Assembly (NCBI GenBank): GCA_964248365.1
Contig: CAXTYC010000038.1
Location: 1-48,436, forward strand
Reading direction: 5' to 3'
Source: an uncultured Chroococcidiopsis sp.
GTDB taxonomy: Bacteria; Cyanobacteriota; Cyanobacteriia; Cyanobacteriales; Chroococcidiopsidaceae
DNA: 48,436 nt
Part shown: piece after piece, positions 1 through 48,436 of the stretch
How positions within the stretch are numbered: the stretch's first letter is position 1
Layout: every line of letters begins with the position of its first letter
Position numbers and translations under genes: made by a program
The notes under the pieces: model-generated
Database searches by the model: none
What the model was told of the DNA's origin: nothing
Seen by the model: only the letters and a program-made list of their open reading frames with translations

Positions 1-860
1 TTACTGCCTAAGCGACTTTTCAAACAGCCTCTAACCCTTAACCAAGAAGTATTGGATCGCACGGCACAATATTGGTTGCGGTCAAAATAGAGTACTCCTG
101 AGTCGTAGCGTCCGTAGTCGGAAGGGTTGTATAGAACTTTAAACATGAAGGGGATGTTGATGTCATTTAGCTGCCGTGTCAAGCTACCCATGACCGCAAC
201 TGCACCTTCAGGACTCAAATTAAAGTAGATCCGCACGACTTGGGAGTCACTATTTGAATCACTGTGCTTGTATAGCCCAGCGTTGCCGACAGCCATATAA
301 AATCCATTTTGGACGCGATTCTTAGGCAGTCGGATTGCAACTACGTCGCCAATAACGGCAGATCGATCTGCTTGTTGAAGATGGCGATCGCGATCGATGT
401 GCAAAGTAAGACCGCCTTTATTTACTGCCAAGCTGCCATCACTTTCCTCTCTTAGCACCAGCCAATCGGGATCAAAGTAACCTTCACCGCTATTACTTTC
501 GTGTATGCGCTCGTAAAATTCCAGATCTACACCGAGAAAGGTATTATTTTCTAGATTTTGGTGTAGAGCAAGGTCATCTGAATTCCCATCTGGTGCGAGG
601 GCAGATTGAAGGGAGCCATTGTAGTAGATCCCGTAAAGAAAACTCTTTAGCTGCAAACTCAGATACTTATGTTGCAGATCTGTTAGCAATTGTCCGAAGC
701 GTTCTACAGCCTCAACCGGAAGTTCTAAAGGTTTGTAATCTGGATGACGAATACAGAAGTTAGACTCGATTTTTAGCTGGTTAGCAATGTCTTGCAATGA
801 GGCACACAGCTTTTCGTCAGCATCTGGTAGTTGATTTTGTAGCGAATCGAGCAATTGCAT
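1..860 (-). pseudogene. HopA1-family (phosphoSer/Thr lyase-like) protein, absent from the ORF track; runs off the left edge and is probably disrupted near position 31-55
   Basis: Manual translation from ATG at 860: MQLLDSLQNQLPDADEKLCASLQDIANQLKIESNFCIRHPDYKPLELP...LKSFLYGIYYNGSL...GYFDPDWLV...RLPKNRVQNGFYMAVG...VRIYFNLSPEGA...FMFKVLYNPSDYGRYDSGVLYF. The frame stays open to position 3, but the last ~18 codons stop resembling the family and run into an IS-end-like sequence. Confidence 0.8.
15..34 (-). mobile_element. Probable terminal inverted repeat of an IS5-like element or MITE (TTA|GAGGCTGTTTGAAAAGT)
   Basis: Minus strand reads TTA-GAGGCTGTTTGAAAAGT, resembling IS5/IS1031-type ends (GAG terminus, TNA target). 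It lies where the HopA1 frame diverges, at the window edge. Confidence 0.45.
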
Positions 861-882
861 AATCTTCCTTGACTAAAACAAT

Positions 883-1995
883 TTAAGTGTGAGAATATAT
901 CCGGCGAGTAAGTTCTGATTCTTTCATGCCAAAAACAGTTTGAATTGATGCCTCTGGACGGCATAACAAGGTTTTGGCAACCTGGAGCATACAGATGCCT
1001 GTATTTTCAAAAGATTTTTGGTAGTGAAGCATTGATTGAATCGCTTGAATCAAACCCAAACCAGAAAATTGCATGACTCGCAGTAAAAAATCAGGGCGAC
1101 GCTCTAAAATCTCTGGGAAGTGAGCTAGATAATTGCAGGTTAAAGCAGCAAGCGTTGGTTGCAGTGATTCCAGGGGAGTCATGGCTAGACGCAAAGCTTC
1201 TTCAATAGCTGGATCGCCCCATGTGGAGCGTTCCCAATCAATTATTCTGAGTCGAATGATATTATCTCCCCTAGTTCCGATGTCGTGGGGGGTTTGCTCC
1301 CAATCAAGCGGTAGGAAAATATTATTTAATTTGAGGTCATTGTGTGCCATACAACAACCCTCGAAAGCACCTGATAGATCGGCGATCGCTTTTCCTAAGC
1401 TATCGAAGCGTTGATATAACGCAAAGAATTTGAGTCCATCATCAGGAACTTGACCAAACACTTCTGGGCTAATTCTTTCCAAACCTTCAGTCAACTTAGC
1501 AGCCTGGTCAATTGATGGGTCTGCTGAATTTTGTTCAAAGAAACCACGATAGTCCTGACGATCTAGTATTGCCCGATGAATATTTGCTAGTATGACTCCG
1601 ATTACTGATGCGATCGCACTTGGAAAAACGTTATTTTTCGCGTATAAATCCGCTAGATCTCGATGATCGGCTAGGTAATTTATGACAATAATAGAATTTT
1701 ATGCATCAAAATGTAAAACTTCCGGCAGCCAAGCGCGAATATAACTTAGTTCTGGAAATTTTTGTACGAACTCGTGAATTCTCCATTCTCTTAAGAACTC
1801 ACCAGCCGTTTTCCCGTCTCGATTGCAAGGCTCTTGCTTGACCAATAGTTGACGTTCTTGTGGTAAGCTCAATAACAAGTTAAAATTTTTGGCTCTTTTT
1901 AGCTCAATTTTGCCTAAATTCTGGTTTTCTTGAGTACAGATTTTCCGCTCGTTCAGGTACTCAAACACATTTTTAGAGCTTAATAAAAATGTCAT
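883..1995 (-). pseudogene. APH/phosphotransferase-family peptide kinase with one premature stop
   Basis: ORFs 1699..1995 and 883..1494 are in the same frame and joined by sense codons: LHFDA*NSIIVINYLADHRDLADLY...AKLTEGLE, with TAA at 1699-1701. Kinase motifs: LLVKQE, HNDLKLNNI, IIDWE. Confidence 0.85.
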
Positions 1996-2180
1996 GATTC
2001 GGCTTGGTATGCAACAGTTTATAATTAACGAAGCATCAATTGACTATTTTTCAGCTAACTCTAAATTTGGGATTTTCATCAAATAGTTATTTCAGCAAAT
2101 TTAAATTGTTCAACTAGATTTTATTTGCTTTTAAATAACATCGCTTTAAGAAAATACCAAATCCTGCCAGTCAGCAGGGG

Positions 2181-2417
2181 TTATTTTATTTTTATCTTAA
2201 GCTTCTTAACTTCTGTTACTACAGAAAATATTTGAATTGAGATACCTACACTTGCTGTTTCTTGACTAATAACAGAAACAACCACATCACCATCATCCTT
2301 TTTTCCGCCAAATACTATTGACGTTTCTCGCTCGTTTAATTCATCCAAAAAGCTTTCAGAATCTTGAAATAATTCAACTCCAGCCGGATGTAGCTCAGAA
2401 ATTTTAATGCTTGCCAT
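2181..2417 (-). CDS. Putative RiPP precursor peptide (38-aa double-Gly leader, 40-aa Ser/Thr-rich core)
   Basis: Leader MASIKISELHPAGVELFQDSESFLDELNERETSIVFGG; core KKDDGDVVVSVISQETASVGISIQIFSVVTEVKKLKIKIK; directly upstream of the kinase and HopA1 genes on the same strand. Confidence 0.8.
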   Translation of the reverse strand: MASIKISELHPAGVELFQDSESFLDELNERETSIVFGGKKDDGDVVVSVISQETASVGISIQIFSVVTEVKKLKIKIK

Positions 2418-2667
2418 TTAGTTTAATCCTCAAGTAGCTTATCTTTAGATTTATGCAAAAAATTGAAACAATTGCTATTTGATTCGAGTCTAAAACACCT
2501 CAATCCCCTTTGGTTCATATCTTTGCTGGGAATTGTCTTAGCTCTCTTTTATCATCTTTAATTAATAAACTTGATAAGTCAAGGTTTTAACACTGATTTT
2601 ATAGATGTAACTAAAGCAATTATGTCTTTACAATCAAGCAATTTTGTCTGGAAATTTAATAAAAATT

Positions 2668-2958
2668 TTATGTAATACAGAAACTAATTGAGGTATGTTC
2701 AAACCCCAATTGTGAATGACCATGCCATGTAGGTTCAGGTATTCTATATTTGAAGGTAATATTGGAAATCGTTTTCAAAGATGTTTCAACAATATCAAAT
2801 GTCTCTTCAATGCAATTGTCTTGAACAATAACGTGAATATCTATATCTGACCATTCATCTGTATACCCGCTGGCGGCTGAACCGCCTTGCCATAAAGCTA
2901 AAGCAAAATCTAAAGGCTCTAAGGTGGTTATGAGCTTTTCTAGAATTTTGTCTCTCAT
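2668..2958 (-). pseudogene. Pol-beta-like nucleotidyltransferase N-terminal domain, probably truncated
   Basis: GGSAASGYTDEWSDIDI motif (GS...DxD); only 96 aa, ending abruptly after WHGHSQ in AT-rich sequence. Confidence 0.55.
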
Positions 2959-2962
2959 ATTA

Positions 2963-3403
2963 CTATGAATTGGTTGGTTCTGGTGGTAAAATTAATATCA
3001 TTGCCAGATTCAAAATGTTTTCTTTGTTAACTATCTGTTCTAATTCATCTGGTTCATAACGACCTTCTTGCACCTCTAAAGAAGCTTTATTGATAGCGGC
3101 TGGATATGCTTCTTCTAGAGCTAGACGTAATTCTTCTGGTTGTAAATAAACTCCCCCAGCCCTTCGTCGTTTGTTCTTTTTTTGAATTTCCAAGACAGAA
3201 TTACGAATTGAAACTTCCCATGAGCGAGTTGTGCGATTCTCAGTTTGTTGCTTAATTAAATGCAGTAGCAGAATTACTGCAAAACTTGCGATCGCATTAA
3301 TTTTATCATCCCGACTCATCTCTTCTAATTCTTCAACAATTGCAATTGCTCCTTGAACATCTCCTTTCAAAAGTAATTCTTTCAAGGTGTATAATTCTTC
3401 CAT
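2963..3403 (-). CDS. DUF29-family protein
   Basis: EELEEMSRDDK...LLLHLIKQQ...RSWEVSIRN pattern typical of cyanobacterial DUF29. Confidence 0.75.
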   Translation of the reverse strand: MEELYTLKELLLKGDVQGAIAIVEELEEMSRDDKINAIASFAVILLLHLIKQQTENRTTRSWEVSIRNSVLEIQKKNKRRRAGGVYLQPEELRLALEEAYPAAINKASLEVQEGRYEPDELEQIVNKENILNLAMILILPPEPTNS

Positions 3404-3437
3404 AGCGATTCTCCAAGAGACGCGATCGCAAATGCAG

Positions 3438-4328
3438 TTATGGATTTGCTCTAAATGCTAAAATGTGTTGGGCGGTAATTTCTGGCTGTTCGAGGTGAGG
3501 AACATGACCACAATCTTGAATCCATATTAGCTTACTGTGAGCGATCGCATCTTTAAACTTATATGCATCCCCTGTTCCCAAAATCCGATCATCCTTACCC
3601 CACAAAATCAACGTAGGCTGTTGAATTTGAACAAGTTCCTTCTTAAAAGAAGAGTAGCCACCACTTTTAGTAAAAGCAATCAAAGCCTGATTCCAACCAG
3701 ACATTTCTAAGTGTAATGCTGCACACAATTGAGCATCAATAGAAGCAAGACTTTTGTTTTTATAAGCAGCACGACTGATACTATTACGGATGCGAGGATG
3801 ACGCAAAAACTCAGCAGCCAAATAATCCAGAGGAGGAAACATATATTTACTCATCATTGAACCAGCAGCCAAGCCAGCACTATCTATCAGCACTAACTTT
3901 TTAACAGCTTCAGGGTAAGAAAGAGTAAAATCAATTGCTGCTGCACCCCCCATAGATGCACCCACCAAAATCACTGGCTTTTGAATTAGTGTTTTCCAGA
4001 AATAATACAAATGAGTTTTAATTGCACTTGGACTAAAAGGTATCCCAGCAACTCTATTTGTAAAACCAAACCCCAACAAATCAACAGCCCAAGTTTCATT
4101 TTCGACAGCAAGCAACGGTAACAGCCGCCGAAATTCCAGAATAGAACTATCAAACCCATGTAGTAACAAAATGGGCGTTCCAGCACATCCTTGATGAACG
4201 AATGCAGTAGCGATATCTTGAGTACCCAGAGGAGTAGCGATCGCTTTAACTTCTATACATTGAGCTAAACTAACAGATGTAGACTCAGTTAATTGCTTAA
4301 CTATCTCCGGCAAAAAATCAGCAAACAT
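3438..4328 (-). CDS. Alpha/beta-fold hydrolase
   Basis: LLHGFD, DLLGFG, nucleophile GASMGG, WGKDD, GHVPHLE. Start moved to ATG 4328 because the upstream codons fall in a heptamer repeat. Confidence 0.9.
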   Translation of the reverse strand: MFADFLPEIVKQLTESTSVSLAQCIEVKAIATPLGTQDIATAFVHQGCAGTPILLLHGFDSSILEFRRLLPLLAVENETWAVDLLGFGFTNRVAGIPFSPSAIKTHLYYFWKTLIQKPVILVGASMGGAAAIDFTLSYPEAVKKLVLIDSAGLAAGSMMSKYMFPPLDYLAAEFLRHPRIRNSISRAAYKNKSLASIDAQLCAALHLEMSGWNQALIAFTKSGGYSSFKKELVQIQQPTLILWGKDDRILGTGDAYKFKDAIAHSKLIWIQDCGHVPHLEQPEITAQHILAFRANP

Positions 4329-4329
4329 A

Positions 4330-4378
4330 ATCAATTATCAATTATCAATTATCAATTATCAATTATCAATTATCAATT
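4330..4378. repeat. STRR heptamer tandem repeat (ATCAATT)x7
   Basis: Seven perfect copies; the same unit recurs at about 16038-16064. Confidence 0.95.
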
Positions 4379-4590
4379 TTAGTTGTAGGGTGTGTGATTA
4401 ACTTACTCAATCAAGTGAGACAATAACGCATCAGCTTAACACCACCTCAACGCCACACAGAAAAACTCTTATAAACTTTTGCGGCTTTGCGTCTTTGCGC
4501 GACAATAATCCAAAATCTTACCAGCATTGCGAAATTCCTTCTTTCGGGAGTCGCCACACCATCCAGACACAGCTATTGTAATGACATTGA

Positions 4591-5235
4591 ATGCAGCCGT
4601 TCAAGGAAACATCAATGCAAACCGACTCAGACACACAATCCAATTCCTCCAAGCCAGAAAAGCGAGAAAGAGTTGCTAATATTTTGCGCTTGGTGAGTTG
4701 GCTGAGCTTATGGATACAGCTTGCTTTTGGTGTAGCTGCTGTCTTAACGTTAGCATTTGCGACGACTGGACGTATATTTAATCAAGCAGTAACCCCTACA
4801 CCTGGAGTGGGAGTAGTCGATCAAGGAACAACGCCAGGACTAGGAATAGGTAATTTCTGGGCAGTTTGTGGAATTCTAACACTTTTAGTTGCTATTTATC
4901 TAGCTTTTCGTCAAACACGCTTTGCCCGACGTTTGCGTAATCCAGATTCGGCATTGCATCCCAAAAAAGCAGAGGTGCTGCAAGTGCTACGACTAGGGGT
5001 AATTGTCGGTTTAATCGGGATGTTACTCACCATTTTAGGAGGTGGGGCGACTCTGGGAGTGCTACTAGCAAAATCTATTACTCAACCTCAAGCACTGACA
5101 ACAGTTATCAATCCTGCTAGATTTATTAGACCGATTGATATATTTGTAGCCTTAGCGAATATGAATGGTATTACCGCTCACTTTGTTGGTACAGTTGCTT
5201 CTTTGGGATTATTTAACTGGTTACATAAAGAGTAG
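4591..5235 (+). CDS. DUF3611-family membrane protein
   Basis: Several hydrophobic helices; C-terminal IRPIDIFVALANMNGITAHFVG motif. Confidence 0.75.
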   Translation: MQPFKETSMQTDSDTQSNSSKPEKRERVANILRLVSWLSLWIQLAFGVAAVLTLAFATTGRIFNQAVTPTPGVGVVDQGTTPGLGIGNFWAVCGILTLLVAIYLAFRQTRFARRLRNPDSALHPKKAEVLQVLRLGVIVGLIGMLLTILGGGATLGVLLAKSITQPQALTTVINPARFIRPIDIFVALANMNGITAHFVGTVASLGLFNWLHKE

Positions 5236-5261
5236 TAAATAGAGCATTCCTACCTTTGAGC

Positions 5262-5470
5262 TTATGAGTGTTCCTCTCGCTCTCGGCGGAATTTTTCTAA
5301 CAACTGCGGAAAATGTTTCAAGTCATCAATTGACTGCGGTGCAGGGTATATTTCTGTAGGAGTGACCCATGAATGTCCATATAAACATGAAATGCCTCAT
5401 CATCGTCTCGATGTTCAAGTATATATTTTAATAATTCCTTCCGAGTCATTGCTTGAAAATCTGGTTTCAT
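5262..5470 (-). pseudogene. DUF6887-like small protein, frameshifted
   Basis: MKPDFQAMTRKELLKYILEHRDDDEAFHVYMD in one frame, continuing as PTEIYPAPQSIDDLKHFPQLLEKFRREREEHS* in another; 209 nt is not a multiple of 3. Confidence 0.6.
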
Positions 5471-5651
5471 TATACTAATCTCCACAACTTAAAAAAATTG
5501 ATAATTACCTGTGTTGAACTATCGTAAAATTCTCCCTCTTTTCTCTGCGTCCTTTGCGTCCTTTGCGGTTCGTAAAAAACGAGGAAATTGTACTCCAACC
5601 CTAAAACTGCTCTAACTGAAATTACTCCTCCCCACAGCCACAAAATCACGC

Positions 5652-6761
5652 CTAAAACGTCACCACACTACGAATAGACTCACCTTTATGCATCAAATCA
5701 AAAGCATCATTAATTCTTTCTAGTGGCATAGTATGAGTAATCAAATCATCAATATTGATCTTGCCTTCCATGTACCAATCTACAATTTTTGGCACATCTG
5801 TACGTCCTCTCGCACCACCAAAAGCCGAACCTTTCCAAACACGTCCAGTTACTAATTGAAAAGGACGAGTGGAAATTTCTTCACCCGCACCAGCCACACC
5901 AATAATTACACTTACACCCCAACCTTTATGACAGCATTCTAAAGCTTGTCGCATGATTTTAACATTACCAATGCATTCAAAAGAGTAGTCAGCGCCGCCT
6001 TTTGTTAAGTCAACTAGATAAGGAACTAAATCACCTTCAACTTCCTTGGGGTTGACAAAATGAGTCATGCCAAATTTTTCAGCTAGCGATCGCTTATTTG
6101 GGTTAATATCTACTCCGACAATCATATCAGCCCCCACCAGCCGCGCTCCTTGGATCACATTTAACCCAATTCCACCCAAACCAAAAACTACTACTTTCGC
6201 CCCAGGTTCTACTTTGGCAGTGTAGATCACAGCCCCGATACCCGTTGTCACACCACAGCCGATATAGCAAACCTTATCAAACGGGGCATCTTCACGGATT
6301 TTAGCCACAGCAATTTCCGGCAGTACGGTATAATTAGCAAAGGTGGATGTTCCCATGTAGTGGTGGAGCATCTGACCATCAAGGGAAAATCGACTACTAC
6401 CGTCAGGCATTACACCCCGCCCTTGAGTTGAACGGATAGCTTGACAGAGATTAGTTTTTCTGCTTAGGCAATATTCGCAGTTACGACATTCAGGAGTGTA
6501 GAGAGGAATTACGCGATCGCCTTCCTTTAAACTAGTAACACCAGAACCCACCTCAACAACTATGCCTGCACCCTCATGTCCTAAAATTGCAGGAAACAAA
6601 CCTTCAGGATCTTTACCAGAAAGAGTGTAAGCATCAGTATGACAAACCCCAGTCGCCTTAATCTCTACTAACACCTCCCCAGCTTTTGGTTCCTCAAGTT
6701 GAACTGTTTCTATCGTTAATGGTTTACCTGCGTCTATTGCAACTGCTGCGCGAACATCCAT
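5652..6761 (-). CDS. frmA: S-(hydroxymethyl)glutathione dehydrogenase / class III alcohol dehydrogenase
   Basis: [18 protein letters not shown], structural Zn cysteines CRNCEYC...[14 protein letters not shown]. Confidence 0.97.
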
Positions 6762-6778
6762 GACAATGCTCCTATTGG

Positions 6779-7026
6779 TTTGTTATTAATTGTATGGTGG
6801 GCAAGGGTGGCAAACTATTTGTTATTAACCGTACACCGCCCATGCCCACCTTAGATAATTACGAATTACTGTAAAGTGGACAATTTGTTATTAACCGTAG
6901 GGTGGGCAACGCCCACCTTAGATAATTACGAATTAATGTAGAGTGGACAATTTCCACAAAATTTTCTCGTTAAAGTAGGTGGGCAATCCGAGGCTGTGGT
7001 GTAATACGGGGCTTCGCCCACCCTAC
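6779..7026. repeat. BIME-like cluster of REP palindromes (GTAGGGTGGGCA-n-GCCCACC) with a ~66-nt tandem duplication
   Basis: Near-duplicate units at about 6817-6882 and 6883-6953; REP copies at 6897-6917 and 6975-7026. Confidence 0.75.
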
Positions 7027-7056
7027 TTTCTACTCCCTACTCCCTACTCCCTCTTT

Positions 7057-9021
7057 ATGAGTATTTTCACACTGCAATCAGTTAAAAAAGACTTTGGAAT
7101 CAAAGAAATCCTTAAAGAAGCAAGCTTTAGTCTGGATGCTACAGATAAAGTTGGTTTAATTGGTACTAATGGTTCTGGCAAGTCTACCTTACTAAAAATG
7201 ATAGCTGGACTAGAACCAATTGACGGCGGTCAAATTTTAGTTAATTCGGGAGCCAGGATTGTCTACTTACCCCAACAACCTGAATTAGATGAGAACCACA
7301 CAGTTCTAGAGCAAGTATTTGCAGACGCTGGGGAACAAATGGCGTTGGTGCGTGAGTATGAAGAAATTTCAGCTAAACTAGCTCACGCGCACAATGATGA
7401 TTCAAAACAGCTTATGTCGCGCTTATCCGTTGTCATGCAACAGATGGAGTCTAGCGGCGCTTGGGAATTAGAGACAAATGCCAAAATTATTCTAACCAAG
7501 CTAGGAATTGAAGATTTCAACGCCCTAGTCGGTAGTCTATCCGGTGGCTACCGCAAGCGTATTGCCTTAGCAGCAGCATTATTATCAGAACCTGATGTAT
7601 TGCTGATGGATGAACCGACAAACCATTTAGATGCAATGTCTGTCGAGTGGTTACAGACTTACCTAAATCGCTACAAAGGTGCAATTGTGCTAATTACCCA
7701 CGATCGCTACTTTCTAGATCGTGTCACAAACCGTATCATCGAAATTGACCGAGGCGATATCTACACTTACTCAGGTAACTATTCTTATTATCTGGAGAAG
7801 AAAGCTGCTTCCGAAGAAAGTGAAATTACCTCACAGCGCAAACATCAAGGAGTGTTGCGGCGCGAGTTGGAATGGCTCAAACGAGGTCCCAAAGCTCGTA
7901 GCACTAAACAAAAAGCTCGCATAGAGCGCGTCCATGATATGCAAGCTAAGGAGTTTAAACAGATTCAGGGGAAAGTTGATATTTCTACTCCCAGCCGTCG
8001 AATTGGGAAAAAAGTAATTGAGTTAAAGAATGTTTCTAAAGCGTATGGCGATGGCTCCGCCGACGCTAAAAGCGTACGCACCCTGATTAAAGACTTCACC
8101 TACGAATTTAGTCCCCTCGATCGCGTTGGCATCATCGGTGGTAACGGTACAGGTAAAACCACCTTAATGGATATTATCACAGGGCGTATTCAACCCGATT
8201 CAGGCAGCGTTGAAATTGGCTCGACAATTCATATTGGTTATTTCGATCAACATTCTGATGAATTACTTGCAGCTTTGAACGAAAATCAACGGGCAATAGA
8301 CTACATCAAAGAAGAAGGAGAATTCGTCCAAATTGCCGACGGAACCAAAATTAGCGCTTCCCAAATGCTAGAGCGCTTTCTCTTTCCTGGCAATCAGCAA
8401 TATGCACCTATCCACAAACTTTCGGGGGGTGAAAAACGCCGCCTGTTTCTGCTGCGAGTACTGATGAGCGCTCCCAATGTGCTGATTCTAGACGAACCAA
8501 CCAACGATCTGGATGTCCAAACTTTAGCAGTTCTAGAGGAATATCTAGAAGATTTTAACGGCTGCGTGATTGTAGTCTCTCACGATCGCTACTTCCTCGA
8601 TCGCACCGTCGATAAAATCTTTGCCCTAGAAGAGGGGGGAAATCTGCGTCAATATCCTGGTAATTATTCAGTTTATCTCGATTACAAGCAAGCTCAGGAG
8701 ACAGAAGGACAACCCGACAAGGGGACAACCCGACAAGGAGACAACCCGACAAGGGAAATTTCACTAGCCACTAGCCTACCGGTTCCACCAGCCACTAAAA
8801 AGCGTAGGCTTTCTAATTGGGAAAAGCAGGAATTTGAGCAGTTGGAACACAAGATAGCGCAAATGGAAGTAGAGAAAGCCGAAGCAGAAAAAGCGCTTTA
8901 CTCAGCTTCTGCTGGTGCAGTGACACAAGTTAGTCAACTCTACGAACAAGTAAAATCTCTCCAGCAGCAGATTGATGCTGCAACTGAACGCTGGCTGGAA
9001 TTGGCAGAGATTGAATCTTAA
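7057..9021 (+). CDS. ABC-F family ATPase (Uup-like)
   Basis: Two ABC domains (GTNGSGKS/LSGG/DEPTNHLD and GGNGTGKT/LSGGE/DEPTNDLD), no TM segments, C-terminal coiled coil. ATG 7057 preferred because the upstream extension is REP/STRR sequence. Confidence 0.93.
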   Translation: MSIFTLQSVKKDFGIKEILKEASFSLDATDKVGLIGTNGSGKSTLLKMIAGLEPIDGGQILVNSGARIVYLPQQPELDENHTVLEQVFADAGEQMALVREYEEISAKLAHAHNDDSKQLMSRLSVVMQQMESSGAWELETNAKIILTKLGIEDFNALVGSLSGGYRKRIALAAALLSEPDVLLMDEPTNHLDAMSVEWLQTYLNRYKGAIVLITHDRYFLDRVTNRIIEIDRGDIYTYSGNYSYYLEKKAASEESEITSQRKHQGVLRRELEWLKRGPKARSTKQKARIERVHDMQAKEFKQIQGKVDISTPSRRIGKKVIELKNVSKAYGDGSADAKSVRTLIKDFTYEFSPLDRVGIIGGNGTGKTTLMDIITGRIQPDSGSVEIGSTIHIGYFDQHSDELLAALNENQRAIDYIKEEGEFVQIADGTKISASQMLERFLFPGNQQYAPIHKLSGGEKRRLFLLRVLMSAPNVLILDEPTNDLDVQTLAVLEEYLEDFNGCVIVVSHDRYFLDRTVDKIFALEEGGNLRQYPGNYSVYLDYKQAQETEGQPDKGTTRQGDNPTREISLATSLPVPPATKKRRLSNWEKQEFEQLEHKIAQMEVEKAEAEKALYSASAGAVTQVSQLYEQVKSLQQQIDAATERWLELAEIES

Positions 9022-9291
9022 CTGCTGACCAGGTAATTAAGAATTACGAATTACCACTTCAGAAATTACGAATTATGAATTATTCTATAGGTGTGAGGAT
9101 GTTGCCTTGAAAATAGCTAAATTATTATAAATTTTTGTTTCACAATCAGGTACTGTGCATATTAGACTTCTTACCGCATCGGTAAAAGGGTAAAAATTTT
9201 CCTCTTGCCCTTTACCCTACCTGTTGTAATACCTTTTGCAACAGGTCTAGGGGAGATAGATCAAGCTAAGGAGCACAACTAGTAGCTAGAT

Positions 9292-12200
9292 ATGAACAGC
9301 AATAATCCGCAGCAAGATTCTCCTTTAGTCCTTGTTGTGGACGATGACAGTAAAATAAGGATGCAACTGCGGCACGTAATGGAACAAGCAGGGTATCGGG
9401 TAGCAGAAGCAAGTGATGGCGAGCAGGCGTTAGGTATATTTACTCAACTCCATCCAGACATTGTGCTGCTAGATGCTGTGATGCCTATAATGGATGGATT
9501 TACCTGCTGTAGGAATTTGCAAAGCTTGCCTGGAGGCTCGCGCACTCCGGTTTTAATGATTACTAGGCTAGAGGATATTGAAACCGTAGAGCTAGCTTTT
9601 GATGCGGGAGCCACTGATTTTATTATCAAGCCAATTCATGGGGCAGTATTACGGCAAAGGGTGCGGATTCTCCTAGCTGCTAGTCGGACAATGGAGGAAT
9701 TGCGACAACAGAAGACTGAAGCACAGACAACTAGAAACACACTCATTAACATTCTAGAAAGTATCACTGATGGCTTCTTTGCCTTGGATAGCGAGTGGAA
9801 ATTCACCTACATAAATCAGCAAGCAGAAGCACTTTTACAAAGAACACGCGCAGATTTGCTAGGTAAAAGTATATGGAATGAGCTACCAGAAGCCATTGGC
9901 TCAGTCTTCTATGAGCAATACCATAAGGCGGTAAGTCAGCAGATAGCAGTCAAATTTGAAGAATTCTATCAACCACTCAACACTTGGTTTGCAGTCAACG
10001 CCTATCCATCTAAAGATGGTTTGTCGGTTTATTTCCAAGATATCACCGAGCGCAAACGATTAGAAGCGATCGCCCACACTAGAGAACAGGAACTTACCGA
10101 GTTCGTGGAAAATGCCAATGTGGGAATGCATTGGGTAGGAGCAGAAGGACAAATTTTGTGGGCAAATCAAGCTCTTTTGGATCTACTTGGCTACACCCGC
10201 GAGGAATATATTGGACAACCGATTGCCAAGTTCTACGCCGATGCAGAAGTTATAGAAGATATTCTGCGACGGCTACAAGCAAAACAAATGCTACGTGATT
10301 ATGAAGCTCGGCTTCGATGTAAAGATGGCTCGATTAAATATGTGTTAATTGATTCAAACGTCTTCTGGAAGGAAGGACAGTTTATTCATACTTGCTGCTT
10401 CATTCGTGACATCACACAACGCAAGCAAATACAAGAAGCACTCAGGGAAAGTGAAGAACGTTGGCAGTTAGCTTTGCGTGGCAATAATGATGGAATTTGG
10501 GACTGGAACGTTAAAACGGATGAAGTTTTCTATTCAACTCGGTGGAAGGAAATGCTCGGTTACGAAGATGATGAAATTTCCAACCATCTAGATGAATGGG
10601 CTACAAGAGTACATCCTGACGATATTGACTGGGTAACACAAGTAGTTCAAGACCACTTTGCACGTAAAACGCAGTTTTACATTACTGAGCATCGTCTCCG
10701 ATGTAAAGACCAAACCTACAAATGGATTTTGTCTAGAGGGCAAGCACTATGGGATGAAGATGGTAATGTAGTGCGTATGGCAGGTTCTCATACTGACATC
10801 AGCGATCGCAAGCGCACAGAAGAGGAGTTGCGACAAAGCGAAGAGTTTTTGCAGCGAATCATCAAAAGCACTCCAGACTGCATCAAGGTGTTGGATTTAG
10901 AAGGACGCTTGTTGTACATGAGTTTGGGAGGACAGGCTCTGTTGGAGATTGATAACTTGTCCTCGGTAATCCATTCACAGTGGGTGAACTATTGGCAGGG
11001 AATTTATCATCAACTAGCCCGCAGTGCGGTTGAAACTGCCCTCGCTGGCTCAGTCGGAAAATTCCAAGGGTACTGCCCAACAGCCAAAGGGACACCGAAA
11101 TGGTGGGAAGTAGTAATTACACCGCTGGTAGATTACCAAGGAAAACCGGAAAAATTGCTGTCGGTTTCCCGCGATATTACCGCTCGCAAGCTAGCAGAAG
11201 AAGAATTACAGCGCCAAAGTCAGCGATCGCACTTATTTGCCGAAATTGCACTCAAAATTCGTCAGTCTTTACAAATTGATAAAATTCTGCAAACGACGGT
11301 TACAGAGGTGCAAAAGCTGCTCCAGGCAGACCGAGTTTTGCTCTTTCGCCTGTATCACAATGGCTACGGGCAAATCGTCAATGAAGCAGTTGTTCCTGGC
11401 TGTCTTTCTGTACTCGGTCAAGGTATCACCGACGAATGTTTCGGCACAGAATACCTCAAAAAGTACATCCAAGGCAGGATTTATACCATTGCTGATATTG
11501 ATAAGGCAGGGGTCGATCCTTGCCTAGTTCAATTCATGAAACAGTTCAGCGTCAAGGCAAAGCTGGTAATGCCCATTCTCCTAAAAGAAGAACTTTGGGG
11601 TTTGCTGATTGCTCATCAGTGTAGTAGTCCACGTTCGTGGAATAGTTCTGAAATTGAACTTTTGCGACAAATAGCAGACCAAATCGGCATCGCCCTAGCT
11701 CAGGCACAAATGCTAGAAGAGGAAACCCGTCAGCGTGAGGAATTAGCCCGTTCTAATGCCGAACTGCAACAATTTGCCTCTGTTGCTTCCCACGACCTGC
11801 AAGAACCACTACGCAAAATTCAAGCATTTGGTAATCGACTAAAAGCTATCTGTGGCTCGTCGCTGACACCGCAGGGGCTGGACTACCTAGAGCGAATGCA
11901 GAATGCAGCCATGCGGATGCAAACCTTGATTGAAGATTTGTTAACATTTTCGCGCATTACAACCAAAGCGCTGCCTTTTGTGCAGGTGAATCTGGCACAA
12001 GTGGCGCAAGAAGTATTATTGGATTTGGAATTGCAGATAGCGCAAACTGAGGGGCGTGTAGAAGTGGGAGATTTGCCCACGATTGAAGCCGAGCCAGTCC
12101 AGATGCGTCAACTGCTGCAAAACCTAATTAGCAACGCGCTGAAATTTCATAAGCATGGGGAAGCGCCTTTTGTCAAGCTTTATAGCCAACTTTTAGATTT

Positions 12201-12483
12201 TGAACAGCAATCGGTAGAGAATTGGGCGAGCGCTTCTTTTTGTCAAATTATAGTGCAAGATAATGGTATAGGGTTTGATGAAAAATACCTAGACCGCATC
12301 TTCAACGTCTTTCAACGCCTGCATAGTCGGAGTGACTATGAAGGTACAGGTATGGGTTTAGCAATAGTTAGGAAAATTGCCGAACGGCATGGCGGCAACA
12401 TTACAGCCAAAAGTAGGCAGGGGGAAGGGTCAGCATTTATTATCACCCTGCCGCTTAATCAACATAGAGGAGATTTAGAGTGA
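9292..12483 (+). CDS. Hybrid sensor histidine kinase REC-4xPAS-GAF(cyanobacteriochrome)-HisKA-HATPase
   Basis: N-terminal REC (VVDDD, LLDAVMP), PAS/PAC repeats, GAF with DECF and DPCL cysteines, ASHDLQEPLR H-box, DNGIG and GTGMGL. Confidence 0.92.
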   Translation: MNSNNPQQDSPLVLVVDDDSKIRMQLRHVMEQAGYRVAEASDGEQALGIFTQLHPDIVLLDAVMPIMDGFTCCRNLQSLPGGSRTPVLMITRLEDIETVELAFDAGATDFIIKPIHGAVLRQRVRILLAASRTMEELRQQKTEAQTTRNTLINILESITDGFFALDSEWKFTYINQQAEALLQRTRADLLGKSIWNELPEAIGSVFYEQYHKAVSQQIAVKFEEFYQPLNTWFAVNAYPSKDGLSVYFQDITERKRLEAIAHTREQELTEFVENANVGMHWVGAEGQILWANQALLDLLGYTREEYIGQPIAKFYADAEVIEDILRRLQAKQMLRDYEARLRCKDGSIKYVLIDSNVFWKEGQFIHTCCFIRDITQRKQIQEALRESEERWQLALRGNNDGIWDWNVKTDEVFYSTRWKEMLGYEDDEISNHLDEWATRVHPDDIDWVTQVVQDHFARKTQFYITEHRLRCKDQTYKWILSRGQALWDEDGNVVRMAGSHTDISDRKRTEEELRQSEEFLQRIIKSTPDCIKVLDLEGRLLYMSLGGQALLEIDNLSSVIHSQWVNYWQGIYHQLARSAVETALAGSVGKFQGYCPTAKGTPKWWEVVITPLVDYQGKPEKLLSVSRDITARKLAEEELQRQSQRSHLFAEIALKIRQSLQIDKILQTTVTEVQKLLQADRVLLFRLYHNGYGQIVNEAVVPGCLSVLGQGITDECFGTEYLKKYIQGRIYTIADIDKAGVDPCLVQFMKQFSVKAKLVMPILLKEELWGLLIAHQCSSPRSWNSSEIELLRQIADQIGIALAQAQMLEEETRQREELARSNAELQQFASVASHDLQEPLRKIQAFGNRLKAICGSSLTPQGLDYLERMQNAAMRMQTLIEDLLTFSRITTKALPFVQVNLAQVAQEVLLDLELQIAQTEGRVEVGDLPTIEAEPVQMRQLLQNLISNALKFHKHGEAPFVKLYSQLLDFEQQSVENWASASFCQIIVQDNGIGFDEKYLDRIFNVFQRLHSRSDYEGTGMGLAIVRKIAERHGGNITAKSRQGEGSAFIITLPLNQHRGDLE

Positions 12484-12953
12484 AAGGTCGCCGCACAATT
12501 GTCACAATTCTAATGGCTGACGATGACGAGGACGACTGTATATTAGCACAGGAAGCCTTGGCAGAAAGTCGTTTGGCAAATGACCTACACTTTGTTCAAG
12601 ATGGTGAAGAATTGATGGATTATCTCTATCGGCGAGGTAAATACCTTGATCCCAAGACTTCGCCGCGCCCAGGTTTGATCCTGCTCGATCTAAATATGCC
12701 AAAAAAAGACGGGCGAGAGGCATTACAGGAGATCAAAGCAAATTTGCACCTGCGTCACATTCCCATAGTGGTGCTGACAACTTCAAAGGCAGAGGAGGAT
12801 ATATATATTAGCTATAAATTGGGCGCAAACTCGTTTATCACTAAGCCAGTCACATTCGCCGCCTTAGTTGAGGTAATGAAGACGATTGGCAAATATTGGT
12901 TTGAAATTGTCGAACTACCACTGGTTGCAGTGGATAATGGACATGGACACTGA
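12480..12953 (+). CDS. Single-domain response regulator (Rcp1/phytochrome-associated type)
   Basis: ADDDEDD, LILLDLNMPKKDG, LTTS, KP, KYWFEIVELP; GTG start overlaps the kinase stop. Confidence 0.92.
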   Translation: MKGRRTIVTILMADDDEDDCILAQEALAESRLANDLHFVQDGEELMDYLYRRGKYLDPKTSPRPGLILLDLNMPKKDGREALQEIKANLHLRHIPIVVLTTSKAEEDIYISYKLGANSFITKPVTFAALVEVMKTIGKYWFEIVELPLVAVDNGHGH

Positions 12954-14853
12954 GCGAGTACGAGTACTGTTAGTTGACGATGACGAGGATGACTATCTGT
13001 TGACGAGAGATTGGCTGGCAGAAGTTCAGACAACTGTTTTCGATCTCGAATGGGTAGCTAGTTATGATGCAGCCATAGCGGAGATCGCCTCCCACCAACA
13101 CGATGTCTATCTCTTCGACTACCGTCTAGGCGCTCACAACGGCTTAGAACTGTTGCGTCAGGCAATAGCTGGGGGTTGTTCTGCTCCGATTATTTTACTC
13201 ACAGGGCAGGGAGATCAGGCGATCGACATCGAAGCTATGAAATCAGGCGCAGCCGATTACCTAGAAAAAAGTCAACTGAGTGCGCCATTGCTAGAGCGTT
13301 CCATTCGCTACGCCCTAGAACGTCAACGCTCCCAACAAAAAATCCGCGAACAGGCAGCCCTAATAGATGTTACCACAGATGCGATTGTAGTTAGATGCCA
13401 ACAAGACAAAATTTTATTTTGGAACAAAGGTGCAGAGCGCTTATACGGCTGGCAGCAAGAAGAGGCACTTGGTAAAGATGCCAATCGATTGTTGTACGAT
13501 GACACCTGGCTAGATCAACTTGATGAAGTCAAAATTATACTATTTCAAACCGGACAATGGCAAGGTGAGTTACATCAAGTTACCAAAGCGGGAAAAGAAG
13601 TTATAGTATACAGCCGCTGGACATTGGTACAAGATCGAAACGGGCAACCCAAATCAATCCTTGTTGTCAATACCGACATTACCGAAAAAAAACAGCTAGA
13701 AGCACAATTCTTACGCGCCCAACGCTTGGAAAGTATCGGCACTCTAGCAAGTGGCATCGCCCACGACTTGAATAATATGCTAGCCCCGATTTTGATGACG
13801 GCTCAACTTTTATCAACCCAACTACATGATGAACGCAGTCAAAGGCTACTGCCAATCATAGTTACAAACGCTAAACGTGGTGCAGCTTTAGTCAAACAAG
13901 TACTGTCATTTGCCAGGGGAATGGAAGGGACTTTTGCCACTTTGCAAGTCAGGCACTTGATATCAGAAATCAGGCAGATTGCCAAACAGACATTTCCCAA
14001 ATTGATCGAAATCTCTTGTGACATCTCCCCCCAGCTGTGGGCAGTTTCAGGAGATGCTACCCAACTGCATCAAGTACTGATGAACCTAGTAGTCAATGCG
14101 CGTGATGCCATGCCCAATGGCGGCAGTTTGCAGATTTGTGCGGAAAATTTTTTCATTGATGAAAACTATGCCAGGATGCACCTAGAAGCGAAAGTAGGTT
14201 GCTACATAGTAATTAAAGTGACAGACACTGGGATGGGGATGCCACCAGAAATTGTAGAACGAATTTTCGAGCCATTTTTCACCACAAAAGAGTTGGGTAA
14301 AGGCACAGGGCTAGGGCTATCTACAGTTATGGGCATTGTCAAAAGTCACGGCGGATTTGTAAATGTCTACAGTGAGGTAGGCAGAGGAACCGAATTTCAG
14401 GTATACTTGCCAGCAGTCGAAACAGTCGAAACCATTGCCCCACCAGAACAACAACCACCACACGGACAGGGAGAATTAATTCTAGTGGTAGATGACGAAG
14501 CGGGAATTCGTGAAACTACCCAAGCCTCGTTGGAAATATACAACTACAAAGTACTCACCGCCAGTGACGGCATCGAAGCGATCGCCCTCTATGCCGAACA
14601 TCGTGATAAAATCAGTTTGGTATTAGTTGATATGCTAATGCCAGCAATGGATGGAGCTACCACGATCCGCACATTGCTAAAAATTAACCCCTCTGTCAAA
14701 ATTATTGCCAGTAGCGGACTTGCCTCCAAACAGCATTTAGGTGAGACTGTTGATATAGGAATCAATTTTTTGCCAAAACCCTACACAGCACAAGAATTAT
14801 TGCAAACCATCACCAAAGTTCTCAGCAGCAAATCTCAACCGATTAGCTGTTAG
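12937..14853 (+). CDS. Hybrid histidine kinase REC-PAS-HisKA-HATPase-REC
   Basis: [34 protein letters not shown]-terminal REC; likely start ATG 12937 or 12943. Confidence 0.92.
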
Positions 14854-14854
14854 C

Positions 14855-14908
14855 AGTTTGCCACCCATGCCCACCATGATCAGATTTGGTGGGCATGGGT
14901 GGCAAACT
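14855..14908. terminator. 22-bp perfect REP-derived inverted repeat between convergent genes
   Basis: AGTTTGCCACCCATGCCCACCA-10 nt-TGGTGGGCATGGGTGGCAAACT. Confidence 0.7.
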
Positions 14909-14975
14909 TTGTACCTTTGCGTCTTTGCGTCGAGGCGCGACACTTTAAAATCCCCAATTCTTACCCAAAATCTCC

Positions 14976-16028
14976 CTAAACCTTACCACTACCCATTAAA
15001 TAAAGTAGTGCCATCCGCACTGCCACACCATTGGTCACTTGCTCCGAGATCAGACTAAATTCGGGATCATCCATCAAATCAGAACTAATTTCAACACCTC
15101 GATTAACTGGACCTGGGTGTAAAACCTTAACACCAGGTTTGCATAATTGCAAGCGATCGCGTGTAATCCCAAACAATTGATGATATTCTCGTAAACTTGG
15201 CAACAGATACTGAGTCATCCTTTCCTTTTGCAGCCGTAAAGTCATGACAAAATCTGCATCTTGCAAAGCACTTTCAACTTGCCAATGTATGAATAGGTTA
15301 CGAGTGGCTAGTGGAACCGGTAGGCTAGTGGCTAGAGGGGTAGTAAGCGGTTTCTCTGCTTGTCCCCCTTCATCACCAACAAATGAAGCAAACAACCCAG
15401 GTAACAAAGTCGGTGGCGCAGCTAGATGTACTTCTGCTCCACTTGCTGTTAGACTCCAGATATTGGATCTTGCTACGCGCGAATGTAAAATATCCCCAAC
15501 AATGGCAATCTTTTTACCCTGCAACAGTTCGAGTTGGGGTTGATCTGTGTCAAGCAAGGTGCAGATAGTAAACAAGTCGAGTAATGCTTGTGAAGGGTGT
15601 TCGTGTTGACCATCTCCAGCATTGAGAACTCCTACTCGGACTCCCAAACGATCCATCTCAGATGCAATAGCCTGTGGTACTCCCGCCTCTCGATGGCGAA
15701 TTACCATCATGTCAGTTCCCATTGCTAAATAGGTCTTTGCTGTATCTAAAATCGTTTCTCCCTTGGTGAGGGAAGATGTCGAAGCAGCAAAATTCAAAGT
15801 ATCAGCCGATAGACGTTTGGCTGCTAGTTCAAAACTGCTACGGGTGCGGGTAGATGACTCAAAAAACAAATTAGTCACTACCTGTCCCTGCAATGTTGGT
15901 ACTTTCTTTGTCCGCCGCGACAGCACCTCCCTAAAGCTAGCAGCAGTTTGCAAGACGGTGTTGTATTCCAGGGCGGTGAAATCAGCCAGAGAAAGAATGT
16001 GGCGACGAGTCCAGGTAGTAGTAGCCAT
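14976..16028 (-). CDS. pyrB: Aspartate carbamoyltransferase catalytic subunit
   Basis: [36 protein letters not shown]; start ATG 16028. Confidence 0.97.
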
Positions 16029-16067
16029 ATGCTTTTTATCAATTATCAATTATCAATTATCAATGCT

Positions 16068-16448
16068 TCATTGCCCCAAAATTGATGCGATCGCAGATAA
16101 TAATTCATTGAAGTTTAGTGGTTTGAGCAGATAACCATTAGCTCCTAGCTGCAGTGCACGTCGGCGACTAGCAATGTCTGTTTCAAATGTGAGAAACAAG
16201 ACGGGAATATAAGCTACTGTCTGATCTTGGCGTAATTGCCTTAAAACCTCATACCCATTTGGTTCAGGCATATCAATGTCACAAATAATCAAGTCAGGCT
16301 TTTCTATACTCGCTAACTGCAAACCTAAGCTACCATTTTGAGCTGTAATAACTTGGAAATTGTTAAACGTAAGAAAATCAGAAATTAATAAAAGTGAATA
16401 TTCATCATTGTCAATCACTAAAATTTTTTTCACTGTCTCTTTACTCAT
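16068..16448 (-). CDS. Single-domain response regulator
   Basis: ILVIDND, PDLIICDIDMP, FLT, KP. Confidence 0.88.
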   Translation of the reverse strand: MSKETVKKILVIDNDEYSLLLISDFLTFNNFQVITAQNGSLGLQLASIEKPDLIICDIDMPEPNGYEVLRQLRQDQTVAYIPVLFLTFETDIASRRRALQLGANGYLLKPLNFNELLSAIASILGQ

Positions 16449-17222
16449 TCCAAACCAGAATGCGTCTAGCTCATTTAATCGAATCTAGAATTTGTCTTGA
16501 TTGATGTATCATTTTTTATTTACACTCTAACACTTGCTGGTATCATTAATAACAATCCTCTTTTGCAAATAAATGTCATATTTTATACATATATAGAATT
16601 ATACTAACACACTTATATAAGTGACACAAGATTTGATAGATAATCTCAGGCGCCTAGCGCATGAGCTTAAATAAAGCTTCAATTGAAAATTTATACACAA
16701 CTAGATAGTTATAGGCTCAATAAGTAGTTTTAGTTACATCAATCTCAAGACAATTTTAACAAGTTGAGTGAAGGCTGGTAAAAGATTTACCAAAACAATT
16801 ATCAATTCGCGCCTTTTTTTGAATTCACAAAGAGTTAGCAATTTGTAATTGTGGTTTGTTAATTACAAGCTGCAATGTGTTAACTGCATTCTTAAAATTA
16901 ATACTTAATAGCAGTTGAAAATATATAGCAGTTCGTCTAGGAGTAGCTTAACGCTTTTTCATCACTCTGGTGAGACAAGAATCTGCAAACTTTGCAGAAC
17001 AAGACTTTTACGAACAACCTTGATTTCAGACAATGTATGAGAAAATAAACGCACAAACGCTTGTCTCATCTTGAGTCTAGAAATTAGCTCCAATTTTTAT
17101 CTTCAAAAAGTGATGGAACGTTAAAAAGCAGGGCAAGAATTGACTTACAGAAATTGCTGCTCACAAGTATACAAAAGGAGCGAGGATCGACAGGTAGGAC
17201 AATTGCGCGTTTGAATTGTTTC

Positions 17223-18578
17223 TCACGGTTTTAAATGGAGAACATTCAAGCTTATCGTGATGAGTGTGAGGAATAGAATGAAGCCAATTGAATCGAGCAT
17301 AGTAGTCACCAATGGTCCGCTAACTAGTGCCGGATCAAGCTTCAAACGCTTTAGTCCCATTGGTAACAAAGTTCCCAGTGTTACGGCTACAACTGAATTA
17401 GTTGCCATTACCAGCCCTGCAACTAAAGCCACCCAGCGTTCTTGGGGAGGAGTCCAAATCAGAGCCAGTAGCACCATTGTCAGACCTAATGCTAGGGCAG
17501 TGCCTAAACCCGCCACAATTTCCCGCCGCAGAATCTTCAGGGTATCCCGCGACGTGACTTCTCCCACGCCCAGTCCTCGGATAGTTACCGTTACCGCTTG
17601 AATTCCAACCGTGCCACCCGTGTTGGAGAATAGTGGCATGATAACTGCTAGAACTGGAACCATCGAAATGGTTTTTTGAAAGGGTGCGATCGCGCTTGAT
17701 GCTCCGATATACAATGCCATAATACCCAGCAGCCAAGGCAGACGATTGCGAATCTTGACCAAGGGAGGTGACAAAGCTGATTCATCACCCCCGCTGATCC
17801 CTGCTAGTTTCTGAATGTCTTGGGTAGCTTCCTCCTCCAAAATGTCTACTACGTCATCAATCGTGACAATTCCTACCAAACGGTCTTCACGATCTACCAC
17901 AGGTAAGGCGATCAAGTCATAGCGCTTCATGATCTGGGCGACTTCTGACTGGGGAGTGTCGGTTTTGACTTGAATCAGGCGATGACTGGCGATATCTCGA
18001 ATTAAGACATCGGGAATTGTAAATAATAATTGTCGTAGGGAAACTACACTTTTAAGTTTACGGTTATCATCCGTGACGTAAGCATAGTAAATTGTTTCTT
18101 TATCTTCGTCAGTTAAACGGATTTTTTGCAGGGCTTGTCCCACCGTTAAGCCTTCCCGCAGCCGGACATACTCGGTCGTCATTACACGACCAGCAGTACC
18201 CTCTGCATACCCCAGAATCATTGCTGTGGCTTGGCGTTCGGATGGGCTAAGTTGCTGCAACAGTCGTTTAACTACCCCTGCTGGCAATTCATCAAATAAT
18301 TCTGCGCGATCGTCAGGACTCATCGACTCGACCAGATGAAACACCTGGGCATCATGCAGCGCCCCGATCAGTACTTCCTGTACATCGGGTGGTAGATGTT
18401 CAAATACATCTATTGCTTGATTTTTGTTGAGCAAGCGAAAAGCGATCGCCCGCCGTTCTGGAGGTAGTTCGGCAATATGATCCCCCACATCAATAGGCGG
18501 TAAACGATTCAATTCTGCCTTTAGCAGGTTTAAATCAGTAATATCTGATAAAGCAACACGTCCTTCTTGAGTGAGCAT
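17223..18578 (-). CDS. mgtE: Magnesium transporter MgtE
   Basis: N-domain, tandem CBS domains (AGRVMT, GIVTIDD), TM region RLPWL, GGTVG, DPALVSGPLVTTMLD. Confidence 0.95.
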   Translation of the reverse strand: MLTQEGRVALSDITDLNLLKAELNRLPPIDVGDHIAELPPERRAIAFRLLNKNQAIDVFEHLPPDVQEVLIGALHDAQVFHLVESMSPDDRAELFDELPAGVVKRLLQQLSPSERQATAMILGYAEGTAGRVMTTEYVRLREGLTVGQALQKIRLTDEDKETIYYAYVTDDNRKLKSVVSLRQLLFTIPDVLIRDIASHRLIQVKTDTPQSEVAQIMKRYDLIALPVVDREDRLVGIVTIDDVVDILEEEATQDIQKLAGISGGDESALSPPLVKIRNRLPWLLGIMALYIGASSAIAPFQKTISMVPVLAVIMPLFSNTGGTVGIQAVTVTIRGLGVGEVTSRDTLKILRREIVAGLGTALALGLTMVLLALIWTPPQERWVALVAGLVMATNSVVAVTLGTLLPMGLKRLKLDPALVSGPLVTTMLDSIGFILFLTLITISLNVLHLKP

Positions 18579-18629
18579 TCAAATCCTCCACTAGTCTCCC
18601 CCACGCAGGGAGACTCGTCTTTCCCAAGC

Positions 18630-18671
18630 TTAGAGGAGATGACTACTTTCAGGTAATGGACTTCGGTCCAT
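18630..18671 (-). promoter_or_regulatory. Candidate mgtE leader peptide MDRSPLPESSHLL within a structured 5' UTR
   Basis: ATG 18671 to TAA 18630. The start codon lies in hairpin ATGGAC-CGAA-GTCCAT; a second hairpin (18593-18615) abuts the GGAGG SD of mgtE. Confidence 0.5.
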
Positions 18672-18801
18672 AAAATCGAAAAAATTCAACATCGATACCA
18701 GTTCAAGGCATCGCTATGTCATATCCTAACCTGCAAGTGGTTTGAATTGAAAGATATTCAGGCTCAGTCTGTGGAAAGAAAATCGTACACTCAGAGAATT
18801 G

Positions 18802-19310
18802 CTATAGCACTTTTTGAAACACTAGGGAAGTTTTGATATTGCTATAGCCTATTTTTTTGTAGAAGCGGAAAAATTGGGGTGTGGCTTCGCCTCCCCCAAT
18901 ATTTTCCAAGACAACTATGAGCGTCTTCGCGGACAATATTAGAGCGAAGTAACACACTTGTGCATCCTTGTGTAACTGCCCATTGCTCGGCATATTGCAT
19001 TAAGCGCCTTCCGATTCCACAACGGCGATCGCTTGGGTCTACAATCAATCCCCCGATGAATGCTTGTAAATCTGTCATAAGTGTTGGACAAACATAAATA
19101 TGCACCCAGCCAACTACCTGCTGATCTAAGCTTGGCTACAAAAACTACATGATTTTTATCCTGCTGGATTTGCCCAAGACGCTGTTCTATAGATGCTTGT
19201 GAGGTGGGATAACCTAACTGTTTGCACAGTTGAGCAATCTGCTTATAATCCCCTATCTGTGCTAAGCGAATAATTGTTTGGTTGCTGTTATCGTTGGTTA
19301 CAATTGGCAC
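18802..19310 (-). pseudogene. GNAT acetyltransferase broken by a frameshift and a 49-nt insertion
   Basis: Three frames join into one GNAT: IRLAQIGD...VFVAKL / VVGWVH...RRCGIGRRLM...REDAH / RFYKKIGY...VFQKVL. Confidence 0.85.
18868..18916. mobile_element. 49-nt hairpin mini-element inserted in the GNAT gene
   Basis: Arms GGAAAAATTGGGG and CCCCAATATTTTCC around GGCTTCGCC; removing it restores REDAH-RFYKKIGY. Confidence 0.65.
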
Positions 19311-19334
19311 TTTTGAATACAGTTATCTCTATTT

Positions 19335-19451
19335 TCTCACATCTTGCACTTGGGGAGGGGTGTGGTCAAAAGCAACAGTTGACAAACACTATGCTTGCCT
19401 CAATGCCTGCTCAACCAGCTTTGACTACACCCTTTGACATCTGATGTGAGA
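19335..19451. repeat. ~117-nt imperfect nested inverted repeat (MITE-like or 3'-end structure)
   Basis: TCTCACATC/GATGTGAGA outer arms; GGGTGTGGTCAAAAGC/GCTTTGACTACACCC inner arms. Confidence 0.6.
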
Positions 19452-19464
19452 GTGGGAAGCAACA

Positions 19465-21138
19465 TCAGCTAGATTGATTTTCGTTGACTATTTCGTTTAA
19501 CGAAGCTTCATCAAGGAGATTCGATCTTGCTCCAAGTTTCTTTGATGCATATAGGGACATAATAAACCCAAAATCAGCACATCTCTCAAGATTTTTTTGT
19601 TCTAATATTCCATATAAAAAACCAGCCGCCAGTGCATCACCAGTACCCGTAGTGTCTTCTGGAATAATTGTTTTAGTTTGCACATTAAATTTATGATTGT
19701 CATGACAAAAAAAGCTTGTGCTAGTATCAACACTACTAGCTACATAAATGTGGTTTTGATATACGTTGTTTGATTTATCTGGTGAATAATCTTTAATAAC
19801 AATAATCATAGGGTGTGTTATCTGGCTGTTAATCCTCCACTCAAAGAACAACTCGACTTTTCTGTCTAAAGATAGCTCTGTTTTACCTTTCTCTATTTTT
19901 TCTATTATCTCAGAACGCTCTAATAGTAGATTTAGTTGTTGAGTATACAAAAACATTATGTGTGTCACTGCTAAAATTCCACGCAGTTGATTGAGACCTT
20001 CTGCAACATATATAGCTCCTGGTGTGAAAGATACTATTATGTTGTCACCCCTAATTTGCTCCAAGATACTTAACTGCAACTCCATTTCAGCTTTCCCAGC
20101 AAATGATGTTAAATGAAGAATTTTCGTTTTTTTAACTTGCGCTACCACCTCGTTTATTTTTTGATAATTATTGATTTTAAGTATGTTTGATAAATAGTTA
20201 TTAATACCTGGAGCTACTAAGATTTGCCTTCTCCCAAAAAACCTTTCAACCAATACTAATGTCTTGCCTGTTTTCGTATCAGAATAAACTAGATCATTTT
20301 CAATAATGAGTAGTTTACTATCCACACCAAATTCATTAAAAGACTCTATTATTTTTTTGCCCTCATTATCATCCTTTACACAACCTACTATGGCAGTTAT
20401 TTTATTTAGTTTTGCTAATCCACAAACTGTATTTGCACCAGAACCTCCTACACAAGAAGATTCACTTATAATTACAGACTCATGCTCTGGCGAAATTATA
20501 TCTACTTTTAGAAAATGGTCGTAATTATTTGCACTTATAGTTATGACATCAATTTCTTTGTTTTTTTGCTCTTTTACTATTTCAATGATTTTTTTGAATG
20601 CATCAAGTTGCACCTGCTTGGGTTCAAGAGGAGGTAACTTTACCAGGTTGCCAAGTTCTGGCTTCACAGCCCGAGGTTGATCGGTTAGGTGGCGGTAGAG
20701 ATCTTCGTAGTCGTCTTCAAGTACATAGCGTGCGGCAATACGAAGCGGGTTGGGAATGCAGCTCAATTCTTGAGAGGAAAACACAATAGGAATAAATTTG
20801 GTGTTTCTCGCCCCACCGTCATAAATTATTTGAGTGATGATTGCTCCTTCCCATCTGACACCTAAGCCCCTTCCGGTTTTCGCTCTGTCTCTGAATCGTT
20901 GCTCATATTCTTCAGTACATACCACCAGAACAAAATCAGCCCACTCAATCTGGTCAATTATCCATCTAGACCAGCCTTGAGAGGGAGCTATCTCATACTG
21001 ATCGATATTGCAATCAACTCCCTCAGCGCGTAGGCGATCGCAAAGTTCTAGTACACGAGCTTTGTGTTGGTTTGAGTCCCAGCTATAGCTGATGAAGACC
21101 TTAGGAGAATAAGAATTTTGGTTAGACGTTTGGTTCAT
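19465..21138 (-). CDS. SEFIR/TIR-domain protein fused to a PfkB (ribokinase-family) domain
   Basis: N-terminal KVFISYSWD...IDQYE...GWSRW...ADFVLVVCT...GVRWEG...KFIPIVF; C-terminal GGSGANT and DTTGTGDALAAGFLYG PfkB signatures. Confidence 0.88.
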   Translation of the reverse strand: MNQTSNQNSYSPKVFISYSWDSNQHKARVLELCDRLRAEGVDCNIDQYEIAPSQGWSRWIIDQIEWADFVLVVCTEEYEQRFRDRAKTGRGLGVRWEGAIITQIIYDGGARNTKFIPIVFSSQELSCIPNPLRIAARYVLEDDYEDLYRHLTDQPRAVKPELGNLVKLPPLEPKQVQLDAFKKIIEIVKEQKNKEIDVITISANNYDHFLKVDIISPEHESVIISESSCVGGSGANTVCGLAKLNKITAIVGCVKDDNEGKKIIESFNEFGVDSKLLIIENDLVYSDTKTGKTLVLVERFFGRRQILVAPGINNYLSNILKINNYQKINEVVAQVKKTKILHLTSFAGKAEMELQLSILEQIRGDNIIVSFTPGAIYVAEGLNQLRGILAVTHIMFLYTQQLNLLLERSEIIEKIEKGKTELSLDRKVELFFEWRINSQITHPMIIVIKDYSPDKSNNVYQNHIYVASSVDTSTSFFCHDNHKFNVQTKTIIPEDTTGTGDALAAGFLYGILEQKNLERCADFGFIMSLYASKKLGARSNLLDEASLNEIVNENQSS

Positions 21139-21239
21139 ATCCTATAGCCTCAGTACTTAGCAATTGCGCTGCTTGAAAAGGTTTATCAGATGTTGGAAAA
21201 GCAATTTGAAAATTAACAGCAAAGACACTTGCTATGTTG

Positions 21240-21722
21240 CTATGTAGTTAAAAGAATCACCAGTGTTATTACCAAAATTACTAAATAAGGAACATTAGCC
21301 CAGGATTTTATAGCATTCTTATATAGTTCCAATGCGCGACTTCTATCCAACTGTTCCGGTGTAATAAAGTTTCCCTTCAAACGTTCCACCTGCTCTAGTG
21401 ACTCAGAGCTAAAGTCATACAGCAACTCTGTCAGTCGGCTAAAATTTTTCCGAAAGCGCTGCTCTAGATAGAGATAGTACGCATCTAAGAAACCTAGTAA
21501 AATTAAGGAAATGATTGCTAAAACAAATAAAAAGTGGGTTTTATTAGTAAAGCCGAACCCCATCAATGTAGTCCAAATCGTTATTCCTAGTTGCTTAATT
21601 GTGAGCGAGTTACTAGCCATCCGACTAATTATAGTTTGTAACATTTCGCTCTGCTTTATTAAATAATCTCGATTTTTATTAACAAAGTCATTCTTGTCTG
21701 CCATAGTTTTTTCTGTTGGCAT
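21240..21722 (-). CDS. Small 3-TM membrane protein, candidate effector partner of SEFIR-PfkB
   Basis: QTIISRMASNSLTIK and LDAYYLYLEQRFR motifs; three hydrophobic segments; co-oriented 101 nt upstream of the SEFIR gene. Confidence 0.8.
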   Translation of the reverse strand: MPTEKTMADKNDFVNKNRDYLIKQSEMLQTIISRMASNSLTIKQLGITIWTTLMGFGFTNKTHFLFVLAIISLILLGFLDAYYLYLEQRFRKNFSRLTELLYDFSSESLEQVERLKGNFITPEQLDRSRALELYKNAIKSWANVPYLVILVITLVILLTT

Positions 21723-22267
21723 TAATAGCTAAAAATCAAAAGAAAATTTTTATGTTATTTATTAGCACAGCCTTGAGCTTGAGAACTGAAATTTATCTTA
21801 CTTAAAAAATAAATTCATCAGTAAGTCAAACATAATGAGTGTTTTAGAAGAACGAATTTTTTTTGAGATAAGAATTTAATCAAAGCTGAAAACTGGCTAC
21901 AATTTATACCAACCAGAGCAGGATTCGAGGATTTTGCATATTGGATGCCAGTGTTACTGAAATCTGAAAACACCAGATATTGACCTTCAAAAAAGTAACC
22001 TCTGAGATTTTGCCTAGACAAGCCTAAAGGCATAACTAATTGCACCAGGATAAGTCTTAATACAAGTACAACAAAGCAGTTTTCGGAAAAGTTAGCTATT
22101 TAACTGAAGCTAGTAGGGGTAAAGGTAGCGAAGTTGCATTCAATAGTTCGCAACTTGCAACAGTTTGTTGGTAATTTAGCGTACCTCTTTTTAGTATTTT
22201 GGCGTACCCCTTCAACGAAGGGAGTTTTGTGATCTAATACAGCACTGTGCCTAAACGAATAGAATAA

Positions 22268-22777
22268 ATGCAGTTATTACCAACGCTATTCGAGGCTGTG
22301 AGAACAGCAACAGATTGTCAAAGCACTCTCACCGCCGCACTTGGTCATGTATGTGAACGCGCGGGCTGGGACTATGGGGAAGCTTGGATTCCTAGCAAGG
22401 GCGGCACAATTCTACAACATAGCTCAGCCTTTTACATCAACACCCATAAAAACAAAGACTGTATTTTGAGGGGAGCAATTTTGGCATTGTAGCCATGCGT
22501 TGATATTGACCCTTTGGTATAGGTTTACCTGGGCGAGAAGAGTTATCGCAGCAACCCCAATGGATTTGTGATGTTTCACAGCTGCTGTGAAACTTATTTT
22601 TTGCGCCATTACATCGCCAAAGCTTACGGCGTTAGAACTGGGTTAGGTATTCCGATTCTTGCCAACAATCAGGTGCTAGCCGTTTTAGTCTTTTTTATGT
22701 TATCTGTTCGCTCAGAAGACAAGGAACTAGTCGAACTCGTCACAGCTGCTGTGACATAACTAGCGAAGGCGTTGTAG
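22268..22777 (+). pseudogene. GAF-domain gene remnant with several frameshifts
   Basis: VCERAGWDYGEAWIP / GIGLPGR / GVRTGLGIPILANNQVLAVLVFF fragments lie in different frames. Confidence 0.7.
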
Positions 22778-22815
22778 TGAACCTTTGCCTCTAACCGCTT
22801 AAATCGATGCTATTA

Positions 22816-23481
22816 TTAAAGACACTCGGACAGCTGCTCTAAGTTTCCCACAACAATATCAGGCTCAATGCCCCATGTATCAAAGACTGTATCGGGCTTG
22901 CGCTTTACCCAAGCTGCCTTCAAACCTGCTGACTTAGCACCAATCACATCCCAAGGATTACTTGACACCAGCCACGTTTGGTGCATTGAGCGGTCAAGGC
23001 GTTGAGCCAGGTAGGCGTAGACTTTAGGATCTGGTTTGAAAGTCTTGAGGTCATCAACACTAACTACACCGTCAAGATGGGGGAGAACGCCTGCTCGTTC
23101 CAAAAGGGTTCGTACCGTCGGTTCTACGCCATTTGAGAAGGCTACTGTTGTGTATCCCTGGGCTTTTAGCGCCTGCAAGCCGGATACCACGTCAGGGAAA
23201 GCCCGCAAGTGCTGGTATTCCTCGATTAGCCAATCCCGATCATTGTCTGAAAGGTCAACCTTGAGAGTGTGCATAGCGAAGACCAAAGCCTGTTTCGTAC
23301 AAACTGTAAAGGTTTCATACTTCTGCATTAGACCTCGCCGAAAAGCATACTCAATTTGCTTTTCGCGCCATATTTGGGCAAAGAGATCAGCTTTTTCTCC
23401 CACTAGCCGACTCAGGTGCTGGTTCATCTCCAAAGGATCAACAAGCGTTCCGTAAACATCAAATGCGATCCCCAAAGACAT
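22816..23481 (-). CDS. Haloacid dehalogenase type II (HAD superfamily)
   Basis: FDVYGTL, FSNG, FKPDP, VSSNPWDV. Confidence 0.92.
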   Translation of the reverse strand: MSLGIAFDVYGTLVDPLEMNQHLSRLVGEKADLFAQIWREKQIEYAFRRGLMQKYETFTVCTKQALVFAMHTLKVDLSDNDRDWLIEEYQHLRAFPDVVSGLQALKAQGYTTVAFSNGVEPTVRTLLERAGVLPHLDGVVSVDDLKTFKPDPKVYAYLAQRLDRSMHQTWLVSSNPWDVIGAKSAGLKAAWVKRKPDTVFDTWGIEPDIVVGNLEQLSECL

Positions 23482-24676
23482 GAAATACCTCTGATGAATA
23501 TCTAATCCCAGCTTGTTTAATTCGATTCAAGGCTTCTTGCAAGCGATCGCACTCGGTAATCAAGCTAATCCTGACATACCCCTCGCCTCCATCTCCAAAA
23601 GCATTACCAGGAGTTACCACTACACCAGTCTGCTGCAAGATGGAAAGGGCAAAATCAGTTGAACGTATTCCAGGTGGACAAGGAACCCAAACATACATTG
23701 TCGCCTTTGTTTTCGGAATATTCCAGCCTAACCCAGCTAATCCTTCAATCAGAAAATCTCGGCGGCGACGGTAGCGATCTTGTACCTGGTGCAAATATTC
23801 ATCTGGTAGTTGCAAAGCAGTTTCAGCCGCTGATTGTAACGCGGCAAAAATGCCATAATCCAGATTTGTTTTAAGTGTCCGCAATCCTTGAATAATATAG
23901 CTGTTACCAACTACAAACCCCACCCGCCAACCTGCCATATTATAGGTTTTGGACAAAGTATGAAACTCGACACCAATTTCTTTTGCCCCTGGAATTTCTA
24001 GTAAGCTGGTAGGTTGATAACCATCAAAAGCTAACTCGGCATAACACAAGTCATGCACTAGCAAAATTTCGTATTTGCGCGCAAAGGCGACGATTTCCGC
24101 AAAAAATTCGCGGGGGGCTGTTGCGGCGGTAGGATTGCTGGGATAATTAAAATAGAGGATTTTTGCTTGTTCGGCGACAGCATCAGGTATTGCTGCTAAA
24201 TCGATTAGCCAATCATTTTCTGGCTTGAGAATCAAGCTATGAACTTTACCACCAGCAATCAAAGGACCGCGAAAATGGGCTGGATAGGCGGGGGAGGGGA
24301 CTAATACCAAATCACCAGGGTTGATGTAGGCGATCGCTAGATGTCCTAGTCCTTCTTTTGAACCGAGTAGGGGTAATGCTTCGCTATCAGGATCGAGGCT
24401 AACTCCATAGCGGCGCTGATACCACTGAGTAATCGCACGGCGGAAACTAGCAGTACCTTCAAAAGGTGGATAACCGTGATTGGATGGATTTTTTAGCGCG
24501 GCGATCGCTGCTTCTACCACTGGTTGAGGTGTCGCCCCATCAGGATTTCCCATCCCCAAATCAATTAAATCCAGCCCTTGTTCCCGCGCCCTAGCTTTTA
24601 ACTCATCTAGACGGGCGAACACATACTGTGGTAGGGTTTGTATACGTTCAGCCGGACTAATCCAATCCAATCTCAT
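23459..24676 (-). CDS. PLP-dependent class I/II aminotransferase (aspartate/LL-DAP aminotransferase-like)
   Basis: DLGMGNPD, NYPSNPT, HDLCY, TLSKTYNMAGWRVG. Confidence 0.92.
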   Translation of the reverse strand: MRLDWISPAERIQTLPQYVFARLDELKARAREQGLDLIDLGMGNPDGATPQPVVEAAIAALKNPSNHGYPPFEGTASFRRAITQWYQRRYGVSLDPDSEALPLLGSKEGLGHLAIAYINPGDLVLVPSPAYPAHFRGPLIAGGKVHSLILKPENDWLIDLAAIPDAVAEQAKILYFNYPSNPTAATAPREFFAEIVAFARKYEILLVHDLCYAELAFDGYQPTSLLEIPGAKEIGVEFHTLSKTYNMAGWRVGFVVGNSYIIQGLRTLKTNLDYGIFAALQSAAETALQLPDEYLHQVQDRYRRRRDFLIEGLAGLGWNIPKTKATMYVWVPCPPGIRSTDFALSILQQTGVVVTPGNAFGDGGEGYVRISLITECDRLQEALNRIKQAGIRYSSEVFHVFGDRI

Positions 24677-25842
24677 TAAACAACCTCTTGATTGATCGTG
24701 CTGGCACTGACGGAATTATGAATGTCTTTGCCATCAGTGGGAACAGTGGTTGAAACCATCGCCGCCATCAGTTGCTCAGTCACAACTTGAAAAGGTAGCC
24801 GATGAATGTCCGAATTTGGTCTTAAAGCAATTTCCGCCGCTTGTTGCAGCTGTGCTAGGGTAATCTCACCCAACCCCAAATCTGCCAAAGTTTGCGGCAA
24901 TCCTATTTGGGCATAAAATTTTAACAGTTGCTGTCTTGACATCGTAGCAAGTTGGTTTCCCTGCACCATTTCTTCTAAACGCAGTTGCACGAGGATACCA
25001 TAAGCTACTTTTTCACCGTGTATGCTGCTGTGAATTGGTAGGTGAGTTAAGCCATTATGAACAGCATGAGCTGCTACTGTACGACATTGCGCGCCCCCTA
25101 GTCCACCAATCACCCCAGCAAGCATTACTGTGGCATCAACAACTTCTCGCCATACAGCGCTTCCAGGTTCAGAGAGGGCGGCGGCTGATTTTTGCAAGAG
25201 AATATCTCTAAGTACTCGTGCTTGTTGCACGGCGGCAATGATCAGGGTTTGATCCGACTGTCCACTGCTGACAGAAGCTTCATACCACTTGGCGATCGCG
25301 TCCCCAATTCCTGCTACCAAAGTATGTTGAGGAGCAGTTTGAATTAACTCATAATCGAGTATGAGCAGATCGGGACAGCGATCCAAACTTACATCATACA
25401 AGAAAGCCCCTTGCTCAGAATAGACATTAGAAAGGGCTGTCCAAGCGGCACAAGTAGCGGCTGAGGTGGGAATTGTTACAGCTGGTAAATTGCACTGATG
25501 TGCTAGCAATTTAGCTGCATCGAGTGCCTTACCTCCACCTACACCAATAATTAGATCGGCTTGGTGATCTGTCACTGCTTGTCTTAGAGATGCTAATCCA
25601 GCTTCACTACAATCACAACCGTAGGATGAAGAGGCAAATTTTAGTTTTTGCTGTTCTAGAACTGGTTGCAAACGTGGTAGGGTAATGGCGAGGGTGGGAT
25701 CGCCTCCGACTACAAGCGGACGACTGCCCAAACGGGCGATCGCTAATCCCGCCTGTGTCATTGCTTGAGAACCACGAATTACCCGTCCTGGGGCGACACT
25801 CAGAGAAAGCATTGCGTCAGTAGCTGGGAATGGTTGATTCAT
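24676..25842 (-). CDS. Iron-containing alcohol/glycerol dehydrogenase family protein
   Basis: GVGGGKALDAAK, PTSAATCA, GIGDAIAKWYE, AHAVHNGL, HGEKVAYG; true start probably ATG 25842. Confidence 0.9.
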   Translation of the reverse strand: MNQPFPATDAMLSLSVAPGRVIRGSQAMTQAGLAIARLGSRPLVVGGDPTLAITLPRLQPVLEQQKLKFASSSYGCDCSEAGLASLRQAVTDHQADLIIGVGGGKALDAAKLLAHQCNLPAVTIPTSAATCAAWTALSNVYSEQGAFLYDVSLDRCPDLLILDYELIQTAPQHTLVAGIGDAIAKWYEASVSSGQSDQTLIIAAVQQARVLRDILLQKSAAALSEPGSAVWREVVDATVMLAGVIGGLGGAQCRTVAAHAVHNGLTHLPIHSSIHGEKVAYGILVQLRLEEMVQGNQLATMSRQQLLKFYAQIGLPQTLADLGLGEITLAQLQQAAEIALRPNSDIHRLPFQVVTEQLMAAMVSTTVPTDGKDIHNSVSASTINQEVV

Positions 25843-25909
25843 TAGATGTAAATTTATAACACAAAAACAGGTGACGACTGTTAATTGGGAACGTGGTAAT
25901 TGGTAGTTG

Positions 25910-26103
25910 GTAGGGGCGCACTTCAAACGAGTTATTTGTTCTGTTGAAAAGTTGGGGGAGAGGGGGAAACAGAGTCTCTGTCTTGACTCGCTTGGGGGGG
26001 GCATGGGGTTTTCTCTGGGGATGGGGGGCAGGCGGGGAGACCCCTTGCTAAAAACCCCCACTTTCCGCTTGTTCACAAGTATGTCTGATAAACCCGCGCG
26101 TAC
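25910..26103. repeat. GC-rich REP/MITE-like insert with G-tracts
   Basis: GTAGGGGCGCA...CCCGCGCGTAC ends, inner IR 25946-25958/26055-26065, GGTAGTTGGTA at both borders. Confidence 0.5.
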
Positions 26104-26135
26104 GGTAGTTGGTAACACCCATTACCTATTACCTA

Positions 26136-26654
26136 TTACCCATTACCTGCTTGCTTTGGCAGCAAGGCTAGGTTTTCTGGAAACATATCAATTTCCATTT
26201 TGTCATCGTTTCGATTGACGAGCGATCGCTTGATCTGACTTAGGTAAAGTGGCTTTGTGATGCCTGGTTCTGGATGAATATTTGTCCGCACTCGGATCGT
26301 TAGCTGATTTTCACCAAAACGACCGTAAGAAAACAAATCGCTAGCTGCTTGCAGCATAGTCGCTTGCAGTTCTTCCTCAGTAATTTTTGGCGGTACAGCA
26401 ATTACTACTTGCGTTCCTCCAGTGTCATGTACCAGCGAGTACCGCAACGCCCCTGGAATGGTAGTGCGGGTAAATGGCACAAAGCCCAGAGTAAATAATC
26501 CGGCTGTTAATACTCCTAAAAATCCAGTGGCTCCGACTAGTCGAAACCGGAAATCCCATTTGAAGATGAAGCCGAGTACAGTTATGCCAGCGAATAATAG
26601 TGTAGTGATACCTACCCACTGGGCAATGGTGAGAAAATCATCTGTGCTTAGCAT
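26136..26654 (-). CDS. ycf51: Ycf51 family protein
   Basis: FRFRLVGATGF...TLGF, GGTQVVIAV, LQAASDLFSYGR. Confidence 0.85.
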   Translation of the reverse strand: MLSTDDFLTIAQWVGITTLLFAGITVLGFIFKWDFRFRLVGATGFLGVLTAGLFTLGFVPFTRTTIPGALRYSLVHDTGGTQVVIAVPPKITEEELQATMLQAASDLFSYGRFGENQLTIRVRTNIHPEPGITKPLYLSQIKRSLVNRNDDKMEIDMFPENLALLPKQAGNG

Positions 26655-26665
26655 TGTCTGATTAA

Positions 26666-27142
26666 TTACTCGTTTTCCTTACTGACAAACCCATCTGTTT
26701 TAATATCCTTGGATGATTCCAAAGCAGCTTTTAAGGTGTGCCAGGTGAGATTAGCACACTTGATTCGTACAGGAAATTGTGCAACTCCTGCCATTACGTT
26801 GAGTTTGCGTAGTTCTTTGGGGAATTCATCAGTGCCTTTCATCATGCTTTGGAAACGTTGCACCATAGCTAGTGCTTCCTTGACAGATTTACCTTTTAGT
26901 GCATCTGCCATCAAGTCAGCCGAAGCCATAGCGATCGCGCAGCCTTCTCCTTCAAACTTCACATCTTCGATAGTGTCTCCGGTTTGATTCAGCCGCACTG
27001 TCAATTCAATTGTGTCACCACAAGATGGGTTGTGTCCTCGTTGATGCCGATGCACCGGATCAGTTTTTCCCTTATGGCGTGGTTTTTTATAGTGTTCTAA
27101 AATCACCTGCTGATACAGGTCGCGTACATTGCTCAAAGTCAT
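26666..27142 (-). CDS. sufU: SUF-system NifU/SufU-like Fe-S assembly protein
   Basis: LYQQVILEHYKKP, NPSCGD, GCAIAMASA, RIKCANL. Confidence 0.9.
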   Translation of the reverse strand: MTLSNVRDLYQQVILEHYKKPRHKGKTDPVHRHQRGHNPSCGDTIELTVRLNQTGDTIEDVKFEGEGCAIAMASADLMADALKGKSVKEALAMVQRFQSMMKGTDEFPKELRKLNVMAGVAQFPVRIKCANLTWHTLKAALESSKDIKTDGFVSKENE

Positions 27143-27332
27143 AATTAAAATGATTAAAACTTATTTACCTATCTTTACTCTAGAAGCTAACTTAACTTTT
27201 TTACCAGGGCAAGTGTTGCGTAGATTGGCAGCGTTAAGAGTGCAAAGGAACGCTCGGTCGTTAGACACGCTACCTTTGTGCGATAAATAGTTGAGGAAGG
27301 AAAAAGGGAAAAGGGAAACAATTATCAATTGT

Positions 27333-28010
27333 TCATTGTTCATTCCTCCCTCTGCTCCCCTGCCCCCTGCCCCTGTGCTCCCTACTCCCTATGCAGGTCA
27401 ACTCCAGACTTCGCCACAGATACCAGGATGCAATTGTACGATAAGGCTTCCACTGTTGCCCCAGCTTCTCTACAGTCTTTTTGTCGGGCAGTTCCTTCAA
27501 ATTATAAACACGGCGAATACCAGCACGAATACCTAAGTCGTCAACAGGTAGCACATCGAGGCGATGCAAACGGAAGATAAGCAACATTTGCACACTCCAG
27601 CGTCCGATTCCTTTGACTTGTGTTAGTATCTTGATAATAGATTCATCGTCCATTGTCTCCAGCTCACTCAAGGAAGGCAACCCCTGCAATACCTTTTGAG
27701 CCAAGTCTTTCAGGTACAAGATTTTAGAGCGTGAGATTCCAGCTTGGCGCAATGCTTCCTCTGGAGTGTTAAGGATATTTGATGCGGTGGGAACCGTGTC
27801 AGGGTAAAGTTTGAGAAACCTTAGATGTATAGCTGTAGCTGCTTTAGTAGAGATTTGCTGATGAATAATTGCTCTTGAGAGGGAAAATAGCAAATCTCCA
27901 TTTTGCTGTACCAGGTAGAGTTTGCACTCACCTACTTGCTCAATCAGGAATCCCAGGGTGGGATCAGACTGCTTTAATGTAGCGATCGCCAGCGAGTAAT
28001 CCATGATCAA
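27333..28010 (-). CDS. DNA-3-methyladenine glycosylase (AlkA/HhH-GPD family)
   Basis: IIHQQIS, VKGIGRWS, LPVDDLG, WKPYRTIASWYLW; the C-terminal tail is read through STRR repeats. Confidence 0.9.
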   Translation of the reverse strand: MIMDYSLAIATLKQSDPTLGFLIEQVGECKLYLVQQNGDLLFSLSRAIIHQQISTKAATAIHLRFLKLYPDTVPTASNILNTPEEALRQAGISRSKILYLKDLAQKVLQGLPSLSELETMDDESIIKILTQVKGIGRWSVQMLLIFRLHRLDVLPVDDLGIRAGIRRVYNLKELPDKKTVEKLGQQWKPYRTIASWYLWRSLELTCIGSREHRGRGQGSRGRNEQ

Positions 28011-28165
28011 TTAGCGGGCGCGCGGTTAGCAAAAGAGTGCAAAGAGTGCAAAGAGTGCTGAATCCATAGTTTCTAACTTTTTGGTATTTTTAATACGATA
28101 GCGTGTCAATTGTATTGCTAAAAGCTAAAAGCTAATCGCTAATCGCTAACAGCTAAAATTAACGA

Positions 28166-28678
28166 ATGTTTTCCAACCCAGGCTGGCTACAAGCAATTTT
28201 AATTTTTCTTATTTTAACAGTTTTTTATATAGAGCTTTCATGGCTTGCTGTGCAACTCGATACTCAACAGAAACCGCAACCGTTGTCAATTGGGGCAAGA
28301 ATTCAAGTTGCAGGGCAAATCATTTACCTTGAAGTGCCTCAAACCGCAGAGCAACAAATTAAAGGATTGATGTATCGAACAGTTATACCTAGAAATCGCG
28401 GCATACTGTTTGAATTTACACCTGCTCAATTAGTTCAACTATCAATGCAAAACATTCTTATTCCACTGGACATGATCTTTCTCAAAGATGAGCAAATCAA
28501 GCTAATTAATATAGCTGTACCTCCCTGCAATGACAATATTTGTCTTACCTACAGATCCGACACAGCGGTCGATCAGGTGATTCAATTGGGAGGAACAAGG
28601 ACATTAGAACTTGGTTTAAAGATAGGCGATACTCTGACAATTCAATTTTTAGCTCCCGAAACCAGACTGTACAAATAA
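28166..28678 (+). CDS. DUF192-family exported protein
   Basis: N-terminal hydrophobic segment, KGLMYR, PLDMIFL, PPC...C. Confidence 0.85.
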   Translation: MFSNPGWLQAILIFLILTVFYIELSWLAVQLDTQQKPQPLSIGARIQVAGQIIYLEVPQTAEQQIKGLMYRTVIPRNRGILFEFTPAQLVQLSMQNILIPLDMIFLKDEQIKLINIAVPPCNDNICLTYRSDTAVDQVIQLGGTRTLELGLKIGDTLTIQFLAPETRLYK

Positions 28679-29214
28679 CTTGCCTTTTAAACTATCCTCA
28701 AAAGAGGTCTCTGTAACTTTTACAAACTAATTATAAAATCGTAAATTATTAAATCAAAAACAATAGCTTTTAGTTTTAACTGTTTAGAAAAGGTAGTAAA
28801 TAGTTAAGAACACCCCCCCTAAAAACGGTTAAAAAATTATTAACAGGAGAAGATATGCTGTCTGTATTACAACAAAAGCGCTGGAAACTCTCAGCTAATA
28901 GCGCTTTATGCTTATTTTTTCTGTCTATTGGTTTGTTCCTACTTCTAATTCACGCTCATTTCAAGCAACAACTACAAACTGTACCTATAGCAAACCTAAA
29001 TGATTCATGAAATATTCCCTGATGGTTGTCCTTTGATAAAAGCTATTAGCTGGCGCGCTATTAGCTGTTAGCTTTTTGTTGTTTGTTTACAAATCTTAAC
29101 CAATGACCAATGACGACCCTAGTCCAATAGGGGAAAATTGGGTTAATTTCGAGAAGGAGTTGATTTGCTGTAGCTCGGCTCATCTAATCAGGGTTTCAAG
29201 TAGGAGTAAGCAGT

Positions 29215-31497
29215 ATGGATGCAGATATCAAACCAGGTACTCAACCTACTCCACCTCTAGATGGTAAAAATGAGGAAACACCTGACAAGGGCGGTGGTTT
29301 ACCAATAATTGAGTATTGGGCAAAGCATACACTGTCACCATCAGGACCAAAGCTTTGGCAAACCTTGCTCCACAAAAGCGCCTGCTTGTCCTGTGCTTGG
29401 GGAACTGGTGGTCAAAAAGGGGGATTCACCAATGAGTCAGGCGAAAAGTTGCAACGATGTATGAAGAGTGTCGAGGCGATAAGTGCCGAAATTCAAGCTG
29501 GTGTACCCACTGACGTTTTTGCCTTAAATCGAATTGATGAGCTACAGCGGCTTACTTCTCATCAAGCAGATAGACTGGGAAGGCTCAGCTTTCCGATGAT
29601 TCTGCGTGAGGGAAAATCCCACTACGATCGCATATCTTGGCAAGAAGTTTACGAAATTGCCACAAATGCGTTTCGTAAACCGCCCCACCGAGTCGCATCC
29701 TACAGTTCGGGACGTTCTTCTAATGAAGCGGCTTACTTGCTGCAATTGATGATGCGATCGCTTGGTTCCAATAATTTAGCAGACTGTTCCGACCTGTGCC
29801 ATGCTCCCTCTACTGTTGGGCTAAAGCAAATGTTTGGCTCTAGCACTTCAATGGTGAGCTTGGAAAGCCTGCAAAAGTCTGAGTGCGTAGTGTTAATCGG
29901 CTCGAATGCAGCTTATAACCATCCTCGGTTTATGAATGAGTTGATTCGACTGCGCGATCGCGGTGGTAAAGTGATCGTAATTAATCCCCTCGTCGAAATT
30001 GGATTAGTTAAATTTGGCTCCCCTGCCTTTCCAGTCAAGTCTTTATTCACAGGCTCTGATATTGCTTCCCTTTATATGCAGCCGATTCCTGGTAGCGATG
30101 TCGCTCTGTTTGTGGGTATGCAAAAGTCCTTGATTGAAAAAGGGATGATTCAAACACAATACTTGCAAGCTCACACCCAAGGCTGGGAAGATGTAGTTAA
30201 ACACGCCCAATCAACAGATTGGGAAACAATAACTCAAACCTGCGGCATAGCAAAGGCAGACATAGAAACAGCCGCGTTAATGATTGCTCAGTCTAAAGCT
30301 GTTGTCTTTGCGTGGGCAATGGGAATTACCCAGCACGAAAATGGTGTAGATAATGTATTGAGTATTGCCAATACTGCCCTACTCACTGGTAATGCTGGTA
30401 AAGAAGGAGCAGGTACAATGCCAATTCGCGGACACTCCAACGTTCAGGGATTTGGTTCGATGGGTGTTACTGCTCAGCTGAAGAAAGAAATTCAACAAGC
30501 TTTAGAAAAACTATTGGGGCGCGATCTCAATCGTGTTCCAGGCTACGACACGCGAGCATTAATTGAAGCAGCAGATGCAGGCAAAGTAGATACGCTCATT
30601 TGTCTAGGCGGTAACTTGTATGCTGCTAACCCCGACTCATCTGAGGCAAAACGCGCTCTTTCTAAAATTGAGACAATTATTTACCTAGCAACCAAACCGA
30701 ATTTAGGACACTTTCATGGTTTGGCAAAGAAAAACACTATCATCATTCCTGTCTTTGCTCGGTTTGAGAATCCCCACAAGACAACGAGCGAGTCAGGTAA
30801 TAATTTTGTGCGCTTGAGTGATGAAGGTAAGACACATCTGGTGGATGCTGATCTAATTTCCGAAGTTGAATTTTTGACGCAACTGGCACATCGCATTCAT
30901 GGTGAAACGCCAATTAACTGGCAAAAACTCCAAGATACGAAGTATGTCCGTCAACTGATTGCCCAAACAATTCCTGGCTACGAAAAAATAGCAGAAATTG
31001 ATGCCACTGGGGAAGAATTTACCATTTCAGGGCGCATCTTTAACGAGCCAAAATTTGCCACTCCCTGCGGGAAAGCAGCGATGTTTGTCACTCCTTTACC
31101 CAAGCTAACATTACCAGAACCTAAAGATTTTGGTGTGTCAGAATCAGTTCAAAGCGTAGTTGTGTCATTGATTACCGCACGTAGCTATTCCCAGCACAAT
31201 ACCGTCGTCTACAAACTGGATGACAAATACAGAGGTATACCTCACCGCAACTGCATTTTGATGAATCCCAAGGATGCCGAACGTGCAAACTTGAGCGAAC
31301 ACCAGCGAGTCACTGTGCAAGCAGATGCTGGTAAGTTAGAAAATGTAGAGATCATTTATGGAACCATTCGCCCTGGAGCCGCGTTGATGTTTTATCCAGA
31401 GGTTAACACCATATTCAAGGCGAAGATTGACAAGCGATCGGGTACTCCAGCCTTCAAAAGAGTACCTGCTATTATATATGCACACGCTACAAACTGA
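29215..31497 (+). CDS. FdhF/YdeP-family molybdopterin oxidoreductase
   Basis: CLSCAWG, SGRSSNE, DCSDLCH, PIRGHSNVQG, ARSYSQHNT, TPAFK. Confidence 0.92.
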   Translation: MDADIKPGTQPTPPLDGKNEETPDKGGGLPIIEYWAKHTLSPSGPKLWQTLLHKSACLSCAWGTGGQKGGFTNESGEKLQRCMKSVEAISAEIQAGVPTDVFALNRIDELQRLTSHQADRLGRLSFPMILREGKSHYDRISWQEVYEIATNAFRKPPHRVASYSSGRSSNEAAYLLQLMMRSLGSNNLADCSDLCHAPSTVGLKQMFGSSTSMVSLESLQKSECVVLIGSNAAYNHPRFMNELIRLRDRGGKVIVINPLVEIGLVKFGSPAFPVKSLFTGSDIASLYMQPIPGSDVALFVGMQKSLIEKGMIQTQYLQAHTQGWEDVVKHAQSTDWETITQTCGIAKADIETAALMIAQSKAVVFAWAMGITQHENGVDNVLSIANTALLTGNAGKEGAGTMPIRGHSNVQGFGSMGVTAQLKKEIQQALEKLLGRDLNRVPGYDTRALIEAADAGKVDTLICLGGNLYAANPDSSEAKRALSKIETIIYLATKPNLGHFHGLAKKNTIIIPVFARFENPHKTTSESGNNFVRLSDEGKTHLVDADLISEVEFLTQLAHRIHGETPINWQKLQDTKYVRQLIAQTIPGYEKIAEIDATGEEFTISGRIFNEPKFATPCGKAAMFVTPLPKLTLPEPKDFGVSESVQSVVVSLITARSYSQHNTVVYKLDDKYRGIPHRNCILMNPKDAERANLSEHQRVTVQADAGKLENVEIIYGTIRPGAALMFYPEVNTIFKAKIDKRSGTPAFKRVPAIIYAHATN

Positions 31498-31508
31498 TCA
31501 GTTAGTTG

Positions 31509-32087
31509 TTAGCAGTTTTGAGATTTTACATAAATTATAAGGTCGGGAAAGAAATTTTTAAAACTGTAATCAATTTCCTGATAATGAGCATTTAATTCCT
31601 CAATACCCTCTGCTAATGCATTTCCATTTTTCGCTCGACGTGCTAATCGATTGAGTGCTAGCTCAATTCCACTTATTTCTTGATACGAGTTCAACCAATC
31701 TTGCTCAATTATTTTTGGAACAGCTAGCCTAAGTTTATCAGGTAATATTGATTGATTTTGCCACAATATATTATATACTTTTTTGCTAAAATCTTTAAGT
31801 GTAATTGAACTGTAATTCATCCAATATTTAGCGAGAAAATGGTCATAAAATACATCGAGCAAAACGCCAGCATATCTTCTTCTTTCCAAAGAAATGAGAT
31901 GTTTTGCATTTCGGACTACTGGATGAGAATCAGTATATGAATCTATCTTACGGTGTAGTTCTATTCCTTGCTGAATAGAGTTTGAAAACTGTTCTTTGAC
32001 TGCACCTTTCATAAAATCACCTAAAAGGTTTCCTAACAATGATTCAGGTGTATCATCAGCTAAGAACAAGTGTGCGAGATAGTTCAT
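31509..32087 (-). CDS. acpH: ACP phosphodiesterase
   Basis: MNYLAHLFL, GNLLGDFMKG, LHRKIDSYTD, DVFYDHFLA. Confidence 0.9.
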   Translation of the reverse strand: MNYLAHLFLADDTPESLLGNLLGDFMKGAVKEQFSNSIQQGIELHRKIDSYTDSHPVVRNAKHLISLERRRYAGVLLDVFYDHFLAKYWMNYSSITLKDFSKKVYNILWQNQSILPDKLRLAVPKIIEQDWLNSYQEISGIELALNRLARRAKNGNALAEGIEELNAHYQEIDYSFKNFFPDLIIYVKSQNC

Positions 32088-32107
32088 GTTGAAAATTATT
32101 ATTTTAG

Positions 32108-32419
32108 TCAGGTGGGCATGGGTGGATACTGGCTTTTGCTAACCATAACTTCATCAATCCGATTTTGTACTGCCCTCCTTGCAGCACTAATTTCTTCTTG
32201 GGGAATGTGCCATAACTTGGTAATTAGCCATTCAGGTACAGGGCTAATCAGCATATGACATTTACCACAAAGGGTAATTAAATTAGATAAATTATTCGTT
32301 CCGCCCTGACTTCTAGGAATGACGTGATGTACTTGTCCGCTGTGTTCTTTACCGCAAACTTGACACTCGCGGTTATCTCTTCGTAATACTTCTTGTCTAA
32401 TTTCTCGCCAAGCTGTCAT
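32108..32419 (-). CDS. Small HNH endonuclease (103 aa)
   Basis: RDNRECQVCG, VHHVIPRSQGG, NLITLCGKCH; start ATG 32419. Confidence 0.88.
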   Translation of the reverse strand: MTAWREIRQEVLRRDNRECQVCGKEHSGQVHHVIPRSQGGTNNLSNLITLCGKCHMLISPVPEWLITKLWHIPQEEISAARRAVQNRIDEVMVSKSQYPPMPT

Positions 32420-32484
32420 AAATTTCTTATATAGCCCACCATTATCACATTTGGTGGGCAATGCCCACCCTACTATAAATTTCA

Positions 32485-32739
32485 CTAGCGGTAAATATCA
32501 CTTCTATGACCAATGGCGAGGACAGTAACAATTCGAGGCTGATCATCAATCTCGTAAATTACGCGGTAATCTCCTACTCGGATGCGCCATCCTTCCCGAT
32601 TAGTTAACTTTACACAACCTGATGGTCTTGAGTTTTGTGCAAGACCAAGAATACTATTTCGGACTCGTTCATAAGCTTCAGTTGGTAATTCGCCTAACTC
32701 TTTTTAAGCGCGTCGCAAAATAGAAATCGTATAATTCAT
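32485..32739 (-). pseudogene. relE: RelE/ParE-family toxin with a stop at codon 12
   Basis: MNYTISILRRA*KELGELP...RPSGCVKL...WRIRVGDYRVIYEIDD...IGHRSDIYR; TAA at 32704-32706; TGATG overlap with the antitoxin stop. Confidence 0.88.
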
Positions 32740-32939
32740 CAACGGTTCTGCTCAATCTCGGCAATTGCTTGCTCGAATGGAATTGCTTCATCATCAGAAG
32801 CCGAAGCCGCGTCATAGGCACGAATGCACTCTAATTCTTCCAACTCTTCCAGCAGTTGTTGATAATCTGCTATGTCTAGAATTACACCAATGCGATCGCC
32901 TTTTTCATCTACTATGTAACGTTCTTTAAATACGTGCAT
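32739..32939 (-). CDS. Cognate antitoxin of the RelE-type toxin
   Basis: 66 aa, acidic, YQQLLEELEELECIRAYD...IPFEQA; translationally coupled to the relE pseudogene. Confidence 0.8.
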   Translation of the reverse strand: MHVFKERYIVDEKGDRIGVILDIADYQQLLEELEELECIRAYDAASASDDEAIPFEQAIAEIEQNR

Positions 32940-33044
32940 AAGTTTACCTTCCTCCCCAGTGCGATTGCTATATTAATAATTATAAAAGTTACATATCACT
33001 ACCATATTTTTTGAAAAATTAAATATCCACTATTTACGTTTTGT

Positions 33045-33425
33045 CTAACGAGCAGCTATTTTTTGAGAAATTTTTTCTAGCAACTTCTGTCCTTCTGATT
33101 TTTGTAAATTTTTTGCAAGAAATGATTCCACTTCTTGCAATTTTGCTGGGCGATCGCCTGGTCCTCCACAGCCACAGGAACCGTAAGCAAAGCCATGCTC
33201 AAACAATATTTGCACCTTTTTCCACTGCTTTACATCATTTTGCTTTGGAGCCTTAAAATCATGCCCCATAGACTTCATTAGCTGTCCACACTGAGGACAC
33301 TTTACTTCTCTTTCAAAAACACGCTGTTTAGCTGGAGTATCCCAAGGAGAAGTTTGCTTGAACATCTTCCTACAATTGAAGCAGGCATAAGGATACTTAT
33401 AAATATGATGGGCATACCGACACAT
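33045..33425 (-). CDS. Hypothetical Cys-rich (zinc-ribbon) protein
   Basis: CFNCRK, CPQCG, MGHDFKAPK, SCGCGGPG. Confidence 0.7.
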   Translation of the reverse strand: MCRYAHHIYKYPYACFNCRKMFKQTSPWDTPAKQRVFEREVKCPQCGQLMKSMGHDFKAPKQNDVKQWKKVQILFEHGFAYGSCGCGGPGDRPAKLQEVESFLAKNLQKSEGQKLLEKISQKIAAR

Positions 33426-33489
33426 GACAGACTCCTTTACTCAGGTTTTAATCTGTCATGATTTTAACTTAGTATTCCAAGCCTCATTC

Positions 33490-34479
33490 CTACACGGGTA
33501 AATCAGCGCGAGGATTGAAAGTTTCAATTTCCCGCAACTTTTCATACAGTTCCCTTTCTTCAGAACTGATATTTTTCGGCATGACAATTTGAATTTCTAC
33601 TAACTGATCGCCTCTTTCGCCGTTATCATCTGGATAGCCTTTATTAGCAAGGCGCAATCTTTGACCCGCCTTAACTCCAGGTGGCAGATTCATTTGTACT
33701 AAGCCGTCCAAAGTTGGCACTTCTACGGGACTACCTAAGACAGCCTCACTAGGAGTAACTGGTAGCTGTATGGCTATATCATTTCCTTCTAGTTTAAAGA
33801 AGGAATGAGGGGAAACGGTGATTTTGAGGTAGAGATCGCCGCCACCGATACCCTGATCCCTAAGACGTATGGTTTGTCCAGTATACATCCCTGGAGGCAT
33901 ATTAACTTCAAGCGATCGCCCATCTTCTAAGCGAATTCTTTCTAACCCACCTTCATAAGCTTTCTCTAGGGGTAGGGTTAATTTCGCTTGTATATCCCTG
34001 CGACTTGCCTGGGAACTAATGGTATAACTTGTTTTCGTTGTGCCTGGACGATAGGCATCGCGGCTATTTACATCCGACGAGGAAGCCGCGCCATTTCGAT
34101 TTTGTTTGCGTCGTCCCAAAACTTGATCGACAAAACTATTGAAGTCTGAAAATTCGCCATAATTAACTTGATTGCCACGACCACTAGCAGCACGATTATC
34201 CCAGGTTTTACCGCGTGGTGTCTGCTTGCCCTTAAAACCCCGCTGATTCCAAAACTGACTGTAAGAGTCGTATTCTGCCCGTTGAGTTGCATCGGAGAGA
34301 ATTTCGTAAGCCTCACCAATATCTTTAAATTTCTCCTCAGCCTGTTTATCGCCAGGATTTAAATCAGGGTGATACTGTCTAGCTAATCGCCGAAAGACTC
34401 GTTTAATTTCATCATTAGAAGCATCTCTGGGTACTCCCAGAATTTCATAGTAATCTCGAAAATTCTGCAAATTTTGCAT
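33490..34479 (-). CDS. dnaJ: Class II J-domain co-chaperone (DnaJ/CbpA-like, no Zn finger)
   Basis: DYYEILG, HPD motif, C-terminal DnaJ domain (VPTLDG, GDQLV). Confidence 0.92.
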
Positions 34480-34500
34480 ATGAAAGTTATCTATTTGTCG

Positions 34501-34564
34501 AATTTTGGATTTTAGACTTTGGATTTTAGACTAATCTAAAATCTAAAATCTAAAATCTAAAATT
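34501..34564. repeat. Inverted heptamer STRR array between dnaK and dnaJ
   Basis: (TTTTAGA-like)n followed by (TCTAAAA)n, able to fold back. Confidence 0.75.
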
Positions 34565-34565
34565 G

Positions 34566-36584
34566 TTAAAGCCAGTTATCATCCTCATCGTCCCAGTTAC
34601 CTTGGTAGGTAGGACGCTTGCGGCTTGACCTGTCATCATAGTAGGGGGAACGAGAGTTACCATAATAGTCGCGATCGCCATAGGAATCGCGGCGGGGTGG
34701 TTCAAACTCATCTTCCCCAGTGAAAACGCGACGAATAGAGCCAAATAAGTCATCATCTTCGTCTTCACTATAGTACTCGCGCACTTCTCGTTTTAGCTCA
34801 GAAAGCGCATCTTGCAGATCAGCATAAATTTGGTCAATTCCCCGATCATCGTTTTGCTTCAAACTATCGCGCAGTTCCCGAATCAGAGTTTCTATCCGCT
34901 GGCGATAACTCCGAGCAAATTGCATCCCAAAATCCAATGCCACATCTTTGAGATAGCGTTCCGCTTCCACAGTCATAGAGTCAGCCTTCGTCCGCTTTTC
35001 TACCCGTTCTTTGCGCTGACGGTCTACTTCGGCAAATTCTTCCGCATCTTTGATCATGCGGTTGATTTCCGACTCACTTAGAGTAGAAGCCCCAGCAATT
35101 GTAATAGTCTGCTCTCGACCAGTCGTGCGATCTAAAGCTGTCACTTGCAAAATGCCATTAGCATCAATATCAAATGCTACCTGAATTTGGGGAATGCCAC
35201 GCGGAGCGGGAGGAATGCCAGTCAGCTTGAACCGCCCCACAGACTTGTTATCTGCTGCCATTTCCCGTTCGCCCTGGACGACATGAATTTCTACCATTGT
35301 TTGATTATTTTCCCCAGTGGAAAATATATCCGAGCGGCGCACGGGAATAGTTGTATTGCGGGGAATGAGTTTTTTCATTACCCCACTAATGGTTTCCAAC
35401 CCAAAGGATAAGGGTGTGACATCCAATAGCAGCACATCCTTGAGTTCTCCAGCAAGGATACCTGCTTGAATTGCGGCTCCTACGGCAACAACTTCGTCTG
35501 GATTAACATTTTGATTGGGTTCTGTACCGATCATCGATCGCACTATTTGCTGTACCATCGGCATCCGAGTTCCCCCGCCCACTAGCACGACTTCATCAAT
35601 ATCTGTCGGTCTAAAGTTAGCGTCAACCAGCGCCCGCTTGACAGGCGCACGAAGTCGGCTTACCAAGTCACTGCACAGCCCTTCAAACTCGGAACGGGTG
35701 AGGCGAGTTTCTAAGTGTTTGGGACCATCATCGGTAGCGGCGATGAAAGGTAAGTTGATGTCTGTGACAGTGACACCGGAAAGTTCAATTTTAGCTCTTT
35801 CGGCGGCTTCCATCAGGCGCTGGAGAGATGAGCGATCGCGTCTTAAATCTACTCCTTCTGCCTCTAGAAATTGCTCTGCTAGCCAGTCAACAATTTTCTT
35901 ATCAAAATCATTGCCCCCTAGCTGCGTATCTCCACTAGTGGATTTGACTTCAAATACACCATCCCCGACTTCCAAAATCGACACGTCGAATGTACCGCCA
36001 CCCAAGTCAAACACCAAAATTGTTTGACTTTCTTTGCGATCCAAGCCATAAGCTAAAGAGGCGGCGGTTGGTTCATTTAGAATTCGCAACACCTCTAACC
36101 CAGCAATGCGCCCAGCATCCCGCGTAGCTTGGCGTTGAGAGTCATTGAAATAAGCTGGAACTGTAATTACTGCCTGTGTTACAGGTTGTCCCAGATAGCG
36201 ACTAGCATCTTCTGCTAACTTTTTCAGCACCATTGCTGAAATTTCTTCTGGAACAAATTCTTTATTCAGACGGGGACATTCTATTTTAATATTGCCTGCT
36301 TCGCCTTTGCGAATCGTGTAGGAAACGCGCTTTGACTCCGCACTAAGTTCGCCGTAGTTGCGCCCGATGAAGCGTTTGACGGCGTAGAAGGTATTTTTCG
36401 GGTTGAGAACCGCTTGTCGCCGTGCCATTTGTCCGACAACGATTTCCCCTTCTCTGCTAACGCTTACTACCGAGGGAGTAGTCCGCATTCCTTCTGCATT
36501 GGCAATTACGAGGGGCTTGCCGCCCTCCATGACAGCTACTACTGAGTTAGTTGTCCCCAAGTCTATGCCGACTACTTTACCCAT
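34566..36584 (-). CDS. dnaK: Hsp70 chaperone, DnaK3-type
   Basis: [17 protein letters not shown]; acidic/Trp C-terminus [10 protein letters not shown] and a downstream J protein, as in cyanobacterial DnaK3. Confidence 0.96.
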
Positions 36585-36721
36585 GCGTGAACGTTCTCCT
36601 AGCTTGTCTTAAATATATATATATGTTGAGAACTTTTGCTGGATTTATTCTATCTTGCTCTGGGGGGATGCACCGAATAGGAGGGCGATCGCCAGGACAA
36701 AATCTAGAGTAAATTGTATTG

Positions 36722-37647
36722 ATGATTGACCACGACCGTTTATTCAAAGAACTCCTATCTACCTTCTTTTTGGAGTTTTTAGACTTATTTTTCCCTGATG
36801 TCACTACCTACATTGAACCTGAATCTCTCACGTTTTTGGACAAAGAAGTTTTTACAGATGTAACTGCGGGTGAGCAGTATGAAGCTGATTTAATTGCCAA
36901 GGTGCGGTTTTGTAGTCAAGAATCGTTTTTTCTGATTCACGTCGAAAACCAAGCCAAAGCCCAAACCGACTTCAGTAAGCGAATGTTTCGCTACTTTGCC
37001 CGTTTGTACGAAAAATTCGCTCTACCAGTTTATCCAATAGCCTTGTTTTCCTACGATGCTCCACAGCGTCCAGAGCCAAACTACCATCAAGTTAGTTTTC
37101 CTGACTTTGAGGTGCTGAAGTTCAACTTCAGGGTAATTCAATTAAATCGCCTTAATTGGCGAGATTTTTTAAATCAACCCAATCCTGTTGCTAGTGCATT
37201 AATGGCAAAGATGAATATTGCCTCAGAGGAGCGCCCTAGAGTAAAACTTGAATGTTTACGTCTGCTGGCAACATTACGGCTAGATCCAGCCCGAATGAAA
37301 TTAATTTCTGGCTTTATCGATACCTATTTACGTTTGAACGCCTCAGAGGAGCGGCTTTTTCAAGCCCAGATCAGTACAATCGAATCATCACAGCAAGAGG
37401 TTGTTATGGAAATCATCACCAGCTGGATGGAGCGAGAATTGAGCAAGGAAGGCTGCAAGGAATACAGCAAGGGGAAGTAGCCCTAATTATGCGCCTACTC
37501 AACCGTCGTTTTGGCACAGTTACCCCCCAAGTAGAGGCAAGAATTCGTAGCTTATCTAGTCAGCAGTTAGAAAATTTGGCTGAGGCGTTATTGGATTTTT
37601 CAGCTGCTTCTGATGTGGCTGCTTGGTTGGAGCAGCAGGCGATTTAG
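36722..37647 (+). pseudogene. Rpn-like PD-(D/E)xK nuclease with C-terminal DUF4351, 1-nt deletion near 37436
   Basis: DHDRLFKELL, EADL...FLIHVENQ, RMFRYF, then MEIITSWMER / IEQGRLQGIQQGEVALIMRLL...LAEALLDF in a shifted frame. Confidence 0.85.
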
Positions 37648-37871
37648 GAGGGGATGCGATCGCATTTTTGATTTGATTGGTGACGGGTGTAGACACCTCA
37701 ACAGAGCCTGTTCGTCAGACATTACACTTTACATAGTCTTTAAGGTTCATAGACAATATTTACTAAGCACGAACTGAATTTTATCTTTTTTGTGAAGTTA
37801 TATTTTTGTATAAAATTTACTTGCTACTTTGGAAATGACAATATTTATTTGCCAGTAGCGGAAACTCAAAC

Positions 37872-38360
37872 GTGAATGTAAACATAGAAGCTATTAAAAA
37901 ACAATTAGGTCTACCTCAGTTCAATCAAACAGACTTACTTAAAATTGCCCTGACTCATCCCTCTTACATTTATGAGAACTACAATCTTAATCGGCAGCAA
38001 AAAGACCAGCAGGAACGCGAGTATAGAAGACTAGCAATTTTGGGTGATGCAATCTTTGGTGCTGCCGTCGTTGACTACCTACATCGATATTTTCCCAAGT
38101 TAAATCAAGGCACTATTAGTAAGTGGAAAAGTTACCTAGTAAGCCGTGAGCAAGCTTACAAATTTGCCAAAAGTTTGAATTTGAGACAGTTTTGTCTGCT
38201 TGGGGGAAGTGAGAAGTGTAAAAATGAAATTGAGCAGCAGGATTTCTTAGCTGAGATGTTCGAGGCTTTGCTTGGTGCAATTTATCTTGAATTTGAGCGA
38301 GACTTTTATGAATTCAGTCAGTGGCTAGTTAAGCATTTCCTAGCCAATGCTTTTAATTAA
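37872..38360 (+). CDS. Stand-alone RNase III catalytic-domain protein, divergent, no dsRBD
   Basis: ALTHPS, RRLAILGDA, AEMFEALLGAIYLE. Confidence 0.8.
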   Translation: MNVNIEAIKKQLGLPQFNQTDLLKIALTHPSYIYENYNLNRQQKDQQEREYRRLAILGDAIFGAAVVDYLHRYFPKLNQGTISKWKSYLVSREQAYKFAKSLNLRQFCLLGGSEKCKNEIEQQDFLAEMFEALLGAIYLEFERDFYEFSQWLVKHFLANAFN

Positions 38361-38483
38361 TTAATAACAAGAGCCAGCGGAAGGAATTAATGTAGTAAAT
38401 AATCAATTGCTTACTTTCTAAAAAGCTTGACAAAAAGCGATATCTACGCAAAGCGAGCGCTAACATACCATCCCATATTTAAC

Positions 38484-38771
38484 TTAAGATTCTGCTTTAA
38501 TCTGCTCTTTCAATAATGGCGAGTTTTCTGGTAATTTCCAAGAACGCCCTTGACAATTAACATAACCATCTTTGACAGTTACGCCAAACATTTGGCGCAT
38601 TATTTGTGCTGCTTCTTGTCTCTCTTCATCTGACAAATAATCCTCTCCTTTAAAACCTGCTCGATAACCTTTATGATTGCCCGTAGCTTCAATATACCGT
38701 TGTTTTCCAGTGTCTAAAATTTCTTGAAATCTGGCAAACTTTTGTTTCTGCTGTTGGGTCCACTCTTTCAT
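38484..38771 (-). CDS. Hypothetical 95-aa protein
   Basis: ORF from ATG 38771 (MKEWTQQQKQKF...), 8 nt downstream of the small ORF at 38780-38953. Confidence 0.7.
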   Translation of the reverse strand: MKEWTQQQKQKFARFQEILDTGKQRYIEATGNHKGYRAGFKGEDYLSDEERQEAAQIMRQMFGVTVKDGYVNCQGRSWKLPENSPLLKEQIKAES

Positions 38772-38779
38772 AATTACAA

Positions 38780-38953
38780 TTACCAATTAGTCGGAACAAT
38801 ATCACCGTTTTGTAAAATCATAGCAATTGGCAATACAGGGCTAGGTGTATTGATGTACCAATTCCCACTATCTTCATCATAAAAGGTACTTTGCAGCAAA
38901 TCCAGGGTTTGCAGGGCATTGATAATCAGGTATTGCTCTTCGCTTGGTTCCAT
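38780..38953 (-). CDS. 57-aa small protein, DUF6888-like (absent from the ORF track)
   Basis: MEPSEEQYLIINALQTLDLLQSTFYDEDSGNWYINTPSPVLPIAMILQNGDIVPTNW*, preceded by AGGA. Confidence 0.65.
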   Translation of the reverse strand: MEPSEEQYLIINALQTLDLLQSTFYDEDSGNWYINTPSPVLPIAMILQNGDIVPTNW

Positions 38954-39092
38954 TAGTGGTTATCCTGTAAATTAACTTTCGGAATTTTACAGGACACAAA
39001 CACTATAATTTTTTTTAGATTAAGCAATGAAAAGGGAATTTTTCTAGCGCGATCGCCCCGCTCGAATTTCCTGTGATGATTATACTGCTCGT

Positions 39093-39114
39093 AATTGTAA
39101 AATCATATACAATT
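39093..39114. promoter_or_regulatory. NtcA-type operator TGTA-N8-TACA
   Basis: AATTGTA-AAATCATA-TACAATT in the divergent intergenic region upstream of crtP; TATAAT at 39231-39236. Confidence 0.55.
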
Positions 39115-39238
39115 CCCTGTAAAAAAAATTTACACCCGATAAATGCTAGCTGCCAGCCTAGATAAAGTGAAAAAATAAACAAAATTGTCAGCATTGGCGC
39201 GATCGCTAACAAATGTAAAGGATTGCAACGTATAATGA

Positions 39239-41642
<2,404 letters not shown>

Positions 41643-41871
41643 CTAGGGGCTAGGGGCTAGAGGCTAGAGGCTAGTGTTGCCTGCGGCAGGGAAAAGGGAA
41701 AAGGTAATTTCCCCTCTGCCCCTTTGCCCCTCTCTCCCCCCTTGCCCCTAATCCCCACTACGCGAGTGAAGAGCGAGTTCCCCAGAGGGGAAGATCGAGT
41801 CCCCCCTGCCCCTCTGCCTCCCCTGCTTGCCTTTTAGATTAATATCTGCTACCATAGTGCTTCACCACCCA

Positions 41872-41963
41872 GGAGAGGTGGCTGAGTGGTCGAAAGCGGC
41901 AGATTGCTAATCTGTTGATGGACTCGTAAGACCCATCCGAGGGTTCGAATCCCTCCCTCTCCG
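41872..41963 (+). tRNA. tRNA-Ser(GCT)
   Basis: GGAGAGG acceptor stem, GCAGA-TTGCTAA-TCTGT anticodon arm, long variable arm, GGTTCGAATCC; CCA not encoded. Confidence 0.95.
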
Positions 41964-41983
41964 TTGCCAAAATATTCTAAACA

Positions 41984-42020
41984 AACTCGCACTCATGAAA
42001 TTGCAGTAGCGGGTTTTTTT
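41984..42020 (+). terminator. Probable intrinsic terminator after tRNA-Ser
   Basis: AACTCGC...GCGGGTT imperfect stem followed by a T7 run. Confidence 0.5.
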
Positions 42021-42059
42021 GTAGGGGCAAGTGTTTTGTGGTTTGTATGTTATTCCTGG

Positions 42060-42258
42060 TTGACTGACAAAACTCTTAAAGCCCAATCCTCACATTATTG
42101 CCATCCCGCCTTGGATTCAAATCTAAGGCTCATAGCACAAGTGGGTTGAAACGGACTACCATCAAGGGTTGTAGTTGGTTTGAACCGAATGCGCGCTATG
42201 AGCCTGTCACTCAAGTGACAGGCGGGTGTGAAGCGATCTCAAAAGATTTGTCAGTCAA
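42060..42258. mobile_element. ~200-nt multi-branched palindromic element (MITE or structured RNA)
   Basis: TTGACTGACAAA/TTTGTCAGTCAA termini; inner CCCGCC/GGCGGG, GCTCATAGC/GCTATGAGC and two side hairpins. Confidence 0.7.
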
Positions 42259-42393
42259 TCAGATGTTATTCCCTATTTATGCCTTTTTGCTCTGCTTTTA
42301 CTACTTAATAGTTGTCATAAAATCTACCTGAGTATGTAATTGTGTGAGAATAATCAAAATTAATTTTCAATCGAACAGTAGTTGAATAGCCCT

Positions 42394-43731
42394 ATGAATA
42401 AACTCAATCCGGCATTGGCACGGATGCCAAGCGCTCTAGCCCTAGCCCTAGCTACCGCCACAATTGGCTTTCTAGCTGCGGCTTGTGAAAACACTAGTAC
42501 TGGCAATAATCCAGGGGCAACAAACAACGCCAGCCCAGCCTCAACCAATACAGCCACCAATACTCAAGGACTGAAAATAGGCTCTCTCCTCCCCACAACA
42601 GGCGATTTAGGTACGATTGGACAGCAAATGGCGGCGGCTGTTCCATTGCTAGTCCAAACTGTCAATGCTTGCGGCGGAGTGAATGGGCAACCTGTAACAT
42701 TGATTACAGAGGACGACCAGACCGATCCCCGTGCTGGTGCTGCTGCTATGACCAAATTGGCGAATGTGGATCGAGTTGCTGGTGTAGTTGGCTCTTTTGC
42801 TAGTAGCGTTTCCAGTGCTGCTGTACCCATCGCCGTGCGAAATAAAGTCATGCTGATTTCCCCAGGTAGCACTAGTCCCGTCTTTACACAAAGAGCCAGC
42901 AAAGGTGAATTTCAAGGCTATTGGGCGCGTACAGCTCCCCCTGATACCTATCAGGCACAAGCATTAGCCCAACTAGCAAACGAAAGAGGCTTTAAGCGAG
43001 TTTCCACTGTAGTTATCAACAATGATTATGGTGTCGGATTTGAAAAAGCATTTGTGGAAACTTTCAAAAAATCAGGGGGAACCGTAGTCAACGAAGCTAA
43101 CCCCGTCCGCTACGATCCCAAAGCTACTACTTTTGAAACTGAAGCTGCTGCTGCTTTTGCTGGTAAACCAAATGCCGTGCTTGCTGTCATGTATGAGGAA
43201 ACAGGCAGTCTCCTGCTCAAATCTGCCTATCAGCAAGGTTTGACACAGGGAGTGCAAATTATGCTCACAGATGGTGTCAAATCAGCAGGCTTCCCAGACA
43301 AAGTAGGTAAAATGAGTGATGGCAAATATATTATCAGTGGCGCGATCGGTACTGTACCTGGTGCAAATGGTAAAGCCTTAGAAAGTCTAAATAAGATTTG
43401 GCAAGCTAAATATAACAAGCCACCTGGAGAATATGGACCTCATGCTTGGGATGCAGCAGCATTGTTAGTACTAGCAGCCCAAGCCGCTAAATCTAATACG
43501 GGGGAAGGCATCGCCAGCAAAATTCGGGAAGTCTCTAATCCCCCTGGTATAGAAGTAACCGATGTGTGTAAAGGGCTGGAGTTACTGCGTGGGGGTAAAG
43601 ATATCAACTACCAGGGAGCAAGCGGCAACGTGGATATTGATCAAAACGGTGACGTGGTTGGAGTCTATGATGTTTGGACTGTTAAAGATGATGGCAAATT
43701 AAGCGTTACAGGCAAAGTCAGTCCACGATAA
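42394..43731 (+). CDS. natB: Branched-chain/neutral amino acid ABC transporter substrate-binding lipoprotein (NatB/LivJ-like)
   Basis: Lipobox LAAC, GGVNGQPV...EDDQTDP, ISPGSTS, RTAPPD, NDYG, YQGASG; the gene symbol is tentative. Confidence 0.8.
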   Translation: MNKLNPALARMPSALALALATATIGFLAAACENTSTGNNPGATNNASPASTNTATNTQGLKIGSLLPTTGDLGTIGQQMAAAVPLLVQTVNACGGVNGQPVTLITEDDQTDPRAGAAAMTKLANVDRVAGVVGSFASSVSSAAVPIAVRNKVMLISPGSTSPVFTQRASKGEFQGYWARTAPPDTYQAQALAQLANERGFKRVSTVVINNDYGVGFEKAFVETFKKSGGTVVNEANPVRYDPKATTFETEAAAAFAGKPNAVLAVMYEETGSLLLKSAYQQGLTQGVQIMLTDGVKSAGFPDKVGKMSDGKYIISGAIGTVPGANGKALESLNKIWQAKYNKPPGEYGPHAWDAAALLVLAAQAAKSNTGEGIASKIREVSNPPGIEVTDVCKGLELLRGGKDINYQGASGNVDIDQNGDVVGVYDVWTVKDDGKLSVTGKVSPR

Positions 43732-43786
43732 TTCATAATTCGTAATTCGTAATTCATAATTAATTGCGAATTATGAATTACGAATT
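43731..43786. repeat. Inverted heptamer STRR (AATTCGT/ACGAATT) hairpin, likely 3'-end structure
   Basis: Directly after the stop of the binding-protein gene; head-to-head heptamers. Confidence 0.7.
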
Positions 43787-44006
43787 ATTGAGGATTTTTA
43801 TCAATTTTTGCAAATCTTCATCCTTTGGATAGGTGTTTAATATTATACATTCACTATAATGATAAAACTATCCCTGGTGTACCGCAAAAACAAACGAGTG
43901 GCTGCGGTACATTTTTATTAGCTTTTAGCTTTTAGCTGGCGCGCTGTTAGCTTTTAGCACTGGTAACTGGTAACTGGTAACTAAGCCAGCTAACCGCTTA
44001 TCTGGA

Positions 44007-44948
44007 CTATTCTAAATTCCCAATTGCGTCGGCAATTTGCCCAGAGACGAAAGGCAAAATTGCTCGATTTTGACTGTTTGCTTTACCTTCTGTAAACACT
44101 ACTAATAAGTAAGGGCGCTGTGAGGGTAACTCAATATATGCAGCATCATGGCGCACTTGACTTGTCCAACCAGCTTTAGACCACAATTTTGCTCCTTGGG
44201 GTAGTCCACCACCTAAAAAACCTGTCACCTGATTTTCGTCGTTGTCATGTGTTAAATCAGAAGGGTTAAGACTGCGGTTGAGCAATGCCATCATAGCTTG
44301 CGATCGCTCTCTCGATACCGCTACACCCCCAACAATGCTATGCAGCAAAATCGCAGTAGCATTAGTTGTCAGCATATTGCGGTTATCCATTAACTCGCCC
44401 AAAAATTCCCGTTCTCGCCCATAGGGACCATCACACCAGGTTTTTTGGTTAACATTAATCGTTTCCATCTCAGACCAGCCTAAAGATTGGAAGTAGCGGT
44501 TAACAATATTGCGCTGAGACTTCCAAGTTTCAAATGGTCCTGGTGATAACTGGGGACCGCTGGTAGTTCCAGTAAGTACATCGACAACCAGACTAGTAGC
44601 ATCGTTGCTCGATTCTACAATCATATCGCGCATGGCTCGTTCTAACTCAGGGGAGTTGGATACCATGCCTTTTTCTAGCCATTCCTCAATTGCAACCAGG
44701 TAAAACAGTTTCACCACGCTAGCCGGATAAATACGCTCAACACCGCGATAGTTATAACCCCGAACAGAGTATTTCCAGAAGGCTTCGGGACTAAGAGCGC
44801 CGCCCGTATTTACAGCGATGGGAGGATCGTAGACAATCCATGTTAGGGCAATGGAATTCGTCGCCAAAGTGGGAAATTCTGACTTGGTTGCCGCTAAAAC
44901 GCGATCGCCAATGTTTTCAAGTTGTTCGTCTTTGCGGAAAAATGTCAT
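44007..44948 (-). CDS. Class A beta-lactamase-like serine hydrolase
   Basis: ASVVK (SxxK), SSN, SKAG, RHDAAY. Confidence 0.88.
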   Translation of the reverse strand: MTFFRKDEQLENIGDRVLAATKSEFPTLATNSIALTWIVYDPPIAVNTGGALSPEAFWKYSVRGYNYRGVERIYPASVVKLFYLVAIEEWLEKGMVSNSPELERAMRDMIVESSNDATSLVVDVLTGTTSGPQLSPGPFETWKSQRNIVNRYFQSLGWSEMETINVNQKTWCDGPYGREREFLGELMDNRNMLTTNATAILLHSIVGGVAVSRERSQAMMALLNRSLNPSDLTHDNDENQVTGFLGGGLPQGAKLWSKAGWTSQVRHDAAYIELPSQRPYLLVVFTEGKANSQNRAILPFVSGQIADAIGNLE

Positions 44949-45071
44949 AAAAATGAGGGGCGCTTTTGCTAGGGGCTAGGGTAAAGGATAAAGGGTAAAG
45001 GCGGGCATGATAAAGATTGAAATTTCATACTTCACACTTCACCCTTCATCCTTCATACTTCATCCTTTTTT

Positions 45072-45767
45072 ATGGTTTTATTTGAGCAATTACAAACAGG
45101 GGTTGAGTATCAGTGTCAAACTCATCTGAATTTATATGATTCTCCCAAATGCGATCGCTTGGCAACTCAGGCGGCGGCTGGAAGGCATTTACGAGTTATA
45201 GAATTGCCTAAAAATTCAGATGACTCGATAAGAGTGTGCTTGTGTGAAGATGATTATCCGGGTTATTTGTCATTGTTAGACATTGGTCGATTAGAATTAG
45301 CAGCTACGAACTATCTGGCGATCGCGCTTGACACTACCCAAATTAGCACCCGCTTGCCAAAAGTGATTAAATTTACTCATCTGGCGATGCAACAGCCGAA
45401 TTATTACCTTTGGGGTGGCACAACCGAACCAAATTATGATTGTTCTGGGTTGATCCAGGCGGCGTTTGCTTCAGTTGGTATATGGCTACCCAGAGATGCC
45501 TATCAGCAAGAAGCCTTTACTCAATTAATTTCCATTGAGGAACTGCTACCTGGCGATTTAGTCTTTTTTGGTACAGCTGACAAAGCCACTCATGTCGGGC
45601 TTTATTTAGGAGAGGGATCTTATATTCATAGTTCTGGACAAGAGATGGGTCGCAATGGTATAGGTATTGACTCTCTTTCCGAACAAGGAAACGAGGTTAG
45701 TCAATCATATTATCGTCAGCTACGCTGTTGTGGCAGAGTAGTTAAATCCTACCAACCACACTCGTAG
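45072..45767 (+). CDS. NlpC/P60 (C40) peptidoglycan endopeptidase with N-terminal SH3-like domain
   Basis: YLWGG, DCSG, LPRDAYQQ, PGDLVFF, THVGLY, IHSSG. Confidence 0.92.
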   Translation: MVLFEQLQTGVEYQCQTHLNLYDSPKCDRLATQAAAGRHLRVIELPKNSDDSIRVCLCEDDYPGYLSLLDIGRLELAATNYLAIALDTTQISTRLPKVIKFTHLAMQQPNYYLWGGTTEPNYDCSGLIQAAFASVGIWLPRDAYQQEAFTQLISIEELLPGDLVFFGTADKATHVGLYLGEGSYIHSSGQEMGRNGIGIDSLSEQGNEVSQSYYRQLRCCGRVVKSYQPHS

Positions 45768-45933
45768 GGGCTAGGGGCTTGGGACTAGAGGCTAGGGAGA
45801 GGGGGAGAGTGGGAAAAGGGGAGAATGTTAATTTATACTTGCTGCTTTCATCCTTTGTCCCTTTTCCCTTTCACCTTTTCCTCTTTGCCTCAAAATTACG
45901 AATTACGAATTGCATATTTGGTGTGAGGTAAAA

Positions 45934-46938
45934 ATGTTAGTTCCTGAGAATTTGGTCAGGCACAATGGGGCGGCTAGTGGGAATAAACTGGATGTGTCGG
46001 TAGTTGTGCCGATATATAACGAAGTCGAGAGTTTGCCGCATTTACTTGAGGCGATCGCTACTAGCTTAACTAAGAATGATTTGACTTACGAAATTATTTG
46101 TGTAGATGATGGTTCAATAGATGGCTCATCTGAGTTTTTAAGACAAAGCGCGATCGTTCGCTCAGACTTAAAAGCTGTGCTACTGCGTCGTAACTATGGA
46201 CAAACGGCGGCAATGGCAGCTGGGTTTAAATACGCCCAAGGCAGAGCAATTGTTACTTTAGATGCTGATTTGCAAAACGATCCGGCTGATATACCCGAAC
46301 TGCTGGCAAAATTAAACGCTGGTTATGATTTAGTGAGCGGCTGGCGACAAAAACGGCAAGATGCAGCTTTAACTCGGAATTTGCCGTCTAAAATGGCTAA
46401 CCGACTAATTGGACTAACGACAGGCGTAAAATTACATGATTATGGCTGTTCACTCAAAGCATATCGGTCTGAGTTGGTAGCAGATATGAATCTTTACGGC
46501 GAGTTGCACCGATTTTTACCAGCTCTTGCTTACATTGAAGGGGCAAAAATAACCGAATTGCCAGTACGTCACCATCCCCGCCGTTTTGGTCGAAGTAAAT
46601 ATGGGTTGTGGCGGACATTCCGAGTGTTGATGGACTTGTTCACAATTTTGTTTATGAAAAAGTTCCTCACACGACCAATGCACGTATTTGGGTTATTTGG
46701 TCTTGGCGCAATTAGTTTGGGAACCGTGTTAGGGCTTTACCTAACTTTCTTAAAACTCGGTTTAGGTCAAAGTATTGGTCATCGTCCATTATTAATTTTG
46801 GCAGTGCTGCTGCTCATGACTGGAGTGCAATTGTTTTGTTTTGGGCTGTTAGCAGAGCTACTGATGCGTACTTATCATGAATCTCAAGGGCGACCTATCT
46901 ATCGTGTGCGAGATGTGGTCGGGAAAAATATTAAGTAA
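45934..46938 (+). CDS. Family 2 glycosyltransferase (polyprenyl-phosphate, ArnC/GtrB-like)
   Basis: VVPIYNE, VDDGSID, RNYGQ, DADLQ, two C-terminal TM helices. Confidence 0.92.
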   Translation: MLVPENLVRHNGAASGNKLDVSVVVPIYNEVESLPHLLEAIATSLTKNDLTYEIICVDDGSIDGSSEFLRQSAIVRSDLKAVLLRRNYGQTAAMAAGFKYAQGRAIVTLDADLQNDPADIPELLAKLNAGYDLVSGWRQKRQDAALTRNLPSKMANRLIGLTTGVKLHDYGCSLKAYRSELVADMNLYGELHRFLPALAYIEGAKITELPVRHHPRRFGRSKYGLWRTFRVLMDLFTILFMKKFLTRPMHVFGLFGLGAISLGTVLGLYLTFLKLGLGQSIGHRPLLILAVLLLMTGVQLFCFGLLAELLMRTYHESQGRPIYRVRDVVGKNIK

Positions 46939-47057
46939 AGTAACAGAAGTAGTTAGTGGCTGTGGGAAGTAGGGAATGGTAATTAGTAATTGGTAGTTGG
47001 TAATTCTTCCCCTAGCCCCAGCGCCCCTAGTCCCTAGTCCCTTAATTAAGCTCTACC

Positions 47058-48284
47058 TTGAAAGTTTTTCTCACATTTGATGCCTCGCTGCGGCGCAACT
47101 TAGTAATTTTGTTCACCGCAGGTTTATTATTTTGGTCTAGTTTGGCTTCTCTATTGCCAACCTTACCTTTATACATTGAGTATGTGGGGGGAACAAAGCA
47201 ACAGATTGGTTTGGTGATGGGCTGTTTTGCGATTGGACTATTGCTGTTTCGTCCTTGGTTAGGACAGGTGGCAGACGGGCGCAGTCGTAAGCTAGTTTTA
47301 TTAATTGGTTTGGGTGCAGCAGCGATCGCCCCATTGGGATACATGGTGGTAAAATCAATCCCAGTATTGATCGTCCTACGGGCAATTCACGGCATCAGTA
47401 TTGCTGCTTTTTCCACTGGCTACAGCGCATTGGTGGCAGATATTGCACCTGCAAAGCAACGTGGTGAGGTAATTGGCTACATGAGTTTGGTAACAGCCAT
47501 TGGAATGGCTATAGGACCTGCACTGGGCGGCTATTTACAAGAATGGGCTGGGTATAGCCCAACGTTTTTGTTATCGTCTGGACTGGCGATAGTAGGGCTA
47601 TTGTGTACGTCACAAATTATCAACCCGCCTATTTCAACAACCAAATCAAAATCTACCACCGACAATCAATTCTGGCGCTTGCTAATTAGTCCACGTCTGC
47701 GAATTCCGGCAATTGTACTATTGCTGATTGGTTTGGCTTTTGGAACTTTAAGTACCTTTGTACCTTTATTTATTAAATCAGCCCATGTGAATTTAAATGC
47801 TGGGTTATTTTACACAGCAACGGCGATCGCTAGTTTTGCTGTACGCTTGGTTGGTGGACGTGCAAGCGATCGCTATGGGCGTGGTTTATTAATTACCATC
47901 AGCTTGATTTTTTACACTTTGGCAATGCTATTTTTGTGGATAGCCTCTAGTGCCAATGTTTTCTTACTAGCAGGAGTACTCGAAGGAACTGGGGCGGGGA
48001 TCTTGCTTCCTACAATAGCAACAATGCTGGTAGATCGAGCCATGCCCCATGAGCGGGGGCGAATTTTTGGTGTATGTATGGTAGGGTTTGATGTGGGAAT
48101 TGCGATCGCAGGTCCCTTCTTGGGTTTATTGGCAGAACAAGTCGGCTACCGCAATATGTTTGGTTTCGCCGCTGGACTGGTTTGCTTGGCATTATTAATC
48201 TTCCTTACCTTTTCGAGCAAAGATTTACCCCATTCCCTCCGCTTTGCCCTGGGGCGCGGTAAAGATATCTACGCCATAAAGTAG
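47058..48284 (+). CDS. MFS transporter
   Basis: About 12 TM segments; motif A (GQVADGRSRK, GRASDRYGR); GPALGG. Confidence 0.92.
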   Translation: MKVFLTFDASLRRNLVILFTAGLLFWSSLASLLPTLPLYIEYVGGTKQQIGLVMGCFAIGLLLFRPWLGQVADGRSRKLVLLIGLGAAAIAPLGYMVVKSIPVLIVLRAIHGISIAAFSTGYSALVADIAPAKQRGEVIGYMSLVTAIGMAIGPALGGYLQEWAGYSPTFLLSSGLAIVGLLCTSQIINPPISTTKSKSTTDNQFWRLLISPRLRIPAIVLLLIGLAFGTLSTFVPLFIKSAHVNLNAGLFYTATAIASFAVRLVGGRASDRYGRGLLITISLIFYTLAMLFLWIASSANVFLLAGVLEGTGAGILLPTIATMLVDRAMPHERGRIFGVCMVGFDVGIAIAGPFLGLLAEQVGYRNMFGFAAGLVCLALLIFLTFSSKDLPHSLRFALGRGKDIYAIK

Positions 48285-48367
48285 GGCTAAGGAAGAAAGC
48301 AAGGGAGCAGGGGGGAAATCTTCATTAGTTCTCTCCTCTGCCCCCCTGCTCCTCTGCTCTTCTTCAA

Positions 48368-48436
48368 CGGGCGAGGAGGGATTCGAACCCCCGACACCGT
48401 GGTCCGTAGCCACGTGCTCTAGTCCACTGAGCTACA
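48368..48436 (-). tRNA. tRNA-Arg(ACG), 5' end cut by the window edge
   Basis: TGTAGCTCAGTGGACTAGAGCA-CGTGG-CTACGGA-CCACG-GTGTCGGGGGTTCGAATCCCTCCTCGCCCG. Confidence 0.93.

What the first reader, a model, noticed from the sequence alone, without database searches (positions are those of the whole stretch)
19465..21722. Candidate new immune/signalling system: 3-TM protein plus SEFIR/TIR-PfkB kinase fusion
Seen: two intact co-oriented genes in an AT-rich patch whose neighbours on both sides (GNAT, GAF) are pseudogenes. One encodes a SEFIR/TIR domain retaining the Glu of GVRWE, fused to a ribokinase-family domain; the other is a small 3-TM protein. Known: bacterial TIR/SEFIR domains cleave NAD+, either depleting it or making ADP-ribose-derived signals (Thoeris, bSEFIR), and small TM proteins act as signal-gated effectors in CBASS, Pycsar and Thoeris. 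Inference: the PfkB domain may phosphorylate the SEFIR product or sense a nucleoside/sugar during infection, with the TM protein as effector. I do not know this architecture as a described system.
Basis: partly seen in the sequence, partly recalled or inferred. Interest (0 to 1): 0.85.

Follow-up and report, generated by a model that had tools for sequence, protein, structure and literature searches.

The report
Thoeris-like pair with swapped-in kinase module
Two real, linked cyanobacterial genes look like a variant of a known type of bacterial anti-virus alarm (a signal-making TIR-type enzyme plus a membrane killer protein), and the new part is an altered sugar-kinase domain that has been plugged onto many different immune-type proteins and may act as a sensor.

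Summary
Observation confirmed: a 160-aa membrane protein followed by a 557-aa SEFIR–PfkB fusion, accessory (not found in 30 relatives) and linked in other strains. The membrane protein belongs to PADLOC candidate PDC-M50A. Its close subfamily lies beside a TIR/SEFIR gene in 21 of 24 other loci, its wider family in 10 of 10 plasmid loci opened, and it occurs fused to SLOG domains. The core is therefore a Thoeris-like TIR + membrane-effector system, possibly type V; membership is inconclusive. PfkB is not a fixed part (0 of those 24 loci): GUN4, STAND and other domains fill the same slot. The PfkB domain belongs to a clade of 92 sampled proteins, 85 with N-terminal extensions (SEFIR, TIR, DUF4062, CHAT, HTH, SARP). 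It keeps the substrate-side motifs and catalytic Asp (88/92) but has lost the Mg-binding NxxE motif (0/92; YxxQ in 69). Best reading: SEFIR makes an ADP-ribose-derived signal that opens the membrane oligomer, and PfkB is an exchangeable ligand-sensing or regulatory module rather than the signal-maker. No activity or phage defence is shown. New variant of a known kind; the modular PfkB clade was not found in the papers searched.

The parts
21240..21722 (-). 160-aa membrane protein (2 strong + 1 moderate TM helices), PDC-M50A family; predicted oligomeric effector with invariant polar residues Q29 R34 S39 K43 D80 E87 R91
   Evidence: (PDC-M50A E 1.5e-16)
19465..21138 (-). 557-aa SEFIR-PfkB fusion protein
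20686..21105 (-). SEFIR (TIR-fold) domain, aa 12-151; the only SEFIR gene found in the genome
   Evidence: bSEFIR E 8e-54; 5y8e E 1.5e-14
20848..20850 (-). Glu97 of GVRWE, putative NADase catalytic residue
   Evidence: 106/107 conserved; catalytic role inferred from TIR biochemistry
19504..20556 (-). Ribokinase-fold (PfkB) domain, aa 195-545, member of a fused clade with altered ATP/Mg-side motifs
19936..19947 (-). YxxQ (Y398-Q401) in place of the NxxE Mg-binding motif
19636..19638 (-). Asp501 of GTGD, the ribokinase-family catalytic base, retained
18842..19310 (-). Flanking frameshifted GNAT gene (not part of the system)
22262..22795 (+).

Best explanation
A two-gene, Thoeris-like abortive-infection system. 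Step 1 (inferred): infection or a related stress is detected by the SEFIR-PfkB protein. The PfkB domain is an exchangeable C-terminal accessory module, a ribokinase fold that keeps its ribosyl-substrate pocket but has a remodelled ATP/Mg side; it most likely binds a ribose/nucleoside-type metabolite or a phage component and thereby clusters or unlocks the SEFIR domains. Step 2 (inferred from family): SEFIR, through Glu97, turns NAD+ into an ADP-ribose-derived messenger. Step 3 (inferred; self-association is model-supported): the messenger binds a charged pocket of the oligomeric membrane protein, which then breaches the membrane and stops the infection. Shown here: the genes, their linkage, the families, the interchangeability of the accessory domain and the motif changes. 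Not shown: any activity, ligand or phage. About 0.7 for the TIR-to-membrane signalling core, about 0.5 for the sensor/regulator role of PfkB given that core.
For: Linkage: 7 of 12 distinct contig lengths of other SEFIR-PfkB records equal a TM-record contig length (about 0.07 expected; 0 of 22 for non-SEFIR PfkB records; indirect), and Nostoc sp. XA013 has a broken TM gene directly upstream on the same strand. TM subfamily: SEFIR neighbour in 14, TIR_2 in 7, NDT-like in 2, none in 1 of 24 other loci. Control: G000, G059, G089, G407 and G476 each show one SEFIR gene in the whole genome and it is the one beside the TM gene; G428 shows none and has an ATPase-TIR neighbour. Wider TM family: annotated TIR gene within two genes in 10 of 10 plasmid loci opened, of 149 records; 8 of 12 longer homologues are SLOG-TM fusions and 1 a TM-ThsB fusion; PDC-M50B is a ThsB-type TIR. 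Homo-tetramer model: score 0.44, best of 3 controls 0.00, runs agree in at least 97% of contacts, partner pLDDT at least 70; the mark was reached by 20 of 30 solved homo-pairs and 1 of 23 monomers, and the calibration used two copies, so it holds only roughly. PfkB as exchangeable module: the same slot holds GUN4, STAND or other domains; the clade is fused behind SEFIR, TIR, DUF4062, CHAT, HTH and SARP domains; NxxE 0/92 against 47/62 in standalone relatives, TxG 1/92 against 50/62; NXXE binds Mg (PMC5931981, passage). GUN4 in like fusions was proposed as a small-molecule sensor (PMC7159879, passage).
Against: No biochemical or phage data. The only characterised bacterial SEFIR depletes NAD+ as a single-gene system; no SEFIR signal-maker appeared in the papers seen. 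The locus here is not in a defence island (18 other window ORFs scanned in Pfam are housekeeping or unrelated), and 3 of 4 non-SEFIR PfkB-clade loci opened sit among ordinary genes, the fourth (L003) beside a transposase-like ORF. TM-linked SEFIR domains do not form one clade in a 164-column tree, so no co-evolution with the TM gene is shown. The catalytic Asp is kept in 88 of 92 PfkB domains, which a pure binding module would not need. Pairwise dN/dS is 0.5-0.6 for both halves against XA013 and 0.3-1.3 for PfkB against three other loci, against 0.11-0.12 for the TM gene (few pairs, different depths): relaxed constraint or decay cannot be excluded, and the XA013 TM copy is broken while its SEFIR-PfkB is intact (although an intact distant TM gene lies just downstream). 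The 19 Nostocaceae loci are kin and not independent.
Confidence: 0.45

Rival explanations
1. PfkB is an active kinase on the SEFIR product or a related ribosyl compound: it either finishes a phosphorylated messenger for the TM effector or removes the messenger (taking the place of the NUDIX gene that usually precedes this TM subfamily).
For: Catalytic GxGD Asp 88/92 with a small second residue, the ATP-type pattern; substrate-side N/D, E220, GGSGAN and R304 invariant in the 25 closest proteins; best NCBIfam hits are archaeal ribose-1-phosphate kinases (E 3e-20, far below their cut-offs); TIR-fold partners (SEFIR 6, TIR_2 2, DUF4062 14) make up 22 of the 92 clade members and lie on several branches; a NUDIX gene is directly upstream of the TM gene in 16 of 24 other loci but in neither of the 2 SEFIR-PfkB loci read. 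The invariant Lys replacing the TLG Thr could stand in for Mg (inference).
Against: NxxE absent in 92 of 92; 70 of 92 clade members have no detected TIR-fold partner, so a TIR product cannot be the general substrate; TM proteins 60-67% identical, with the same invariant pocket residues, work beside partners without PfkB; 8 of 24 PfkB-less loci also lack NUDIX.
Confidence: 0.2
2. SEFIR-PfkB is a stand-alone bSEFIR-type NAD+-depleting protein (PfkB as its sensor), and the TM gene is a separately triggered or merely co-clustered effector that answers to another TIR, such as the ThsB on contig C46.
For: PADLOC bSEFIR E 8e-54; bSEFIR depletes NAD+ alone; XA013 keeps SEFIR-PfkB with a broken cognate TM; the genome holds a second TM + ThsB pair; many SEFIR fusions have no known TM neighbour.
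Against: In 5 genomes the sole SEFIR gene lies beside the TM gene; 23 of 24 TM loci have a TIR- or NDT-fold neighbour; TM-SLOG and TM-ThsB fusions.
Confidence: 0.2
3. Not anti-phage: a cyanobacterial stress or cell-fate switch in which a metabolite read by PfkB (or a tetrapyrrole read by GUN4 in sister loci) controls an NAD+-derived signal and a membrane channel; or a decaying passenger.
For: Solo insertion among housekeeping genes, flanked by two broken genes; GUN4 was proposed as a photosynthesis-status sensor; high dN/dS.
Against: Patchy, mobile distribution (not found in 30 relatives; 4 of 351 genomes of the family of G690 hold the PfkB clade); XA013 copy lies with ThsB, a TIR-like gene and a SEFIR-STAND; PDC-M50 was called from embedding in defence systems (passage on the PDC method); plasmid relatives lie near RM and other defence-type genes.
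Confidence: 0.15

Closest known systems
PADLOC candidate PDC-M50 (M50A membrane protein + M50B ThsB-type TIR; Payne et al., bioRxiv 10.1101/2024.01.29.577857)
   Same: The TM protein matches all four M50A models (best E 1.5e-16); a TIR-fold gene is adjacent.
   Different: The partner is a SEFIR-PfkB fusion with no M50B hit; the TM protein belongs to a cyanobacterial subfamily 18-26% identical to ThsB-linked members. M50 is not named in that paper's main text; no test of it was found.
Type V Thoeris, ThsB + ThsF (DUF2270 annotation, three TM helices, 3'cADPR; Yirmiya et al., bioRxiv 10.64898/2025.12.03.692087)
   Same: TIR-fold enzyme plus small 3-TM protein predicted to self-assemble with charged pockets; the wider TM family pairs with type-I-like ThsB, the TIR class described next to ThsF; two subfamily members give weak DUF2270 hits (E 0.11-0.12).
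   Different: No significant DUF2270 hit; SEFIR rather than ThsB; fused PfkB (terms SEFIR, PfkB, kinase: 0 occurrences in the main text). Their supplementary tables, which included PF08357 clusters in the screen, could not be read.
bSEFIR single-gene system (Millman et al., bioRxiv 10.1101/2022.05.11.491447; structure 5y8e)
   Same: N-terminal SEFIR domain scoring above TIR, conserved Asp and Glu.
   Different: Different C-terminal domain; conserved second gene.
Ribokinase/PfkB family: E. coli RbsK (1rkd), adenosine kinases, archaeal ribose-1-phosphate kinases (NF041134, NF053626)
   Same: Fold (Z 33-35.5), GGxGAN and GxGD motifs.
   Different: NxxE changed to YxxQ, TLG loop replaced by a Lys-led hairpin insertion, nearly always fused behind another domain.
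TIR/caspase/kinase-GUN4 fusions of cyanobacteria (Kaur et al. 2020, PMC7159879) and effector + variable-sensor proteins such as pSlfn (PMC13056530)
   Same: Constant effector or signal domain with an exchangeable C-terminal module proposed or shown to be a sensor.
   Different: PfkB is not mentioned in the main text of either.

Membership tests
Thoeris (TIR signalling, any type) | TIR-fold gene adjacent to a separate effector gene, conserved as a unit | tested here: met
Thoeris (TIR signalling, any type) | Catalytic glutamate in the TIR-fold domain | tested here: met
   E97, aligned to 5y8e, 106/107 conserved; the model is low-confidence at aa 90-98, so the 3D position is not confirmed
Thoeris (TIR signalling, any type) | TIR makes an ADPR-derived signal on infection rather than depleting NAD+; effector is activated by it; phage defence | not testable with these tools
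   needs LC-MS and phage assays
Type V Thoeris (ThsF) | Effector annotated DUF2270 / matching the authors' ThsF model | tested here: inconclusive
   No DUF2270 hit for the window protein; E 0.11-0.12 for two subfamily members over profile positions 26-124; no DUF2270 sequences could be obtained for a profile comparison; authors' HMM not available
Type V Thoeris (ThsF) | Three membrane helices, homo-oligomer with charged inter-subunit pockets | tested here: inconclusive
   2 strong + 1 moderate TM segments; tetramer model 0.44 against 0.00; heptamer could not be modelled; invariant R34, K43, R91
Type V Thoeris (ThsF) | 3'cADPR as signal | not testable with these tools
   -
Type VII Thoeris (ThsH, SLATT) | SLATT domain in the effector | tested here: inconclusive
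   1 of 27 family members hits SLATT_1 at E 0.047; none for the window protein
PADLOC PDC-M50 | M50A membrane protein | tested here: met
   E 1.5e-16, aa 21-100 of a 134-position model; PADLOC's own thresholds not shown by the tool
PADLOC PDC-M50 | M50B (ThsB-type TIR) partner | tested here: not met
   no M50B hit for the 557-aa protein at E <= 1; met for the distant TM pair in L001
bSEFIR | N-terminal SEFIR hit stronger than TIR hit | tested here: met
   SEFIR 68 bits against TIR_2 54.5; PADLOC bSEFIR 182 bits
bSEFIR | Single-gene system | tested here: not met
   conserved partner gene
bSEFIR | NAD+ depletion on infection | not testable with these tools
   -
Active ribokinase-family kinase | Ribokinase fold and GXGD catalytic motif | tested here: met
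   D501; 88/92 in clade
Active ribokinase-family kinase | NXXE Mg-binding motif | tested here: not met
   YTQQ here; NxxE 0/92 in clade, 47/62 in standalone relatives, Glu 5/92 against 61/62; motif role from PMC5931981
Active ribokinase-family kinase | Phosphotransfer activity | not testable with these tools
   -

The most novel reading that the evidence does not exclude
The YxxQ-type PfkB clade is an undescribed, portable immune sensor (or unusual kinase) derived from an archaeal-type riboside kinase. It has been attached repeatedly to TIR, SEFIR, DUF4062, caspase-like CHAT, XRE/SARP DNA-binding, cyclase-like, membrane and restriction-nuclease modules, where it reads a ribosyl or nucleoside by-product of infection. 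In this locus it gates the first signal-producing SEFIR, feeding a membrane effector family that has so far been tied only to ThsB-type TIRs.
Probability: 0.3. Interest if true: 0.82.

Novelty: new variant of a known kind. Interest (0 to 1): 0.58.

Why it matters
If true it extends Thoeris-type signalling to SEFIR domains, which are known only as stand-alone NAD+ depleters in the papers seen, and it offers a handle on an open question named in the Thoeris literature: what activates these enzymes and which further signals exist. The fused PfkB clade is a compact, testable candidate for metabolite sensing in bacterial immunity; natural domain swaps (PfkB, GUN4, STAND on the same SEFIR + TM chassis) give ready-made chimera experiments. 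If PfkB is instead an active kinase, a phosphorylated ADPR-type messenger would be new chemistry. The TIR + membrane core by itself is a modest addition.

Tried and rejected
Fold searches with the TM model gave only generic helical matches (Foldseek best E 0.43; VIA best Z 9.2 to an ESCRT-III filament, within the range expected for helical bundles): no fold assigned, none excluded. Sequence searches of the PDB with the TM protein or its profile found nothing credible. ESM Atlas: nearest clusters unnamed; PF24838 (8xMP) at 0.86-0.88 is a lead only. DUF2270 was not found in 251 cyanobacterial genomes or 5 plasmid records, so no profile-profile test was possible. The PfkB domain had no match in plasmids at E 1e-15, P0206 matched one plasmid by its DUF4062 half only, and viral contigs gave 2 short generic PfkB matches. 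A phylum sample of 400 genomes had no match at E 1e-40 with the single protein. Promoter/terminator counts equal shuffled expectation and no repeats marking a mobile element were seen. Sequencing runs held at most 12% of the words; RNA run X8 has short contigs on both genes but this does not show transcription, and no single record bridges the two genes; no habitat claim is made. Assembly chimera rejected. Fixed three-function system rejected (PfkB 0 of 24). The Burroughs 2015 nucleotide-systems paper was not held, so whether it described this TM family is unchecked. Earlier scan notes had nothing on either sequence.
Full report
OBSERVATION. The window is cyanobacterial by its gene content. 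On the - strand, 21240-21722 encodes a 160-aa hydrophobic protein and, 101 nt downstream, 19465-21138 encodes a 557-aa protein. Pfam gives SEFIR at aa 12-151 (E 1e-18, above TIR_2) and PfkB (E 1e-21); the SEFIR part matches the solved Bacillus SEFIR 5y8e, with E97 of GVRWE on its Glu. The AF2 model is confident (pLDDT 88.6; low at aa 90-98 and the linker) and its C-terminal 360 residues superpose on ribokinases and adenosine kinases at Z 33-35.5. The fusion recurs in 5 other 90% clusters and is bridged by single contigs in three public runs. The TM gene and the PfkB half are AT-rich, the SEFIR half is not, which fits a recent domain join (inference). The GNAT neighbour is frameshifted and the upstream neighbour is a remnant with stops. 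None of 30 related genomes, 6 of them from the same genus, has DNA matching either gene. The 18 other window ORFs scanned in Pfam show no defence family: this is a solo insertion.

ARE THE TWO GENES A UNIT? Yes. Members of the SEFIR-PfkB clusters lie on contigs of 12 distinct lengths; 7 of these lengths recur among 97 contig lengths of TM-protein records (about 0.07 expected by chance; 0 of 22 for PfkB-clade proteins with other N-termini). This is indirect, and TM clusters were only partly listed. An eighth, Nostoc sp. XA013 (L001, 75% identical protein), has a broken copy of the TM gene directly upstream on the same strand, and downstream an intact distant TM gene, a TIR-like gene, ThsB and a SEFIR-STAND ATPase, i.e. 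a defence island.

THE MEMBRANE PROTEIN. It matches PADLOC PDC-M50A (E 1.5e-16); PDC-M50B is a ThsB-type TIR. Its close subfamily was found at E < 1e-55 in 5 of 400 genomes of the order and in 20 loci among 351 genomes of the family of G690, one a duplicate of G059 that I dropped. Of these 24 loci, 14 have a SEFIR gene within three genes (one partial), 7 a TIR_2 gene, 2 an NDT-like gene (PF15891) and 1 none, the last with a stop in the TM gene. None has PfkB. The partners carry GUN4, STAND/NACHT, ATPase, EAD7 or unnamed domains, or come with a SLOG gene; most are convergent with the TM gene, and a NUDIX gene lies directly upstream of the TM gene in 16 of 24. As a control, four of the five order-level genomes show exactly one SEFIR gene, the one beside the TM gene, as does G000. 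These genomes are kin, so no statistic is claimed. The wider family is on 149 plasmid records across bacteria and haloarchaea; all 10 loci that I opened have an annotated TIR gene within two genes (chosen by me from the top hits for taxonomic spread). Among the 14 weaker cyanobacterial hits opened, several had no TIR neighbour (for example L055, L056, L061 and the most distant group L063-L069). Of 12 longer homologues, 8 are SLOG-TM fusions and 1 a TM-ThsB fusion; SLOG is the signal-binding domain of type I ThsA (Yirmiya et al., introduction). Q29, R34, S39, K43, D80, E87 and R91 are invariant over 27 diverse members. A four-copy model passes the tool's mark narrowly (0.44; best control 0.00; 20 of 30 solved pairs and 1 of 23 monomers reach it; calibration with two copies; runs agree in at least 97% of contacts, pLDDT at least 70), with the first long helix as interface. 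No fold or Pfam family could be assigned; DUF2270 (E 0.11-0.12 in two members) and SLATT_1 (E 0.047 in one) are hints only.

THE PfkB DOMAIN. A profile of the 25 closest proteins against 1.84 billion representatives returned 150 listed hits. Of 170 sequences pooled, 154 had a full domain; 16 fragments were dropped. A FastTree tree, loosely rooted on five PfkB paralogues of G000 that did not group together, separates a clade of 92 (support 0.96) from 62 standalone kinases of about 300-400 aa. In the clade NxxE is found in 0 of 92 (YxxQ in 69), the TxG loop in 1 of 92 (Lys at the Thr position in 82), the catalytic Asp in 88 of 92, and 85 of 92 have an N-terminal extension of 30 residues or more; the standalone group has NxxE in 47 of 62, TxG in 50, Asp in 62 and no extensions. 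NXXE binds Mg and GXGD holds the catalytic Asp (PMC5931981, passages); that the TLG loop binds ATP is recalled. N-terminal partners by Pfam: SEFIR 6, CHAT 5, PF26355 6 (an HTH by its look; name not given by a call), and among 71 proteins scanned DUF4062 15 (11 over the cut-off; 14 in the tree), TIR_2 2, XRE-type HTH 9, SARP-type 3, plus C-terminal Mrr_cat 1 and PhoD 1; cyclase-like, two-helix membrane and short N-termini were read by eye. That these are the modules usually found in front of STAND NTPases is my own knowledge. TIR-fold partners occur on several branches, suggesting repeated fusion, though the backbone is weak. The sample is the top of one profile search, not a census. The standalone relatives include a PfkB-PurD fusion and a gene behind a formyltransferase-like and a HAD-like ORF (L005); best NCBIfam hits are archaeal ribose-1-phosphate kinases, far below cut-off, so a ribosyl ligand is the natural guess. 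Four non-SEFIR clade loci could be read (L003, L102-L104): all are solo genes without a TM gene and not in evident defence islands; L103 lies among nif-like genes and two serine recombinases. For the DUF4062, SARP and HTH forms no context was available.

MECHANISM. The constant parts across loci are a TIR-fold domain and the TM protein; the accessory domain varies. That is the layout of Thoeris-type signalling, with the accessory domain in the position of a sensor or regulator. I therefore favour: trigger read by or through PfkB, SEFIR makes an ADPR-derived messenger (E97), TM oligomer opens. All three steps are inferred. A bSEFIR-type NAD+ depleter with a loosely associated TM gene (0.2) is supported by the literature on SEFIR and by the broken TM gene in XA013. 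Against my reading also: TM-linked SEFIR domains are not one clade, and dN/dS of the fusion gene is high (0.5-0.6 against XA013; PfkB 0.3-1.3 in three other pairs; TM 0.11-0.12 in two pairs, a third saturated).

LITERATURE. Yirmiya et al. (bioRxiv 10.64898/2025.12.03.692087): I read parts 1-5 of 8 and term passages. It defines type V (3-TM DUF2270 effector, 3'cADPR) and VII (SLATT, cADPR), lists 29 putative types, included PF08357 in its TIR screen, and has no occurrence of SEFIR, PfkB or kinase in the main text; its figures and supplements could not be seen and may list SEFIR + TM pairs. Millman 2022 and the NARP preprint: passages. Payne 2024: term passages, M50 not in the main text, supplements not seen. 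Kaur 2020 and 2021, PMC9503650, a 2026 ParA preprint and the Schlafen paper: term searches, PfkB 0 in each. Library searches: 'PDC-M50' 0 papers; PfkB + TIR domain + anti-phage + defense 3 papers, the two opened unrelated; PfkB + DUF4062 + effector 0; ribokinase/TIR/conflict/GUN4 4 papers; Thoeris + ThsF 1; Thoeris + NUDIX + cyanobacteria 0; ribokinase/TIR/phage/immune/sensor 70 papers, none of the 25 listed containing 'ribokinase'. Subscription papers are mostly outside this library.

VERDICT. Real and conserved; works like a Thoeris TIR + membrane-effector system and shares one gene family with PDC-M50, but is not shown to be a member of any named type. The system is a new variant of a known kind. 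The more original element is the fused, motif-altered PfkB clade. Interest 0.58; novel case probability 0.3, interest 0.82 if true.

Noticed in passing
L051, L054, L131-L137, L141-L146, L148: A NUDIX hydrolase gene forms an operon directly upstream of the TM gene in 16 of 24 loci of this subfamily, usually convergent with the TIR/SEFIR gene: a candidate signal-degrading or signal-processing third component not found in the papers searched.
   Followed up: partly
L131:7507-9954, L132:1916-4495, L135, L137, L141, L143: An 810-860 aa protein with IFT52_GIFT/DUF4350 hits recurs upstream of the TIR/SEFIR partner in several NUDIX-TM loci (Pfam tested for L131, L132 and a fragment in L136; the others by sequence start).
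   Followed up: no
G000:C46 (L057:7459-11224): The same genome has a second, distant TM-family gene convergent with a ThsB-type TIR and next to an HTH-NACHT gene, i.e. a canonical PDC-M50-like pair.
   Followed up: partly
L103:8596-10365: A CHAT-PfkB gene lies among nif-like genes and two serine recombinases, perhaps as cargo of a nif-interrupting element (nif labels by recognition, not by a call).
   Followed up: no
P0378, P0379, P0381-P0384, P0386, P0387, P0385: SLOG-TM fusions (8) and a TM-ThsB fusion (1) of the membrane family; these could be type III-like Thoeris effectors with a pore output.
   Followed up: partly
L059, L060, L138, L140: The TM family also pairs with an NDT-like (PF15891) gene in place of, or in addition to, a TIR gene.
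   Followed up: no
L089, L092: In two actinobacterial plasmids a HIT-domain gene lies between the TM and TIR genes, a second hydrolase type in the slot NUDIX holds in cyanobacteria.
   Followed up: no
window 20610-20611 (runs X1, X3): Contigs leave the window sequence at the SEFIR-PfkB linker, as expected if the PfkB module is joined to other N-termini in co-occurring strains.
   Followed up: no
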